In this document: positions 1 to 64,000 of the stretch, one piece after another
How the letters are laid out: each line of letters starts with the position of its first letter
How positions within the stretch are numbered: position 1 is the first letter of the stretch
Origin: Candidatus Thorarchaeota archaeon
Lineage (GTDB): Archaea; Asgardarchaeota; Thorarchaeia; Thorarchaeales; Thorarchaeaceae
Assembly: GCA_019057475.1 (NCBI GenBank)
Contig: DXJO01000008.1
Coordinates: forward strand, 73,943-137,942
Reading direction: 5' to 3'
Length of the DNA stretch: 64,000 nt
The notes under the pieces: model-generated
Database searches by the model: none
What the model was told of the DNA's origin: nothing
Seen by the model: the letters and a program-made list of their open reading frames with translations, nothing else
Program-made: the position numbers and the translations under genes

Positions 1-663
1 TTCACAAGACGGGATGCGTGGAGGGCCGCACCCAAGTACACGGTCAAGGAACTCTCGAAGCTGCTCAAACAATCTAATGTCCCAATTCTGTCGGTGCACG
101 CGAACAGGGACGTGGGCATTTGCCTTTGCTCAGATGACTTGAGGGAGATTGCACGAGGGAAGGATATGATACACGAGAGCCTAGCGCTGGCTCAGAATGT
201 TGGTGCTGGTGTGGCAGTATTCCACCTTTGGGACACTTGGAAAGCAGAGTTTAGTCCCGCCTTCCTACGAAACCTTATGAGCGACATCGTTTCTCGATAC
301 CCGAATGTTGTTGCCGCTGTAGAGAACGTGCCAACACATCTTGTGGGCCGTACTCCTTTCGATCTCGTGAAAGAGTTCGAATATGTAACGCTTGACACTC
401 GATGGGCGGCAATGTATGATGAACTGGACAAGTTCGAGAGCATCAAGGACAGAATCATCAACGTTCATCTAAGAGGGCACCTGGAGAACAAGTGGTGGGC
501 TATTGACAACGCTCCATTCACATTTGATGAGGCTCTGGCCAAGATACAGGACGGCTGGAGGTACAGAGGTCTCTTAACCCTAGAACCCGAGCGGGGACCA
601 AGTGATGTGACGTGGGAGGGCCTGCTGGTTGCGTTGAAGAATCTAAGGAACTGTAAACATTAA
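1..663 (+). CDS. Sugar phosphate isomerase/epimerase-like (xylose-isomerase TIM barrel) protein, 5' partial (frame open to window start)
   Basis: The frame stays open from nt 1; the listed start at 94 is a GTG. The translation has a TIM-barrel epimerase-like composition. No exact family motif was verified. Confidence 0.4.
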   Translation, partial: FTRRDAWRAAPKYTVKELSKLLKQSNVPILSVHANRDVGICLCSDDLREIARGKDMIHESLALAQNVGAGVAVFHLWDTWKAEFSPAFLRNLMSDIVSRYPNVVAAVENVPTHLVGRTPFDLVKEFEYVTLDTRWAAMYDELDKFESIKDRIINVHLRGHLENKWWAIDNAPFTFDEALAKIQDGWRYRGLLTLEPERGPSDVTWEGLLVALKNLRNCKH

Positions 664-759
664 CCCGGGTGTCATGGGTGCACAGAGGTTATGTGTTGAC
701 GATATCTTTCTCTGCGCTTGAACAATCCACGCCCACTAGACAGGATGCGACCGTTCTCG

Positions 760-1305
760 CTATGCTCTGACCTTGTCAACCTCGATAGCTCGTCTGACAA
801 GATCTTTGAACATCAAGTCGACGTTGTCACCCGTTTTGGCGGATGTTTCGTAGTACATGGCATTCCACATCTTCTGGACCATTTCCCCGGCCTCGGGCGG
901 CACAAATCTATCCTTTCTGTCAATCTTGTTTGCAACTACGGCGACCACTGCATTTGGGCAAACAGCGATGAACTTGTCGTACCATTCGGTGACTTCGATG
1001 AACGTTCCTGGTCGAGTCACATCATAGACAATGAATGCCATGCTGGCACCAGCCATGTAGCGCCGCCTCAACATGCTGAATCTTGTCTGACCCGCAAGAT
1101 CCCAGAAGACCACATTGGCACTGATGTGTTCGCCATCTGGCATATCAACGTCTACTGCCTTCATGGCAATCGTAGTGCCAATGGTCGCCTTGTAGGTCTC
1201 ACTAAACGTGCGGTCGGTGAACCTCTTGATGCAACTAGTCTTACCTACACCTCCAGCTCCCAAAGCGACAAGCTTGAACTTGTGAGTAAGCACCCGTCGG
1301 GTCAC
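760..1305 (-). CDS. Ras-superfamily small GTPase (Rab/Ras-like)
   Basis: Every G-box is present: G1 GAGGVGKTS, switch-I Thr (TIGTT), G3 WDLAGQ, G4 NKID, G5 ETSAK. It is 181 aa and has no CAAX tail. Confidence 0.85.
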   Translation of the reverse strand: MTRRVLTHKFKLVALGAGGVGKTSCIKRFTDRTFSETYKATIGTTIAMKAVDVDMPDGEHISANVVFWDLAGQTRFSMLRRRYMAGASMAFIVYDVTRPGTFIEVTEWYDKFIAVCPNAVVAVVANKIDRKDRFVPPEAGEMVQKMWNAMYYETSAKTGDNVDLMFKDLVRRAIEVDKVRA

Positions 1306-1442
1306 TCTATTTCCCTTCTATGACTTCTAAACATGATTGCCGTACAAGTATTAGGGTTTACCGCCTGCGTTCCGCTTGGCCTGCAGAGGGTTTTTCACGT
1401 CCCTAAACATCACAGTGAACTACCAGTATCAGGTGTGCGACA

Positions 1443-2258
1443 GTGAATCTCCCTCGACTTCTGTTCAGATATCCCGGCGGCAAATTCTATGCTCTCAAGC
1501 TGCTGAGACCCTTCTGGCAGAACACCCCTCACGATGAATACCGGGAGGTTATGGTTGGGGGTGGTGCTGTCTTCTTCGACAAGCCAAAGGTTAGGCACAA
1601 CTGGCTGAACGACAAGCACGAGGATCTGATGACTACCTATAGAACAGTTGCTGACCCGGAACTGAGAGGGCGGCTTGTGGAGCTGTTTGAGAAAGAGGTT
1701 GCCACCAAGGAACGACACGCAGAGATGAAGGAGTTCATTCCAAGCAATGATTTCGATATTGCACTGAAATTCTTCTATCTGAACCGGACTTCATTCAGCG
1801 GCAAGACTAGGTCACCATCGTGGGGCTGGCGTCCCGTTAGAAGTCTTCCACCCAATCGCTGGAAAGAGAGAATCAGACCGTGTGGTGAAAAACTGGAAGA
1901 TACAAAGATGACATGCTTAGACTTCGAGGATGTCATCATTGCTCCCTCCCTTGGAGCGTCTACACTGCTGTTCGTGGACCCTCCTTACTTTCTCGCCAAA
2001 CAAGAGAATCACTATTCCGAATCGTTCTCAGAGAACGATCACTACCGACTAGCAGCAGTGCTTGAGAAGACATCGCACAAGTTCTTCCTAACTTATGATG
2101 ATTGCAAAGAGATTCGCGAGCTGTACAGTTTTGCAAGGATTAGCCAGAATAGGTTTCTCTATCGCATAGATAACTCAAGAAACCGGGGAGGAAAACGAAA
2201 ATATGGGAACGAGCTTGTAATAACCAACTATGACCATGAGAAGGCCTTGGAATGTTGA
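1443..2258 (+). CDS. Dam-family N6-adenine DNA methyltransferase (D12 class), paralog 1
   Basis: The N-terminus reads YPGGKFYALKLL..EYREVMVGGGAVFF, which is SAM-binding. The protein carries FYLNRTSFSG and the catalytic DPPY (FVDPPYF). GTG start. Confidence 0.8.
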   Translation: MNLPRLLFRYPGGKFYALKLLRPFWQNTPHDEYREVMVGGGAVFFDKPKVRHNWLNDKHEDLMTTYRTVADPELRGRLVELFEKEVATKERHAEMKEFIPSNDFDIALKFFYLNRTSFSGKTRSPSWGWRPVRSLPPNRWKERIRPCGEKLEDTKMTCLDFEDVIIAPSLGASTLLFVDPPYFLAKQENHYSESFSENDHYRLAAVLEKTSHKFFLTYDDCKEIRELYSFARISQNRFLYRIDNSRNRGGKRKYGNELVITNYDHEKALEC

Positions 2259-2286
2259 CCACAACATTCACATTCAAGTTTGCTGA

Positions 2287-2380
2287 GCCTTCTTGCTACG
2301 AGGCTGACCAGAAGCAAGGAGGAGCTTGCTGGTCATCTGCAAGTAACAGAGGAAAAAGAAAAGGGCGCGGTAGAGTGTTG
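2287..2380 (+). pseudogene. Decayed Dam-derived fragment (PPY-region and C-terminal remnants)
   Basis: The DNA tgctacgaggctgaccagaagcaagga is near-identical to Dam paralog 2 tactatgaggctgaccagaaacgggcg (YYEADQKR). It is followed by ggaaaaagaaaaggg, resembling Dam1 ggaaaacgaaaatatggg (GGKRKYG). There is no intact ORF. Confidence 0.35.
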
Positions 2381-3010
2381 GCGGAAAGAGGGCTGTAAAC
2401 AGCTGCTGCAAAGTTGGACATATCTGGACAATTTCATTGTGGGCTTCATATAGACCAATTCGACATTGATCTCCGAGGAATATGACACACCTGTGAAGGT
2501 TCCTCACGGAGTAGTCCAGTGCTGTTTTCTGGACGTACTAGACTTCGGTGTCAAACTTTGTACAACCTACAATGAACGGTTCGTATGGAGGGAAGGTATC
2601 GCGTGTAACGGGAGGAAAAAAGAGCCCGCCAACCCGCGCCACTGTCCATGCATGCCTGTGAGGCCATTTAAGCATCCATGAAAAACCACGGGGAGCGCAA
2701 GAGCAAGGTCAGACGCAACAGATCTACACAATGCATGGAGCCCCCGGCGAGTGCGGTGTCAAGCAGCTGGTCGAACTGTGAAAGATAATGCTTCAAGTGT
2801 CACTCATTCGCTTTTCCCAGCCAAGTCCTGCCAAGAGCAGTTCACAAAATCGGGACGATACACGATAAATCGAACAGATACAACGAAGATTCGATTATAT
2901 TATTTCATGGTAAATCGTTATATGCCTGTTCAGTCAGCTGCTTTCAGAGTCGCCCCAGCAGAAAATTGCAAGGGAATAACACTGCGACGAGGGCTGGATA
3001 TCCAAGCTGA

Positions 3011-6000
3011 ATGGACCGATTGCCAATCCAAAGGTGTATGCAGATGAGAATCAGTAGAAATTCCGTGGGTTTTGCATTCCTGATGACATTGTTACTTGTG
3101 TCAGGCTTTCTTTCGCAAATGGGGACTGCATCGCCTAATCTGAGTACTGTAGGAGCGATGCCGCACGCAATAGATAATATGCTGAGCCCTGACGCATCGG
3201 GTCCTGAAGCAGTGTATGTCACATCCGATCTCCCCTCATCGACAACCGGCACAGGATTGTTATTGCATGTAGTCGAATATGCTAATGGAACCTTTGTCGA
3301 ACGCAACACAAGAGCAAACGAATCAACCACTTTCTATCCTCAGAGGTTCGATATTCCACAGGGGTGGCACACCACTCAGATCACAGCAATAAGCTCTAAG
3401 ATGTATCATCTCAGAGATTGGGTACAGAACGGAAATTTCTCAGCCATCACCGGCTGGTCGTACAACGAGGATCCCAGTCCCACTGGTGTTCTAACAGAGG
3501 ATTACGATGGCATCAATGACTGGATTACGATTGTTCGTGAATCTGGTGGAAAAGTGCAATACGACTATTGGGGCTCGTGGAATCAAACAGTGCAAGTCAT
3601 CGAGGGTGGAGCTGCCTCTGCAACGCTGAATGTCACTTACAAAATCGATACCACAACAGGCACCAACGGGCAAACTGCAGAACCGTATCTCTTCGTCAAT
3701 GGTTCAATGTATGAACTACCATCCGGAGGAAGAAGATTCAGCAGCAATCAAGACTGGACTACCTATTCCGTTGAGCTACCGCTTTCTGAATTCACCTTTC
3801 CAGGCGACCTAGAAGTGGCGTTGGGCATTCGAGGCTGGAATGGAACTCAGTTCCAGACAAAGGGTACCTTAACTTGCGACAATGTCACGTTGACTCTACG
3901 GACCTCAAGATTCGTCGAGGCAGTTGACCTGAGAACACGCGACAAAGATGACCCCCCAAACACGGTGCAGTTCACAACGGGAGCAGGTGGAAAAGGCTAT
4001 GCCACCCTCTCAGGCAACTGGACAAATTATGTAGAGTTAGAGTTTCTAGCCAATGAAACGGGTACTGAGTTCAGTCTGGACCTCTTCATGCATTTGATGC
4101 GAAATAACAATCTTGATACCAATACATACACTGTCGCAAACGGCACTGATGCAACTTGGGACTGTGCTTTTACCGCGCGGGAGATGGCTTACCCATTTAC
4201 ATCCCACTACTTCAATGTGTCAATTCCTCATGATTGGACTCTTGAATCGGTGTATGATGCATACAATGACCTTCAGCTGTCTGGCACAACCTACTACAAT
4301 GCCACATACTACGGGGCCGAATCAATACTCGTATGCGATGTCTATGGTACTGGTGTAAGCGGAACGCCCCACTACGGCACCTGGACCTTTTCGTCGACCG
4401 CCCCCAACTACGGCAAGGCCCTCTCGTCATGGGGTGCACCGGACGGATACTGGACTGAAACGATCAACTTCTATCCGGGCTCAGATCTCCGGGTCAATGT
4501 CACATTCAGCGATGGAATAGAATCCCCCCCGACTTCTCCGGGTAACGGAACGCTGAATCTCTACAATGTGGAAACACAACTTGTATACACCGAGTCTGGA
4601 GGTGCTCTGGACGTTTCTGGCTTACACATTTACCAGAATGGAACAGGCATATCAAACATCACAATTCAACCCTCGTGGCTTGCTGGATCAATCACAGCAA
4701 TCGCTTCATGGGGCAACGGAACGTCGGTGGGAGAAATCAGGAAGCAGTTCTTCATCTATCACAGAACTGAACTAGAGATAGAGGCAGCAGTCTATTACGC
4801 GTTTCGAGGGGACACAATCTCCGTAAGAGTCAAGTATGTTGACTCTGAAACAGGACTTGGTATTCCTGCAGCCTCGCTCTACTATAACTGGACCTATGGT
4901 TCAGACGCCATGGGGTATGCTGGTAACGGATGGTACGCAGGATATGTGGATACCTCAATGGCCATGATAGGAGATTATCCAGTCACGGTGAACGCATCCA
5001 AAGAGTATAACGACTTTGCACTGACAACTGGCATCACAATCAAAATCCAAGAGAGAACCACGCTCTTCTCACCTAGGAGCCTGCAAACCCCAACCACTGA
5101 CTATGAGATCCCATGGGGGAACTCGAAGGTCATCTACTTGGCCTACGAGGATACCATTCAAATGAATCCTGTGGCCCTGAGTGCCAATCCAGGCAGTCCT
5201 GGGAGTCCAGATGTGACTGACACGTACACTTCCAACAATGTCTACGCGACGGTGACCAGTGTAGGCAATGAAATCTCTCTTACAGTTGAAACCAATGTCA
5301 CCCCTTACGGTTTCCTGACCGCTGACCTCACTTCGATGTCCTACAAGGCTGAGGGTAAGTTTAGCGTCGCAGTTAGCACCGGATCTGTTTATGCCTATAA
5401 CTTCAGCAGTGGCTCCTGGGTGATAATCATTGATTCATACCAACCAGTTGTCGACACCACTCTCTCATGGAAGACCCTCAAGCCAAGTGATTTCATCTCT
5501 ACAGGCGGTATTGTGCGGGCTCGGGTCAATGCAACCCATTCTGCATCCTTTAGCTTCGATCTCGACCTCTTCGATTTTGTGGCCAACCGCCCTATCGATG
5601 ACACTGAACCAAGTGTTTTGATTAAATCAGATTGGCCAGCACAGTCTGTCGTTGGCACTCAAGTAGGACCCGTCTACAACGCATCTCTGAATATCTGGCA
5701 GGTCACACTGAACACGAGGGATGTTGTACCTGGTGAATACACAGTACTCATTGAGGCCTCAGCCACTGGACACCAGAGCAAATCCCTAGAGTTGACAGTT
5801 GCTCTAAAAGCCCATCAGAGCCGGGTGTCGGTGTATCCACTCTCAGAAACTCCTTGGAGCTGGAAGACATGGATTAACGTTTCAATTACGGACACAGACA
5901 ACTCGTCAATGGTGCTTTCGGAGAACAACATCTCATTGATTCAAGTGGAATCCGCTTATGGTATTCAGTTTTTCACCTCATCCAATTGGACGTACAGCGA

Positions 6001-8566
6001 CTCAAGTGGATATGCTGAAGTTGCTCTCCATCTTGACACAAGCGCATGGGACATCGGTTCTCACTCTGTGACAGTCACAGTGACTACATCAGGCACAGGT
6101 CTATCCAAGTTCTTTAATGATCCATCATTACAGCATGTGGATATTGGAATCAGGCGGGTCAGGACAGGACTCTACGTTGACAGCTCCATAATTTCGGTGA
6201 ACTGGAGCGATCAGGTGAATCTTGCAGCTTGTTATGATAACCTAGATATAGGTGAACTGGTGCTTGGCGCAACCGTAAAGGCATCATTGAGTGGCCTATC
6301 ATTTGATCTTACTTCGAATGGTACAGCGTACACAGCTCACATTGACACTGCACCGCTGGATGTTGGAACCTACATCATTACCATAACGGCCAACAAGACG
6401 AACTTCGAAACCAAAATCATTCAGGTCACTCTTGTTGTGTTTGTTCTTCAGACTGTGATGGAGAGTGCAGATGGATTGTATTCATTCTCTGTCGTAAGTG
6501 GAGAACATGTCGACCTGTTAGTATACTATTACGAGCTGGCATTTGGACTTGGCGTAGGCGATGCCACTGTGTCATACGTCTGGGACCTCGGCAGCGGGCT
6601 GCTTGTCACAAATGGTACAGCTGGATACTACACGGCAACAATCAATGCAACGGCTTATGTGAACATATACACGATCTCCGTGAGAGCCAACAAAACGAAC
6701 TACGCCACAACCAGCATCTACTTCAGTCTCGATGTGGGCCTTGTTGAAACCGAGCTATCATCGGTCGGTGAGCCTACTCTCCGAGTCGTCTTTGGTGAAA
6801 TGGCATTCATGGTGGTCAACTACACCAGCAAGAATTTGGAAGAACCTGTCACAGGTGCCTCCTTGCAGTTTAGGTTTGGTGACACAAACTACACAGGCAT
6901 CCTAACTGAGTCCCAACCAGGAATCTACAACGCCACGATTGACTCCTCTCAACTGCACGCCGGGACGTTCAGTTTCTATATTGTGGCGACGAAGGCCGGA
7001 TACAAGGCTGGTACTCTCGCTCGCCTCTTGGAAGTAGCCCAGATTGACACAATTCTTACCTCTACACATCCACCGCTGACTGTTGTCTATGAGTCAATTG
7101 CCACATTCTTCTTCAACTACACAGATGTATATTACGGGCTTCCAATAGAGAATGCTACACTTGAGTACACATGGTTGGGTGGGACGGGCATCCTCGATGA
7201 GATGGGAAACGGAATCTACAGCACTGAGTTTGACAGCGTTCTCGTGGGTTTCGGACTGCACAATGTCCATGTGAGCGCTTCCAAGAGCAACTATGTGTTC
7301 AGAACTGCATCGTCGACGCTCGAGGTACGCGTCATAGCCGCCGAGGTCATTGTTGATGAGTACTACACGATTCCTATTGGCGACGCCTTGACAATCCATG
7401 TTATCTACAATGATACATCCTACAACAGATTGATCAATGATGCCACAGCTCTGGCAGTATGGAGCTACGGAAACGTAGACCTCATTCCCACGGGAGATGG
7501 CCAATACTCATTCACAATACCTGAAACCCTTGCAATGGACACCTTCTACGTGACATTCATCCTCAGCAAAGCTAACCACGAAAGTGTCAGTGTGCGCGTA
7601 ACAATTATCGTGCGAGAGATCGCCACTCATCTCTCAACACTCAGTGGCGACAACTTCGTGGGTGCCACAATCGGTGAGTTAGTCCAGATAACCATGGTCT
7701 ACACTGATACCGACCACAACATACCCATATCAGGCGCCATACTCTCTGTAACACAAGAGAGTGGAATTATTGATGAGAGCGATTGGACAGTTGTTGAGGG
7801 TCTTGTCCCTGGCCAGTATGTCATATCATTCGTCGTACCGGTTGACGAGCAGTTCAGCATACTGGTAAGTGCTCAGAACGGGGAGAACTACAATGCACAG
7901 GAGATTACTATTGCAATAGTCGCTACTCCAGTTACAGTGGATCCGCTGACGTCGATGATGACCTTATTCGGGAGTCTCGGTGTGATATTCTTCCTTGTTT
8001 GCGCTCTTCTCTATGTCAAGATCTTCAGCGTTCCGATAGTGATTCGTCGTCTGAATAGAATGATCAAGGTAATGTCCAAGGGCGGGATACCCAAGGTCCC
8101 GGAGGCCCCAGGTAGAGATGAGATAATCCAAGATATTATCAACACAGGCCTGGCCCCGGTCAACATATACAAGTCACTTGATGAGATTCCCAAGGAAACT
8201 ATCGAGCTCATGATACCTGAAACTGAAGCGCTGCTTCAGGAACTGGCGGAGATAACAGGTCTCACTGAGGATGACATAGCAGCACTCCATTCTGACCTTC
8301 TGAGAATGAAGCCTAGTGAGAGGCCCGGGTTCCTAATGGAGGTCATTCGTCAGGAGAAAGCCAGAAGGTCAAAAATCCTCGCTGAGAAAAAGGAGGAGTC
8401 AAAGAGAAGAGCAATCACCAAGGCCGAGCTTGAGGATGTGCGGGCTAGGCTTGAGGCCATGGGCTTCGATGAAGGTCAGCTTGAACTGATTATGGAAAAT
8501 GCGAAGAATCTAACCAAGGCTGAGGTAGATGCTCTGTTGGATAGCATGGGGGACTCCACTAGGTAG
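3011..8566 (+). CDS. Giant secreted/surface protein: N-terminal signal peptide, very many N-x-S/T sequons, C-terminal TM helix and cytoplasmic coiled-coil tail
   Basis: It is 1851 aa. MQMRISRNSVGFAFLMTLLLVSGFLSQMGTASP reads as a signal peptide; alternative starts are 3038 and 3044. N-x-S/T sequons run throughout (NGTF, NVTY, NGSM, NWTN, NETG, NVSI, NATY ...). Repeated Thr/Ser/Val-rich beta-like segments. TM helix LTSMMTLFGSLGVIFFLVCALLYVKIF, then about 170 aa of charged, Glu/Lys/Arg-rich tail. No PGF-CTERM. Confidence 0.7.
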   Translation: MDRLPIQRCMQMRISRNSVGFAFLMTLLLVSGFLSQMGTASPNLSTVGAMPHAIDNMLSPDASGPEAVYVTSDLPSSTTGTGLLLHVVEYANGTFVERNTRANESTTFYPQRFDIPQGWHTTQITAISSKMYHLRDWVQNGNFSAITGWSYNEDPSPTGVLTEDYDGINDWITIVRESGGKVQYDYWGSWNQTVQVIEGGAASATLNVTYKIDTTTGTNGQTAEPYLFVNGSMYELPSGGRRFSSNQDWTTYSVELPLSEFTFPGDLEVALGIRGWNGTQFQTKGTLTCDNVTLTLRTSRFVEAVDLRTRDKDDPPNTVQFTTGAGGKGYATLSGNWTNYVELEFLANETGTEFSLDLFMHLMRNNNLDTNTYTVANGTDATWDCAFTAREMAYPFTSHYFNVSIPHDWTLESVYDAYNDLQLSGTTYYNATYYGAESILVCDVYGTGVSGTPHYGTWTFSSTAPNYGKALSSWGAPDGYWTETINFYPGSDLRVNVTFSDGIESPPTSPGNGTLNLYNVETQLVYTESGGALDVSGLHIYQNGTGISNITIQPSWLAGSITAIASWGNGTSVGEIRKQFFIYHRTELEIEAAVYYAFRGDTISVRVKYVDSETGLGIPAASLYYNWTYGSDAMGYAGNGWYAGYVDTSMAMIGDYPVTVNASKEYNDFALTTGITIKIQERTTLFSPRSLQTPTTDYEIPWGNSKVIYLAYEDTIQMNPVALSANPGSPGSPDVTDTYTSNNVYATVTSVGNEISLTVETNVTPYGFLTADLTSMSYKAEGKFSVAVSTGSVYAYNFSSGSWVIIIDSYQPVVDTTLSWKTLKPSDFISTGGIVRARVNATHSASFSFDLDLFDFVANRPIDDTEPSVLIKSDWPAQSVVGTQVGPVYNASLNIWQVTLNTRDVVPGEYTVLIEASATGHQSKSLELTVALKAHQSRVSVYPLSETPWSWKTWINVSITDTDNSSMVLSENNISLIQVESAYGIQFFTSSNWTYSDSSGYAEVALHLDTSAWDIGSHSVTVTVTTSGTGLSKFFNDPSLQHVDIGIRRVRTGLYVDSSIISVNWSDQVNLAACYDNLDIGELVLGATVKASLSGLSFDLTSNGTAYTAHIDTAPLDVGTYIITITANKTNFETKIIQVTLVVFVLQTVMESADGLYSFSVVSGEHVDLLVYYYELAFGLGVGDATVSYVWDLGSGLLVTNGTAGYYTATINATAYVNIYTISVRANKTNYATTSIYFSLDVGLVETELSSVGEPTLRVVFGEMAFMVVNYTSKNLEEPVTGASLQFRFGDTNYTGILTESQPGIYNATIDSSQLHAGTFSFYIVATKAGYKAGTLARLLEVAQIDTILTSTHPPLTVVYESIATFFFNYTDVYYGLPIENATLEYTWLGGTGILDEMGNGIYSTEFDSVLVGFGLHNVHVSASKSNYVFRTASSTLEVRVIAAEVIVDEYYTIPIGDALTIHVIYNDTSYNRLINDATALAVWSYGNVDLIPTGDGQYSFTIPETLAMDTFYVTFILSKANHESVSVRVTIIVREIATHLSTLSGDNFVGATIGELVQITMVYTDTDHNIPISGAILSVTQESGIIDESDWTVVEGLVPGQYVISFVVPVDEQFSILVSAQNGENYNAQEITIAIVATPVTVDPLTSMMTLFGSLGVIFFLVCALLYVKIFSVPIVIRRLNRMIKVMSKGGIPKVPEAPGRDEIIQDIINTGLAPVNIYKSLDEIPKETIELMIPETEALLQELAEITGLTEDDIAALHSDLLRMKPSERPGFLMEVIRQEKARRSKILAEKKEESKRRAITKAELEDVRARLEAMGFDEGQLELIMENAKNLTKAEVDALLDSMGDSTR

Positions 8567-10247
8567 AACCACATTCTCCGGAGTAATACTGAAGGCTTGA
8601 CGTCGACCAGAATGCCCCCAACTTGTGACACATGAGTTCTTTGATGGCCTTGGCGGATTGCAACCCAACAATTGGCTACATTGACGACCTACTATTGACC
8701 TATTCTCTCGACATAGCTCTCTACGAACTTGGCTCTCTCGGCTCTGCATTTGTGGCTGAGCTGCGCAAATGGGCCAGCTGCCAGTACACTCTGGACCTCA
8801 ATGAGGGGGTCTCAGATAAGAGAATCAAGTCTGTCACTCTCTTACTGGGCTCAGCACTCAACTCCACAATCCATATCACAAGCTCCCTGAATCTCAACTC
8901 CACAGTCATCTTCTCGAACAATGCTCGTTTATCCTATGACAATCAAAGCTTCAAGTACGATGCTTCAGGAACCGTTGCCCGAAACTTGTACAATCTTGGA
9001 CATCAACGTCCTTGACTGATGTTTGGTTCCTGATTCATTGAGGTCTGCTCTGCAGATCCTACTGGATCTGCGACAAGTCTTGCGTCCTCTCCACAGGCGT
9101 TTTCTGTCTCCATCCAACTGGCGGCGACCGAAGTTCATGCAGGCCCTAGCAATCAGCATTGAACATCCACACTAATCAATCCTGAGCAGTATGTTATAAC
9201 CACCTACAAAATGTCTAAGAATGTACAAGTTCTTGGCAGCTGTTGCATACCCTCCGCTTTGGATTTGGTGAAGATGTAAGACTCAGCCGGTGGTTTCGCG
9301 TTTGGATTGACACAGACATGGCAGCCGTATACATTGACCTACTCGACAGTCATGGTGGTAAGATCACCTTTTCCTACCTGACAGACTACCTCATAGCAGA
9401 CATTGACGGTTGGTACTCCTGTGGTGCCCGTATGTATTCCGCCGAGGTCAAACTCACGCCACCTGTAGTTGATGTTGCGGTCAGCACGAATACTGCTGTG
9501 GTGGTTCTGTACGACTGGAACTTCTTTTGACCAGACCGCCTTACTCCTTCGTAGTTGTAGCCCCCTTGCTAGGAATATGGCCTTACGTGTCTGCTTCTCC
9601 GCAGTTGTAGCTAATTACCAGTACCCCAAAGCAGATTGATAGGACTGTATCTCTCTCCACTCGCATTAGCTGCTGAGAGCATGAAAAATCGTAGCCTCTG
9701 TGAATACAGTGAGGACGGCACCTGCGTACTTCGCAGTGATGAAACAGTGTATTGCCCATTCTCAGGTCAACTTGGAGCATGGGGTTTCGCAGGGCTCTTT
9801 GTCTACCAGTTCTACGAGATGAGGGAACAGGTACTGCACTTGGCTAACGGTCGGGAAGTGATAGAGCTCTCTCTAGAACGGGCATTTGAAGTGCCAAGCC
9901 GCAGCTACGTAGAGTCTGGGTTAGGTCCCATCACCTTCACTGACTTCCTGCGAGGAGTGGAGGAAACAGTAACATCATTTGTAGCAAACCTTTCGTGGTT
10001 GCCTCCAGTTCCTGACGAGTGACTTGTTTCGTCGAACGGTAGCAAGTTCCTGCTGGTTATGTTGACACCGTCGATTATGACAGTTTCTGTGGTAGTCCTG
10101 TCGAGAGCGCCGATAAGTTGTCTTTCCCGACCCGGGTGGTCCCATTATCCAGTAGATTGCCAGCATACTTAATACAGTCGTGTGAATAGCCGCGTCGACA
10201 AATTGGTTCAAAAATGGTGTATGATAGTGCAGGGGGATAACTCAAGA

Positions 10248-10307
10248 GACCGGAGTGGGCGCCGCAAGTCCGGTCAGGAATTAGTCATTACGAACTACGA
10301 CCCTCAG
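10248..10307 (+). pseudogene. Dam C-terminal remnant immediately upstream of Dam paralog 2
   Basis: The translation DRSGRRKSGQELVITNYDPQ mirrors the Dam1 C-terminus RNRGGKRKYGNELVITNYDHE and the Dam2 C-terminus KMGQELIISNY. It lies in frame upstream of the real Dam2 start. Confidence 0.4.
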
Positions 10308-10373
10308 ATAACTGTGGAAGAAACCACGACCCACACAGGGGGTGACGCCATTCATTCTGAAATCACCACAAGA

Positions 10374-11174
10374 ATGATGGACCGCTCTATCAAGTCTCCA
10401 TTCCGGTTTCCTGGCAGCAAGGCTCAGGCAATCAAGTACATTCGACCCCACTGGGAGAGCAATCCACACGCCGAGTATCGAGAACCATTCCTTGGTGGTG
10501 GTGCAGTGTTTTTCTCGAAGCTAAGGGTTCCATCTATCTGGCTGAACGACATTGACGAAGAACTTGTCACTACATACAAAACAATACAGGACGCTGAATC
10601 ATGCTCCCTTCTGATGGAACGAGTGAGTCAGGAAGAAGCAACAAAAGAACGCCACACGGAGATGAAGCACTGGAAACCGAAGACCGCCCTGGACATTGCT
10701 CATCGCTATTTCTACCTCAATCGTACATCGTACAGTGGTATAATGAAGAAACCCGCGTGGGGGTATCACCCGAAGAAGAGTGTCCCCCCGGAGCGGTGGG
10801 GACCACGAATCCTGCAAGCACATGAGAAGCTACAAGGTGCCAAAATCACATCTCAGGACTTCGAGTCCATAATCGAGGCACCCGCACAAAATAATGGCGT
10901 CTTCATGTTCATCGATCCTCCGTACTATGAGGCTGACCAGAAACGGGCGTATAAGCACTCATTCACTCAGGCTGACCATGTGCGGCTCGCTGCCATTCTC
11001 AAGGGGACCGACCTGCCCTTCTGCCTGACCTATGATAATTGCGAGCCAGTTAGAAACCTCTATGACTGGGCCACAATAACTCCGGTTTCTTGGAGGTATC
11101 ACACAGCAAATTCTCGAAAGGCTAGCAGGAAGATGGGTCAAGAACTTATCATCAGCAACTACAAACTCGAATGA
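10374..11174 (+). CDS. Dam-family N6-adenine DNA methyltransferase, paralog 2
   Basis: FPGSKAQAIKYI..EYREPFLGGGAVFF, YFYLNRTSYSG and FIDPPYY (DPPY). The likely ATG is at 10374. The listed ORF start at 10182 includes the Dam-remnant leader. Confidence 0.8.
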   Translation: MMDRSIKSPFRFPGSKAQAIKYIRPHWESNPHAEYREPFLGGGAVFFSKLRVPSIWLNDIDEELVTTYKTIQDAESCSLLMERVSQEEATKERHTEMKHWKPKTALDIAHRYFYLNRTSYSGIMKKPAWGYHPKKSVPPERWGPRILQAHEKLQGAKITSQDFESIIEAPAQNNGVFMFIDPPYYEADQKRAYKHSFTQADHVRLAAILKGTDLPFCLTYDNCEPVRNLYDWATITPVSWRYHTANSRKASRKMGQELIISNYKLE

Positions 11175-11391
11175 AGCCCTGAATCTTGGCCTGTCTTGAG
11201 CTTGGCCATATGTTAAGTTCGCAAGAACGATGTTGGTCCTCTGTTAAGACCGAGCCTTCGTTTCTTCTCATTTTTCGAGCACTATGATTTCTGGAGGTCC
11301 TAGAATGGTGTTTGGGTCTAGTCTGGGCGGTTTCTAAGGGAGACGCCATTACTACAACTGCTAATATGCAAAATGACAATCGTTCTGTTGA

Positions 11392-11730
11392 TTGTCGATG
11401 ACGGTACGATTAGATTCCATCTCTAGGGCTTTCAGCGAAGGAAGGACGGTATGCAATAGACTTGGCTGCGTCATTCTGTATACGGGTGACAGTTGCGCAC
11501 TGTGTGATGTCGCTATGGAGGTTCTGCAAGAGGTCGTTACCGAGTTCGGTCTTCCCCTCGACATTGTTACTGAGGTGGATATCGACACAGCCAATGATTG
11601 CGACCTTTCCGGTATTGTCGCTCTTCCCACGATGAGCATCTGTGGAAAAGTCATTCCCGGATTGCCGGATGTCGATGATGTTAGAGGAGCTCTCATGAAT
11701 GCAATTCTCGGGGGTTGCCTCTTTAGGTAG
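11392..11730 (+). CDS. Small thioredoxin/glutaredoxin-like redox protein (CxxC)
   Basis: VILYTGDSCALCDVAMEVL carries a CxxC in a thioredoxin-fold context. It was preferred over the overlapping antisense ORF 11361..11696. Confidence 0.4.
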   Translation: MSMTVRLDSISRAFSEGRTVCNRLGCVILYTGDSCALCDVAMEVLQEVVTEFGLPLDIVTEVDIDTANDCDLSGIVALPTMSICGKVIPGLPDVDDVRGALMNAILGGCLFR

Positions 11731-11755
11731 GCATGCTCTGACTGCTCGCTTCTTT

Positions 11756-13015
11756 CTACACCCGTTTGAGGATAACTAAGTGCTCTGTAGCCATTCTGCT
11801 GTCCGCATAGCCCGATGCCGGGTTAACTTCTGATTTGAACATGGATCGCGAAACTATCGGGTCTACGTAAGTGACAAGATGCTTCCAGCCCATTTCCGTG
11901 AGATGTTCAACCAAAATCTCATCAATGGGGATTGATCTTGTCCTAATCTTGGCAGGCCCAACGAATATGCACATGTAGTCATTGACTCTCTCTCCAAGAG
12001 TCGCGAATGCATTTATTGTTCCATGGAAGTACCTGTCATACAGCTGGACAAGGTGGTCCTCAACTATCTCCTTTCTGTAAGCTTGATACTTCTCAGAGTG
12101 AATGTGAATCTCGTCAACAGAGTTGTACGGGAGTTCTTTCTTGCTCAACGATCTCACGTATTCCTCATTATGCCCCAGCCAGAAGAGTTCGAGCTTCGTC
12201 GACCTGATGTACTCCTGAGCTTGCAGGTAGGGCGGAGATGTAATGAGAATATCCACATCTCTGTCTAGCTCGGTGTTGAGGGAATCAATCCCTGATCTCA
12301 GCTTGTGCTTCACCGGTTGAGGATTGAGATTGCTGTGTTCCTTCATCTTGTTGAGGAGTTTCTCAATCTGCTTTTCCAGCATGCTGTAGAACTCGGTTTC
12401 CCAATCTGTCCCCAGCAGCCGCTCTACCTTCTTCTTCGAGTGTCTGGATTTGTACAGCTTGTGCACCTTCTCATCACTGTATGAGAAGTATCTGGTTGCC
12501 TTCAGAAGAGGAATCGAGAGCATTTTCTTCGTCTTGCCCTTTGTTGCATGAACTAGTCCCCATGCCTTTGAGATAGTTGGGAGAAACTCTTCCGGGAACC
12601 AATACGTCAGGTTTGACCAGTCAGGAATGAATTCATGGTCAGAATTGCGCACTCTGGCAACTAGTTCTTGAACGTTGATTTTTGGGGCTTTCATGACTGC
12701 AGTGTCATGGAATAGGTTCATTATGGGATTCAGGTCCCAGAGCTCGTAGTCATGACCGTATACCCTTGACACAACGCCAACTGTGCCATAACCCGCAAAG
12801 GGATCGAACACGACTGACCCTGGTTCCGCGTATTTCTTCAGAGTGTAGGCGATAACCTGAGGGATGAACTTGGCTGGGTACTTGTAGATGGAGAAGGTTC
12901 CATAGGTCGTCTTGGGAATCTCTGGGACCGAGTTCCTGAACACCACGTCGACTCTCGGAGCAGCATCCTGATTGGATTGCGTGGTTCCGTTGGATGGTGT
13001 TCTGCCTTTGCTCAT
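11756..13015 (-). CDS. DNA methyltransferase, N4/N6 (N-4/N-6 methylase domain), alpha-like motif order
   Basis: Motif I VFDPFAGYGTVG lies near the N-terminus. Motif IV ITSPPYLQAQEY lies about 195 aa downstream, leaving room for a TRD in between. Confidence 0.75.
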   Translation of the reverse strand: MSKGRTPSNGTTQSNQDAAPRVDVVFRNSVPEIPKTTYGTFSIYKYPAKFIPQVIAYTLKKYAEPGSVVFDPFAGYGTVGVVSRVYGHDYELWDLNPIMNLFHDTAVMKAPKINVQELVARVRNSDHEFIPDWSNLTYWFPEEFLPTISKAWGLVHATKGKTKKMLSIPLLKATRYFSYSDEKVHKLYKSRHSKKKVERLLGTDWETEFYSMLEKQIEKLLNKMKEHSNLNPQPVKHKLRSGIDSLNTELDRDVDILITSPPYLQAQEYIRSTKLELFWLGHNEEYVRSLSKKELPYNSVDEIHIHSEKYQAYRKEIVEDHLVQLYDRYFHGTINAFATLGERVNDYMCIFVGPAKIRTRSIPIDEILVEHLTEMGWKHLVTYVDPIVSRSMFKSEVNPASGYADSRMATEHLVILKRV

Positions 13016-13044
13016 TGTTGTACACTCTTGAGAGTTCTTCAGAT

Positions 13045-13755
13045 TTAGGACTGTTTACTGTTCCTGTCTGTATGAAGGAACGCTCTTCTGCGTTTTCCAC
13101 AGACCGTAATGGCTCCCATCTTCCTCAAGCAATATGTCATCTTCTGCACCAGCCATCTCGGTTTGTCAGTGGCCTTGGCAAGGTCTGCATTAGTAAACGG
13201 TCTGGTCAGTGAATCTGGAATGAACGCGAGGAACTCCTCAGGTTTCTCGAAGAGATACTGGTCAGTAACCTCGACCAGCCTGCGGTCGACGATACTCCAC
13301 CCTTTGCGCCTCCAGCTCCCCTTTCCGTCATTGCGCCTGATTTCCTCTTCGCGGATGAGCAGAATTTCGAGTGAGAAGTTCTGATGAGCGACGAGTTCTG
13401 GGAAACTCACGAGTTCCTCAAACAGGTTCTCAAGCGACTTCCTCTTGGGTGAACGCCGTTTCCCGAGTTCGACGCTGCCGTCGAGGCTCTCCCGGACTAT
13501 CCATTTCTCGTGGGCGAGCGGATGAACGAGCCGCACCTGATGACTCCCAATCAGGGTCATTAGTTTCTGCTTGATAGCAGAGAAGTTGCTGGTCTGAATC
13601 TCGATAAGCAAGTCGCCACGCACTATGTCAATTACAAAACCATCAACTGGTACTTCCAAGAGGTCTCCTGAGTTGCTGTACCATTGCTTCAATGCAGCAT
13701 GCAAAGAGCTCTCAGCCAGTACTCCAATGCCTTGAGAGCCTCCCTCAGAAGCCAT
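13045..13755 (-). CDS. Hypothetical PD-(D/E)xK nuclease-like protein; candidate restriction endonuclease partner of the adjacent MTase
   Basis: VDGFVIDIVRGDLLIEIQT fits a D...D...E-x-Q/K layout. The gene is co-oriented and 29 nt upstream of the MTase. Start taken at MASEGG (13755); the listed ORF start at 13890 would overlap the IscU gene. Confidence 0.35.
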   Translation of the reverse strand: MASEGGSQGIGVLAESSLHAALKQWYSNSGDLLEVPVDGFVIDIVRGDLLIEIQTSNFSAIKQKLMTLIGSHQVRLVHPLAHEKWIVRESLDGSVELGKRRSPKRKSLENLFEELVSFPELVAHQNFSLEILLIREEEIRRNDGKGSWRRKGWSIVDRRLVEVTDQYLFEKPEEFLAFIPDSLTRPFTNADLAKATDKPRWLVQKMTYCLRKMGAITVCGKRRRAFLHTDRNSKQS

Positions 13756-13837
13756 GTGTTTGACTGATGCTTCACTCCTTTTGTCAGTTCTGATAAAAAG
13801 ATGGCTTCGCGCCATAAACCGAACTCTGCTCCGGGTA

Positions 13838-14617
13838 TTACCCGATAATGACAACGGCATCGATGAATAGCTCGTATTCCTCGTCTTCATCGAGGTTCTT
13901 GATCAGTGCACGTTCTACCTCAAAGTCACCTCTGATCTCAAGGAGTTGTGACTGGTACAGAATTTTGAGTCCCACGTTGCCGAGGAGCATGTTCAGCTCG
14001 TCCGGCATCTTGATGTCCTTGCCACATGTCAGCAGAATTACTCGGTCGGTATGATCTGTGAGCTTAATCGCGGCTTTGATTGATGCATCTCCAGTGTAAA
14101 TTACCAGAGTTCGCTGATCGTCAAAAACAGTCGGATCGCCTATTGTTCGGTACAACCCGTTATTCTCAAATTCGGTCTTGCACACGATGTGTTCTGTTTG
14201 GACGATATCATCACACTCGGGCTCATCCACCTCGCCACTCTCCCTGCGGCGGTAGCTGCTGATTGCCTCGTGCAAAGCTTCCGCTGCCAAATTCGAACAG
14301 TGCATCTTGATGGGCGGCAAACCGTCCAATTCTCCGGCTACATCCTCGCGCTTGACTTTCATTGCCTCATCCAAGGTCATTCCTATGACCATCTCCGTGG
14401 TCATGCTGCTTGTGGCAATAGCGGAGCCGCAACCGAAGGTTCGGAACTTGGCATCCACAATCTTGTCATCTTTCACCTTGATGAAGACCTCCATAATGTC
14501 TCCACACGTTGGATTGCCAACAGTTCCAGAAGCCACGTCATCTCCCTCGAGAGTACCAACGTTTCTTGGATTTCGGAAGTGGTCTAGAACCTTTTCAGAG
14601 TACTTTGTTGACTTCAT
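13838..14617 (-). CDS. iscU: IscU/NifU-type Fe-S scaffold fused to an uncharacterised ~130-aa C-terminal domain
   Basis: The N-terminus has the three scaffold Cys contexts (GNPTCGDIMEV, FRTFGCGSAIATSS, MHCSNLAAEAL). Residues 125-259 have no recognised motif. Confidence 0.8.
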   Translation of the reverse strand: MKSTKYSEKVLDHFRNPRNVGTLEGDDVASGTVGNPTCGDIMEVFIKVKDDKIVDAKFRTFGCGSAIATSSMTTEMVIGMTLDEAMKVKREDVAGELDGLPPIKMHCSNLAAEALHEAISSYRRRESGEVDEPECDDIVQTEHIVCKTEFENNGLYRTIGDPTVFDDQRTLVIYTGDASIKAAIKLTDHTDRVILLTCGKDIKMPDELNMLLGNVGLKILYQSQLLEIRGDFEVERALIKNLDEDEEYELFIDAVVIIG

Positions 14618-14627
14618 TAGTCATCAC

Positions 14628-15806
14628 CTATTTTCTGGCCTTGTAGATTGGCGATAATTCCCTCAGGCGATTTACCACTTTGGGAACCACCTCGAGAGCC
14701 CGGTCGATATCGCTACCTTCATTGAAGCGTCCAACCGTGAACTGCAGTGAGCCGTGTGCTTCCTCGTGCAGCAAGCCGGTTGCTATTAATGTATGCGACG
14801 GCTCAAGGGTCTTTGAGCTGCAAGCTGACCCAGTTGATACTGATATTCCCTCATCTTTGAAGGAGAGCAGTATCGACTCTCCCTCAATACCATCGAATCT
14901 AAAATGAGCGTTACTGGCAAGCCGTTCTTTTTGATGGCCGTTGAGGTAGCTGTCTGGAATCTCTTCCAAGACCTGTTTAATCATTCTATCGCGCCAGCCT
15001 ATGAACCGCTTAACCTCTCTCTTCATTTCTTTCCTCATGATTCGCGCAGCAGCCTGCATGCCGATAATGGCTGGCATGTTCTCAGTGCCCGAGCGAAGCC
15101 CTCTCTCCTGTCCACCGCCCTGAATCACAGGGTTGGGGCGGGCTCCCTTCCTGATGTACAGAATGCCAAGGCCCTTTGGTCCATAGATATCGTTGGACGA
15201 CAGTGACATCAAGTCGATGTTGTCACGCTTGACATCCAATTCAACCAGCCCCTCGGCAGCCACTGCGTCGGTGTGAAACTTAATTCCTCTCTCCCTAGCG
15301 AGATTTCCAATTTCTGCTACTGGCTGGATTGTACCTATCTCATTGCTTGCATAGCCTATGGAGATCAGTATCGTTTGGTCTGTTAGTCTTCTCTCGAGCT
15401 TCTTAATGCTCACTCTGCCATACCTATCCACGGGTACCCGCGTAACATTGAAGCCCTGCATCTGGAGGTACTTGGCGATGTTGCGGATAGAGATGTGTTC
15501 AACCTCGGAGATGATGACATGGTTTCCCTTTCTCTTGTTCTTCAGCATGTATCCTAACAGGGCGAAATTGTTGGATTCAGTCGCACCGGATGTAAAGACA
15601 ATCTCATCGTTATCAGCATTGATGAATTTCGCAATCTCCTTTCTGCTCTCCTCAAGTGCATCTGTAGCAACGTCTCCCACCTTGTGTAGCGCTGAGGGAT
15701 TCCCGAACTTCTCAGTGAAGAAGGGTATCATCTCATCTATGACTCTAGGATCGACTGGTTTCGATGACTGGTAGTCCAGATAGATTTCAGGGCGAGAGGT
15801 ATTCAT
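14628..15806 (-). CDS. iscS: IscS/NifS-like class V aminotransferase-fold protein lacking the PLP-binding lysine
   Basis: Class-V fold throughout. The active-site Cys loop is present (STGSACSS). The canonical SGHKIYGPKG reads SSNDIYGPKG, so H-K is N-D here. Confidence 0.8.
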   Translation of the reverse strand: MNTSRPEIYLDYQSSKPVDPRVIDEMIPFFTEKFGNPSALHKVGDVATDALEESRKEIAKFINADNDEIVFTSGATESNNFALLGYMLKNKRKGNHVIISEVEHISIRNIAKYLQMQGFNVTRVPVDRYGRVSIKKLERRLTDQTILISIGYASNEIGTIQPVAEIGNLARERGIKFHTDAVAAEGLVELDVKRDNIDLMSLSSNDIYGPKGLGILYIRKGARPNPVIQGGGQERGLRSGTENMPAIIGMQAAARIMRKEMKREVKRFIGWRDRMIKQVLEEIPDSYLNGHQKERLASNAHFRFDGIEGESILLSFKDEGISVSTGSACSSKTLEPSHTLIATGLLHEEAHGSLQFTVGRFNEGSDIDRALEVVPKVVNRLRELSPIYKARK

Positions 15807-15820
15807 CTTGGTACGTCACC

Positions 15821-16063
15821 TTACTTCAGTCTGCGAATCAGGAAGCGCTGCACTCCATCATCAAACTTCTCATAGGAGATGAGTTCATGACCTGTGCGCT
15901 TACAGAACCTCTTGATATCCGACTCTGCGCCTGGATCATCAGCGAGCAGCTCTAGAATCTCTCCAACTTCGACAGAGCCAATCGATTTCCGTGCCTGCAG
16001 GAGCGGCATAGGACAAAAGAGTCCCACACAATCCAATGTCTTAGTTGGTTCAGAATCATTCAT
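15821..16063 (-). CDS. tusA: TusA-like sulfurtransferase
   Basis: 80 aa, with the CPxP motif in LDCVGLFCPMPLLQARK. Confidence 0.75.
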   Translation of the reverse strand: MNDSEPTKTLDCVGLFCPMPLLQARKSIGSVEVGEILELLADDPGAESDIKRFCKRTGHELISYEKFDDGVQRFLIRRLK

Positions 16064-16183
16064 ATTGGCAACACCTAACCATTGTTAAGTTTGGGCTAGG
16101 TTCGGTTGAGAACCTTATAACTTTTAGCATAGGTCTGGCGAAAATCAAAAGCGTTTTCAAGAGGGTGCAACTCCGCGGATGCC

Positions 16184-17008
16184 ATGCCCGACTTCTCAAA
16201 ACTCCTGAGGAGAGCACGCGATGACGTAAATCTCTGCATTGGGATTTGGTCTGATTTGCTTGGGTCGCTTTATGGCGACAGCTTGGTTTGTGCCTACTCG
16301 AAGGGGTCGGGTGTGAAGCCGTGGGACGGCGAAATCGACTATGTTCCCCTCATCAGTGACGTAGATATCCACGTCCATCTAAAACCCGAAGTCCCAATCA
16401 CCACTGATGATATCAATTCATTCGGGTTGGCAATGAAAACCTCTGCGGAGTATGAGGAGCGATTCCTAGAAGCGAGCTCAGAACACCTACATATCCCGCG
16501 AACTCAGATTACTTTCGTCCGGATGCTTGAAGATATGATCAGTTATGTTGCCCCAAGAGCATCAGATGTCCAGATGCTGATTGGTCGCTTCAAGGATACC
16601 AAACCACTCTTAGCGGAACGAATCCGCGAGATAGACTACGAACAGCTCCTCTCCATGAAGCCATTTCTTGAGGACATTCCGAGAACACTCATAGATCGTA
16701 CTGGCCTTGACCTGTGGAACCTGGTTCGACGCTTGACATGGCGGGTTTCCCCGTCACCGGTCAGACTGATTACACAGCGACACGAGGACCCGTATGAGGT
16801 GTGGACCTGGAACCGTACCCGAATTCTATCTGAGCTCGAAGCGATGGATTATGATGCGATTGCACAGAATTACAATGACTTCTACGATGCAGGATGGCGT
16901 CTGTTCCTCTCAAATTTCAGTGATTCAGGTCTCTATCGTGAGATGATTGAGCATGGCTACCACCTGCTATGGGGCTGTGTTCGAGAGGTACAAGAAATCG
17001 CAGACTAG
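16184..17008 (+). CDS. Hypothetical protein with possible Pol-beta-type nucleotidyltransferase motif
   Basis: GS/GSG ... SDVDIHVHL resembles hG[GS]x(n)DhDh, followed by a helical C-terminal region. The motif spacing is atypical. Confidence 0.3.
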   Translation: MPDFSKLLRRARDDVNLCIGIWSDLLGSLYGDSLVCAYSKGSGVKPWDGEIDYVPLISDVDIHVHLKPEVPITTDDINSFGLAMKTSAEYEERFLEASSEHLHIPRTQITFVRMLEDMISYVAPRASDVQMLIGRFKDTKPLLAERIREIDYEQLLSMKPFLEDIPRTLIDRTGLDLWNLVRRLTWRVSPSPVRLITQRHEDPYEVWTWNRTRILSELEAMDYDAIAQNYNDFYDAGWRLFLSNFSDSGLYREMIEHGYHLLWGCVREVQEIAD

Positions 17009-17022
17009 TCCTTCGTGGGTTG

Positions 17023-17496
17023 TTACTGAGTATCATTGAGATGACGCAGCCAGATTACACCATCATCTTGGGGGTAGAATGAGGGGAGATTCGCAACTTC
17101 TTCGAAGCCTAATGACCTGTAGAATGACCTTCCGCCATCATTCCCATGTTCCATAAACAGATACAGAACTCTGAGGCGGTATCCGTTCTCTTCGTAGAAA
17201 CCAGCAGCATCCTTGATGAGCGCCTTCATGAGTGCACTAGCTACTCCCTTGCGGCGGAATGCAAGATTCACGCCAAGCCCAGCTATCTCAACTACGCCAT
17301 CGTCGAGACCTCCTCTTGTGTCCCAGGAGAGAGACCCCGCCAGGTTACTATCCACGAAACCGAGGATTGTCTTGAATTTGAGGGTCAGGTCATCTGCAAA
17401 CGCCTTCGCGCGCTCTTGATGATTCTCGATGTCCTTAAGGTACATTTTCTCCAATAGGGTTCTGTCAGTTTGAACGGCCTTGCGTATCTCTGGCAT
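17023..17496 (-). CDS. GNAT family N-acetyltransferase
   Basis: Motif A LAFRRKGVASALMKALI (R-x-x-G-x-A). The start is likely at MPEIRK (17496). Confidence 0.7.
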   Translation of the reverse strand: MPEIRKAVQTDRTLLEKMYLKDIENHQERAKAFADDLTLKFKTILGFVDSNLAGSLSWDTRGGLDDGVVEIAGLGVNLAFRRKGVASALMKALIKDAAGFYEENGYRLRVLYLFMEHGNDGGRSFYRSLGFEEVANLPSFYPQDDGVIWLRHLNDTQ

Positions 17497-17516
17497 ATCT
17501 GTTTCTCCATCTTGAT

Positions 17517-17966
17517 TCATTTGGGTTCCGCACTGCTCTGCGTTCTCTCTTGCTCTAGCTCTTGATGCATTGCTCTGCATCTGCCAAGCCAGAGAATCTC
17601 ATACTCCTCAGCACTGATGATTCTGTCGTGAAGGTTGGGAATCCCGCGAATACCTGCTTCCTTGCACCACTCGACGCATATCCTGTACTCCTCCCAATCC
17701 ATCTCCATGTCTTCCCACTCACATAGAATATCGGAGTGTCCTTTCAGGTGCCATACAAGGGCCCTCGTGTGTCCATCAGTGGATATCATCTCCCCATCTA
17801 GCTTCTTGATTGGCACTGGCGGTATCTTGTGCGCTTCATCTTTGTCGAAGGCCTCTAGGATTCTATCGAGTTTCTTGCGACTAATGTATAGCTGACTGGG
17901 CTGAATGTCCTCAAGGTTCATCCGAAATGTGGTCATCGATTTTCTTGGCTCCGCCACACTGGACAA
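17517..17966 (-). CDS. Hypothetical protein
   Basis: 149-aa ORF lying 20 nt upstream of the GNAT on the same strand. No motif recognised. Confidence 0.3.
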   Translation of the reverse strand: MSSVAEPRKSMTTFRMNLEDIQPSQLYISRKKLDRILEAFDKDEAHKIPPVPIKKLDGEMISTDGHTRALVWHLKGHSDILCEWEDMEMDWEEYRICVEWCKEAGIRGIPNLHDRIISAEEYEILWLGRCRAMHQELEQERTQSSAEPK

Positions 17967-18078
17967 TCAGCTCTCGGACCTTATGTTTCCTCTTGTGGAT
18001 ACGCACATCAAGGGCAATTTATTAAACCCCTTCAGTTCGGGTGAATGCTGTTGTTCTTTCATAAAATGTGTGCTGCAA

Positions 18079-19203
18079 ATGACCGGAGATCTGACAATAG
18101 TGAAAAGCCGTGCTGCTGTTATTCCTGCACCTAACGCCTCGATTGAGATTAGAGAGTTCGAAGTTCCTGAACTAGTTCCGGGCTCTGCTTTACTGAAGGT
18201 CGCCAATGCTGGTGTGTGTGGAACAGATGTTCATCTTTGGCATGGAAAACTAGCAGGTGTTCCTTATCCTCTAATTCCTGGTCATGAAGCTGTTGGAACT
18301 ATTGAGAGGATTGGTCCCAGCCCGATTAGCTATCTAAACGGCCAAGAGATCAAAGTTGGCGATAGAGTAACATTTCATGACGTGACGAAGACATGCTTCT
18401 CCTGCTACTACTGTCTCATCGCGAAGACTCCTACGAAATGTCCAAACCGAGTTGTGTATGGGATAACAATGGACTCGACCAAGTTCCCCCATTTGATTGG
18501 TGGTTACAGCGAGTACGTATATCTCATTCCCGGTACGCACATCATCAGAGTACCCGATCATGTCAGTTTTGATGGTGCCATCTCGGTGGGATGTGCGCTT
18601 CCTACTGCCATCCACGCAGTGACACGGAGTCCAATGAAGCATGGCCTTAATGTTGCAGTTCAGGGCGCAGGGCCTGTTGGGCTAATGATTGCAATCCTTG
18701 CTAAGATAACCGGGGCAGCAACGATTACCTCAATTGACCAGGCACCCAATAGGTTAGAGGTTGCGAGGCGATTTGGAGTGACTCACACACTCAACATCCG
18801 TGAAACCGACCTAGAAGAGCGAAAGCAAGCCTTGCGTGAGATATCGGACGGACATGGACCCGATATTGTGTATGAAGCAACTGGAAACGCTCTAGCCGTT
18901 CCAGAAGGTATCGAACTTGTCCGCGAGGGTGGCACATACACTATCTGCGGGCAATACACTGATAGTGGGACCGTGGAAATGAATCCACATCTCATGAACC
19001 GCAAACATCTGGACATTCGAACCGTTTGGGGCTCAGAAACCACCCATGTGTATCAGGCAATACGCACAATCGCCAACAATTATGATCGATTCCCATTTGA
19101 GGACCTTGTCACACATAGCTTCAAACTTGATGAGGCTCAGAAAGCCCTTGAAACCCAACGTGATCAGAAGTCACTGAAAGCTGTAATCAGACCACATGAA
19201 TAG
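18079..19203 (+). CDS. Zinc-dependent medium-chain alcohol/threonine dehydrogenase-like oxidoreductase
   Basis: GVCGTDVHLW and GHEAVGTIE are zinc-ligand motifs. AVQGAGPVGLM is a Rossmann motif. Start taken at the ATG at 18079 to avoid overlapping the upstream antisense gene. Confidence 0.8.
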   Translation: MTGDLTIVKSRAAVIPAPNASIEIREFEVPELVPGSALLKVANAGVCGTDVHLWHGKLAGVPYPLIPGHEAVGTIERIGPSPISYLNGQEIKVGDRVTFHDVTKTCFSCYYCLIAKTPTKCPNRVVYGITMDSTKFPHLIGGYSEYVYLIPGTHIIRVPDHVSFDGAISVGCALPTAIHAVTRSPMKHGLNVAVQGAGPVGLMIAILAKITGAATITSIDQAPNRLEVARRFGVTHTLNIRETDLEERKQALREISDGHGPDIVYEATGNALAVPEGIELVREGGTYTICGQYTDSGTVEMNPHLMNRKHLDIRTVWGSETTHVYQAIRTIANNYDRFPFEDLVTHSFKLDEAQKALETQRDQKSLKAVIRPHE

Positions 19204-20404
19204 ACAGGGAGCCAAGCGCATGGATTACCAACTTGAGATTGAGAAGAGTCAGCAAGCATGTGAGATACTCGACGAACTCGACATCGCATCTTGGCTAGTC
19301 TGGGTCCGTGAGACCTCTCAGACTCCTGACCCAGTTCTGGAACTAATCCTGGGTGGTGATGTGGTTTGGCAATCTGCTTTCCTCTTCACCAAGGATGGTG
19401 AGAAGATTGGCATTGTTGGGAACTTCGATGTCGATGCAATTGAAGCAAAGGGCATCTATGACCGAGTTGTTCCGTACACCGAGGGTATCAGAGACCAACT
19501 GATTTCAGAACTCGATAAATTCCGCCCTCGTCAGGTTGCAATCAACTTCAGCAAAGACAATGTGGCTGCTGATGGTCTGACTGTGGGAATGTTGTTGAAG
19601 CTCAAAGAGTATCTGAAAGACACTCCTTACCTGACTCGTTTGGTGAGCGCGGAGGAAATCATCACACGACTCCGGGGTCGCAAGACCGAAAAAGAGGTTA
19701 CCTGCATTAGGTCAGCTATTGAGGTAACCGAGGCAATTTACGACCGGGCCAAGAGTTTTGTCAAAGTAGGGATGACCGAGATCGAGGTGTACCAGCATTT
19801 TCATGAACTCATGAAGGAACACAAAGTCACTAGTGCTTGGAACGCGGACCACAACCCCGCTGTCGATGCTGGTCCAGACAAGCAGTTTGGACACTCAGGA
19901 CCAACCGGGAATAAAATCAAGAAGGGACACCTATTGCACTTTGACTTCGGAGTGCGCTGGCAGGGCTATTGTTCGGACATTCAACGTATGTTCTTCTTCG
20001 GGCCTAAGTCGGCGATACCTGAGGAAGTGCAGACGGCATTCGAAACGGTGCGTGATGCGATTCAGGAAGCCTCTCTTTATATCTCCCCTGGAGTTCTGGG
20101 TTACGAGGTGGATGCACTAGCCCGCAAGTTCGTAAAAGATAGGGGCTACGAGGAGTATCAACATGCTCTCGGCCATCAGGTTGGTCGGCGCGCACATGAC
20201 GGTGGGACCCTCCTTGGTCCATTGTGGGAGCGATATGGAACCAGCCCGAAGGGCGTTGTTGAGGCCGGAAACGTCTTCACGCTTGAGCTCTACGTGACAA
20301 CGAGTAACTATGGACAAGTCAGTCTAGAAGAGGACATTCTGGTCACTCGAAGCGGCTGTCGATTCCTATCTAACCCGCAGAGCGAACCAATTTGTATAGA
20401 ATAA
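19196..20404 (+). CDS. M24 family metallopeptidase (Xaa-Pro aminopeptidase-like)
   Basis: A creatinase-like N-terminal domain plus a pita-bread C-terminal domain with HALGHQVGRRAHDGG and metal ligands. Confidence 0.65.
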   Translation: MNRQGAKRMDYQLEIEKSQQACEILDELDIASWLVWVRETSQTPDPVLELILGGDVVWQSAFLFTKDGEKIGIVGNFDVDAIEAKGIYDRVVPYTEGIRDQLISELDKFRPRQVAINFSKDNVAADGLTVGMLLKLKEYLKDTPYLTRLVSAEEIITRLRGRKTEKEVTCIRSAIEVTEAIYDRAKSFVKVGMTEIEVYQHFHELMKEHKVTSAWNADHNPAVDAGPDKQFGHSGPTGNKIKKGHLLHFDFGVRWQGYCSDIQRMFFFGPKSAIPEEVQTAFETVRDAIQEASLYISPGVLGYEVDALARKFVKDRGYEEYQHALGHQVGRRAHDGGTLLGPLWERYGTSPKGVVEAGNVFTLELYVTTSNYGQVSLEEDILVTRSGCRFLSNPQSEPICIE

Positions 20405-20407
20405 GAT

Positions 20408-21265
20408 TCAGGAATTCGCCAGTTCATCCATTGCTCCGGTTCGATACCCTCTAGCGTCGATAGCAACATAGGTGAATCCAACGGAGATTGCCAACTCGTT
20501 TAGCTCGTCGAGTTTGTTGGTGTCGAAGAGTTTGTCACGCTCGTCAGAACCTACTTCTATTCGCACAAGATCACCGTGGAATCGAGCTCGGATTGTACGG
20601 ACTTCGAATATTCGTCTGACTGCTTGTTCAATCGTATCTACCATGGTGACATATTTCTTTGTGATCTGCACTCCGTAAGGAAATCTGGTTGCTAAGCATG
20701 CCATGGAGGGTCTGTCTGCAACAGATAGTCCGTTCTCTCTTGCGTACTTGCGAATCTCATCCTTCGTCATGCCTGCATCCAAAAAGGGTGATGTCACTCC
20801 CATCTCTCTGAGAGCACGTTCGCCAGGTCTGTGGCCTTTCAGATCACTTGCGCTTGTGCCTTCAACGACCATGTCGAAACCTCGTTTGCTAGCGTATTCA
20901 ATCCAGACCTTAGCCAGCTTCTTCTTGCAGAGGTAACATCGGTCGCGGGGGTTCTTTGTGAACTCATCATCGTCCAGATGATCCACATGGATTATCTCAG
21001 ACCCAATTTTCAGCTCGTCTGCGACTTTCTTTGCATTTACAAGTTCAGACTGGGGTGACAGAATACTATCGATGGTGAGTAACACAACTCTGTCTGCATG
21101 CTTCTTAGCGAGGAGTGCAAGGACAGAGCTATCAACACCGCCGCTAAACGCAACTAATACTCGTTGTCCATTCAGAAGGCGCGCGATTTTGCTAAACTTA
21201 TCCTTGGAGTGTTCATTCATCGAAGTCTTGCCTGCTTTCGAGCTGATGGTCTTAAGGATTGGCAA
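20408..21265 (-). CDS. PP-loop ATP pyrophosphatase (TIGR00268/LarE-like sulfur transferase family)
   Basis: SGGVDSS PP-loop, RDRCYLCK, and ARFHGDLVRIEV, which is typical of LarE-like enzymes. Confidence 0.7.
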   Translation of the reverse strand: MPILKTISSKAGKTSMNEHSKDKFSKIARLLNGQRVLVAFSGGVDSSVLALLAKKHADRVVLLTIDSILSPQSELVNAKKVADELKIGSEIIHVDHLDDDEFTKNPRDRCYLCKKKLAKVWIEYASKRGFDMVVEGTSASDLKGHRPGERALREMGVTSPFLDAGMTKDEIRKYARENGLSVADRPSMACLATRFPYGVQITKKYVTMVDTIEQAVRRIFEVRTIRARFHGDLVRIEVGSDERDKLFDTNKLDELNELAISVGFTYVAIDARGYRTGAMDELANS

Positions 21266-21300
21266 ACTGACAATGCTTGAGGATCTTTCCGGGCTCTCGA

Positions 21301-23148
21301 TTACTTTCCTTTATTTGTTGACATGTAGGGGTCCTCATCAAAATCCATGTCGGTGTAACCCTGGTCCTCCAGAAGATGTTCCACGGATTCCGCTCCCTTT
21401 GTCCATTTTACCTGCCACTGACCCTCTTCAGTCAGCCTGAGCTCCACATCAGGCAGGTCTCCCAGAAGGTTGTGATCCATCTCAATAACATCTTGGTACG
21501 CGCCTGTCAGGGCCAGAACGAAGTAGGAGTCCTGGACATTCTCCAAGACACCAACAGGGATTCCTTCCTCCATCCCTTCCTTTGGCAAGGTTAGCGGCCG
21601 GTCATCTCTTGTGAACAGCGGCACATCAGTGACCTTTCTGTGGAACTGAGATATCTCACCGTCTGAGTCACAGGTAATATCTACCAAGCGCACAGTCGTT
21701 TCGGGTCTTACATGCAGGTCGCGAATAGGCACAATTGGGAAGTGTTGATGGACTAGAACATAGTCTCCTACACTGTTGAACACACTGAAGTTGCCTATCA
21801 CGATGTGCTCCGGATACCAGAAGCTTCTGGAAACAGAGCCCGATTTTAGTTGATTGAGTCCGTGCTTCTTCAGTTTCCTCCGAACTGCTGCTTCAAGCAC
21901 GCCCACCAACATCTCGCTCTCGAAGATTCCTTTTAGGGTGCCAGAGGTTTCAGTGAGTTCCTTATGGAATTTATTCCACGATTTCGCCAACTCATCAGCA
22001 GAACTTGATTTCTCAATCCGATCAAGCCATTGGCGCTCAGCCCTTTCCATTGCTTTGCTTTCGTAATCCTTCCGGGGAGGAAATACTGACCTCAACTCAA
22101 GTGCTCTGACCAACACGAGTGAGCCCAAGGCAGTAATTCCCCTTCCTGACTCTATGAGAATGGTCGGCGAAATGCCTTGGTGCTGGCTCTCCTTGAGGAT
22201 ATCCTTGATTCCCTGAACAAGTGATAGGGCGTACAACTCCATCAGGTCTGAGCGATGGGCGCTAGTGTAGTCAATTGGTAACCCTCCTCCGAAGTCGATA
22301 GTATCCAAGCCAGAGAGGCCCCTGTCGCGGAGCTCCAGGAATACCCGTGTCATGAACTGTGCAAAGCCCCGAAAGCTCGCCACGTTGATTATCTGTGAAC
22401 CAGCGTGGCCAAGGATAGTGGAAACAGAGGTCAAGAACCCAGTTTCCTTGAACAGCTCAATAACATCGAAGATATCATGGATGCTCATCCCAAACTTGGA
22501 GTCGCGCCCGGTCGAGTGTGACCAATGGCCTTCAAGAGTAAGATATGGTTTGAGCCGCAATACTAAATCAGTCATCTGTGGATTGAAGCGCTCGACAATC
22601 ATCCTAGCCTCATGCAAAGATTCCACTGACACTGACATTGTGTAGCCATTATCAATGCACTTCTGAATCATATCCAAATACTCTGGGTCTTTGGCACCAT
22701 TGCAGACGATGCGTCTGTGCTTTTCATTTTTGGTCACGTTACAAACTAGAATCAACTCGGACTTGGTCCCAACCTCAAGGCCGTATTCTGTGTCTGCAGC
22801 CAGCACGGGCAACACGAAGTCCCGCCGCTGGTTTACCTTCACTGGATATACTGCATTGAATTTGCCTTCATAGTTCAATTGCTTGATGGCTGAAGCGAAT
22901 GCAGTCTTTAGCTTCTTGACTTGAGAAATAATCAACTGAGGAAGTCGAAGAGTGAACGAGGATGTATAGCCAATGGTTTCTTCGGCATCTGATTTGGTTC
23001 GTCTGACAATTTCTGAGAAGGTTATGGTTGCCTCACCCATTCTTATGCAGAGCTCACCTTCTTCTGTAATGTCAAGAAAGTGCAAATCATTGCGGTCCAA
23101 CCCGTAGACCAGTTTCGATTGACCGATAGTCCACTCTTCTTCTTTCAC
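21301..23148 (-). CDS. speA: Biosynthetic arginine decarboxylase (PLP-dependent, SpeA type)
   Basis: 615 aa. AVYPVKVNQ carries the PLP lysine context. IDFGGGLPIDY. Overall SpeA architecture. Confidence 0.8.
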   Translation of the reverse strand: MKEEEWTIGQSKLVYGLDRNDLHFLDITEEGELCIRMGEATITFSEIVRRTKSDAEETIGYTSSFTLRLPQLIISQVKKLKTAFASAIKQLNYEGKFNAVYPVKVNQRRDFVLPVLAADTEYGLEVGTKSELILVCNVTKNEKHRRIVCNGAKDPEYLDMIQKCIDNGYTMSVSVESLHEARMIVERFNPQMTDLVLRLKPYLTLEGHWSHSTGRDSKFGMSIHDIFDVIELFKETGFLTSVSTILGHAGSQIINVASFRGFAQFMTRVFLELRDRGLSGLDTIDFGGGLPIDYTSAHRSDLMELYALSLVQGIKDILKESQHQGISPTILIESGRGITALGSLVLVRALELRSVFPPRKDYESKAMERAERQWLDRIEKSSSADELAKSWNKFHKELTETSGTLKGIFESEMLVGVLEAAVRRKLKKHGLNQLKSGSVSRSFWYPEHIVIGNFSVFNSVGDYVLVHQHFPIVPIRDLHVRPETTVRLVDITCDSDGEISQFHRKVTDVPLFTRDDRPLTLPKEGMEEGIPVGVLENVQDSYFVLALTGAYQDVIEMDHNLLGDLPDVELRLTEEGQWQVKWTKGAESVEHLLEDQGYTDMDFDEDPYMSTNKGK

Positions 23149-23176
23149 TCAACCACCCCTGACGATGTGCTCTTCT

Positions 23177-24649
23177 TCAGGACTCGTCTTCTTTGATGGA
23201 ATCAAGCATCCCTTGAAAAGCTCTAGCTAACTCACCGATCTCGTCGTCCTGTGAGATGTAGGTTGTATCAACCCTAAGGTCAATCGAGTCCAGACTTTCC
23301 TCCTTTATCATAGCTTCGACGTTTCTGGTTGCCAGATCCATGAGGTATTGCAGAGGTTTCGTAATCTGATTGGAGATCACGATGGCCACAGCTCCAGCTA
23401 CTATGATTCCGCCCACGGTGATAGCCAGGATGAATGCCAATGCCTGCTGATTGGCCGCATCGATTCTCTCTTCCAACGGTGGAATCGCGCTCAGCACTTC
23501 ATCTTCAGGAACAACGATAACAACGATGTAGTTGCCTCTCTCCACGCTAGCGTACACTAGAAGATGGGTTTCACCATTTCTGGTGTAAGTTAGATTCCCC
23601 ACTCCTCCTGATTGAACGCTTCTAATCTGCAGAAGCTGTGTGTCACTTAGAGCTTCAGTCGTATCGTTATTTATCTCCACTTCAGTCAATGGCATGAGAA
23701 TCTCGTTCTCTACCCAAAACTCTGCGTAATCCTCTGGGGATAGTTCCGGATGGGCGATGATTCCTCCTCCGGCCTTTTCGATGAGCGATGCATAGCCGCT
23801 CTCCAGGACCTGCACATCTAGAATCTTCTCGTTGATGTCTGCAACTGAGATGTCACCTGAGATGACGCCTATGATGGATCCATTGTCGTATCGCACGACT
23901 CTGCCGATGGATATGAGAAGAACCCCCTCGAATTCATCAAAGTACGGTTCGACATATGTTATGTCGGGACTTCCCGAGAGGATATCTATGTACCATGGCT
24001 GTGAGCTGGCAGAGTATGGGTGAATCGACCGATCAAGGATACTGCCTGGGTAGTTAATGAAGAGGTCATTCGTGAATGCTAGGTAGAGCCATCGAAACTC
24101 AGGCATCTGCTGATGGATGCCCTGGAATATGAAGTCGAGATTAGAGGCTCGTCCAAGCTTCTCTGCATTCGCATCGGCAGTGTCATTATAGTTCACTTCG
24201 TCTGCGGATGGATGATACCAACTGCTGTAATTCCAAGAAACGCTGAGCCCGTAGCCATCTTCGTAATGGGTATCATTGGGTTGTGGTCCTCCGGAGTTCT
24301 CAAAGAAGTAGTCATAGTATGCTTCTCGAGGTTGTACTGTGGAGTCGTCGCTGAATATCTGTTCGCACTCTTCAGCCATTGCTCGAATCATCCCCTCCGC
24401 GCTAGCCAGCTTCTGGTTGATCACAAGTGCGTTCTTCTCTGCAGTGAGTTCCATGTTTCTGATTGCTTGTTCTCGCAAAGCCGTAGCGCTGAGCGAAGTA
24501 GTGTCATCCCCGATGTATGTCATGAATTGCTGGGACACCACACCAGTGACAGCTAGCGATATCACTGAGATCAACACTAGTGAGATCACCACGCTCCTTC
24601 GGAAACTCCCTCTCTTCTTCGTAACGTTCTTTTTCTGTGCCATTTTCAT
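23177..24649 (-). CDS. Membrane sensor: TM - extracellular dCache-like domain - TM - HAMP, no output domain
   Basis: N-terminal TM helix. The Cache core reads RYDNGSIIGVISGDISV..LESGYASLIEKAGGGIIAHPE. A second TM follows. HAMP (PLQYLMDL...DEIGELARAFQGM), and the protein ends there. Confidence 0.65.
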   Translation of the reverse strand: MKMAQKKNVTKKRGSFRRSVVISLVLISVISLAVTGVVSQQFMTYIGDDTTSLSATALREQAIRNMELTAEKNALVINQKLASAEGMIRAMAEECEQIFSDDSTVQPREAYYDYFFENSGGPQPNDTHYEDGYGLSVSWNYSSWYHPSADEVNYNDTADANAEKLGRASNLDFIFQGIHQQMPEFRWLYLAFTNDLFINYPGSILDRSIHPYSASSQPWYIDILSGSPDITYVEPYFDEFEGVLLISIGRVVRYDNGSIIGVISGDISVADINEKILDVQVLESGYASLIEKAGGGIIAHPELSPEDYAEFWVENEILMPLTEVEINNDTTEALSDTQLLQIRSVQSGGVGNLTYTRNGETHLLVYASVERGNYIVVIVVPEDEVLSAIPPLEERIDAANQQALAFILAITVGGIIVAGAVAIVISNQITKPLQYLMDLATRNVEAMIKEESLDSIDLRVDTTYISQDDEIGELARAFQGMLDSIKEDES

Positions 24650-24658
24650 ATCGCCCCC

Positions 24659-27526
24659 TCAGTAATCAACCGTGGTTCCTCCCACTTCCATCTGAGCCAT
24701 AAGCACTCCAATCTCCTGGAACGCTCGCTCTATGTCACTACGTACGTCGCGACTATCGACCACAGAGAGGTATTGTCCCTGTGGGATTCCCAAGCACACG
24801 GATTCTAGTAGCTCTTCGATTGTCAACCGCTGTCCGGTCTTGGGGGACCTGATTCTCTTCTTCGTGTCCACTGGTGCCCTGAGCTCCCCGCCCACACCTA
24901 TTATGATTAAGTTCACATCTAGGTGGTTGTTCCTGACGTATCCCTCTATTGTGGATTTCCTGGTCTTCTTCAGACGCTGTTGAGGCGTGAATACCCCTTG
25001 GAGAGCATCAAGTGAGAAGTGCTTTGAGCTGTTGTCCTGGCCGTCAGTAAGGGCAATCACCCATCTATGTTCGCTCGACTCCACTCTGTCAAGCTCGACA
25101 AGTGCCTTTCCAAGAGCATCGTAGAATGCTGTCGCGTTGTTGGGATGCCTTAGAGCATCAAGTGTTCGATAGATTGGACTATCACGGGGGTTCTTGTATT
25201 CACCCTTCACGGTGAGTGGCAAAAGCTCGCGGAATCCAGAATTGAACACGATTATGCTCACTTCATCCTGCGGGTTAACCTGACTGTCAAGGATCTCCTT
25301 GGCTCCTGCAACAGCAGCCTTGATTCTATCCTGTGCTCGCATACTGCCTGAATAATCGATGACGAAGATCACACTCTTCTTGAACATAATTGACCGTCTA
25401 AGCTTCTCAGCTTGCCGTCTCAGCTCGTGGCTTGGCTTATTCAGGTGGTCCAAGACCTCAGCAAGTGCATTCATGCTATGGACTGCCAACCAGTACTCCT
25501 CGACACTCTGAGCGAGTTGGATGGATGCATCAAACTCCTTTTGGGCTTTTTTCCATTTGCTTTGGTCTGCAAAGAGATCGCCCATGTGGTAGTGTATGTA
25601 AGCTAAAGCTCGCTCGTAGTTCTCTGCCTTGGCAATTTTCTGAGCCTCTTTAAATCGTGAGAGAGCCTGACTGTGGCGTCCTGCCTTGAACAAGTTGAGA
25701 CCCATTGCATCGAAACGTCTAGCGAGTCCTCGATTGTTGCCGAGGGTACGGTCAATCGCTTCTGCATCTTCCAAGTACTTCATCGCCGCACCATAATCGC
25801 CGATGTCCATCTTAACAAGCGCCATGTTATGATACACCGATGCGATTCGGATCATTGCATCCGATTCGTCAGTGGTATCTGACTTGGCTCGCTTGAGCAT
25901 CCGATTGGCGATGGTTTGAGCCCGACCGTAGTGGTCTAGCGCATTGCCAGTGTCCCCTCGCTGTCTGAACACGTTGCCAATGTTCAGACTCATTGTCTGT
26001 TCCCCAATCTCAATCTTGAGCCTTCTACTGATCTCCAATAGGTTCTGGTAATTGGCTAGTGCTCGGTTCAAGTCGCCTCTGATGAATGCCTGGTTACCGA
26101 ATCTACAGGCTTCCTGGAAACTAAGTAGGGCGTCTACAGTTGTTCCTATCTCCTCGAACATCGCCCCTGTCACCGTGACTCCGCGTGTGAAGTCCTGTTT
26201 CGACATCTTCTCAACCATTTTGGTCATTTCATTGATTGGCTTGACCACGGCTCGTCCTCTTCTGTAGGATATGGCACCGACAACCACTGCCACAACAGCA
26301 AGGACTCCTCCCAGTGCTATCGTCAACAGAAGGGTTTCTTGCATCACAACGTTCAGTATATTGTTGGCAGGTTCAATGACCTCGTCAGCAGGAACCACGA
26401 TTGCAAGTGCGAAACCTGTGTTTGTCACATTGATGTGTGTGAGTATCCATGACTCTCCATCCTTTGTGAACTCAGTACTCCCTTGTCCTGCAGTGAAAGC
26501 ACTGCTAAGCACATCTTGGAAGTCTATTGCTTCCTGGCTTGCTTCAGAGTCAAATTCCAACTCGAAGATGCTTGGCTGATCCTCAGCAACAGTGTCCAAG
26601 TCTGGATGGGCCAAGACGGTACCGTCAGATGTAAGCAGGTACGCATATCCGCTATCAAGGACCTCTATATTCAGAACTTCAGATCGAATTGTTTCAACCG
26701 ACACATCTGCAGAAACAACGCCAATCAGTGTGCCATTATCATACCTAACAGGTCTACCAAATGACAACACCCAGTCGGTGCTTGGATCGAAGTTCAGTGT
26801 GAATGTAATTTCCTCGTTCATGACTCCCTCGACATTGGTATACCAAGTCTCGACGTTAGGGTCATAGTCGTTAGCTGGGTCAAGCCATACTCCGGGGTCC
26901 TCCTGCTGAAAGTACCAGAGATCATCATATGGGTAGTTCCTCATCAAATGCTGGTCGGATACTGCTGGGTCGAATCCCATGTACAGCCAGATGTAATCTG
27001 GATTCATCTTATGAAGTGCCCTGAATATGTTGACCATGTTTGAAGAGATATCTAGGGTATTGGCCGTCTTGGGAGAGAGGTCGAATGGATCACTGTTGCG
27101 ATAGTGCGGTCGCGGCATGTAGTAACAATCGACCGTAAATGATATTCTGTCCGAACCATACTCCTCCCAGAGCTCCTCCATGTCAGGCACAACAAAACCT
27201 GATTGGAGGAATTCGAGCTGCCAATCCCAGTAATAGCTGTGCCGAGTTGTGGCATTGATTTTCCCATTGAAGAGGTCCTCACAATACCTCTCCATCATGT
27301 AGACACCGTCCATGTAGCTCTGGGTTCTCTCCTCAATGTAGAGTCTAGTGTCATTTGATATTCGAAGGAGATTCGCTAGTTCCTCCTCGTGAAGTGCATT
27401 AGCAGCATCGCCAGCATTGTCTTGTGACACATTAAAGATAGTTGTCGCTGATAACGCTGAGATAATGAGAATCGGTATCAACGATACCGTCACGAACGTT
27501 ACAATGATTCGTCTGCTTATCTCCAT
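24659..27526 (-). CDS. Multidomain membrane protein: Cache-like sensor - TM - HAMP - TPR repeats - von Willebrand factor A domain
   Basis: Cache core RYDNGTLIGVVSADVSV..LDSGYAYLLTSDGTVLAHPD. Second TM. HAMP-like FEEIGTTVDALLSFQ. TPR-like helical repeats. vWA with the MIDAS motif VIFVIDYSGSM ... ALTDGQDN. Confidence 0.7.
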   Translation of the reverse strand: MEISRRIIVTFVTVSLIPILIISALSATTIFNVSQDNAGDAANALHEEELANLLRISNDTRLYIEERTQSYMDGVYMMERYCEDLFNGKINATTRHSYYWDWQLEFLQSGFVVPDMEELWEEYGSDRISFTVDCYYMPRPHYRNSDPFDLSPKTANTLDISSNMVNIFRALHKMNPDYIWLYMGFDPAVSDQHLMRNYPYDDLWYFQQEDPGVWLDPANDYDPNVETWYTNVEGVMNEEITFTLNFDPSTDWVLSFGRPVRYDNGTLIGVVSADVSVETIRSEVLNIEVLDSGYAYLLTSDGTVLAHPDLDTVAEDQPSIFELEFDSEASQEAIDFQDVLSSAFTAGQGSTEFTKDGESWILTHINVTNTGFALAIVVPADEVIEPANNILNVVMQETLLLTIALGGVLAVVAVVVGAISYRRGRAVVKPINEMTKMVEKMSKQDFTRGVTVTGAMFEEIGTTVDALLSFQEACRFGNQAFIRGDLNRALANYQNLLEISRRLKIEIGEQTMSLNIGNVFRQRGDTGNALDHYGRAQTIANRMLKRAKSDTTDESDAMIRIASVYHNMALVKMDIGDYGAAMKYLEDAEAIDRTLGNNRGLARRFDAMGLNLFKAGRHSQALSRFKEAQKIAKAENYERALAYIHYHMGDLFADQSKWKKAQKEFDASIQLAQSVEEYWLAVHSMNALAEVLDHLNKPSHELRRQAEKLRRSIMFKKSVIFVIDYSGSMRAQDRIKAAVAGAKEILDSQVNPQDEVSIIVFNSGFRELLPLTVKGEYKNPRDSPIYRTLDALRHPNNATAFYDALGKALVELDRVESSEHRWVIALTDGQDNSSKHFSLDALQGVFTPQQRLKKTRKSTIEGYVRNNHLDVNLIIIGVGGELRAPVDTKKRIRSPKTGQRLTIEELLESVCLGIPQGQYLSVVDSRDVRSDIERAFQEIGVLMAQMEVGGTTVDY

Positions 27527-27593
27527 CTATTTTCCTCCGAGCTATGATAATGCGTGCCTTTTTTTTCTGATTCCATTATGTCCCCTCCTAGTT

Positions 27594-29135
27594 CTAAACT
27601 GCCCAATGTTTCAGTTCCTTGTTTAGTCCAACCACGAATTCTCTGATGTCTTGACTCTTATCAAGAATAAACGAGTCGCCAATCAACTCGCCTTCAACCA
27701 AACCTTCTCCGAGAAGAATTAGCAGCGTTCTACGAAGAATCTGCCTGTCCACTCCGGTTTCCAGTTCAAGCATCTCGATATCTACGGTATTTTCGCCCCC
27801 GAGCACTTTGGCTACGGAAGTTCGCAACTTGTTTGGTGTAATCGGTTTCGCTTTCTTGAGCAACTTCAATTTGGTTCGTCCTGTCCGGACAAAGACATTG
27901 TCATCGAAGTGTCCCCTGATGATCTTCTTCTTTATCATCGTTTGAAGGCTTCGTCTAAGATTGTAAGCAGCTGGTTGTGCAAGCGTTCTCCTCAAGATTC
28001 GGTCCAATTCCTTCAGGGGAATTCGAGTGTGCTTTGATGTTATCGATTCAAGACTCTCTTGAAGAAACTCCTCAATCGCGTATTCATCGAGTATTTCCAG
28101 AGTCGCGCCGCAGGAATCACAGGTTGCTGCTTCTGGTGATGCATTTGCTCCGCAGTTACCACACTTGATTGCTCGACGGTAGAGAATCGTTTTCGTGGAT
28201 TCTATCTGTTGCAGTGTGATTCTTTCAGTCTTGGAAACCTCGGTTGTTTGTTCAACTTCCCAGAAACCTAGTCTTCGGTCACCCGTGCTCACCACTAAAT
28301 ACGCAATGTCGGACACATCATCCGGGGTGCCTGTTGCAATTGCCTTGGGTGTTGCCGAGAGCTCAATCCTGGCAACCTCGCGACCATCGAGGTCCCAGAC
28401 TCTAAGATGAGTCGAATGATTGCCAGTCACAAACAGCCTTCTTTCTCCAAAGGCTAGAACTCCGAACACAGTCACAGTCTCTCCAAGCTGAAACCGCTTC
28501 AGCTGGTATCCAGCTGACGTGAGTATCGTGATTGTGCCATTTCTCTCAGCGATGACCACTTCGAGCTGGGAGTCGTTGGTGATATCTTCCAACCAGACAT
28601 CGCAGAGCGGGCTATCCATAGTCCTACTAAACAGTGCCATCTTGTCATCGTTCCAGAGGATTACTCTTCGATTTTGAAGCGCAACCACAACTTCAGCTGC
28701 AGAATCCCCATCGACGTCTCTGGAGTCACAAGCAAGAATTGGGCTCTCTAGGTCAATGTTCCACATTGGTTGACCCCTACAGGTAACGACGAGAACCTTT
28801 TTCCCGACGCCCCCGACAAGCGCATCATCCCCTTCTCCTTCCACATCTGCAACAGCAATACATCTGACCTTACTACTCCATTTTCTGGAAGCCCTGAGTG
28901 ATCCACGAGTGTCGTAGACCCTTAATCGGTCTCCATAGTCGAGAGAGAAGACTTGTGACCTTGCATCTGGTCTTTGTCTCACATACAAATTGTACGCGCC
29001 AGCAGAAGTAGCTACCTTCGCAACCGAGTGAATCCGCACTAAGCCAAGCACCATCCTTGATGTTCTCGTGAAACGATATAAGTGTGCACTCCGAAAAGAC
29101 CACCTTGTAATGAGTCCTTCCCCTGAAGACTGCAC
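27594..29135 (-). CDS. FG-GAP-like beta-propeller repeat protein with C4 zinc ribbon and C-terminal helical (possible winged-helix) domain
   Basis: Repeated D-x-D/E-G-D-xxAE-VVV motifs (ADVEGEGDDALV, SRDVDGDSAAEVVV, ...). CGNCGANASPEAATCDSCG. A basic helical C-terminus. No signal peptide seen. The start is uncertain. Confidence 0.5.
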   Translation of the reverse strand: MQSSGEGLITRWSFRSAHLYRFTRTSRMVLGLVRIHSVAKVATSAGAYNLYVRQRPDARSQVFSLDYGDRLRVYDTRGSLRASRKWSSKVRCIAVADVEGEGDDALVGGVGKKVLVVTCRGQPMWNIDLESPILACDSRDVDGDSAAEVVVALQNRRVILWNDDKMALFSRTMDSPLCDVWLEDITNDSQLEVVIAERNGTITILTSAGYQLKRFQLGETVTVFGVLAFGERRLFVTGNHSTHLRVWDLDGREVARIELSATPKAIATGTPDDVSDIAYLVVSTGDRRLGFWEVEQTTEVSKTERITLQQIESTKTILYRRAIKCGNCGANASPEAATCDSCGATLEILDEYAIEEFLQESLESITSKHTRIPLKELDRILRRTLAQPAAYNLRRSLQTMIKKKIIRGHFDDNVFVRTGRTKLKLLKKAKPITPNKLRTSVAKVLGGENTVDIEMLELETGVDRQILRRTLLILLGEGLVEGELIGDSFILDKSQDIREFVVGLNKELKHWAV

Positions 29136-30198
29136 CGTTGGTTTCGTATGGAGTGCCGAGTTTGAGAGATTCGACTTTGGTCGCAGACATCCAATTCGTG
29201 TCGGCCGCTTCCAGATGGCACATGATCTCGTTAGCGATGCGGGGTTCCTTGAACATCCTTCGGTTTGCCTAATTGATCCGATTCCACTATCAGATGAGAT
29301 GCTTGTCCGGATTCATTCCGAGGAGTACATCAAACGAGTGAAGCAGATATCACTCACCGGACAAGGAGAGATTGACATCGACACGCCTGGATTCAAGGGA
29401 ATCTATGAGTACGGTCAGCTGAGCTGTGGAGCCACATTGACAGGAGTCCGCGAAGTGGCCTCTGGGCGTCTCAATCACTTCCTCTCTCCAACGGGAGGGT
29501 TCCATCATGCGAAGTATGATTCCGGGGGCGGATTCTGCATCTTCAATGATGTCGCAGCTGCAGTGCTTGCACTGAAGGACATGGGTTTCGAAAGGGTTCT
29601 TGTTGCAGATTTCGACGTTCATCACGGGAACGGGACACAGACGTACTTCTATGAAGACCCCGGCGTTATGGTTATTTCATTCCATGAAGACCCTGAGTGG
29701 ATGTATCCTCACGATGGTCATATCGGGGATATTGGGGCTGGCAAGGGGCGCGGGTACAACATCAATATGCACTTCCCGATGGATTCAGGTGACAGTGTCT
29801 ACAGATATGCCTTTGATGAGCTGGTACCCTCTCTAGTTGAATTCTATCAGCCAGAGTTCATTCTGTTTCTTCCAGGATTCGATGCGCACTACAACGATCC
29901 GTTGGCACACATGAAGCTTACTACCAACATGATTCGGTATGTTGCTGAGTACATACACAATGCAGCTCATACTTGGAGCGGGGGTCAACTTGGCGTTCTT
30001 TCGGCTGGGGGCTACGACGCTACTGCATTCGGATGGGGAATCGGGACCATCCTCTCAGTTCTCACAGGACTCAAGTACTCACCACCAAAACAAACACCTC
30101 CGTTTGATGATGATGAGGAAACTTGGGATATCGTTCGTTCCAACGTACGGGAGGTAAAGGAAATGGTCTTCCCCGCGCTAGGGGCAGACGTAATGTGA
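29110..30198 (+). CDS. Histone deacetylase family protein (AcuC/acetylpolyamine amidohydrolase-like)
   Basis: ADFDVHHGNGTQ, HPIRV and the GGGFCIFNDVA motifs of the arginase/deacetylase fold. Confidence 0.8.
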   Translation: MSPSPEDCTVGFVWSAEFERFDFGRRHPIRVGRFQMAHDLVSDAGFLEHPSVCLIDPIPLSDEMLVRIHSEEYIKRVKQISLTGQGEIDIDTPGFKGIYEYGQLSCGATLTGVREVASGRLNHFLSPTGGFHHAKYDSGGGFCIFNDVAAAVLALKDMGFERVLVADFDVHHGNGTQTYFYEDPGVMVISFHEDPEWMYPHDGHIGDIGAGKGRGYNINMHFPMDSGDSVYRYAFDELVPSLVEFYQPEFILFLPGFDAHYNDPLAHMKLTTNMIRYVAEYIHNAAHTWSGGQLGVLSAGGYDATAFGWGIGTILSVLTGLKYSPPKQTPPFDDDEETWDIVRSNVREVKEMVFPALGADVM

Positions 30199-30277
30199 TC
30201 TCGTCAGTGGCTGTTGCATTTAGTGCTTGCCTTGCGCAAGAGAGAAATCCATGTATTGTCAATGATTCTCGATTGCA

Positions 30278-30934
30278 TTGCAGTGGAAGTATCGTGACAG
30301 AACACATGCTGGAGAAGTCCTAGCTGAGGAGCTGCTTCAACTTGAGCTGAATGTCCTGCCCTTGGTGCTTGCTGTACCCAACGGGGGAGTCGCAGTGGCT
30401 GTGCCAATCGCCCGGGCTCTAGGGGCAGAGCTGAATGTTGTGATTGTGAGAAAACTGCAAATCCCACACAACCCCGAGGCCGGTTTTAGTGCACTGACTT
30501 CCCTTGGCACACTGATACTGAACAAACCATTGGTGGCACGCCTAGGACTGACTGAAAAAGAGATAAATTCAGTGAAGAGAAAGACCGAGAGGCAGATTGA
30601 GGAGCGAAGAGAAACCTATGAAGGACTAGTTGGGCACACTGAGCCATTAGGCCGAGCTGTCATTCTCGTAGACGATGGGCTGGCTTCTGGCTACACTATG
30701 ATGGCTGCAATCGATTCAGTTCGCGAGTTCCATCCCGATTCAGTCACAGTAGCAGTTCCAACTGCTCATGATAACTCAGCTAGGATGGTGGAGGCCGCTG
30801 TGGATAGATTGGTATGTCCCAGAATTGAAACTGGCTTTGTGTTCGCTGTTGCGAATGCGTATCAGAATTGGTATGATGTTTCGGACTCTGAGGTGATAGA
30901 AGTGCTGCGTCATGCTGCAGACGCAGTAACCTAG
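30278..30934 (+). CDS. Phosphoribosyltransferase-domain protein
   Basis: PRPP-binding loop VILVDDGLASGYTMMAAI. Confidence 0.65.
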   Translation: MQWKYRDRTHAGEVLAEELLQLELNVLPLVLAVPNGGVAVAVPIARALGAELNVVIVRKLQIPHNPEAGFSALTSLGTLILNKPLVARLGLTEKEINSVKRKTERQIEERRETYEGLVGHTEPLGRAVILVDDGLASGYTMMAAIDSVREFHPDSVTVAVPTAHDNSARMVEAAVDRLVCPRIETGFVFAVANAYQNWYDVSDSEVIEVLRHAADAVT

Positions 30935-30952
30935 CGTTTCTCGTACTGCATC

Positions 30953-31588
30953 TTACTGTGCCAGTTCTCCGATGAACTGCTTGGCAACTGCGACCGCACT
31001 GGTGGCATCCTTGCCAAACGCGTCAGCACCCGTGTAGTCAACGGTTTCTTGGTTGGTGTTTCCTCCGCCTATCATAACCTTGACATCGTTCCTGATTCCA
31101 GCTGTTCTAAGGGCCTCGATTGTTATCTTCATTGAGTCATGAGCCACAGTAATGAGTCCACTGAGCGCGAGAATCCGTGCACCGGTTTCATTCAGTTTCT
31201 CAATGAACTTCTCAGAAGGCACGTTTTCACCAAGATCATGGACCTCGAAACCGTTGGACTTCAAAAAGGCAATAACCAGGTTCTTGCCAACATCATGCAC
31301 ATCGCCCTTTACAGTTCCAATCACGATTTTCCCTATTGCGCTCCCTTTCTGTTTCTCAAGCAGCTTGGGTTCCACGAATGTCATGGCTTTCTTGAACAGC
31401 TCTGCTGACAGGATGAGCTCTACAAGGAAATACTCGTTATTGGCAAACCTTGCTCCAACGATATCCATTCCTTGCCTTAGCCAATCTAGTATTTGTGCTG
31501 GGTCAGTGCCCGCGTCCAGCTGTTCCTTGACAATGTCTAGGAGCTTCTCCTCTTCTAGATCGCCCACGGCATCAATGAGGTTTTTCAT
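30953..31588 (-). CDS. Corrinoid (B12)-binding protein of methyltransferase systems (MtaC/MtbC-like)
   Basis: A helical B12-binding_2 N-terminus, then a Rossmann B12 domain with DxHxxG (GDVHDVGKNLV), SGL and GGG motifs. Confidence 0.8.
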   Translation of the reverse strand: MKNLIDAVGDLEEEKLLDIVKEQLDAGTDPAQILDWLRQGMDIVGARFANNEYFLVELILSAELFKKAMTFVEPKLLEKQKGSAIGKIVIGTVKGDVHDVGKNLVIAFLKSNGFEVHDLGENVPSEKFIEKLNETGARILALSGLITVAHDSMKITIEALRTAGIRNDVKVMIGGGNTNQETVDYTGADAFGKDATSAVAVAKQFIGELAQ

Positions 31589-31647
31589 CGTGATTCACTC
31601 ACAGGTTTCCCTCGAATCGAGCCCCCGCATAAATATGTCCCGAAAAG

Positions 31648-33261
31648 TCAGTCGTGGACTGATTCAAGTATGGTTGCTTGAGCGAAAATATCAGCGAAGT
31701 TGTCGTGAGTAGCAAGCTCGTAGTAGTTTATCTTCCTTCTCAATTGCTCAATCACCCCGCGGCTTCTCCTGGATACCAGTAACCTCTTTGCTCCTTCTCC
31801 TGCGGCGTTACCCACCGCGATAATCCTCTCAAGGTCGACCGGGGGAAAGAGGCTAATCCGCAGCGCGCTAGACGGGTCGATGTAGTTCCCGAATGCTCCC
31901 GCGAGATAAATCGCCTTGATGTCCTCAGTACGGACATTCGCAACCTGCATCAAAATTTGGGTTCCTGCTAGAATGGCTCCCTTTGCTAGTTGAACCTGTC
32001 GAACATCTCTCTGCGTAAACATGATTCTGCTCTTAGATGCGTGTTCTCCAGCACCTACGACGAGATAGGCTAGCCCCGCTTTGGTGTCATCCACTACCCT
32101 TGCTGATGCTTTCATCCTCCCACCAGCATCAACTAGTCCGTTTCTCAGCAGTTCTGCTACGGTATCCACAATGGCAGAGCCGCACAGTCCTCTAGGTGCA
32201 CCGCCGCCAATCACTGAGATTTCAGGGGCATCGTCAATCTCTCGAATTGTTAAGTGCTCAATCGCACCATCTTGGCCTCTCATGCCGTGACTGATTGTCG
32301 CTCCTTCGAAAGCGGACCCAGCAGCTGCGGAGCAACAGAACAATTCGCCTCTCTTAGAAAGCACGATTTCACCATTCGTTCCTATATCGATGCCGAGGAC
32401 GACATCATCAGCAAGGTCTAATCTTTGGGACAGAATGAAAGCAAGTGTATCGCTTCCGACAAAACCCGCTACGTTCGGGGCGAAGTATACCTCTGCGTCC
32501 GGAGTGGATTTGAGGCCGATTTTTCTCCCATTGCTTGTGAACGCATCCCGCATCTGCGGCTCATAGGGGGCTAGGCCCAATGATGAGGTATCTAGACCCA
32601 AAGCGAGATGATGCATTGCCGTGTTGCCTACCACGACCAATCTCGATAGCTTGTTTGAGGGCACTCCAGACTCATTGCAGAGCATAGTACTTAGTTCGTC
32701 AATCTTATCCAGTACTCTCTGCTTAAGGAGGGTTCTGCCTTTCTCATCTTTCATAGCGTACGCTATTCGTGACATCACATCTTCGCCGAATATGACCTGA
32801 GGGTTGAGGTCCGCAGAGTTCGCAATCTGGTTGCCTTTGCTCAGGTCAAGCAGATATGCAACTATTGTTGTGGTTCCTAAGTCGACCGCGATGCCAAATT
32901 CTCCTTCATGTCCTTCATCCAGAGCGAAATCGCTTGTTGAAGAGACCCCACTTGCTAGTATTTTAGCAGCAGTGGATGTGTGAGGAATGACTGCCCTTGT
33001 GTCAAAACTGATTCGATGCTGACAGGCAAGTCGCACACCCACGTCGATGTCATGTTCTCCAATGAGTTGGGTTTCCACACGTGTGGGGGCAGTTGCAGGG
33101 TTGAGTATGATACGACATTTCCCGCACGTTCCTCGGCCTCCGCACTCCGAGGAAACTTGGAGTCCTACCATCCGTATCGCTTCGAGAATTGTAGTCTGCT
33201 CGCCTATGGCTATGCGAAGTCCCGATGGTTCAAGGATAAGGACGTGCTCTCGCAAGTGCAT
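31648..33261 (-). CDS. RACo-type reductive activator of corrinoid protein (2Fe-2S ferredoxin + ASKHA ATPase)
   Basis: An N-terminal plant-type ferredoxin (CGGRGTCGKCR...C) is followed by an ASKHA-fold domain. 537 aa. Confidence 0.75.
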   Translation of the reverse strand: MHLREHVLILEPSGLRIAIGEQTTILEAIRMVGLQVSSECGGRGTCGKCRIILNPATAPTRVETQLIGEHDIDVGVRLACQHRISFDTRAVIPHTSTAAKILASGVSSTSDFALDEGHEGEFGIAVDLGTTTIVAYLLDLSKGNQIANSADLNPQVIFGEDVMSRIAYAMKDEKGRTLLKQRVLDKIDELSTMLCNESGVPSNKLSRLVVVGNTAMHHLALGLDTSSLGLAPYEPQMRDAFTSNGRKIGLKSTPDAEVYFAPNVAGFVGSDTLAFILSQRLDLADDVVLGIDIGTNGEIVLSKRGELFCCSAAAGSAFEGATISHGMRGQDGAIEHLTIREIDDAPEISVIGGGAPRGLCGSAIVDTVAELLRNGLVDAGGRMKASARVVDDTKAGLAYLVVGAGEHASKSRIMFTQRDVRQVQLAKGAILAGTQILMQVANVRTEDIKAIYLAGAFGNYIDPSSALRISLFPPVDLERIIAVGNAAGEGAKRLLVSRRSRGVIEQLRRKINYYELATHDNFADIFAQATILESVHD

Positions 33262-33266
33262 GACTC

Positions 33267-34217
33267 CTAAGCGATTCGATACCGTGGATGCTGGCGGTCC
33301 ACGCGCGTTCTTGTTTCAAGCAGCACTCCTGATAGGGCAACGTCAATCATCGCCACTGATGGGAACACAATGGGTGCATGTTTGATAGGTCCATAGAGCA
33401 CAAAGTCGGCTCCAAGTGTTACTGGCATTAAACTCGATCCTACAAGAGCTGGTTTCTTTGCATCTTTCCCAAATTTCGGAACCAAGCCCCTCCAAGTGTT
33501 CACAGCATTATGTGCACCGCATCCCACCGGCACGCCGAACTTGTCCTTTATCATATGCTGCGCTTTGCATGCAAGGCCAAGTGTCAACAGATCGATGACT
33601 CCCGTATCGATGATAACATTCTCAATTCCTGCCTTGGTTGTTTTGTCTAGGAGCATTTCCGCGAGATCCAACCGCTTCGTAGCTGATGCCATCGCGGCGT
33701 TAGAGAAGGTCAGTCCCACTGCATGCTTCACGCCAAGTTCATGGAACGATTCCAACGCTTCCATGCTTGTGTCTGGTGTAATGGAATTCAGCATCACTCT
33801 GTCTAGGAATCCACCTTCGCGAGCCGCTTGGACCCCTGCAAGATTTACTTCTTCAGAACCGGACCCGTCAACCAGCAGAGGCATATCTGTGACGTCTACA
33901 AGGTGCAGCAGATGCTTCTCAATCGCTTTGGGGGACTCTGCGACGACATCGAGCATGCTTGGCAGTCCAGTAGCACTGGACGCGTCCACTAACGCATTCA
34001 GCAGCGCTTCTGCACTGGGCACATCAATAGTGCCCTCTTTCGCATTCTTGACAAGTTTATCTCCCGAGTGGAAGATGGAGCCTATGAGAACGGTGGGGTT
34101 GATGCCAGGCTTTCCTCCTATCCTCATGTTGTCAATCTCAAGAACTCTTTGCTCTGCTGTGTATTCAAACATCTGATCAGCACCCAAGGCTGCACGCTGG
34201 CTCATAGCTGCCTTCAA
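33267..34217 (-). CDS. MtrH-family methyl-corrinoid:tetrahydropterin methyltransferase
   Basis: Aligns by eye along its length with MtrH, for example GADFVLYGPIKHAPIVFPSVAMIDV against MtrH GGDFVLYGPIENAEMAFPACAMADI. Confidence 0.8.
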   Translation of the reverse strand: MKAAMSQRAALGADQMFEYTAEQRVLEIDNMRIGGKPGINPTVLIGSIFHSGDKLVKNAKEGTIDVPSAEALLNALVDASSATGLPSMLDVVAESPKAIEKHLLHLVDVTDMPLLVDGSGSEEVNLAGVQAAREGGFLDRVMLNSITPDTSMEALESFHELGVKHAVGLTFSNAAMASATKRLDLAEMLLDKTTKAGIENVIIDTGVIDLLTLGLACKAQHMIKDKFGVPVGCGAHNAVNTWRGLVPKFGKDAKKPALVGSSLMPVTLGADFVLYGPIKHAPIVFPSVAMIDVALSGVLLETRTRVDRQHPRYRIA

Positions 34218-34322
34218 GTTCTGACGGTATCTCCGCTCAATAACCTTTTGCGAAGTAGAGCTAGGCGCTATGGATAGGTATCATCGCAAGTACCCATGCA
34301 TTAATCAGACGAATTTCCGACG

Positions 34323-35705
34323 GTGCCATCACTAAAAGGATGGGTCCTCGTGCTGGCGGTAAAAGAGTCATGCAATCCTTCCGAGTGCAACCTGGAGTGC
34401 GTTGAAGCGTGTCAAGGTGTACAGGGAGACGGTGCGCCCCTTACGATATCGAAAGAAACAGGCCATCCAAGCATTCGTTATGGCGGGTGTACGGCATGCC
34501 TGTTGTGCGTGCGAGCATGCCCTCTCAATGCAATTGAAATCGAGGGATCCACTGCCGGTGCTGCTCGCGCAATGAAACGTAGGAACCGCACCAAGCCGAA
34601 GCCAGCCGCCAAACAGGCCTATGAGGTGACTGATGATTTCGCCAGGTTCTCCGAGGCAGATATGATATTTGCCAGGGCATGGAATGATCCAGAATTCAAG
34701 CACTATAAGAGGAGCGAATGGGATGGGGCAAAGGCTGCGATGCAAAGTGGTCTTCCTGGGTATAGCCGAGCCTACTACGAGCTGGCGCGGGCTGGATGGG
34801 AGCTGTACAATCATCGGACATCTATGATGAACCCCTTGGCTGATCTTGAGGGAGATGGCTCGAGTTTTGCAAATGAACGCACATTCGACTCCGACTTGCT
34901 TACGAGGATGATGAAGAAGGCAGCTCATTTCTTTGGAGCTAGTCTTGTTGGGATTGCATCTCTAGACCATCGGTGGTTGTATTCTGCCAGTCGTAGAGGT
35001 GTAGAGTACTCCATACCTGACAGCATAGATCACGCAGTCGTCATGGCAATTGCAATGGATTACGACGCCATAGCAACCTCACCGACATTCATCAGCTCGG
35101 CTGCGACTGCTCTTGGGTACTCCACAATGGCATTCGTTGAAATCGAGCTGGCTGCCTTCATTCGCAGGCTTGGATATCGAGCGATACCCTGCGGGAATGA
35201 TATCGCTCTGAGTGTGCCTTTAGCTATTGATGCAGGTCTCGGACAATACGGACGGCATGGTCTTCTGATTACAAAGGAGTTCGGTTCACGAGTGCGTATT
35301 GCCAAGGTGCTAACGGACATGCCCCTTCTTCCAGATAGTCCTGACTTGGACTTCTACAACTCCGTGACTCGTTTCTGCGAAGTATGTGAGAAATGCGCAG
35401 AGCACTGTCCCAGTCAATCCATCCCTTATGGAAGAGAACGCACTTGGCATGGTGAGTGCAGGTCCAATAACCCCGGTGTCAAGAAGTGGTACGTGGATGT
35501 GGAGTCATGCTATGGTTTCTGGGTGCAGAATGGCGCTGAGTGTTCGAACTGCATCCGAAGCTGTCCTTACGACAAACGCGATGGGCCTGCACTCAGGATT
35601 CTTCTCTGGCTTACGCGTCATATGCCTAGGCTCAACTCCCTGGTTGTGAAATTGGACGATTTGCTAGGCTACGGAAAGCAGCGTCTTCCGAAAGATATGC
35701 TCTAA
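34323..35705 (+). CDS. Reductive dehalogenase-like protein (RdhA/QueG superfamily) with N-terminal ferredoxin-like Cys motifs, no Tat signal
   Basis: The C-terminus has CEVCEKCAEHCP (CxxCxxCxxxCP) and CSNCIRSCP (CxxCxxxCP). The N-terminus has CNPSECNLECVEAC plus CTACLLCVRACP. No RRxFLK twin-arginine leader. Confidence 0.55.
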   Translation: MPSLKGWVLVLAVKESCNPSECNLECVEACQGVQGDGAPLTISKETGHPSIRYGGCTACLLCVRACPLNAIEIEGSTAGAARAMKRRNRTKPKPAAKQAYEVTDDFARFSEADMIFARAWNDPEFKHYKRSEWDGAKAAMQSGLPGYSRAYYELARAGWELYNHRTSMMNPLADLEGDGSSFANERTFDSDLLTRMMKKAAHFFGASLVGIASLDHRWLYSASRRGVEYSIPDSIDHAVVMAIAMDYDAIATSPTFISSAATALGYSTMAFVEIELAAFIRRLGYRAIPCGNDIALSVPLAIDAGLGQYGRHGLLITKEFGSRVRIAKVLTDMPLLPDSPDLDFYNSVTRFCEVCEKCAEHCPSQSIPYGRERTWHGECRSNNPGVKKWYVDVESCYGFWVQNGAECSNCIRSCPYDKRDGPALRILLWLTRHMPRLNSLVVKLDDLLGYGKQRLPKDML

Positions 35706-35706
35706 A

Positions 35707-36015
35707 CTACTTGGTGCTTCTAGAGATTCTTTGGTAAAGGCCCTCAAAGAAATCTCCCTTGCGAATCTTACCCTTGTTGATTGCAAAGAAGTTTGTCTTT
35801 ATGCGATATAGCTTTGGCTTGAGATTGTCGTAATTCCGAATTCCCCTTCCGTCAATGCTATCGTCAAAAATCTTGGTGACGTACTCTGGGAAGTTATCGA
35901 TGTACTGGCATTGATTGAGCTGGATATGGAACAGGGTGCTTCGTAGTATCTCTGCTCGACTAATATTCCGCGTTGCCATTGCTTGGTCCCACCGTATTAT
36001 CGATGGTGCTGCCAA
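35707..36015 (-). CDS. Hypothetical small protein
   Basis: 102-aa ORF in an otherwise empty gap. No motif recognised. Confidence 0.2.
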   Translation of the reverse strand: MAAPSIIRWDQAMATRNISRAEILRSTLFHIQLNQCQYIDNFPEYVTKIFDDSIDGRGIRNYDNLKPKLYRIKTNFFAINKGKIRKGDFFEGLYQRISRSTK

Positions 36016-36107
36016 TTAAGAGTTCTAGTAAGACAAACCGCCTTCGAGCATTGGCATACGGTTATCAGGCACGAATAGTCACCGGTTCGTGGAAGCGTGG
36101 CAGAAAC

Positions 36108-36803
36108 ATGCGGATTGCATCCATCATTGATATCAGTCTTGTAGATGTGCCCAAGATTCCAGTAACGGTGATATTCACAGCAGGATGCAATTTCGACTGC
36201 TCATACTGTCAAAACGCTGAACTCATTCCGCTCTCATCAGGCGAGAGCATGGCGATACCTGATATTGTAGCTCATGCACGCGGTCATCTTGTAGATGGTT
36301 ATTGTGTAACTGGTGGGGAACCCACAATACACAAGGATCTCCCGGAGTTGTTGAAAGCCCTCAAAGAAGACTGCGACGGTCACATCAATCTCAATACGCA
36401 GGGGTCAGTTCCGTCCGTGCTAGAGAGGTCTCTACCCTATATTGACTCGGTCTGGTTTGACATGAAGGCAAGCCCTACTCGATATGTAGAAACCGCAAGA
36501 ACATCTTCCGATCCATGGCCGAGGGTCCAGCAGAGTCTAGAGATGCTCCTAGATTCTGAGGTTCTTTTTTGGCCTCGCACAACGTATGTTGGAAACCTAA
36601 CAACACCTGACGACATAAAGGCGATTCTTGCAAAATTGCATGAACTTGGATTCAGAGGTGAGTATCTAGTTCAGAATTACATCGATTCGGCAGGCACGCG
36701 AGATGAAGAGGTAGCAGCCTTTGAGAAACCGAATCGTGAGGAGATTGAACCGCTGCTTTCTAGCCTTCCCTCTGGAATTTCGATGCGGCTTGAGTGGAGA
36801 TGA
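36108..36803 (+). CDS. Radical SAM activating enzyme (NrdG/QueE-like, COG0602 type)
   Basis: FTAGCNFDCSYCQN (CxxxCxxC) and VTGGEPTIH. The ATG at 36108 is the probable start. Confidence 0.7.
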   Translation: MRIASIIDISLVDVPKIPVTVIFTAGCNFDCSYCQNAELIPLSSGESMAIPDIVAHARGHLVDGYCVTGGEPTIHKDLPELLKALKEDCDGHINLNTQGSVPSVLERSLPYIDSVWFDMKASPTRYVETARTSSDPWPRVQQSLEMLLDSEVLFWPRTTYVGNLTTPDDIKAILAKLHELGFRGEYLVQNYIDSAGTRDEEVAAFEKPNREEIEPLLSSLPSGISMRLEWR

Positions 36804-36954
36804 ATCACATAGAATCGAAGACCAGCCGCTAAGATGGGTGGTCGCTGCGCTCGCACGATTCAGACACAGAAATACGCTTATATACGCCGAAGGCCGTGCT
36901 CAAATTCGACCTCACCTCTTTGGTGGTTGGTCATTACAGGAGTGTCTTTGAAGC

Positions 36955-37692
36955 ATGTTCCCGACACAGTCACTAGGCTACGACCGTGCAATTACAGTAT
37001 TCAGTCCCGAAGGACGCCTATACCAAGTTGAATACGCTACAGAAGCAGTCCGTCACGGGCCGCTTGCAGTTGGTGTAAAGGCTACTGATGGTGTTGTCTT
37101 GGTTGGTGAGAAGCGTTCTCCGCACCCCCTGGTTGATTTGACCACATTGAAGAAACTCCTTCTTATCGACGATCATGTTGGAACGGCAATTGCAGGGCTG
37201 CATGCTGATGCTAGGAAGCTCATTGATCAGGCTAGAGTTCAGGCACAAATCAATAGACTCAGTTATGACGAACCGGTGTCGATACAATCACTAGTTGTTA
37301 ATGTCTGTGACACTAAACAGCTTCATACACAATATGGTGGAGTCCGACCATTCGGAGTGGCACTTCTGGTCGCTGGCGTAGATGACCTCGGCCCCCAGCT
37401 ATTCAGCACTGATCCTTCTGGATCCTACTGGGGTTGGAAGGCAACCGCAATAGGCAAGGATTCGGACGTGGTACGTGAGTTCTTCGCTGAGAAGTACAAA
37501 CCAGACATCAATCTAGATGGTGCACTCAAGTTGGCAATAGAAGGCGTCCTCACGCCTGGCAGCGACAAGACTGTATCTGACCCAGCTGAGAAGGCAAAGA
37601 CCATAGAGATTGGTCGGGTTGACACCACTAAGCGTGAATTCAAGATATTGCCGCAAGATGAGGTCGAGGCCATTCTCGCAGCTTTCGCTTAG
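36955..37692 (+). CDS. psmA: 20S proteasome alpha subunit
   Basis: YDRAITVFSPEGRLYQVEYA and YGGVRPFGVALLVAG closely match archaeal PsmA. Confidence 0.9.
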   Translation: MFPTQSLGYDRAITVFSPEGRLYQVEYATEAVRHGPLAVGVKATDGVVLVGEKRSPHPLVDLTTLKKLLLIDDHVGTAIAGLHADARKLIDQARVQAQINRLSYDEPVSIQSLVVNVCDTKQLHTQYGGVRPFGVALLVAGVDDLGPQLFSTDPSGSYWGWKATAIGKDSDVVREFFAEKYKPDINLDGALKLAIEGVLTPGSDKTVSDPAEKAKTIEIGRVDTTKREFKILPQDEVEAILAAFA

Positions 37693-37724
37693 CTTGACCG
37701 TTCCGCACTCAAGTTTGACAGGAA

Positions 37725-38600
37725 CTAAGTGCCTTTTGATTTCTTCACCAGTAGATCGACAATCATCCCAGCTATATCGAGATTTGTGACCCTTGACAAT
37801 GCACTCCAGGATGGCGAAGCATTGGCTTCTATAACACAAGGGCCATCTTTTGATTCCAGGATGTCGACACCTGTATAGTCGAGCTTCAACACCTCTGCGG
37901 TCTTGATGGCACACTCTGTGTACTCGTCATCGAGTTCCACAGCTTCTGCCTCGGCTCCTCCGTGTATGTTGCTTCGCCACTCCCCCTTTGGCACATTGCG
38001 GTACATTGCAGCCACAAGCTGATTATCTATGACAAATGCTCTAATGTCGCGGTCAGGTTTCTCAATCATTTCTTGAACGTAGAGCACCTGTCCAAGCTGG
38101 TGAATAAATTTCAGTGCACGGTAGGTTAGTTCTTGGTTCTCCGCTCGAATCATGCCCATGCCACGCGCTCCGATTAGAGGTTTGATGATTACATCCCCTA
38201 CCTCCTCGGAGAATGCTGTAGCGGCCTCTAGGTTCTCACTCACATGCGTGCGTGGCACTCTGATGCCCGCCTTGTGCAGGGCAGTAAGAGTGGCATACTT
38301 GTCCTTAGCGCGTCGGAACGAGTAGGCTGGATTCATCACGTAGATTCCGGCATCTTCGAGATGTTCAAGGAGGCTTATTCGGTATGTAATTTGATTGCCG
38401 GTGCCAAACCCAATGGTCCTCACGATGGCACCATCCAGTGTAAGGTCCTCTTCGAGGTGTACGAACCCATGAGGAATCTCAGCTGCAACGTCTAGTAGTC
38501 GAAAGGGTTTCACATCATGGCCTTTGGCTTTCATTGCATCAATCAGTCCTTTCGTAGCCCAGTTGTTGACGTTCTCGTGGTAGCTTATTCCGAACCGCAT
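37725..38600 (-). CDS. ATP-grasp ligase, RimK/LysX family
   Basis: Pre-ATP-grasp and ATP-grasp segments (VIIKPLIGARGMGM). Start taken at MRFGISYH (38600), which leaves a divergent intergenic region before YjeF_N. Confidence 0.65.
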   Translation of the reverse strand: MRFGISYHENVNNWATKGLIDAMKAKGHDVKPFRLLDVAAEIPHGFVHLEEDLTLDGAIVRTIGFGTGNQITYRISLLEHLEDAGIYVMNPAYSFRRAKDKYATLTALHKAGIRVPRTHVSENLEAATAFSEEVGDVIIKPLIGARGMGMIRAENQELTYRALKFIHQLGQVLYVQEMIEKPDRDIRAFVIDNQLVAAMYRNVPKGEWRSNIHGGAEAEAVELDDEYTECAIKTAEVLKLDYTGVDILESKDGPCVIEANASPSWSALSRVTNLDIAGMIVDLLVKKSKGT

Positions 38601-38729
38601 TCGAGCGTGGTCTCCCTTTGTTTCAGATGCACATTGCACTAGTAGCTTGGTCCATAAAAACCTGAATGCTTGCACCACAGGTGTAGCCCATGGAAAAAGC
38701 CTAAGTGAACATGCTGCTATCTGCAATCT

Positions 38730-39509
38730 ATGCCCCTCCCCGGACTCACCAAGGAACAGATGGTTGAGGTCGACCGCATCATGGTGAAAGAGCTCCATGT
38801 TCCCGTTGAATTGATGATGGAGCATGCGGGACTGAATCTAGCCCGGTTGGCCATTCGCCTTAGTGGGGTCAAGCCCATTGAGTATCTAGTTGTGGCGGGT
38901 TCGGGAAATAACGGGGGTGGGGGTCTCGCGGCAGCAAGGCGCTTACAAAACTGGAATCTTTCGGTAGAAGTGTGGCTGCCAAAAGGTGAAGACGCCCTCC
39001 GCTCGATACCTATGGAACAGCTAAACCGGGCAAAGGAAGCAGGCGTAACTATCTATGAAGGCGAACCGAAGGCGAGCAAAGGTCCTGAAGTCTGCATCTT
39101 GGACGCTTACGTTGGATATGGCTATTCTAGGAGGAATGACTCCGTGACTAGCGAAGTCTTCAGTTACTTGGCAGAACACTCCAACGTTATATCGCTGGAT
39201 GCTCCGTCGGGACTGGATGTGACTACGGGAGTCAGCGAGAACGGACTGTCACCAAGAGCCACGCTGACACTGGCGTTCCCAAAGATTGGTCTCCTTCGTG
39301 CCCTTGAGAAAACATCAGATGCGCTCTATGTTGCGGATATCGGTGTTCCATCAAGCATCTACAAAGATCGGCTTGGCATTGCGTGGAGTTCGCCATTTGA
39401 TTTGGTGAGCCTCTCCAAGCTGGACCGAGCATTTGCAGAGGACGCTATCCAACAGGTTGAGATCAGTTACGTAGAGGCAGAAGGAGTCCATTTCTGGGAT
39501 ATCAAATGA
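38730..39509 (+). CDS. YjeF N-terminal domain protein (NAD(P)H-hydrate epimerase-like)
   Basis: LVVAGSGNNGGGGLAAARRL is the signature motif. Confidence 0.75.
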   Translation: MPLPGLTKEQMVEVDRIMVKELHVPVELMMEHAGLNLARLAIRLSGVKPIEYLVVAGSGNNGGGGLAAARRLQNWNLSVEVWLPKGEDALRSIPMEQLNRAKEAGVTIYEGEPKASKGPEVCILDAYVGYGYSRRNDSVTSEVFSYLAEHSNVISLDAPSGLDVTTGVSENGLSPRATLTLAFPKIGLLRALEKTSDALYVADIGVPSSIYKDRLGIAWSSPFDLVSLSKLDRAFAEDAIQQVEISYVEAEGVHFWDIK

Positions 39510-39600
39510 TAAAGAAGTTTTAAGTGGTCCACTGGAGCCGAAGGCAAAACAGCAGAGAAGCGATTCTTGCATTGAACTGGAACGCTTTTGGTGAGCATCC

Positions 39601-40611
39601 TTGATCAACAAGATGACTGAGATATCTGACAAATTGGAGCGGCAGAGAAAGGACGATCCAAAGCTGCTTATCAAGATGCAGGTGGCCGCTCAGGGACAAG
39701 ATCCTCGTTTCTTCATAGTTTCTCAAATCCATCGAAGCACTCAAGATCTGAAGCTTCTGGGTCTTGAACAAGGAGATGCCTTCCATGGCACTCGCGTTTC
39801 AGGCTGTCCGCTCCTCTCACCCAGCAAATCGCCAGTACTGTTTGCTGGACCTGCCGCCTTCAATGGAAATTTTCCCCAGAAAGATGGCGTTGTAATCACG
39901 TTTGATAGAGATGAACCACAAGAACGAATTCGCGAATCACTTGTCAATCTTACAGAACATCCGGACCTTTCTGAGATACCCATCATAGCTCTCAGTGTTG
40001 ATTATGGTCAGGGCCATGCTCAAGCAATAGGTCACTCCTTTAATCGCAATAGAGATGTTGAGGAGATGTTCGTATCGAGGTGTGTTAGACCCGAAAGACT
40101 CGACGAGAGCGTCCTAGTGTTGTTATGCTCAGACTCGCGTGTTCATCCTCCTTTAACTCCCGTCGGAATACCCTACGCGATTCAAACTCTTGGAGCCTAC
40201 GTTTCCAAGTACACTGGTGCAAATGACGAAACTATGCAGCTGAATGATTTCTTCTCAGACTGGCTTTCCACAGACGCTAGTGAAAAACGAATTCTGATAG
40301 TTGAACATGGGGGATTCACCCAGAATGAACCGCCATGTGGTGCAGGGCAGGCATCCCTGAATCCAGACCAGGTGAAAGGAGAGTTTCTGCGCCCTGTGAT
40401 TGAGCTACTCCGCCAAGAAGCACTTCGATTCGAAGATGGCATTCCCAAGACAGTCGAAGATAGAGTTCTTGCAATCGGCCAGGCCACTGAATACAATCTA
40501 CGAAACTACCCTGCGATAGCCAGAGCGCAGGACGAAGGAGTTAGCATGGAATCGCTGTTTCAGATAGTGACAATGGACACTGTTACAGGCAAGCTCCGTG
40601 AGATTGGATAA
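39601..40611 (+). CDS. Hypothetical protein with beta-carbonic-anhydrase-like motifs in C-terminal half
   Basis: CSDSRVHP matches the beta-CA signature C-[SA]-D-S-R-[LIVM]-x-[AP]. A downstream H...C-G lies in LIVEHGGFTQNEPPCGAG. The last 12 codons are duplicated at 43920-43958. Confidence 0.4.
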   Translation: MINKMTEISDKLERQRKDDPKLLIKMQVAAQGQDPRFFIVSQIHRSTQDLKLLGLEQGDAFHGTRVSGCPLLSPSKSPVLFAGPAAFNGNFPQKDGVVITFDRDEPQERIRESLVNLTEHPDLSEIPIIALSVDYGQGHAQAIGHSFNRNRDVEEMFVSRCVRPERLDESVLVLLCSDSRVHPPLTPVGIPYAIQTLGAYVSKYTGANDETMQLNDFFSDWLSTDASEKRILIVEHGGFTQNEPPCGAGQASLNPDQVKGEFLRPVIELLRQEALRFEDGIPKTVEDRVLAIGQATEYNLRNYPAIARAQDEGVSMESLFQIVTMDTVTGKLREIG

Positions 40612-40690
40612 GGGCTTGTTGACATCATCACGCCTTCAAAGGTGACATACATACTATCATACAATTGCAGGTCCAGAATGATACTGGCAT
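40581..40690. repeat. Left copy of ~110-bp imperfect direct repeat flanking a 3.2-kb insertion
   Basis: gttacaggcaagctccgtgagattggataaggg.ttgttgacatcatcacgccttcaa...catacatactatcatacaattgcaggtccagaatga pairs with 43909-44031 at about 90% identity. Confidence 0.65.
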
Positions 40691-40789
40691 TCCCAAAGAT
40701 TGGCCTCCTTCTAAGGTTACTACTTAATAGGAAATCAGATTCCTGAATTTGAATGCGGGAGGTTATTGATAGTGTCAACAAAGGATAAG

Positions 40790-43700
40790 ATGCGCCCACA
40801 ATTTTCACATAATGATGCTGTCAGACTAGCCAAGACGATATATGGTATTGATTGTGCTGCAAGGGAATTGCCAAGTGAACGTGATAGAAACTTTCTGCTC
40901 ATTACTAAAACCAATGAGAAATACGTGATGAAAATTTCCGCAACCTCTGAATCCCGAGATGTCATTGATTGTCAAAATGCCGCGTTGCAGCATATCCAAG
41001 AGGTTGATGAATCAATAGCGATTCCAAGAATAATTCATTCTCTTAATGGAGAATTTGTTCCGCTTATTTCGACCGAAGTGGGACATGAGCATTTCATAAG
41101 ACTATTGACATATCTCCCGGGACGAGTATTCGCGAAAATTAATCCGCATACTATGAAACTGATGGAAGATTTCGGAAAATTCATGGGGTCCCTTTCTAGG
41201 GCATTAGAGAGCTTTTCGCACCCTGCTGCTAATCGCGACTTCTACTGGGATTTGAAAAACTCACCTCAAATGATTGTTGAATATAGAGAATTGATTAGTG
41301 ACAAGAAGAAAAGGGAAATTTCAGACTATTTCTACAATCTATTCGATCAAGAAGTAGTACCCCATATCCGAGAATTAAGGTCAAGTATAGTGCATAATGA
41401 CGCAAACGATTACAATGTGGTCGTTGATACAAATTGGACTAATGATTCGAGAAAACTCGGAATTTTTGATTTTGGTGACATGTTGTTTACTTGCACAATA
41501 TTTGAGCTAGCAATTGCTACTGCGTACGCAATATTAGACCATGATGATCCAGTAATGGCTGCAGCTGCAATGATTAAGGGGTATCACTCAGTATTTCCAC
41601 TAACAGAACTAGAAATGAAAGTTCTATTTCCAGCTATATGTGCAAGATTACTATCTAGTGTTTGTGTATCAGCATACCAGCAGTTTCTGGAACCAGAGAA
41701 TGAATACTTGGCGATAACTGAAACTCCCGCATGGCGGACTCTCAGCAGACTTAGAAAAATGCATCCTAAACACGTTTGGTACATCTTCAGAGATGCATGT
41801 GGATTTCCGCCAAACCCAGAAAACCCGAGAATAGTAAAATGGATAACCGATAATGAAAGTCACTTTGGCAATGTTCTGACTAAAAGCATGGAAGAATACA
41901 AGTCCGTAGTAATTGACCTAAGTGTCGGTAGTCTAGATTTCGAGTATCCTGAGGATGTCGTGGTTTTTAAAAGATTTTCTAGAATAATACAGAATAAGAT
42001 GGACGACCACAAGGCAGAGATTGCTTTTGGTCGATACGATGAAAGTCGTCTTATCTACACCGGTGACCAATATTCAGAGAATGAAGATCTCGTACAGAAT
42101 TCAAGAGTAACCCATCTTGGTATTGATATCTTTTCACCACCTAAAACTCCCATTTTCGCACCTCTAGATGGTATCGTTCATTCACTGAAAAACAATGACA
42201 TTCCATTAGATAATGGACCAACTATTATCCTTGAACATAACCCCACTTCAGATACTAAGTTCTATACACTCTATGGACATCTAAGTCTGGACTCAATTAA
42301 CGGACTAATAATTGGACAGAAAATAAGTAAAGGAGATGAAATTGCGCGCATAGGGGATTACCCTAAGAATGGTGGATGGCCTCCACATTTACATTTTCAA
42401 ATAATCACAGATATGTTGGACGTGGAGGGGAATTACAATGGAGCTTGTGGGGTAAATCAACGTGATGTTTGGCGAAGCATTTGTCCTGATCCAAATTTGA
42501 TTCTAAAGATTCCAGAAGATAAGTTTCCAGACCCTCTCCTAACTAAACAAGAGATATTACAGACTAGACAGGAGTATATTGGACCAAATCTGAGTGTTTC
42601 CTATAAAGAGCCATTGAAGATTGTAAGAGGATACATGCAGTACTTGTATGATGAAGATGGAAAGAGATACCTTGACGCAGTGAATAATGTTCCCCACGTC
42701 GGTCATTCAAATCCAAATGTGGTTAAAGCTCTACAGAAACAAGCAGCTGCACTTTATACAAATACTAGATACTTGCATGATAACCTTGTTAGGTATGCGG
42801 AGAAACTTATTGAAAAAACGCCAGAACCACTTAGTGTCTGTTATTTCGTGAATAGTGGAAGTGAAGCAAACGAACTTGCATTGAGATTAGCTAGAACACA
42901 TACTCAGCGAGATGGAATTATCATTGTGGATGATGCGTATCATGGAAACACCGATACCTTAGTCGATCTTAGTCCATACAAACACAAAGGACCCGGAGGA
43001 CGTGAACCACCCACACATGTAGTCTCAGTTTTCAAAGCAGATCCATTCAGAGGGAAGTTTGGTTCTGATGACTCCAAGGCCGGAGAGAAATACGCTTCTT
43101 ATATCAAAGATTTTGCTATACCAAGGTTGGAAGAAAGCGGTCATCCTGTAGCTGCATTCATTTGCGAACCCGTTATGAGTTGTGCAGGACAAATCGTATT
43201 TCCAAAGGGATACCTAAAGAAAGCCTATGAGCACGTAAGAAATGCGGGAGGCGTGTGCATAGCAGATGAAGTGCAGATTGGATTCGGTAGAGTTGGAAGT
43301 CATTTCTGGGGGTTTGAAACACAAGGAGCCATACCGGATATTGTAACTATGGGTAAACCAATAGGAAACGGACATCCATTAGCAGCTGTTGTTACAACCC
43401 CAGAGATAGCAAAATCATTCGACAATGGAATGGAATTCTTCAGCACTACGGGTGGAAACACTGTTTCATGTGCAGTTGGACTAGCTGTTCTTAATGAGAT
43501 CGAATCAAAGAACTTGCAGGAGAATGCATTCTCTGTTGGAAAACATATGAAAGAAAAACTGCTCGATCTGAAAAAGAAATACCCTCTCATTGGAGATGTA
43601 AGAGGTCTCGGACTGTTTCTTGGTGTTGAACTAGTAAAAGACCAGGAAGAATTGTTTGAACCAGCAGCAGAAGAAGCAACATATATTGTCAATAGGATGA

Positions 43701-43855
43701 AAGAACTTGGAGTATTAATTAGTGTGGATGGATATCTTCGTAATGTCCTCAAGATCAAACCCCCAATCATATTCTCCAATGAGGATGTAGATTATTTTAT
43801 TGAACGTCTGGAAACCGTTCTTAACGAAGATTTTCCGAGCGGTATTATAGAATAA
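40790..43855 (+). CDS. Tri-domain fusion: aminoglycoside/hydroxylysine-kinase-like phosphotransferase (APH) - M23 peptidase - class III aminotransferase (AGXT2-like, possible phospho-lyase)
   Basis: APH-type N-terminus (HNDANDYNVVVD, FDFGD). M23 (HLGIDIF...DGIV...YTLYGHLS...GGWPPHLHFQI). Class-III aminotransferase (DDAYHGNTD, ICEPVMSCAGQI, DEVQIGFGRVGSHFWGFE, TMGKPIGNGHPLAAV with the PLP Lys). Markedly AT-richer than its flanks. Confidence 0.8.
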   Translation: MRPQFSHNDAVRLAKTIYGIDCAARELPSERDRNFLLITKTNEKYVMKISATSESRDVIDCQNAALQHIQEVDESIAIPRIIHSLNGEFVPLISTEVGHEHFIRLLTYLPGRVFAKINPHTMKLMEDFGKFMGSLSRALESFSHPAANRDFYWDLKNSPQMIVEYRELISDKKKREISDYFYNLFDQEVVPHIRELRSSIVHNDANDYNVVVDTNWTNDSRKLGIFDFGDMLFTCTIFELAIATAYAILDHDDPVMAAAAMIKGYHSVFPLTELEMKVLFPAICARLLSSVCVSAYQQFLEPENEYLAITETPAWRTLSRLRKMHPKHVWYIFRDACGFPPNPENPRIVKWITDNESHFGNVLTKSMEEYKSVVIDLSVGSLDFEYPEDVVVFKRFSRIIQNKMDDHKAEIAFGRYDESRLIYTGDQYSENEDLVQNSRVTHLGIDIFSPPKTPIFAPLDGIVHSLKNNDIPLDNGPTIILEHNPTSDTKFYTLYGHLSLDSINGLIIGQKISKGDEIARIGDYPKNGGWPPHLHFQIITDMLDVEGNYNGACGVNQRDVWRSICPDPNLILKIPEDKFPDPLLTKQEILQTRQEYIGPNLSVSYKEPLKIVRGYMQYLYDEDGKRYLDAVNNVPHVGHSNPNVVKALQKQAAALYTNTRYLHDNLVRYAEKLIEKTPEPLSVCYFVNSGSEANELALRLARTHTQRDGIIIVDDAYHGNTDTLVDLSPYKHKGPGGREPPTHVVSVFKADPFRGKFGSDDSKAGEKYASYIKDFAIPRLEESGHPVAAFICEPVMSCAGQIVFPKGYLKKAYEHVRNAGGVCIADEVQIGFGRVGSHFWGFETQGAIPDIVTMGKPIGNGHPLAAVVTTPEIAKSFDNGMEFFSTTGGNTVSCAVGLAVLNEIESKNLQENAFSVGKHMKEKLLDLKKKYPLIGDVRGLGLFLGVELVKDQEELFEPAAEEATYIVNRMKELGVLISVDGYLRNVLKIKPPIIFSNEDVDYFIERLETVLNEDFPSGIIE

Positions 43856-43908
43856 GACGTAATACCAAGTCAATAGTTGAAATCCAAGAATTTGCAGGAT
43901 GCAATGGA

Positions 43909-44031
43909 TACAGTTACAGGCAAGCTCCGTGAGATTGGATAAGGGATTGTTGACATCATCACGCCTTCAAGACGCCTTCGAAGGTGATATACATGCTATC
44001 ATACATTTGCAGGTCCAGAATGAAGGAGTTT
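43909..44031. repeat. Right copy of direct repeat flanking the insertion
   Basis: Matches 40581-40690. It carries an extra internal gacgccttcgaa duplication. Confidence 0.65.
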
Positions 44032-44639
44032 AGTTTGAATATGGGTATCACGGGCACGCCTTCATGAAACTCGATATCCTCCACCATCCAAGTCACAATG
44101 ATTGGCACAAGAGAATAGGACCCGTTGGGTATGGGCTTGAGTTTTCGTGCGAGCCTGTTCATTTGATTCGCTAATTGGGCGGTTCTTTCCTTCTGCTTTT
44201 CCGCAGCGTGCGCAAGTGCCGAGGATTTCCCTGGTCTAATCCCCCACATCTTTGCATCTATGGACACGATAGTCTTTCCTCTCACGCCGACAACATCGAT
44301 TTCCATGCCCTTGATGATGCTGTTACCTCTTCTTCGGAAGCTCTCCACGCAACGGAATTCATTCTCTTCCAAGATTTCCGCAACAAATCCCTCAAAGTCT
44401 TTCCAAGTCAGCAGTTTAACAACCGTTTCGATGGCTGATCCAAGGGCAACCGCCTTGAAGGCGAGTGTGATACGGTTGCGCCTTGATACAATCCACGTGT
44501 CGTCTAATCCCCTGCTAGTCCCCAGGCTTTCAAGAACCCCTACCGTTCTTCTGTCCACAATCTCGAGAGCACTCGAATCCTTCGTATTCTTTAGGAGAAA
44601 CAGAATGCGGTCAAGGATGTTCTCGTCCATCTCACTCAT
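43959..44639 (-). CDS. Hypothetical PD-(D/E)xK (Mrr/restriction-endonuclease-like) protein
   Basis: EIDVVGVRGKTIVSIDAKMW fits D...(D/E)xK. Its C-terminal coding end is part of the duplicated repeat; the fragment ORF 40560..40808 repeats ILDLQ.YDSMY.TFEGV. Confidence 0.4.
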   Translation of the reverse strand: MSEMDENILDRILFLLKNTKDSSALEIVDRRTVGVLESLGTSRGLDDTWIVSRRNRITLAFKAVALGSAIETVVKLLTWKDFEGFVAEILEENEFRCVESFRRRGNSIIKGMEIDVVGVRGKTIVSIDAKMWGIRPGKSSALAHAAEKQKERTAQLANQMNRLARKLKPIPNGSYSLVPIIVTWMVEDIEFHEGVPVIPIFKLNSFILDLQMYDSMYITFEGVLKA

Positions 44640-44689
44640 TCGTTTTTGCGCTCTAGTTTATATCTCCCACTGCTGTGATAATAGTTTGA

Positions 44690-45190
44690 TTGAGTATGTC
44701 TGAATCTTCAGAAGGTTGGGGGCGGGTCCTCAAGGCATTCGATGATTGGATCTCCTACGAAAGCTCAGAGTTTGCTCCATGGACTGCATACTTTTCCCCA
44801 GAGAATCTGCGTGACCTTACTGACAAGGAGCGGATGGGTTGGATGCACTCCATGTACAGTGAGGTGATTCCAGGACGTGTTGAGAGCTGTAAATCGGTCG
44901 CTGTTGCTTTCGAGGACTTTTTGCCATATATGCCCGACCCGGCGTCGATAGAGACCGTGCGGTCAATGATTGACTTGAGCGCAAGAATACAGGATGGCAT
45001 GCTAGGCATGAGTGATGTCATAACTACCATGATGGAGGAGTACAAGGTTGGAGGACTTGATGAAGCCTTTCACTACCTCTCATCTCTCGCTGAAGCTGAA
45101 GAAGACATTCGGCACCACATGACTCTCTATAGTGCGGGATTTAGGAAGCTGAAGAAGTTGGGGCTCACAATGCCTGAGGAAATGACGTAG
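44690..45190 (+). CDS. Hypothetical protein
   Basis: 166-aa ORF with no recognised motif. Confidence 0.3.
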   Translation: MSMSESSEGWGRVLKAFDDWISYESSEFAPWTAYFSPENLRDLTDKERMGWMHSMYSEVIPGRVESCKSVAVAFEDFLPYMPDPASIETVRSMIDLSARIQDGMLGMSDVITTMMEEYKVGGLDEAFHYLSSLAEAEEDIRHHMTLYSAGFRKLKKLGLTMPEEMT

Positions 45191-45329
45191 GTCATGGACC
45201 GGCATGGCGTGATAAAGCATTGATTCAACAAGTAGGCCCGCCGTATTTCAGCTCGAAAGGCTAACAGCACGCCTGACAAACCTTAAGTATTGATAGACGA
45301 GAGGGAATTCGACCCACTAACAAAGTGAG

Positions 45330-45794
45330 GTGATAACACAATGGGTTTTGGAAGTAAAACCACAACCTCGGCCCATCGATGTCGGGTCGCAGAGTCAACA
45401 GGTGAGTGTCAAATTAGCCAACGAGGCGAATGTGTTCTCCAGTAGCCATCAGGTTTCTGAACAGTTCACTCATACTGCTGACAAGCCTACTTTTGAGAGT
45501 CTTGCTGCATCATTCCTACGGTTAGCCGACCTAAGGTTGAGCAGCACTCAGAAGACCGTCTTGAGAATGAGTGCCCAACTCTTGGAGCACCATCGTCTAA
45601 CGGTTACTGGGCTTGCAGATTTGCTATCCCGACGAAGCACTGTTCCATATTCGACTGCGAAATGGAATCTGCGTTCTTTGATGGACTTGGGGCTGCTTGC
45701 TGGGGGCAATGCCCAGTGCAGAGGATTGCAAGCAAGTCTGACCCCCTCTGGGCGGATGTTAGCTGCATATCTCGAAGAATCTGATGTAGACTGA
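45330..45794 (+). CDS. Hypothetical protein, possible winged-helix
   Basis: 154 aa. TVTGLADLLSRRSTVPYSTAKWNLRSLMDLGLL looks like a wHTH. Confidence 0.3.
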   Translation: MITQWVLEVKPQPRPIDVGSQSQQVSVKLANEANVFSSSHQVSEQFTHTADKPTFESLAASFLRLADLRLSSTQKTVLRMSAQLLEHHRLTVTGLADLLSRRSTVPYSTAKWNLRSLMDLGLLAGGNAQCRGLQASLTPSGRMLAAYLEESDVD

Positions 45795-45842
45795 GAAAGA
45801 GGGGACTCCATCGAGTTTCCCCTTTCTCGTTTCTTTTTTTGG
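45793..45842. terminator. Stem-loop plus oligo-T between convergent genes
   Basis: gagaaagagggga / tcccctttctc is an inverted repeat with a 2-nt bulge and a 12-nt loop. It is followed by gtttcttttttt and starts at the stop codon of 45330..45794. Confidence 0.35.
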
Positions 45843-45916
45843 TGTCCGACAGTCCAATGAAGATATCGAGGGACTCCTCGTGCTCTGCCGGTGTTGCATT
45901 GCTTTACACGCCGGCT

Positions 45917-46606
45917 TCACTGCATCTTCTTGCTGAAGAGCTCCCATGCCTTTGGAATGAGAGCCTCCGCATCCTCGTGGCTGATCCCTGATGAGATCAC
46001 GACATCGACGAACTTGCTCTCGCCTTTGTCAAGGGTTCCAAGGTTCCACTGCACTGCGACTGCAACATCCCTTGGTCCCAGCTCGAGGTTGTTCTTCAGG
46101 TCGCGGTAGGTATCTGTCACCTTTAGCTTCAGCGGAGGCGATATCTCCCAACCGGCTGGCTTGGGCTTTGAGGCCAGTTCCACATGGAGTGGCGCTTCAT
46201 CCCAGATCCGCATGACGCCTGTTTCTGGGTCGAATCTAGCCATGTCGTCCCTGTAGCTGGGCGGACCGCCAATATCGAAGTCCATCAGGTTGTAGACCCT
46301 CAGGTCTTCCAGTGGCGAACCGCTTATATTCGTCGTCCGATGGCGCATCAACAGGAATGGCCTGTTGAAGGTCCACAAGGCGATATCGAACATGGCCATT
46401 GGGACAGTCTGACCCTCTGGAGTGTATTCCAGAGCCAGTTCGAACCGTTTCTGCTTGTACTCCCTCCGCTTCACGGAATAGGACTGCTCTTCTGTGGACA
46501 TAGCACAGAAGACCTGTCCGCCGCTTCTGAATGTTGACCAGAAGCCACTTCTGTACCCGGCGGGATTCCGAAGCAGTAGGCGGTCTTTGCCGGTGGGATC
46601 AATCAA
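45917..46606 (-). CDS. Hypothetical protein
   Basis: 229-aa ORF with no recognised motif. Confidence 0.3.
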   Translation of the reverse strand: MIDPTGKDRLLLRNPAGYRSGFWSTFRSGGQVFCAMSTEEQSYSVKRREYKQKRFELALEYTPEGQTVPMAMFDIALWTFNRPFLLMRHRTTNISGSPLEDLRVYNLMDFDIGGPPSYRDDMARFDPETGVMRIWDEAPLHVELASKPKPAGWEISPPLKLKVTDTYRDLKNNLELGPRDVAVAVQWNLGTLDKGESKFVDVVISSGISHEDAEALIPKAWELFSKKMQ

Positions 46607-46862
46607 GCTGAGGCGTTTGATGTAGAAACCTAGGCGACCTTTTCGTCAGCTTGTGCACTCGACATTGTACGCGAGGTCAAGCCTAGGACGTCGGCTGCCA
46701 GTCTCTAGTATCTCAGACATGACCGATCACTTGTTCCTATGCACCATCACTTTTATTCAGGTCTTGATATAAATCTGGTCAGATGTGTGTACATGCTTTG
46801 CGAGGTCGCAAAGTTGATAAAGCGCATTCAGAAACCGAGGCCCGATTAGGTGAGCTTCCCCT

Positions 46863-48098
46863 GTGACCACTCTTACTGTCGACCAGCTCGACAAATGGTA
46901 TCGAAAGCGCTTGGCAACGCAGTCGAAGGACTTCATCAAACGCGCTGAGAAAAGCCATAAGAATGTAAGCCAGACTCTCAAGGATGTTGGGACGATTGCA
47001 GGGGATCTGGAAGACAATGCAAAAGACGATTCTGAAACCATTGGGATTGCCAGCCGATTTGCAATGAAACTGGACGGCATTGTCAAGAGATTCGAAGTTA
47101 AGCAGGATATCACATACGAAAGCACTGAGGCCATGCAAGAGGAGATTCAGCGCTTTATCCAGGAGTTGTGGGGTGCCGGTGCTCGCTGGATTCGCAGGAT
47201 GGATAAGAGGCACAAGAATACAATCAAAATGCTTGACACCTACATGAAGGAGCTTTCTAAGGAGATGAAGGTCCTTGGTAAGTTGCTTTACGAGTTCAGC
47301 TGGGTCAAGGACTTGGAACGCATTGGTGGGCGAATCCAGACATTGAGCGAACTAACCTACAGCGCTGAGGGGTTCGAGGAGCAGATCCGTCAGATTCAGC
47401 TCAAGATTGACGCGGCCACGAAAGAGCATTCAACTGCTGCGCAAGCTTACAATGAATTCACTGAAACATCTAATGTCGCAGAGCTGCTCTCGCTAGACGA
47501 GGAATCGGAGCACATCGCTGCGCTGCTCCGGATGAGGCTCAGCCCTTTGAAAAAACAAGTCAAGAAGTTCATGCAGCGTGATACCGGTGTGAGGGTGTCC
47601 CCTTCCAGTCAGAGAGCATTGGCCAATTACTTCGAGGATCCTCTGACTGCAATAATTGCAGAGCCTGATGGCACTCCTGGCTTAGTTGAGGGTCTAGAAG
47701 GCTTGCAGAAAGCTCTTGACACCGGCAAGTTGAAACTTAAGGACCGGCTAGCACGTCGTGCTTCTGAGGAGATTGAAGCGATAAAGAATGGCTCCATAAG
47801 CAATCTTCAACTACAAGCAAAGGAACTGGACGAGAAGCGTCGAACTTTCGCAGGGTCAGATGTTTACAAGAAAAGCGCCGCCCTCGCAGAGCGTTTGAAC
47901 GAAGCTTCAAGGAACTTGGAGTATCATACGAATGACCTCCTAAAGGTTGGAGCTGACATTAGGAAACAGATAGCTCGAGTTGAAGAATTCAAAACACGCA
48001 TTGAATCCGAGATACTGGAATTCTTTGAAGACACAATCTCAATTAAAATCGATAAGCTAGGTTTGGAGCCATTACTGGCACGTTGCGTCGTTAGCTGA
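46863..48098 (+). CDS. Hypothetical coiled-coil protein
   Basis: 411 aa. Helical heptad-like and charged throughout. GTG start. Confidence 0.4.
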   Translation: MTTLTVDQLDKWYRKRLATQSKDFIKRAEKSHKNVSQTLKDVGTIAGDLEDNAKDDSETIGIASRFAMKLDGIVKRFEVKQDITYESTEAMQEEIQRFIQELWGAGARWIRRMDKRHKNTIKMLDTYMKELSKEMKVLGKLLYEFSWVKDLERIGGRIQTLSELTYSAEGFEEQIRQIQLKIDAATKEHSTAAQAYNEFTETSNVAELLSLDEESEHIAALLRMRLSPLKKQVKKFMQRDTGVRVSPSSQRALANYFEDPLTAIIAEPDGTPGLVEGLEGLQKALDTGKLKLKDRLARRASEEIEAIKNGSISNLQLQAKELDEKRRTFAGSDVYKKSAALAERLNEASRNLEYHTNDLLKVGADIRKQIARVEEFKTRIESEILEFFEDTISIKIDKLGLEPLLARCVVS

Positions 48099-48099
48099 C

Positions 48100-48939
48100 T
48101 TGAGGTGCGCAGCCTTGCGAATTCTTGTAACATCGGAAAAGGATATCGCCAGCCAAACGATTCGAAACGTCCTGATAGAAGAACATGGATTCCTGGAAAC
48201 CGGAGATACATTCGAGGGCAATCCGATTCTATCATCAGATGAATCGATCTTACTGATTACTTCTACTCGTGACATGATTTTCTGTAACCATCTGGAGTCG
48301 CACTTTGATGCCGAAGTGTTCATCTTCTGTTCGCGCCACAGGGCTGAATCCGGACAACCTGCCTTGCTGGTCCACAGTACAGGCAACCTTGGTCAAGAAG
48401 CGCTCTTTGGTGGTAATCCCCAACATCTCTCCGTATCAACAGCATCTCTGGTAGCAGTCGCTCTGAAACGGCTTTACAAAGAACAAGCAGATCGCAAATT
48501 GGATGCCTTCGATGTGACAATGGAAGTCACACACCATGGGCCCACCACAATGAATGCCCCCCTGTTGTTTATCGAACTGGGCAGCGATGAAGCCCACTGG
48601 CGACACGAGGAAGGTGCGCGTGCAGTTGCTGCAGCGGCACTCGACTGCGCAAGAGAGCCGTTTGCAAAAGATGCAGTCATCGGGTTTGGGGGTACACACT
48701 ACGCCAGCAAATTCAACAAATTAGTTTTGGAGCGCAATCTGCGTGTTGGTCATATGGCTCCGAAATACGCAATACCTGGTCTAACTCGCGATGTTGTACT
48801 TCAGATGATGAATAGGTCTCGCGAAACCGTGAAGACCGCCGTTATCGATTGGAAAGGCACAAACGCTGAGCAAAAGGCGCACCTCCTCCCGCTGCTTGAA
48901 AGTCTTGGCCTGGATGTTGTGCGAGCAAAGCGCGTATAG
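48100..48939 (+). CDS. dtdA: D-aminoacyl-tRNA deacylase, archaeal DTD2 type
   Basis: Matches archaeal DtdA by eye: ILVTS..D, EVTHHGPT, LLFIELGSDE, GFGGTHYA, HMAPKYA, IDWKG. TTG start; the true start may be 48115. Confidence 0.85.
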   Translation: MRCAALRILVTSEKDIASQTIRNVLIEEHGFLETGDTFEGNPILSSDESILLITSTRDMIFCNHLESHFDAEVFIFCSRHRAESGQPALLVHSTGNLGQEALFGGNPQHLSVSTASLVAVALKRLYKEQADRKLDAFDVTMEVTHHGPTTMNAPLLFIELGSDEAHWRHEEGARAVAAAALDCAREPFAKDAVIGFGGTHYASKFNKLVLERNLRVGHMAPKYAIPGLTRDVVLQMMNRSRETVKTAVIDWKGTNAEQKAHLLPLLESLGLDVVRAKRV

Positions 48940-49090
48940 ACTTCAGGTGCCCTTTCTCACTCATTCACGGTTCTCAACGATTCCTGATGTCCCCCACAGC
49001 GTTGTTTTACGTTTTCGTAATCTTCTCCCGAAAGCCTAAATACCGGACTCACATCTCAAGCAGCACTCACACGCCCAAGTAGGGGAAATT

Positions 49091-50122
49091 ATGTCCACCC
49101 TAAAAGACGCAGCATCTAACAAGCTTGAAGAAAAAGTTGACAAACTGGCAGAGAGTCTAGCCACGATTGTCAACGAGCTAAAAGTGCTTTCTTCTGTCAA
49201 GGACATGGCCAAGAAGATGGGCGCGCTAGAAGCAGAAGTCAATGACATTAAGACGGCACTAGATCCATTGTCCAAGATTGATGATTTGCTCGCCTCAGTC
49301 AATGGCATCGACAAGAATGTCGTTGGGATTGTCGAGTCAAGGGAGTACGAGGTCGTTCTGAAGAAAATTGATGATCTTCTGGTGTCCTCTCAAGACTTGG
49401 ATGCGGGACTAGCAGAGATTAGGAACTCCAATGCCTTGAGTGAGCTTGGAAAGAAGGTGGAGGCGGTGTCAAGCTCGGTGTCAGACATTAGCAAGAACAT
49501 CGAGTTCACTCGCGCAGGGCGCAGTCTCGAAACGCTGGAAACCAAGATTGATGACCTTCAGCAGTATGTCGCTGGTCTCTCATCGCTGGAAAGCAGCATT
49601 CAGGACCTCTCCGGGACATTTGATGAAACCCGTGAGATAGTCAGTATTATCGTGCGACAGTTGGATGACATTGAGCGCAAATACAACAAGTCAGTTGAAG
49701 AGATTCGCAAGGTTGTTGAAGATGTTTCACAGGTGACCCGTACGGTTAGTGAAGATCCATCTGCAATCAAGACAACTAAGAAAACCGCGAAGACTACAAA
49801 GCGCAAGGAAATTGAAAAGAAGACTCCGCCTGCGGCTGAGGAGATAGTACTCCCTGGCACAATCGATGGAATCATGAAGCATCTTCTGGAAAAGGTATCC
49901 CCTGCAACTGAGGCTGTTGAGATGGCCAACGCATTGGAGACCGTTCGGGACCAATTGACCACGATGATTACTGGCGGTACCCCTGTCTTGTTCCAGTTCG
50001 GCAAGAGAGCGAGGGAGCTCAAATCGTACCCACCAACCGCAACTTTGAACGAGAATGACATTGCTCGACTCAACAGTGAAATCCGCAACTGGTCAACCAA
50101 GCTAAAGGAAGTTACCAAATAG
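49091..50122 (+). CDS. Hypothetical coiled-coil protein
   Basis: 343 aa, helical, with a Lys/Thr-rich linker. Confidence 0.4.
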   Translation: MSTLKDAASNKLEEKVDKLAESLATIVNELKVLSSVKDMAKKMGALEAEVNDIKTALDPLSKIDDLLASVNGIDKNVVGIVESREYEVVLKKIDDLLVSSQDLDAGLAEIRNSNALSELGKKVEAVSSSVSDISKNIEFTRAGRSLETLETKIDDLQQYVAGLSSLESSIQDLSGTFDETREIVSIIVRQLDDIERKYNKSVEEIRKVVEDVSQVTRTVSEDPSAIKTTKKTAKTTKRKEIEKKTPPAAEEIVLPGTIDGIMKHLLEKVSPATEAVEMANALETVRDQLTTMITGGTPVLFQFGKRARELKSYPPTATLNENDIARLNSEIRNWSTKLKEVTK

Positions 50123-50344
50123 GATTCGGCCTTTCTCTGTCCCGTTTGGAGTCTAATGCTTCCAACTTGTCCCAGACAATCGCAATTGCACGTAATTACT
50201 GCATTATCCCGGTTGACCACGCGCATAACTTTATTTCATTGAAAGCACAGATGCGCAATTGAATCTCGCTCGCGACTGTTTGGGTCGTTAACGAGGGTTG
50301 ACCATCTTGGTCATAGTACTACTGGGCTATCTTTAAGCAACGGG

Positions 50345-51172
50345 TTGAAAACTAAAATGAAACTGAAGAAGCATAACACGACTTTCGCCACTAAAATGGA
50401 CTTGTTGGATGTGACAGCTGATAATCAGCTGGCGAAAGAGCTAATGGAATTGCACGAAAACAAGTGTCGTGTGTGTCAAGAGGATCGATTAAGCTGCACA
50501 GTGCGTCCTTCGTGCAAAAACAGGAATTTCCTGAACATGTTGATTGAACTGGGTATTGAACCTGAGGATCTCCCAAGTTTCTGTTACAGCCAGTATCTCA
50601 ATCATGTCCAGAGGTTCGTTACGGAGCAGAAGGGACGCCGAATGATTGACCGCAGGCTTCCAATCAAAGATTTCCTCTCAGCACTGCGTGTGAGTTCGAT
50701 TAGACACTTCACAACGAAGTTCAAGAAGACTTGGTCCAAGTCGGCCTTAATTCAAAGAAAGAATACCATGCTTGTGGCTGGTGACGGTCTGCTTTTCCAC
50801 TTTGACTTTGCTCGCGGCATAGTCGTAATGAATCCCGTGCACGTAAAGATCAAAAGCCTTGAAGTGTTCAAGCTCTACGCAGACTTGTTCTCGAAGTACT
50901 ATGACTTGAAGTCAGAGGTTAAGGATGTAACTCTGAACTGGTGGATACTCAGTATCGCGGTTGATGTTGAGGGCACTGTTGAGAGTATAAAGCCTGTAAA
51001 AAGCAAACTCTCTGGCAGTTTTGATGCTCTCAATGTAGAAGCATTTGAGAATGTCGTAAACATTCATGCTGAGGTCATTATCGATGAGAATCGGAAACCT
51101 CTCTTTGTGGATGACATTGAGAAGGCATTCACTGTGAGCTCCAAGCTGAGATTGGGCGAGATTAGTAACTAG
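50345..51172 (+). CDS. Hypothetical protein with N-terminal Cys cluster
   Basis: CRVCQEDRLSC...C near the N-terminus. 275 aa. Confidence 0.35.
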   Translation: MKTKMKLKKHNTTFATKMDLLDVTADNQLAKELMELHENKCRVCQEDRLSCTVRPSCKNRNFLNMLIELGIEPEDLPSFCYSQYLNHVQRFVTEQKGRRMIDRRLPIKDFLSALRVSSIRHFTTKFKKTWSKSALIQRKNTMLVAGDGLLFHFDFARGIVVMNPVHVKIKSLEVFKLYADLFSKYYDLKSEVKDVTLNWWILSIAVDVEGTVESIKPVKSKLSGSFDALNVEAFENVVNIHAEVIIDENRKPLFVDDIEKAFTVSSKLRLGEISN

Positions 51173-51196
51173 GTAGTACAGTCCAGATTCTGAGTC

Positions 51197-54100
51197 TTGG
51201 ACTGTCATTGGATGGGATGCAATTTGACTGAGAATGCAGTTGTAGAATATATGCCTGTCTTGAAGGCGAATCTAGGTCTAACAGACCTTGAAGCCAAGGT
51301 TATGCTGCCCATTTACTTGGGCGGGAACATGACACCTGGCGCCGTCGCCATGATTTCGGGCGAGAAACTTCCCAGAGTGAATCGCACTCTGGGTAGATTA
51401 GAAAGTAAAGGATTTGTCGTTAAGGTCGAGGGTGTAGTGCCTATTTTCAGACCAGTTCCGGCAGTACTCTCCATGACTGGTGAGCTCAATTCTATGGTTG
51501 AGAATATCGAGGGATTGGCGCATGCCTCTCTCAGTGCATTGGACAACCAGATACAGCAAACTGAGGAGTCGGCTGTTGAGATTAGGGACACGCAAACCAC
51601 AGCAAGTGAGCGCACAAGGACAATCCTAGAGAATTACGAAAACAAAATGCTTCAAACCGTGCTGAGTCAGGTAGAGCTAGTCGTCGATACTGCGACCAAT
51701 GTCTTGACTGGGTACTCACAGAAAATCGAAGAAGCAGTGACAGGGCTGGACACGAGTCTGGATGACGCTCTGGGGATAAAGCTGGCGGACCTTCAAGCTG
51801 AACTGGATAAAAGCCAGATACAACTCAAGCAGGACCTCAAGGTGATATCCCGCGACTTTGACAAGGGCGTCAAACGGGAACGTGCGCCCTCACTAACTGC
51901 ACTATCGGATTTCGATAAGAAAGTCCAAGCGCTCATCAAGAAGTCAAAGAACGCAGTTTCCACTGCACTCACAGACTCAGAAAAAGCAATTCAGAGTGTA
52001 TCCCTTGATGTGTCCCAGAAGACAAGCTCACAGGTTCTTGGCACCATTGATAAGACTCTTGTAAATCTCGGTTCTTCAGCAGATTCCTTGACTGCATCTC
52101 TCGATCAGTTAGACAAAGATCTCAGTCAAGCATCAAGGGTCGCTCATGACTCACTCACCTCTCTGATAAGTCAAACAAGATTGATGTCGAACGAGCAGGC
52201 GGATCTAACTCGCATAAAGATTCTCAATGCATTCAAGGTCACCGAATCTGCTACTGACGCACTAGATTCCTGGAAAACAGATGTCAGAGGAATCATGGAT
52301 GTTGCATCCCACTCCATGACCGCGCAGTTCGAGCAGGCGGCAGTGACAGAGCGAAACTACCTAGATGCAAACAAGAATACACTTGTAGCCTATCTTGACA
52401 AGATTCGCACCATTGTTAGTGAGGAGTACAGCACTCTCCAGAGCTTGGCAGTGGCGATTGACAGTGAGTTCGCCAAGCATCTCGACGAAACCAAAATATC
52501 GATGATGGGCTTATTCCGCAACGAGCTTGAGGCTGACGAAACAACCCTTGAGGTCGCAACTGAGAAGCTACGCAAAGACTTGAACCGATGGTCAACTAAA
52601 ACGGGGCGGTCAGTTAGAAGGAAAGCGTCGAAGGCTGGCAAAGAGGTGATCGAGGTTCTTGATGGCAAAATTGCTGAAGTAGACACCATGACCGAGAAAA
52701 TGTTCAACGAGGTCAAGTCTTCGCTTGGTGCAGTCACCGCAACGGCGGGCACTAAGAACGAAACAATTCTCACTGCCATTAATAAGAGCGCACAGAAATT
52801 CGAGAAAGATGTTGATGCTAAACTTGGGGGTGTCACTACACGTTTTTCCTCGATAGCGGACAAGTACGTCACTGGAGCGGGAGTGCTCTATGAAAATCTA
52901 AATACAAGATTCGACGACCGAGTCAGTCAGTCAGTCAAGTCCTTGAGTTCGAGCGTAGAGCGAGCACGACAAGAGATTGACACCATGATGGAAGACCAGA
53001 TGACCAGAATTGATTTCCATGCCTCTGAGATTCGAAAGGAGTTCCACATGCAGGTTGAGGATATCTCAAGGCAGTTCATTAACATGACTCAAGGATTGGA
53101 AGCTGCTTTCGGAGGGCTTGTGGCGAGTCAGATAGTCGAAACACGCGATTTCATCGCATCCACACACACCGAGTTCAATGCAGCTCTGAATGCTGAGATG
53201 AATGCTCTTCGAGATGATTCCGAGAAGCTCCAAGTCGGGTATTCCTCAGAGATGACTCAACGCATAGAGAATCTCCGAGATTCGGCGAGTGTAATGCGCA
53301 AGACCCTAGAAGAGCTTGCCAAGGAGAAACGGCTGGAGATGTCCTCCTCCATAGCGGGCACGCTAACTCAGCTTGAAAGTGCGACAAATGAAATACAGAA
53401 ATCGCTTGAGAGCCTCGAAACAGATACGATTAAGGAAATCAATGATGACCTAGCAGAGTTCTCCGAGGAATTCACAGAGGCTCTTACGACGGCCAAGACG
53501 AACCTCACTGATCAGCTTTCAAATCTCAGTGAAGCAACTACAACCGACCTGGAGCGGGGAACAAAGCTTGTCAGGGACATAGCAGACTCTTACTTCACGG
53601 AGCACATGGATTCCCATCAGAGGCTTATCGCAAGCACGAGCAAAAAACTAGATTCACTCTCAACTGCCATAACTACAGGATCATCCCGTAAGGTTGAGGC
53701 GTTTCAAGCGAATCTTGCGAAGTCTGAGAAGACTGGACTACGTGGAAGGAATGCTGTGAAGACCGAGATAGCGGAAGCAATAGAGAACCATAGGACAGAA
53801 GCCAGTCAGGCGTTTGAGGGGGCTGCTGCGCGGGTTGATTCCGGTCTATCGAACACAGCTGATTCTATTACAATACTTGGTGACAAGCTCAACAACGACT
53901 TGATGGCGGTTCAGCAGCAAATCGCCCGGGCAGCCAACGATGCCGCGAAGCTTCTCGCAGAGAAGAGCCGCGAAAATTTAGAAATACTTGAAGAAACGGG
54001 AGTTTCGCTCTTCCAGAAGGCGGAGGATACTTTCCGGGAGCACGCTGTAACCTTTGGCAACACAAGTGCTGCCGCATTAAAACAAGGTGAGGATAGCATG

Positions 54101-55111
54101 TCCGACCTACCAGAGCTCATTTCAGATATCGTGGATGGCTGTCTCAAGCAAGCGATAAGTGACGCATCGAAGGATTTCGGCGATGTTACGGGCAATCTGA
54201 CTGGATCTTTCTCAGAGTGTGAAAGATCTGCTGAATCCGCAGCCACTGAATTCAAGGAGTTCGTGGAGCGGGTGTCAATGAATGTGACGAAAGTTCGTGA
54301 TTCGGCCTTTGAGAATTCCCAACAAAGTGTTCTCTTGGCCAACCAACATGCATCTAGGAAATTCGAGTCGATCGGTTTGGACCTAAGAGCGCGTTTCAGC
54401 ACTGAATCGCATGGGCTGATTGAAGCTGTGCGAAATGACTCTGCAGCAAGAACACTACAGGTTACCAATGCAGGGATAAAAGCAACAAATGCAGCTGAAG
54501 AAACAACAGCGGTCCTGTCACAGTCGCGGAGCGAGGCGTTTAACAAACTGGCCACATCCACGGACAAGACCTTGACTCGCTGGGCGAACAACGAGAAGAA
54601 ACAAGCAACATCCTTGCACAAACAAGTGGAAGAAACAGCAACCAGTTTGACAGAATCTGTCAATAGGACTGTGGAAACTATGGAGGCAGTTCGTAAAGCT
54701 GGTGAAGGATTATTGAAGGTTTCAGCTGAGAAGACATGGTATCTGACAGGCGAGGATGAAACATGTGCTTACATCATGGACATGGTGCAGAGGGCTGAGG
54801 AATCTGTGGTCGTATCCGTTCTGAGCACAGAGTGTTTAGATCTGAAGAAACTGAGTAGGATGAAAGCACCAAAGCGAAGAGTGCTCATCGTACCCCATAC
54901 AGACGAACCAGCGCTTGAGGATTTGCACGGTTGGCGAATATGGCACGTGAAGACACCTGTACTCTTTGCGGTAGCAGATGACCGTGAGATTTTTCTAGGC
55001 GGGGCGGAGGAGTCTGACTTCCCGCTTGGCGTTGTATCCACGGACGAAGCGTACGTGCGCCTCTACCACGATGTTATAGGCCCCCGGCTTATACGTAGTC
55101 GAGTCCAATAG
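51197..55111 (+). CDS. TrmB-like protein: N-terminal TrmB-type HTH, ~1100-aa coiled-coil, TrmB-C-like C-terminal domain
   Basis: LGLTDLEAKVMLPIYLGGNMTPGAVAMISGEKLPRVNRTLGRLESKGFV is a TrmB-type HTH. The long middle section has a repetitive helical composition. The C-terminus reads TWYLTGEDETCAYIMDMVQRAEESVVVSV...RRVLIV. Confidence 0.5.
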   Translation: MDCHWMGCNLTENAVVEYMPVLKANLGLTDLEAKVMLPIYLGGNMTPGAVAMISGEKLPRVNRTLGRLESKGFVVKVEGVVPIFRPVPAVLSMTGELNSMVENIEGLAHASLSALDNQIQQTEESAVEIRDTQTTASERTRTILENYENKMLQTVLSQVELVVDTATNVLTGYSQKIEEAVTGLDTSLDDALGIKLADLQAELDKSQIQLKQDLKVISRDFDKGVKRERAPSLTALSDFDKKVQALIKKSKNAVSTALTDSEKAIQSVSLDVSQKTSSQVLGTIDKTLVNLGSSADSLTASLDQLDKDLSQASRVAHDSLTSLISQTRLMSNEQADLTRIKILNAFKVTESATDALDSWKTDVRGIMDVASHSMTAQFEQAAVTERNYLDANKNTLVAYLDKIRTIVSEEYSTLQSLAVAIDSEFAKHLDETKISMMGLFRNELEADETTLEVATEKLRKDLNRWSTKTGRSVRRKASKAGKEVIEVLDGKIAEVDTMTEKMFNEVKSSLGAVTATAGTKNETILTAINKSAQKFEKDVDAKLGGVTTRFSSIADKYVTGAGVLYENLNTRFDDRVSQSVKSLSSSVERARQEIDTMMEDQMTRIDFHASEIRKEFHMQVEDISRQFINMTQGLEAAFGGLVASQIVETRDFIASTHTEFNAALNAEMNALRDDSEKLQVGYSSEMTQRIENLRDSASVMRKTLEELAKEKRLEMSSSIAGTLTQLESATNEIQKSLESLETDTIKEINDDLAEFSEEFTEALTTAKTNLTDQLSNLSEATTTDLERGTKLVRDIADSYFTEHMDSHQRLIASTSKKLDSLSTAITTGSSRKVEAFQANLAKSEKTGLRGRNAVKTEIAEAIENHRTEASQAFEGAAARVDSGLSNTADSITILGDKLNNDLMAVQQQIARAANDAAKLLAEKSRENLEILEETGVSLFQKAEDTFREHAVTFGNTSAAALKQGEDSMSDLPELISDIVDGCLKQAISDASKDFGDVTGNLTGSFSECERSAESAATEFKEFVERVSMNVTKVRDSAFENSQQSVLLANQHASRKFESIGLDLRARFSTESHGLIEAVRNDSAARTLQVTNAGIKATNAAEETTAVLSQSRSEAFNKLATSTDKTLTRWANNEKKQATSLHKQVEETATSLTESVNRTVETMEAVRKAGEGLLKVSAEKTWYLTGEDETCAYIMDMVQRAEESVVVSVLSTECLDLKKLSRMKAPKRRVLIVPHTDEPALEDLHGWRIWHVKTPVLFAVADDREIFLGGAEESDFPLGVVSTDEAYVRLYHDVIGPRLIRSRVQ

Positions 55112-55639
55112 TCAAAGTGTGATGGAGTAGATGATTGCATCTTCATCTTCGTAGTAGTCGGGTACACTACCCGACTCCTCCATTCCCATCCTCTCATAGA
55201 ACCGGCGCGCAGTAAAGTTGCTCTCACGCACCTCAAGGGTGGTTGTTTTGATTCCTCTCACAGTCAATGAGTCAAACACGTGTTGGAGTAGGCTCCTACC
55301 GAAGCCCCTTCTCTGCAGATTCTTGCTAACAGCGATATTCAGCACTCTGCCTTCGGACGTATCTGGACAATCCTCCCAGACGACGTATCCAGCCACACTG
55401 CCGTTGTTCTCGATGACTTGCATGGATGCTTGTTTTCCTCTACCCAGAGTGATACATCCCTCCGAGCTAGCCAGCGTGGCAAATACATCTATGTCCCAAG
55501 GACTAGGGAAGCAGCTGTCCTCAATGGTTTTCACTGCGATTACGTCGTCAATTCGCACGGGTCTTGTTCTGTCTGGCATCTGACTCTCTCCTGACGATCT
55601 GCTAGTCCTCGTTCTCGAAGCCCCTCTGGCATCCATCAA
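55112..55639 (-). CDS. GNAT N-acetyltransferase (RimI-like)
   Basis: LNIAVSKNLQRRGFGRSLLQHV is motif A. Confidence 0.75.
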   Translation of the reverse strand: MMDARGASRTRTSRSSGESQMPDRTRPVRIDDVIAVKTIEDSCFPSPWDIDVFATLASSEGCITLGRGKQASMQVIENNGSVAGYVVWEDCPDTSEGRVLNIAVSKNLQRRGFGRSLLQHVFDSLTVRGIKTTTLEVRESNFTARRFYERMGMEESGSVPDYYEDEDAIIYSITL

Positions 55640-56072
55640 TAGGTCTACCGCAACTGGGGCAAAAGGACGCTCGTGATGGCAGTGCGCCCTCGCAATGGTC
55701 GCATAGCGAGTCTACTCTAAGATAACGAGTGTGCAGGCGTGTACCGTCTTCGAATCCTCCAGCCTGAACTAGATCTAAGACCCCCTTTACAAACCATAGA
55801 GCGATTCCCAGAGTAATGATCAGTATGACTACTTCAGCAACTGGACCCAAGCCACTGGCGATGACGAACGGGAATACGAAGACGAAACCTGTTTCTTCGC
55901 CTGTCGAGCTAAGAGCAATCATCGCCATTCCCGCCCCAAGTAGGATGAATCCAGTAACGATGATTGCCAAATGTTTCTCCTTCATCGCACGGCCTCCTCT
56001 TCTTCCCATGAGCGCTCCATTGATGGGGCTAAAAAAACCTGTGGCACCACCGGCGTTGCCTGAATCACACAA
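55602..56072 (-). CDS. Small membrane protein with C-terminal zinc ribbon
   Basis: Two or three TM helices, then CDHCEGALPSRASFCPSCG. Confidence 0.4.
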   Translation of the reverse strand: MCDSGNAGGATGFFSPINGALMGRRGGRAMKEKHLAIIVTGFILLGAGMAMIALSSTGEETGFVFVFPFVIASGLGPVAEVVILIITLGIALWFVKGVLDLVQAGGFEDGTRLHTRYLRVDSLCDHCEGALPSRASFCPSCGRPIDGCQRGFENED

Positions 56073-56120
56073 GACATATCAATATCTAGGCCTGTGATAA
56101 AGGCACGACAGTGATTTGAC

Positions 56121-56582
56121 ATGCCACAAGGAAAGCGTCGAAAGAAGTCCAGACCTAGGAAGAAGAAACCACGCTATCTCTTCAAGATTACAGTGGTCGG
56201 ACCCGATGATAAGCTGCTTGAGGAAGTACTTAGTGTGCTGAGCGCAGAAGTTATTGCCGTTGACGGAATTCGGATTAGCTCAGCGGCGGTGACCGTGGAG
56301 AAGACAGATGTTAAGACCCTCTTCATGTCACCAAGGCATTCAGCTCTTGACATCCTGTTATCTGTGACTTTTGCGGGTGCCAGCGGAGCAATCATTGTTC
56401 TCAAGGAAGCAGATTCAGAGATGGAAACTCTCTACAGAAACGAAGTTCGGGAGAAAATCGGTGCCGGCGTGCCCACACGTGTTATCGCGATTGGATCTGG
56501 AATGGATGACTTCAAGAGAAACGAGATTGCTGTTCTCTTGGATGAGATGGTTGAAGAGATACTCTCTGTCAAAGTACACTAG
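56121..56582 (+). CDS. Hypothetical protein with basic N-terminal tail and P-loop-less GTPase-like beta-alpha pattern
   Basis: The N-terminus is MPQGKRRKKSRPRKKKPRY. LFKITVVGPDDKL sits where a G1 box would be but carries no GK[ST]. Confidence 0.3.
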   Translation: MPQGKRRKKSRPRKKKPRYLFKITVVGPDDKLLEEVLSVLSAEVIAVDGIRISSAAVTVEKTDVKTLFMSPRHSALDILLSVTFAGASGAIIVLKEADSEMETLYRNEVREKIGAGVPTRVIAIGSGMDDFKRNEIAVLLDEMVEEILSVKVH

Positions 56583-56641
56583 CTTCGGCTCTTCCACCGA
56601 CGTAATAGCAACGCTTTTTTCTAATCTATGGGTAACCATGG

Positions 56642-57586
56642 TTGGTGTCATTCGTGAGCTCAGATGAAAAAGATGAAAATTATTGGCTCGGAGTCCGTGA
56701 TGGACTTAGGATGGTGGACTCCTTCGTAAGATGGTCAGCTAGGCATAAAGACAAGGCCAAGAATCTGCAGGAATTTATCTCCGAAGGACTGATCGCGGCC
56801 GCGAAGCGATGCGAGTCGTGTTTGAGCACGACATTAGGTCTTACTTTCGGAGAGTCGCTGGGTGGCCTATCTCCGGATGATTTGCTTGAACCTGCCGATC
56901 CGAAGGACAGATTGCCGACGCATTATGAGGAACCAGCAGAGGAAAAAGATAATGCTGTTCCGGATGATGAAGTGCCGGCCACTGAGGATTTGAGTCCCGA
57001 ACCGAAATTCGAGTCAGAACCAGAGGCAAGCTCAGAAGTCGAGTCTACGTCGATTGAGGCCATCGAGCGAATGGAAGATACTGAAATTGAAGATATGCAT
57101 CTTGAGGGGCCTTCAAGGGACTTTGGAACCGAATTCGAGCTAGGTGAGCCAAGCCCCTTGACAATCGAACCTGAAGTTGAAGATCAGGAGTTGTCTGTTT
57201 CAGAAGCTTCGGAACCAGTGGAACCTTCTGAGCCTGAGCATACTGATGTGATTAAGGATGAAGTCGATGACGCTTCACTATCGACGGAGTCTGGGCTCAC
57301 ATGGAGTGAGTACGAGGACACTATTGCTCCCCCCAAAACAACTGGTACACCTACCTCTGAAGAGCGTGTGACCGAAACCGAGCCTTCAGAGACGCCTACG
57401 AAATGGAGCCCCATTGATGAGCCCATGGTATCAGAGGACGAGCCAGCTGAGGAAGAAGTTGAATCTCCTGACGAAGTTGACAAAGAAGTGCCCGAAGTCG
57501 AACCCCCGCCACCTCCACCGCCAGAATCTGATGAGAGTGAGGAAGAGCGAAGGCGTAGGGCACGAAGATTATTCTTCGGCACGTAG
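56642..57586 (+). CDS. Acidic low-complexity (Glu/Asp/Pro/Ser-rich) protein, likely disordered
   Basis: EPEVEDQELSVSEASEPVEPSEPEH ... PPPPPPPESDESEEERRRRARRLFFGT. Confidence 0.4.
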   Translation: MVSFVSSDEKDENYWLGVRDGLRMVDSFVRWSARHKDKAKNLQEFISEGLIAAAKRCESCLSTTLGLTFGESLGGLSPDDLLEPADPKDRLPTHYEEPAEEKDNAVPDDEVPATEDLSPEPKFESEPEASSEVESTSIEAIERMEDTEIEDMHLEGPSRDFGTEFELGEPSPLTIEPEVEDQELSVSEASEPVEPSEPEHTDVIKDEVDDASLSTESGLTWSEYEDTIAPPKTTGTPTSEERVTETEPSETPTKWSPIDEPMVSEDEPAEEEVESPDEVDKEVPEVEPPPPPPPESDESEEERRRRARRLFFGT

Positions 57587-57593
57587 AAGGATG

Positions 57594-58661
57594 CTATTGG
57601 AGAATGTCCAGGTAGACAGAAAGGGCTTTCTCCGGTGTTTCCACACCTCTTATGGTTGCAGTACCAGTAGTCGATAATGTGACCTTCACTGCATTACTAG
57701 TTTCAACCAACAGGAATTTTTCTTGTCTAACCACCTTGTGCTTTCTTGCTAGACGGTTCTCAATTGATTTCAGGTCGAGATTGAGGATTTTCATAGGAGA
57801 AACGTTGAAGGTGCCCGAACATAGAGCCGTCACAACTGGCCCATCCTGAACAACCGTGCTGTCTACTCGATTCACTGAACATACCGGGCAGTTCTCAGCG
57901 CGTGCGATCTCAAAGAAATCGAAACTCAAAGAGCTGATGTCTATGGTCATCAACCTGTTCCTCAAACGCGCTTCCTTCTCGGTTGTCAAGAGGACAGCTT
58001 CTCTTACTTCAATTGCGGCAGCGATTGAGAGGAGCGTAGGTGTAACCCCAATCCTTTCACAGCTGTTATCCGGATTGTCTTCCACGTTTCCCATAATGCA
58101 TGAGAAGCAACCTGTTTCTCCTGGTACAAACGTGGTCAAGTTCGCGTAGTATTCTACCGCTCCAGCAAACACATAGGGGATGCCCAACGATTGGCTAGCT
58201 TTGTTTACAGCCCGGCGGGAGTGGAACGAATCGAGTCCATCAACGATAATATCACATCCCTTCAGGATATCATTCGCATTGCTCTCCTCTATTGATATGC
58301 ATAGGGGCTCGAAGTTGACGTGTGGATTCAAGAGCGCGAGGTTTTCTGCCGCAACATCTACCTTTGGTTTCCCAACATCTTGAGTGTTGTAGATGGTCTG
58401 TCGCTGAATGTTGGATAGTTCGACCACATCTCTATCCACAATCCGTATGACACCAAAGCCGATGGCAGTCAGAAGCCTCAAGGCAGCGCTTCCAAGTCCG
58501 CCAGCACCGACAACTGCCACCCTGGTGCCCATTACGGACTCCATGTCTGCTTCTTTGAAGTCGTGGAGGGCAAGCATCCGCGAATACCGCTCTGTTTCGT
58601 CTGGAGTAATCTTCATTTTGCGGGCCCTGAGAGGTTTAGAGTCACTTAAAGCCTTGTACAC
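57594..58661 (-). CDS. ThiF/MoeB/UbaA-type E1-like activating enzyme with ~100-aa C-terminal extension
   Basis: VAVVGAGGLGSAALRLL is a Rossmann/ATP motif. Cys motifs CFSC and CPVC suggest a zinc site and catalytic region. Confidence 0.75.
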   Translation of the reverse strand: MYKALSDSKPLRARKMKITPDETERYSRMLALHDFKEADMESVMGTRVAVVGAGGLGSAALRLLTAIGFGVIRIVDRDVVELSNIQRQTIYNTQDVGKPKVDVAAENLALLNPHVNFEPLCISIEESNANDILKGCDIIVDGLDSFHSRRAVNKASQSLGIPYVFAGAVEYYANLTTFVPGETGCFSCIMGNVEDNPDNSCERIGVTPTLLSIAAAIEVREAVLLTTEKEARLRNRLMTIDISSLSFDFFEIARAENCPVCSVNRVDSTVVQDGPVVTALCSGTFNVSPMKILNLDLKSIENRLARKHKVVRQEKFLLVETSNAVKVTLSTTGTATIRGVETPEKALSVYLDILQ

Positions 58662-58676
58662 AGGCCCAATCTTGGC

Positions 58677-59519
58677 ATGAACTACACATCAGAGGTTGCA
58701 ATAGCCATTCGCAGGACTCCACAAGAATCCCTCTCAGAGGCTCTCTCCAAGCTCCTTGCCCCTCCCACTCCAAAAGGCCCAATAGATCGCGTGATAATCA
58801 AGCCTTCCATCTATAAACCCCGTTTGGCAGGAAACACAAATTCAGACCTAGTTGGTGCTCTTATCCGTCTGTTCAAGTCTATCGCTCCGGTGCTGGTCGT
58901 GGAGAGTGATAACCCTCTCAGAAACGCGGAAGATGCGTTTCGGCAGTCCTCATATCATACGCTTGAAGGGAAAACAACAACACTGGTCAACCTCTCGAAA
59001 TCGGACTTAGCTCCTGTGAAAATGGCTGGGCATCTCTTTAAGAGCAAGCCCATGCCAACTCTGCTGACTGGGTCTCGCATGCTAATCAATGCGGCGACAA
59101 TAAAGGTCGATTCTGGGATTTCAGTCATTGGAGCCAGTATGAAGAACCTTTTTGGACTACTGCCTGAGGTTGACAAGTCAGTTTATCACGACCGCATCGA
59201 TGATGCTCTGGTCGATCTTCTTCAGGCTTTCAGGCCAGATTTGACAGTTGTTGATTTGACAGAGATTGTAATAGGGCAGCGAGAAGAGGGACAGGTTGCC
59301 AAGGTCGGAGGTGTGGTGGTAGGCACAGACCCTGTTGCAGTTGATACGTTCTGTTGTGACCTCGTAGGAATAGATGCTTTCAATGTTCCCTACATAGTCA
59401 AGGCATATGAATTGGGTTTAGGAGAAGCGCTAATCGATCGAATCGGTATTCGTGGAACTGAGTATCAGAAGCGGAAAATCTACGACAGCTTGAAGATCCA
59501 GATGCCTCCCCGGAAATAA
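58677..59519 (+). CDS. DUF362-like protein
   Basis: DRVIIKPSIY ... GGVVVGTDPVAVDTFCCDLVGID is the pattern typical of DUF362. Confidence 0.5.
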   Translation: MNYTSEVAIAIRRTPQESLSEALSKLLAPPTPKGPIDRVIIKPSIYKPRLAGNTNSDLVGALIRLFKSIAPVLVVESDNPLRNAEDAFRQSSYHTLEGKTTTLVNLSKSDLAPVKMAGHLFKSKPMPTLLTGSRMLINAATIKVDSGISVIGASMKNLFGLLPEVDKSVYHDRIDDALVDLLQAFRPDLTVVDLTEIVIGQREEGQVAKVGGVVVGTDPVAVDTFCCDLVGIDAFNVPYIVKAYELGLGEALIDRIGIRGTEYQKRKIYDSLKIQMPPRK

Positions 59520-59594
59520 TATAATCCCGGTGTAGAGAATAAATTTGTTCTCAACGTTTGTGAACTAGCAACGGCAACAAAAGGGTGAACTAAA

Positions 59595-60761
59595 TTGGAT
59601 TGGACTTCACACGCTATGGAACGCATTCCCGCTTCTGGCACCTTAAAGATGTTCGAACTGGCCAAGAAACTCGAGGCTAAGGGTCGCAAGATATACCACT
59701 TCGAGGTGGGAGAACCCGACTTCCCCACTCCGGCGAATGTGGTTGAAGCGGGTATAAAGGCTCTCAAGGAGGGACACACCAAATACGTTTCCTCTCGCGG
59801 AGCGCCTCCGCTTCTTGACGCTATAGCCGATTACTACAATCAACAAGGCATCAAAATCGACAGCCAAGAGAATGTTATTGTTACACCCGGAGCCAAGCTG
59901 GCTCTGTTCAGTGGAATCATGGCGACTATCGATAGTGGCGATGAGGTTCTCTGTTTGTCTCCGGCATGGCCAACATATCGCGTTATGATACGCATGGTCG
60001 GAGCTAAGCCCGTGGATGTCCCAATGAGTCCGGACTTCCAGCTTGATGAAGAGGCTCTCAAGAGCGCTATGACGAGAACAGTAACTGCATTAATCATCAA
60101 TAGTCCATCGAATCCAACGGGCGGGGCGTTGACAAAGGAGCACCTTAAAACCATCTATGACCTAGCCTGCGATCATGACTTTGTCGTCTTCAGTGATGAG
60201 ATCTACGAGTCGCTGGTCTATGATGGCTTCCGTCAGGCATCCATGCTTGATGTCGACCCAGACATGAAGCGGAGCTTGATTATCAACGGGTTCTCGAAAT
60301 CATACGCGATGACTGGATGGCGGTTAGGTTATGCTGTAGGTAATTCGCAAACGATAGGCAACATGATCCGAATACAGCAGAACACCACCTCTTGTGCTGC
60401 AGACTTTTCGCAGATGGCTGCTGTAGAGGCTCTAAGAGGGGACCAAACCTCGATCGAAAAGATGAGGCTCGCATATCAAAAGCGCCGAGACGTCATTACA
60501 CAGTTGTTCTGTGATATGGACGGAGTTAGTTGCATGTCCCCGAAAGGAGCCTTCTATGTGTTTCCTGACTTCAGTGAATACAACCTAAGCAGTACGACCC
60601 TTGCCGAGCTACTTCTGAAGAAGGTTGGTGTTGTAGGGACGCCGGGGGTTGCGTTTGGGAAAGCGTACGACTCATATCTTAGATTCTCCTACTCAGCTTC
60701 AATGTCCGACATTCAGGAAGGCATCACCAAGCTCAGGGAGTACTTGCCCTCATTGAAGTAG
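59595..60761 (+). CDS. Class I/II (aspartate/aromatic-type) PLP aminotransferase
   Basis: NPTGGALT, FSKSYAMTGWRLGY (with the PLP Lys) and SPAWP. Confidence 0.85.
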   Translation: MDWTSHAMERIPASGTLKMFELAKKLEAKGRKIYHFEVGEPDFPTPANVVEAGIKALKEGHTKYVSSRGAPPLLDAIADYYNQQGIKIDSQENVIVTPGAKLALFSGIMATIDSGDEVLCLSPAWPTYRVMIRMVGAKPVDVPMSPDFQLDEEALKSAMTRTVTALIINSPSNPTGGALTKEHLKTIYDLACDHDFVVFSDEIYESLVYDGFRQASMLDVDPDMKRSLIINGFSKSYAMTGWRLGYAVGNSQTIGNMIRIQQNTTSCAADFSQMAAVEALRGDQTSIEKMRLAYQKRRDVITQLFCDMDGVSCMSPKGAFYVFPDFSEYNLSSTTLAELLLKKVGVVGTPGVAFGKAYDSYLRFSYSASMSDIQEGITKLREYLPSLK

Positions 60762-60774
60762 GCAGTGACCCGCA

Positions 60775-61380
60775 ATGTCTGAGAAGAGCCGCGAAACGCA
60801 AGAAAATGGCAAGAATCTTGTGCGCTTCGAGTGTATCAAGTGCGGTGAATGTTGCAGACAGAAGGGGCTGATTGTGACTGTAACTGGCAGGGACGTAGCC
60901 CGTTTGTCTTCAACACTAGGGATGGCAGCTCCAGAGCTATTACGTGCACTGGACTTCTATGTTCTTCCGGAAAACGGAAACGCCCCCAAGGGTCTGCGTG
61001 ATACTCCGCTGCTGAAGACCGAATCTGGTAAGGCTTACATGGCGCTGCGGAAGATGGAGTCGGGTGACTGTATCTTTCTCAAGGACAACCAGTGCATGAT
61101 ACATCCGATTCGCCCATTCGTTTGTAGGACTTTCCCATTTGTATTTCGTGATGTGGCTGGAAGAGTGAAGTGGGGTTTCAGCTCGATGAAGGATATCTGT
61201 CCTGGAATCGGCGAGGGCAGTAAAGCTACAAAGCAGGAACTAGTTGAGTTGTGCATAGCAGCACTTGAGGATTTGGCCATATATCGAGAGTTCGCAGAAA
61301 CCTGGAATGAAACTACTGCTGAACCAACTGTTATTGGTTTCCTTGAGGCAATTCTCTCTGATGTTCGCTTCTCCGTCTAG
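60775..61380 (+). CDS. YkgJ/UPF0153 family CxxCxxCC metal-binding protein
   Basis: CIKCGECCRQ is the signature motif. Confidence 0.7.
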   Translation: MSEKSRETQENGKNLVRFECIKCGECCRQKGLIVTVTGRDVARLSSTLGMAAPELLRALDFYVLPENGNAPKGLRDTPLLKTESGKAYMALRKMESGDCIFLKDNQCMIHPIRPFVCRTFPFVFRDVAGRVKWGFSSMKDICPGIGEGSKATKQELVELCIAALEDLAIYREFAETWNETTAEPTVIGFLEAILSDVRFSV

Positions 61381-61472
61381 CAATAAGCAATGCAATTGGC
61401 CGTTGTGTACGATGGCTCGTCAAGAAGTTTGGGCCTGTCGAGTAAATGCGCATTGAATCAGATTTCAAGAGC

Positions 61473-62447
61473 TTAGAGCCGGCTAAGGATCTCTAGGATG
61501 TTGCTGAAGTTATGCTCGACGGTCCGGCTCTTCTCCCCGTAAGCCTCGAGATGCTTGAATCTCTTATCATCCTTCACGAGGCTCATGAAGCGCTCGGACC
61601 GAATCTCAGTATGGATGCTCTCGTTCAATAGCAATATCTCATCTGAGGTCTTCAGAATGAATTGTAGCATCTTTATCAGGAGATTGAAGTCTGCGATGTC
61701 TCTAAGTTGTAATGTCTGGCTGTAAAATTGGAATTCCAATCTGGCTAGGAACTCTCTCATCTGCGCCAACTTGATGAGCCAATCATTAGCTTTCTCATTG
61801 TTGAGTTCATAGTGTATCCTCGACCAATAGGCTTGCTGCTCCAGAAGCTGCACTAGATAGCTCCGCAAGAACGCGAAGGAGTCAACACCCTCCTCGATGT
61901 CATCCTCACTACCGATGGATTTCATCATGTCGTCCATATCGCTGTGTTTGATAGCAATCTTCAGCGAGAACTTGTCGACATACCTCCTGATCTCGTCTGC
62001 CTTCTCCTGCTTAGTCATGGTGTCAGCATATGTATCACTTAGCGTCAGTATGAATTTGTATATACAATCACTACATATTTCCATACTTCCAGTCAAATCC
62101 TTCGTGGACATAAACTGAAGAGCATCCTCTATGTCACTAGCAGGAACATCCCTGCCATGAATACGCAAAACCCATCCTTGTGATATGCAATAAATGCGAT
62201 TTGTAATGTCATCAATATACACCCAAGCGTAGCAAATACAGTCCTTTTCACTTCGTTCTTTGTCCATGTCTTCCTTGGAGCGTGCAAACCCAAACAAGGA
62301 GGTGTCTACGTCGATGACATCCACTTCTAGAATTGAATCGTCATTCACACAGAGCTTTTCATCGCCAAAAACCTTGAAGCAGGGACATCCCCTGATCAGT
62401 CTGATTGTGCCTTGGCGATCACTGTCTTGGCTTCCACCAATCGTCAC
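61473..62447 (-). CDS. Hypothetical Cys-motif protein, paralog A of tandem pair
   Basis: GCPCFKVFGDEKLCVND, CICYAWVYID..IYCISQGW.LRI.G.DV..SDIEDALQF, CSDC. It shares this whole layout with the downstream paralog. Confidence 0.45.
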   Translation of the reverse strand: MTIGGSQDSDRQGTIRLIRGCPCFKVFGDEKLCVNDDSILEVDVIDVDTSLFGFARSKEDMDKERSEKDCICYAWVYIDDITNRIYCISQGWVLRIHGRDVPASDIEDALQFMSTKDLTGSMEICSDCIYKFILTLSDTYADTMTKQEKADEIRRYVDKFSLKIAIKHSDMDDMMKSIGSEDDIEEGVDSFAFLRSYLVQLLEQQAYWSRIHYELNNEKANDWLIKLAQMREFLARLEFQFYSQTLQLRDIADFNLLIKMLQFILKTSDEILLLNESIHTEIRSERFMSLVKDDKRFKHLEAYGEKSRTVEHNFSNILEILSRL

Positions 62448-62540
62448 TATTCACTGCTCCATGTCCTGCTTCCGCTTGCTCTGCGCTTTCAAACAATCAA
62501 CAAAAAACAAACGCGGAATCATGTTATAGAGTTTATCGTG

Positions 62541-63563
62541 CTATGTTCGAATCTGGCTGAGGGCTCTGAGAAGGTTGCTGAATCGGTGCTCAGTGCGCCT
62601 ACGTTTGTTAGAGTGAATTTCAAATAACTGTTGCACCTGATTTGGAACCCCACCCGTTTCCATTACCTTATGCGACTTCTCGCGGATTTCGTTGTTTAGA
62701 CTTACCACCCTCCCAGCAACTTCAACCATGAACTTCAGGATTCCCAGAGAAACGACTTGATCCGGAGCTTGGCTCAGAGTTATCACCTGGAAGAGGAACA
62801 CAGTTTCGAGTCTGGCGAGGAGCTTGTAATGCTCCATAAGTTCGATGAGACCTTCGCTGGCTCCCTCCTTCTTCATGTCGTCTATTCGAGACGCCCATTC
62901 ACTCCGTTGCTTCATGAGGTCCTCAATGTGGTTCTCAACAAGCTCAATGGGATCCACTCCCTCATCCAGCACAGCTTCTTCGACTATTTCCTCGAGATCC
63001 ATGGCCATCTTCACAGCCAAGTTCTTTACATATGCTGCGATTATTTCTCCTCTTTCAGTTTCGCTGAGCCGATCCGCGAAGACTTCAGTATTCATTATCA
63101 GATACTTGTAAAGACAATCAGAACACACGACACCGTCACTAGACTGTTCTGTTGATGTGACAAACTGCAAGGCGTCAAGAACATCTGACGACTTTACATC
63201 GCACTTGTTGATTCGTATTCGCTGACCTTGACTGACACAATATACCTTATCGTCTGTCTCGTCGAGGAAAACCAATAGATAACACATGTTCTTCCTGCTA
63301 CTCTTGAACTTGAGAAGTTCTTCCGGCGACTGTGACTCGGCGAAGAACGATGGGTCAACTGATATCGAGATGATGGGTAGCACGTCATCGTTGTTCAGGC
63401 AGACCTTCTCATCGCCGAACTCCCTGTAACAAGGGCATCCCTTGACAAGGCGCGATGAACCACTGCTGGCTCCTGCCAGAGATGATGCGCCCAGTTTCAT
63501 TTCAGACACCTTAGGTCTTATAATAGCACACTCCCGGTCCGATATTCCGATTTCTGTGTTCAA
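62541..63563 (-). CDS. Hypothetical Cys-motif protein, paralog B of tandem pair
   Basis: GCPCYREFGDEKVCLNND, MCYLLVFLD..VYCVSQGQRIRI..CDV.SSDVLDALQF, CSDC. Confidence 0.45.
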   Translation of the reverse strand: MNTEIGISDRECAIIRPKVSEMKLGASSLAGASSGSSRLVKGCPCYREFGDEKVCLNNDDVLPIISISVDPSFFAESQSPEELLKFKSSRKNMCYLLVFLDETDDKVYCVSQGQRIRINKCDVKSSDVLDALQFVTSTEQSSDGVVCSDCLYKYLIMNTEVFADRLSETERGEIIAAYVKNLAVKMAMDLEEIVEEAVLDEGVDPIELVENHIEDLMKQRSEWASRIDDMKKEGASEGLIELMEHYKLLARLETVFLFQVITLSQAPDQVVSLGILKFMVEVAGRVVSLNNEIREKSHKVMETGGVPNQVQQLFEIHSNKRRRTEHRFSNLLRALSQIRT

Positions 63564-63741
63564 GCGATATGAAGTTTTCTTGCACAGACGGCCCTTCTGG
63601 GTTCAAGAAACACAGTCCAGAAGAAGAGAATTCACTGTTAGCCGATTTCGCAGCATCTTTGACCTTCTATTGTATAGGGATAACTGAATGCAGGTCGTGA
63701 AACCTGGCATGCTAAAAGGAGGGAAGGAGCCGCGGGGTGCC

Positions 63742-63876
63742 TATGTGCCCCACAGCTCACGCTTCAGCAGGTCACGGATAGCAATCCTGATAGCTTCTGA
63801 CCTGTTCGGATAGAGATTGCTTTGTACGAGCTTCTCTAGACCATCAACGTACGTTTCCGGGACATGAAGTGTGACC
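63742..63876 (-). CDS. Probable ribbon-helix-helix (CopG-like) small protein
   Basis: The minus-strand translation (M)KLVTLHVPETYVDGLEKLVQSNLYPNRSEAIRIAIRDLLKRELWGT has an RHH beta-strand/helix signature. TTG start. It was absent from the ORF track because it is under 60 aa. Confidence 0.35.
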
Positions 63877-64000
63877 AATTTCAATGTTGTATCACCTGAG
63901 TCATGTCAGGGTCATACTGTAATATCACTGTGAGTAATACTGGGTCGAGGGTCAAGATGGCAGGCCTTCCTTGGTTCGCAAGGCAGGAGTTATATCACTT

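What the first reader, a model, noticed from the sequence alone, without database searches (positions are those of the whole stretch)
46863..55111. Cluster of coiled-coil proteins including a TrmB-like regulator split by a ~1100-aa coiled coil
Three plus-strand genes encode long helical coiled-coil proteins of 411, 343 and 1304 aa. The largest begins with a recognisable TrmB-type HTH (…GAVAMISGEKLPRVNRTLGRLESKGFVV…) and ends with a TrmB-C-like domain (…CAYIMDMVQRAEESVVVSV…RRVLIV…). More than 1000 residues of repetitive, apolipoprotein-like coiled coil separate the two. A transcription-factor DNA-binding module attached to a filament-forming, SMC-like or cytoskeleton-like rod is unusual. It could tether DNA to a structural element.
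Basis: partly seen in the sequence, partly recalled or inferred. Interest (0 to 1): 0.6.

Follow-up and report, generated by a model that had tools for sequence, protein, structure and literature searches.

The report
Giant two-headed TrmB rod protein
A Thorarchaeota (Asgard archaea) gene encodes a TrmB-type DNA-binding protein whose short dimerisation helix has grown into an unbroken helical rod of about 1,077 residues (about 160 nm) with strictly conserved length, most likely a two-headed DNA strut not described in the literature I could search.

Summary
The ORFs are real. The 1304-aa ORF (51197..55111) is not an artefact: 46 Thorarchaeota genomes encode it at 1291-1308 aa. Its N-terminus is a TrmB winged-HTH (Pfam, above threshold). 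Its last ~125 aa are homologous to the first subdomain of the TrmB effector domain; the sugar-binding subdomain is missing, as in TrmBL2.

The rod is neither repetitive nor a heptad coiled coil. It is about 98 consecutive 11-residue (hendecad) units, with one sharp periodicity peak at 3.66 residues. There are no indels across 37 orthologs down to 26% identity, apart from one tandem duplication in one lineage.

Charge complementarity and charge covariation both peak where residue i faces residue ~1254-i. The two halves therefore pair antiparallel about F627, and the helix pattern is unbroken there. I favour an antiparallel homodimer with one HTH and one C-domain at each end. This is the domain-swapped TrmB dimer stretched to about 160 nm.

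The family occurs across Asgard lineages with rods of varying length. Its conserved partner is the overlooked 271-aa five-cysteine protein directly upstream, not the 411- and 343-aa "coiled-coil" genes.

DNA binding, oligomeric state and function are untested. A fixed-length DNA bridge is inference.

The parts
51197..55111 (+). Giant TrmB-family rod protein gene. The ORF is 1304 aa from TTG 51197. The likely start is ATG 51212 (1299 aa) or TTG 51224 (1295 aa).
   Evidence: Orthologs start at MGCNL.../MTENAV.../MSDEAV.... A conserved SD-like GGTGGGATG lies about 8 nt upstream of the start in most orthologs.
51260..51463 (+). TrmB-type winged helix-turn-helix (aa 22-89).
   Evidence: Pfam PF01978, 34.5 bits against a cut-off of 25.6. 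TrmBL2 5bpd E=0.0067. TrmB's Tyr50/Asp51 are replaced by N62/R63 in that alignment.
51482..54712 (+). Unbroken hendecad (11/3) alpha-helical rod, aa ~96-1172: about 98 hendecads, about 160 nm if fully helical.
   Evidence: A Fourier transform of MSA-averaged hydropathy gives a single peak at T=3.66 with power/variance 111 and nearly constant phase. Core positions are a/e/h, plus partly d/i. There are no indels in 37 orthologs apart from one duplication. Net charge is -47 and no TM segment is present.
52037..52279 (+). Register-drift segment (aa ~281-361), where the hendecad phase advances by about one residue.
   Evidence: The phase track moves from -113 to +8 degrees over this stretch. This matches the best antiparallel core register changing from i+j=1254 (inner) to 1255 (outer), derived from the residue classes.
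53042..53149 (+). Most conserved part of the rod (aa 616-651), containing the inferred two-fold axis at F627 (53075..53077), an 'a' core position.
   Evidence: Conservation is highest here. Mirror symmetry of conservation centres at 629.5-631.5. Charge complementarity and covariation minima fall at i+j=1253-1256. The hendecad amplitude stays high across aa 623-631.
54725..55108 (+). C-terminal domain (aa ~1177-1304), homologous to the first (PLD-like) subdomain of the TrmB effector domain. No sugar-binding subdomain follows.
   Evidence: A profile of this domain hits canonical 250-273-aa TrmB proteins P0098 (E 6.9e-7) and P0115 (E 1.4e-5). It does so in the stretch where Pfam Regulator_TrmB matches them above threshold. 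The direct Pfam hit is E=0.036, profile positions 3-92 of 233.
50345..51172 (+). Conserved partner gene 'g275' (likely start 50357, 271 aa): five invariant Cys (CxxC-x6-C-x5-C...C) followed by an alpha/beta domain with no known relative.
   Evidence: A homolog lies immediately upstream of the giant gene in Thor (all loci with that region), Frey, Hel (two loci) and Baldr. AF2 gives pLDDT 80 and pTM 0.71. Foldseek against the PDB finds nothing below E=0.04.
51174..51210 (+). Inverted repeat or RNA hairpin between the g275 stop and the ribosome-binding site of the giant gene.
   Evidence: The window has ACAGTCCAGA...TCTTGGACTGT. Another Thor clade has CTGACAA-N~25-TTGTCAG at the same place. RNA fold z-scores are only -1.0 to -1.7. 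Whether this is an operator or an RNA structure is unresolved.
46863..48098 (+). 411-aa helical protein. It is syntenic only within Thorarchaeota and is not a long coiled coil.
   Evidence: Its length is fixed at 408-425 aa, and it is about 60% identical across the class.
49091..50122 (+). 343-aa protein: a variable-length heptad-like coiled coil (aa 1-215), a K/T-rich linker, and a conserved C-terminal ~90-aa domain. It is syntenic only within Thorarchaeota.
   Evidence: Ortholog lengths range from 277 to 370 aa.
48100..48939 (+). D-aminoacyl-tRNA deacylase (archaeal DtdA type) lying inside the interval. It is not part of the system.
   Evidence: Pfam tRNA_deacylase, 212 bits; NCBIfam PRK03995.

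Best explanation
The 1304-aa gene encodes a TrmBL2-like member of the TrmB family. It has a winged HTH and the first effector subdomain, but no sugar-binding subdomain.

In ordinary TrmB proteins a dimerisation helix of roughly 30 residues links the two domains. Here that helix has expanded to about 1,077 residues of uninterrupted hendecad coiled coil.

Two chains most likely pair antiparallel over the whole rod, so that residue i faces residue ~1254-i and the two-fold axis passes through F627. This would give a stiff rod of about 160 nm. Each end would carry one HTH from one chain next to one C-domain from the other chain. That is the domain-swapped TrmB dimer geometry pulled apart.

Inferred function: a fixed-length, two-headed DNA-binding strut that bridges or spaces two DNA segments. 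It probably works with the conserved upstream five-cysteine protein (g275).

Shown: domain homologies, periodicity, length invariance, antiparallel register, phyletic spread and gene pairing.
Inferred: homodimer rather than hairpin, DNA binding, bridging, and the role of the partner.
For: Domains:
- TrmB HTH above the Pfam threshold, with TrmBL2 as the best PDB relative.
- The C-domain profile reaches canonical TrmB proteins exactly where Regulator_TrmB matches them.
- Regulator_TrmB is also the top direct Pfam family for the C-domain.
- 64 of 123 representative hits carry both end domains.

Rod:
- Single spectral peak at 3.66 residues, power/variance 111.
- Core pattern a/d/e/h.
- Zero indels across aa ~18-1237 in 37 orthologs at 26-92% identity, apart from one duplication.
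- Freyarchaeota P0059 has an unbroken phase over aa 67-1123.

Antiparallel register:
- Of about 1,200 possible registers, the charge product is most negative at i+j=1256.
- Charge covariation is most negative at 1255 and 1253, z about -4.
- The same holds separately for the outer and inner arms, z -4.6 and -5.4.
- It also holds in two random halves of the sequences, and a translation control shows no such peak.
- The contributing pairs flank the core, for example b-b'.
- From the core residue classes, I calculate that i+j=1254 pairs a-a', e-h' and h-e' exactly.
- The conservation profile is mirror-symmetric about aa ~630.
- The only length variant is a tandem duplication of aa ~512-742. Its ends sum to 1254, so it is symmetric about the axis and preserves every antiparallel pairing. 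It is inherited in two lineages that are 80% identical.

Dimer rather than hairpin:
- The hendecad amplitude is high across aa 623-631.
- Divergent orthologs have no Gly/Pro/Asn there.
- The TrmB coiled coil pairs F81/I91' and F84/L88', which is antiparallel between chains (PMC4158304).

Partner: a g275 homolog lies directly upstream in four Asgard classes.
Against:
- The charge signal cannot separate an intermolecular dimer from an intramolecular hairpin or a four-helix assembly.
- A scan for side-chain-volume and hydropathy covariation gave no peak at the predicted register (51 sequences, low power).
- The N-arm register drift at aa 281-361 has no mirrored drift at aa 894-974. The antiparallel pair must therefore absorb a one-residue mismatch.
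- Single-sequence scans in other phyla were mostly noise. Only P0082 matched.
- TrmB's DNA-recognition Tyr50 is not conserved (N62 here), and each end would carry only one HTH. DNA affinity is therefore unproven.
- The link to g275 rests on synteny only, and it is absent beside the gene in the Hodarchaeota and Atabeyarchaeia loci.
- AF2 on the C-domain was of low confidence (pLDDT 47).
Confidence: 0.5

Rival explanations
1. Intramolecular hairpin (SMC/Rad50-arm-like). Each chain folds back at about aa 627 into an ~80-nm antiparallel two-helix arm. Its own HTH and C-domain sit side by side at one end, as in a non-swapped TrmB monomer, and the conserved central segment forms a tip for dimerisation or partner binding.
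For: The same antiparallel register evidence applies, as does the mirror symmetry. The central segment is the most conserved part of the rod and holds conserved G633/G640. The TrmB review describes the coiled-coil helices as the 'hinge loop' of a domain swap, so a closed form is conceivable.
Against: The hydrophobic hendecad pattern is strongest exactly at aa 623-631. Divergent orthologs have ordinary helix-forming residues there. The conserved glycines lie 6-13 residues beyond the axis. The dyad-symmetric duplication in L028/P0036 would move the turn to a junction never selected to be a turn. Freyarchaeota P0059 shows no break anywhere in the rod.
Confidence: 0.2
2. Parallel in-register dimer. 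Two HTHs sit at one end, as a canonical operator-binding pair, and two C-domains sit ~160 nm away. DNA would be tethered to some other structure.
For: Any periodicity shift is trivially compatible with in-register pairing, including the unmatched drift at aa 281-361. Paired HTHs would bind DNA better than single ones.
Against: It does not explain why charge complementarity and covariation have their global minima at i+j=1253-1256 in every sub-region. It also does not explain the mirror-symmetric conservation. Nor does it explain why the only tolerated length change is symmetric about the midpoint; my rough estimate of that arising by chance is about 1%. The TrmB coiled coil itself is antiparallel.
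Confidence: 0.08
3. Lipid- or membrane-surface-binding amphipathic helix built on 11-mers, like apolipoproteins, perilipins or alpha-synuclein, with the HTH as an add-on.
For: The periodicity is 11/3 and there are sub-threshold Pfam Apolipoprotein/ApoLp-III hits.
Against: The seam is narrow: strongly hydrophobic residues occupy only a/e/h, which I calculate as an arc of about 65 degrees, with d/i partly hydrophobic. The rod has net charge -47. There are no proline-punctuated 22-mers and no sequence repeats. The Pfam score is 53 against a threshold of 90. Inter-arm charge covariation indicates helix-helix pairing.
Confidence: 0.03
4. An ordinary gene-specific transcription regulator whose long helix is only a spacer or sensor with no architectural role.
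For: It belongs to the TrmB family. An inverted repeat sits just upstream of its own start, which could be an autoregulatory operator.
Against: A passive spacer would not keep about 1,077 residues free of indels at 26% identity. It would also not be expected to keep a precise inter-arm register. The recognition Tyr50 is lost. Several lineages keep two or more paralogs with different rod lengths.
Confidence: 0.1
5. Assembly artefact or fusion of several genes.
For: None found.
Against: The same colinear ORF occurs in 46 independent MAG loci and in many metagenome sources, with near-identical length.
Confidence: 0.01

Closest known systems
TrmBL2 / TrmB family (Thermococcales; PDB 5bpd, 3qph)
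   Same: Homologous N-terminal winged HTH. Homologous first subdomain of the effector domain. Like TrmBL2, it lacks the sugar-binding subdomain. A helix between the two domains pairs antiparallel with the partner chain.
   Different: The linking helix is about 1,077 residues instead of roughly 30. The recognition Tyr50/Asp51 are replaced. In the favoured model the two HTHs of a dimer are ~160 nm apart instead of side by side. A dedicated Cys-rich partner gene is present. The family appears confined to Asgard archaea.
Sso10a (Sulfolobales chromatin protein)
   Same: A winged HTH followed by a helix that forms an antiparallel coiled-coil dimer. Sso10a1 bridges DNA (PMC4941522).
   Different: Sso10a is about 95 aa with a short rod. 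No homology was tested, it has no C-terminal TrmB-type domain, and it has no hendecad register.
SMC / Rad50 / MukB arms
   Same: Very long antiparallel coiled coils that organise DNA, with N- and C-terminal parts meeting at the rod ends.
   Different: There are no ABC ATPase head, hinge domain or zinc hook. The pairing is probably intermolecular. The periodicity is hendecad rather than heptad.
RacA (Bacillus subtilis chromosome anchor; my own knowledge, not checked here)
   Same: The logic of HTH + coiled coil + C-terminal interaction module for tethering DNA.
   Different: RacA is about 180 aa with a short coiled coil. It is not homologous as far as I know.
Right-handed hendecad coiled coils (rotary-ATPase peripheral stalks, PMC6131620; tetrabrachion, my own knowledge)
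   Same: The 11/3 periodicity with an a/d/e/h core gives straight or slightly right-handed rods.
   Different: Those run for tens of residues up to a few hundred. Here there are about 98 consecutive hendecads, antiparallel, with DNA-binding ends.

Membership tests
TrmB family | N-terminal TrmB-type winged HTH (PF01978) | tested here: met
   34.5 bits against a gathering score of 25.6, aa 22-89. TrmBL2 is the best PDB hit.
TrmB family | Effector-domain first subdomain (Regulator_TrmB PF11495, profile positions ~3-130) | tested here: met
   The direct hit is below threshold: 13.8 against 22.2 bits, E=0.036. It is still the top family and matches 4 of 16 orthologs. A profile of the domain hits canonical TrmB proteins P0098 and P0115 (E 6.9e-7 and 1.4e-5). 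It does so in the same stretch where PF11495 matches them above threshold.
TrmB family | Sugar-binding second subdomain (PF11495 positions ~130-233; Gly320/Glu326 of TrmB) | tested here: not met
   The protein ends about 125 aa after the rod, and the Pfam match covers profile positions 3-92 only. This matches the TrmBL2/TrmBL3 state described in PMC4158304.
TrmB family | Recognition-helix Tyr50/Asp51 | tested here: not met
   In the phmmer alignment to TrmBL2, 'PRTYDVL' aligns with 'PRVNRTL' (N62/R63). Orthologs have N/Q/K/E at this position.
TrmB family | Helix between the DBD and EBD that pairs antiparallel with the partner chain | tested here: inconclusive
   The antiparallel register is strongly supported statistically. 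Whether it is inter- or intramolecular is not resolved.
SMC/Rad50/MukB | Split ABC ATPase head at the N and C termini | tested here: not met
   The big protein has no SMC, Rad50 or AAA head-domain hit in Pfam or NCBIfam; the only AAA entry is a sub-threshold AAA lid match in the rod.
SMC/Rad50/MukB | Hinge domain or CxxC zinc hook at the coiled-coil apex | tested here: not met
   No cysteine lies near aa 627; the cysteines are at 3, 8, 982, 1008, 1190 and 1213. The helical pattern continues through the centre.
Apolipoprotein A1/A4/E (PF01442) | Score above the Pfam threshold; proline-punctuated tandem 22-mers | tested here: not met
   53.4 against 90 bits. Two prolines lie between aa 100 and 1175. 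No internal repeats by self-BLAST.
ZorA (Zorya defence) | MotA/ExbB-type transmembrane domain preceding the tail | tested here: not met
   PADLOC ZorA models match only their tail region, profile positions 265-612, E 6.8e-11. No TM segment is present: maximum 19-residue hydropathy is 1.47.
Sso10a-type wHTH plus antiparallel coiled-coil chromatin proteins | Sequence or structural homology to Sso10a | not tested
   Only the architectural analogy was taken from PMC4941522.

The most novel reading that the evidence does not exclude
Asgard archaea encode a family of rigid, two-headed DNA struts of defined length: about 160 nm in Thorarchaeota, with other lengths and several paralogs elsewhere. The struts would set fixed distances between DNA segments or between chromosome copies, as a ruler-like nucleoid scaffold. 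No such system is known in bacteria or other archaea. It would be functionally reminiscent of eukaryotic coiled-coil chromosome spacers such as synaptonemal-complex transverse filaments. The Cys-rich partner would act as its loader or regulator.
Probability: 0.2. Interest if true: 0.9.

Novelty: new variant of a known kind. Interest (0 to 1): 0.8.

Why it matters
- **Family context.** TrmB proteins are known as small sugar-responsive regulators or, for TrmBL2, as chromatin proteins. Here the same two end domains are separated by one of the longest uninterrupted hendecad helices I am aware of. Its length is held constant to the residue across a whole archaeal class.
- **Implied role.** This pattern points to a mechanical or measuring role rather than a regulatory one.
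[quoted passage not shown] Little is known about how these organisms organise their DNA.
- **Testability.** The model gives a concrete, purifiable candidate for a nucleoid-architectural element. It predicts ~160-nm rods with identical ends, i-to-(1254-i) contacts, DNA bridging at a fixed distance, and binding to a specific partner.
- **Method.** Long antiparallel coiled-coil registers can be read from charge covariation in only about 50 sequences when no indels are present.

Tried and rejected
- **AF2 on the C-domain.** With a 16-sequence alignment the model had pLDDT 47, too poor for fold search.
- **Direct PDB search with the C-domain.** No hits.
- **Profile search with sub-sequences of orthologs.** I used short fragment proteins instead.
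- **Central hinge idea.** I first thought the conserved GLEAAFGGL motif at aa 633-641 was a hairpin apex. I rejected it as the turn because the register places the axis at aa 627, the helical pattern is continuous there, and the motif is not conserved outside Thorarchaeota.
- **Volume and hydropathy covariation scan for the antiparallel register.** No signal.
- **Single-sequence charge scans in other Asgard lineages.** Noise, except for P0082.
- **Rod alignment between phyla.** Only 12-14% identity with unreliable gaps. Conservation of length across phyla (~1300 aa in Thor, Frey and others) cannot be shown to be homologous position by position.
- **Defence-system reading.** The PADLOC ZorA, JetC and LmuB hits are coiled-coil composition matches only.
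- **Functional link of the 411- and 343-aa genes to the giant gene.** Rejected, because they are absent from the Frey, Hel and Hod loci checked.
- **Literature searches.** Searches for TrmB + Asgard + coiled-coil, Thorarchaeota + coiled-coil + HTH, and hendecad + archaea found no description of this protein.


Full report
**Observation.** The interval holds five plus-strand ORFs:
- 411 aa (46863..48098);
- a D-aminoacyl-tRNA deacylase (48100..48939; Pfam 212 bits);
- 343 aa (49091..50122);
- 275 aa (50345..51172);
- 1304 aa (51197..55111).

A GNAT acetyltransferase converges on the end of the last one. The big ORF's start is probably ATG 51212 or TTG 51224. Orthologs begin MGCNL/MTENAV/MSDEAV, and most have an SD-like GGTGGGATG about 8 nt upstream.

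**Not an artefact, and where it comes from.** The word-index search found eight proteins: five full-length relatives at 88-91% identity, two truncated ones at 88%, and one colinear relative at 36% (P0008, 1297 aa). A scan of one genome per species returned 46 loci. All titles that give a class say Thorarchaeota. All 36 ORFs complete at both ends are 1291-1308 aa, except one lineage at 1536 aa.

**End domains.**
- The N-terminus is a TrmB-type winged HTH: PF01978, 34.5 bits against 25.6. The nearest solved relative is TrmBL2. In that alignment TrmB's recognition Tyr50/Asp51 correspond to N62/R63, so the DNA specificity must differ.
- The last ~125 aa gave no direct PDB hit. They gave only a sub-threshold Pfam Regulator_TrmB hit: E=0.036, profile positions 3-92 of 233. 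It was nevertheless the top family.
- A profile of this domain was searched against 1.84 billion representatives and gave 126 hits. These include canonical 250-273-aa TrmB proteins: P0098 at E 6.9e-7 and P0115 at E 1.4e-5. They are hit in the stretch where Regulator_TrmB matches them above threshold.
- The C-domain is therefore the first subdomain of the TrmB effector domain. The sugar-binding subdomain is absent, as in TrmBL2 (PMC4158304).

**The rod.**
- Residues ~96-1172 contain two prolines and no internal sequence repeats.
- Local hydrophobic periodicity is 3.66-3.68 residues, not 3.5.
- With hydropathy averaged over 33 orthologs, the whole rod gives one sharp Fourier peak at 3.66 (power/variance 111). 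The phase is nearly constant throughout.
- The exception is a drift of about one residue spread over aa 281-361.
- Position-specific composition is a textbook hendecad. Large hydrophobic residues make up 67% at a, 56% at e and 52% at h. Positions d and i are partly hydrophobic, and the rest are S/T/E/D/K.
- This makes about 98 consecutive hendecads, or about 160 nm as a continuous helix. Net charge is -47 and there is no TM segment.
- Across 37 full-length orthologs at 26-92% identity, MAFFT places no gap anywhere between aa ~18 and 1237, apart from one 232-aa insertion in L028.
- The same holds for 51 de-duplicated sequences, with a gap fraction of 2e-5.
- By contrast, the neighbouring 343-aa protein's coiled coil varies from 277 to 370 aa.
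- The rod protein is also the fastest-evolving gene in the neighbourhood: about 35% identity against 50-65% for its neighbours. Sequence drifts while length and register are frozen.

**How the rod is paired.** The TrmB dimerisation helix pairs F81/I91' and F84/L88', that is, antiparallel between chains. I therefore tested for a two-fold axis.
1. The conservation profile is mirror-symmetric, with its best centre at aa 629.5-631.5. This holds after removing the broad trend, with r of about 0.5-0.6.
2. I scanned every possible antiparallel register i+j=S, about 1,200 values.
   - The charge product is most negative at S=1256 (z -3.5 to -3.8).
   - Charge covariation with column means removed is most negative at S=1255 and 1253 (z -4.1 and -4.0).
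3. The result holds for independent parts of the rod.
   - Outer arm, aa 95-280: minimum at S=1253, z -4.6 of 706 values.
   - Inner arm, aa 361-620: minimum at S=1256, z -5.4 of 292 values.
   - aa 200-450: minimum at S=1255, z -4.7 (all).
   - It also holds in two random halves of the sequences, and a translation control shows no such peak.
4. The contributing pairs are core-flanking positions, notably b-b'.
5. From the residue classes, S=1254 aligns a with a', e with h' and h with e' in the inner rod. S=1255 does so for the outer arm, which matches the one-residue drift.
6. The L028 insertion is a tandem duplication of the preceding 232 residues, 65% identical. In window numbering it covers about aa 512-742, whose ends sum to 1254.
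   - A duplication symmetric about the axis preserves every i-to-(S-i) pairing in an antiparallel pair.
   - The form is inherited: P0036 is 80% identical over all 1536 residues.

A scan for side-chain-volume covariation gave no signal. This is the main negative result.

**Dimer or hairpin.** The charge data cannot tell these apart. I favour an intermolecular antiparallel homodimer for four reasons:
- The axis falls on F627, an 'a' position, where the hendecad amplitude is at its highest.
- Divergent orthologs have ordinary helix-forming residues there.
- Freyarchaeota P0059 has no phase break anywhere between aa 67 and 1123.
- The duplication would relocate a hairpin turn to an unselected junction.

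In this model each rod end carries the HTH of one chain beside the C-domain of the other. That is the domain-swapped TrmB arrangement stretched to about 160 nm. My rough odds are dimer or even-numbered oligomer 0.65, hairpin 0.2, parallel about 0.1.

**Family and partner.**
- Hits to the C-domain profile range from about 220 to 1794 aa, always with the domain at the C-terminus.
- 64 of 123 also carry the Thor-type HTH.
- Named members come from these lineages:
  - Thorarchaeota;
  - Freyarchaeota/Sigynarchaeota (1302 aa);
  - Helarchaeota (1104, 1123, 1245 and 1732 aa);
  - Hodarchaeota (804-808 and 968 aa);
  - Baldrarchaeia (1238 aa);
  - Atabeyarchaeia (1107 and 1162 aa in one complete genome);
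  - Njordarchaeota (1094 aa);
  - Jordarchaeaceae (a 620-aa partial).
- Several genomes hold two or more paralogs with different rod lengths.
- All members tested show hendecad periodicity. Outside the ~1300-aa class they have more phase shifts and more prolines.
- The wider neighbourhood, from g166 through the giant gene to ThiF, is conserved in almost every Thorarchaeota locus that spans it. That reflects class-wide synteny rather than a specific link.
- Outside Thorarchaeota only the gene directly upstream persists. Homologs of the 271-aa g275 precede the giant gene in Freyarchaeota (E 1e-32), in two Helarchaeota loci and in Baldrarchaeia. They are absent from the Hodarchaeota and Atabeyarchaeia loci.
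- g275 has five invariant cysteines (CxxC-x6-C-x5-C...C) and net charge +8.
- Its AF2 model is confident (pLDDT 80, pTM 0.71) but has no significant PDB neighbour.
- The 411-aa protein is a fixed-length helical protein without long coiled-coil periodicity.
- The 343-aa protein has a variable heptad-like coiled coil plus a conserved C-terminal domain.
- Neither was found in the three non-Thor loci checked for them: Frey L049, Hod L050 and Hel L051.

**Function (inference).** The protein has a TrmB/TrmBL2-type HTH at both ends of a stiff rod of invariant length. It has no enzyme domain and no membrane segment, and it has a dedicated metal-cluster-like partner. The best-supported reading is a two-headed DNA-binding strut that bridges or spaces DNA at a set distance. 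Precedents for the logic are TrmBL2 as a chromatin protein and Sso10a. Sso10a combines a winged HTH with an antiparallel coiled-coil dimer, and Sso10a1 bridges DNA. DNA binding itself is untested, and the loss of Tyr50 is a caution.

**Rivals.** The lipid reading is disfavoured by the narrow seam, the acidic charge and the inter-arm covariation. The plain regulator is disfavoured by the frozen length and register.

**Literature.** Full-text searches found no description of this protein.

**Verdict.** What is there is more unusual than proposed. It is a pan-Asgard family of TrmB-derived hendecad rods. In Thorarchaeota the rod is an antiparallel, two-fold symmetric, ~160-nm molecule of invariant length, paired with an uncharacterised Cys-rich protein.

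Noticed in passing
window 51174-51210 (between the g275 stop and the start of the giant gene): An inverted repeat, ACAGTCCAGA-N7-TCTTGGACTGT. Another Thor clade has a different one (CTGACAA-N~25-TTGTCAG) at the same place, just 5' of a conserved SD-like GGTGGGATG. It could be an RNA hairpin or an autoregulatory operator. RNA fold z-scores are only -1.0 to -1.7.
   Followed up: partly
window 40766-43855 (+): A 1029-aa three-domain fusion (APH phosphotransferase + Peptidase_M23 + class-III aminotransferase). It lies in the only low-GC stretch of the window (0.40-0.42 against about 0.49), which may mean acquired DNA.
   Followed up: partly
L051:11330-12586 and L054:1677-2975: In both Helarchaeota loci an Orc1/Cdc6 gene lies 1-4 kb from the g275 + giant gene pair. 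This hints at proximity to a replication origin. It is not seen in the Thorarchaeota neighbourhood.
   Followed up: no
P0108/P0127 (Atabeyarchaeia), P0062/P0130 (Helarchaeota ACTSO9), P0064/P0306 (Hodarchaeota ACFE68): Single genomes or assemblies carry two paralogs of the rod protein with different lengths (1107/1162, 1732/1104 and 968/808 aa), as if they kept a set of rods of different sizes.
   Followed up: partly
window 56642-57586 (+): A 314-aa protein that is extremely acidic (net -62), rich in Pro/Glu/Ser, and ends in PPPPPPP...RRRRARRLFFG. It is syntenic across Thorarchaeota and has no Pfam family.
   Followed up: no
window 45330-45794 (+): A 154-aa protein with a faint TrmB-like HTH (E=0.14). 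It is conserved upstream in the same synteny block.
   Followed up: no
P0056 (359 aa, from the representative search): This protein matches the C-domain profile at E 5.8e-19 but also carries DDE transposase domains. It may be a rod gene disrupted by, or fused to, an insertion sequence.
   Followed up: no
giant protein, charge-product scan: A secondary minimum at i+j=1546 (z about -3.3) appears in both halves of the data for the mean-charge product but not for covariation. It may be noise or a hint of a staggered inter-rod contact.
   Followed up: no
window 56121-56582 (+): A 153-aa protein with a very basic N-terminus (KRRKKSRPRKKKPR) followed by 'FKITVVGPDD', a strand-loop motif that looks like a small GTPase or Roadblock domain. 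It has no Pfam hit and is conserved in synteny.
   Followed up: no
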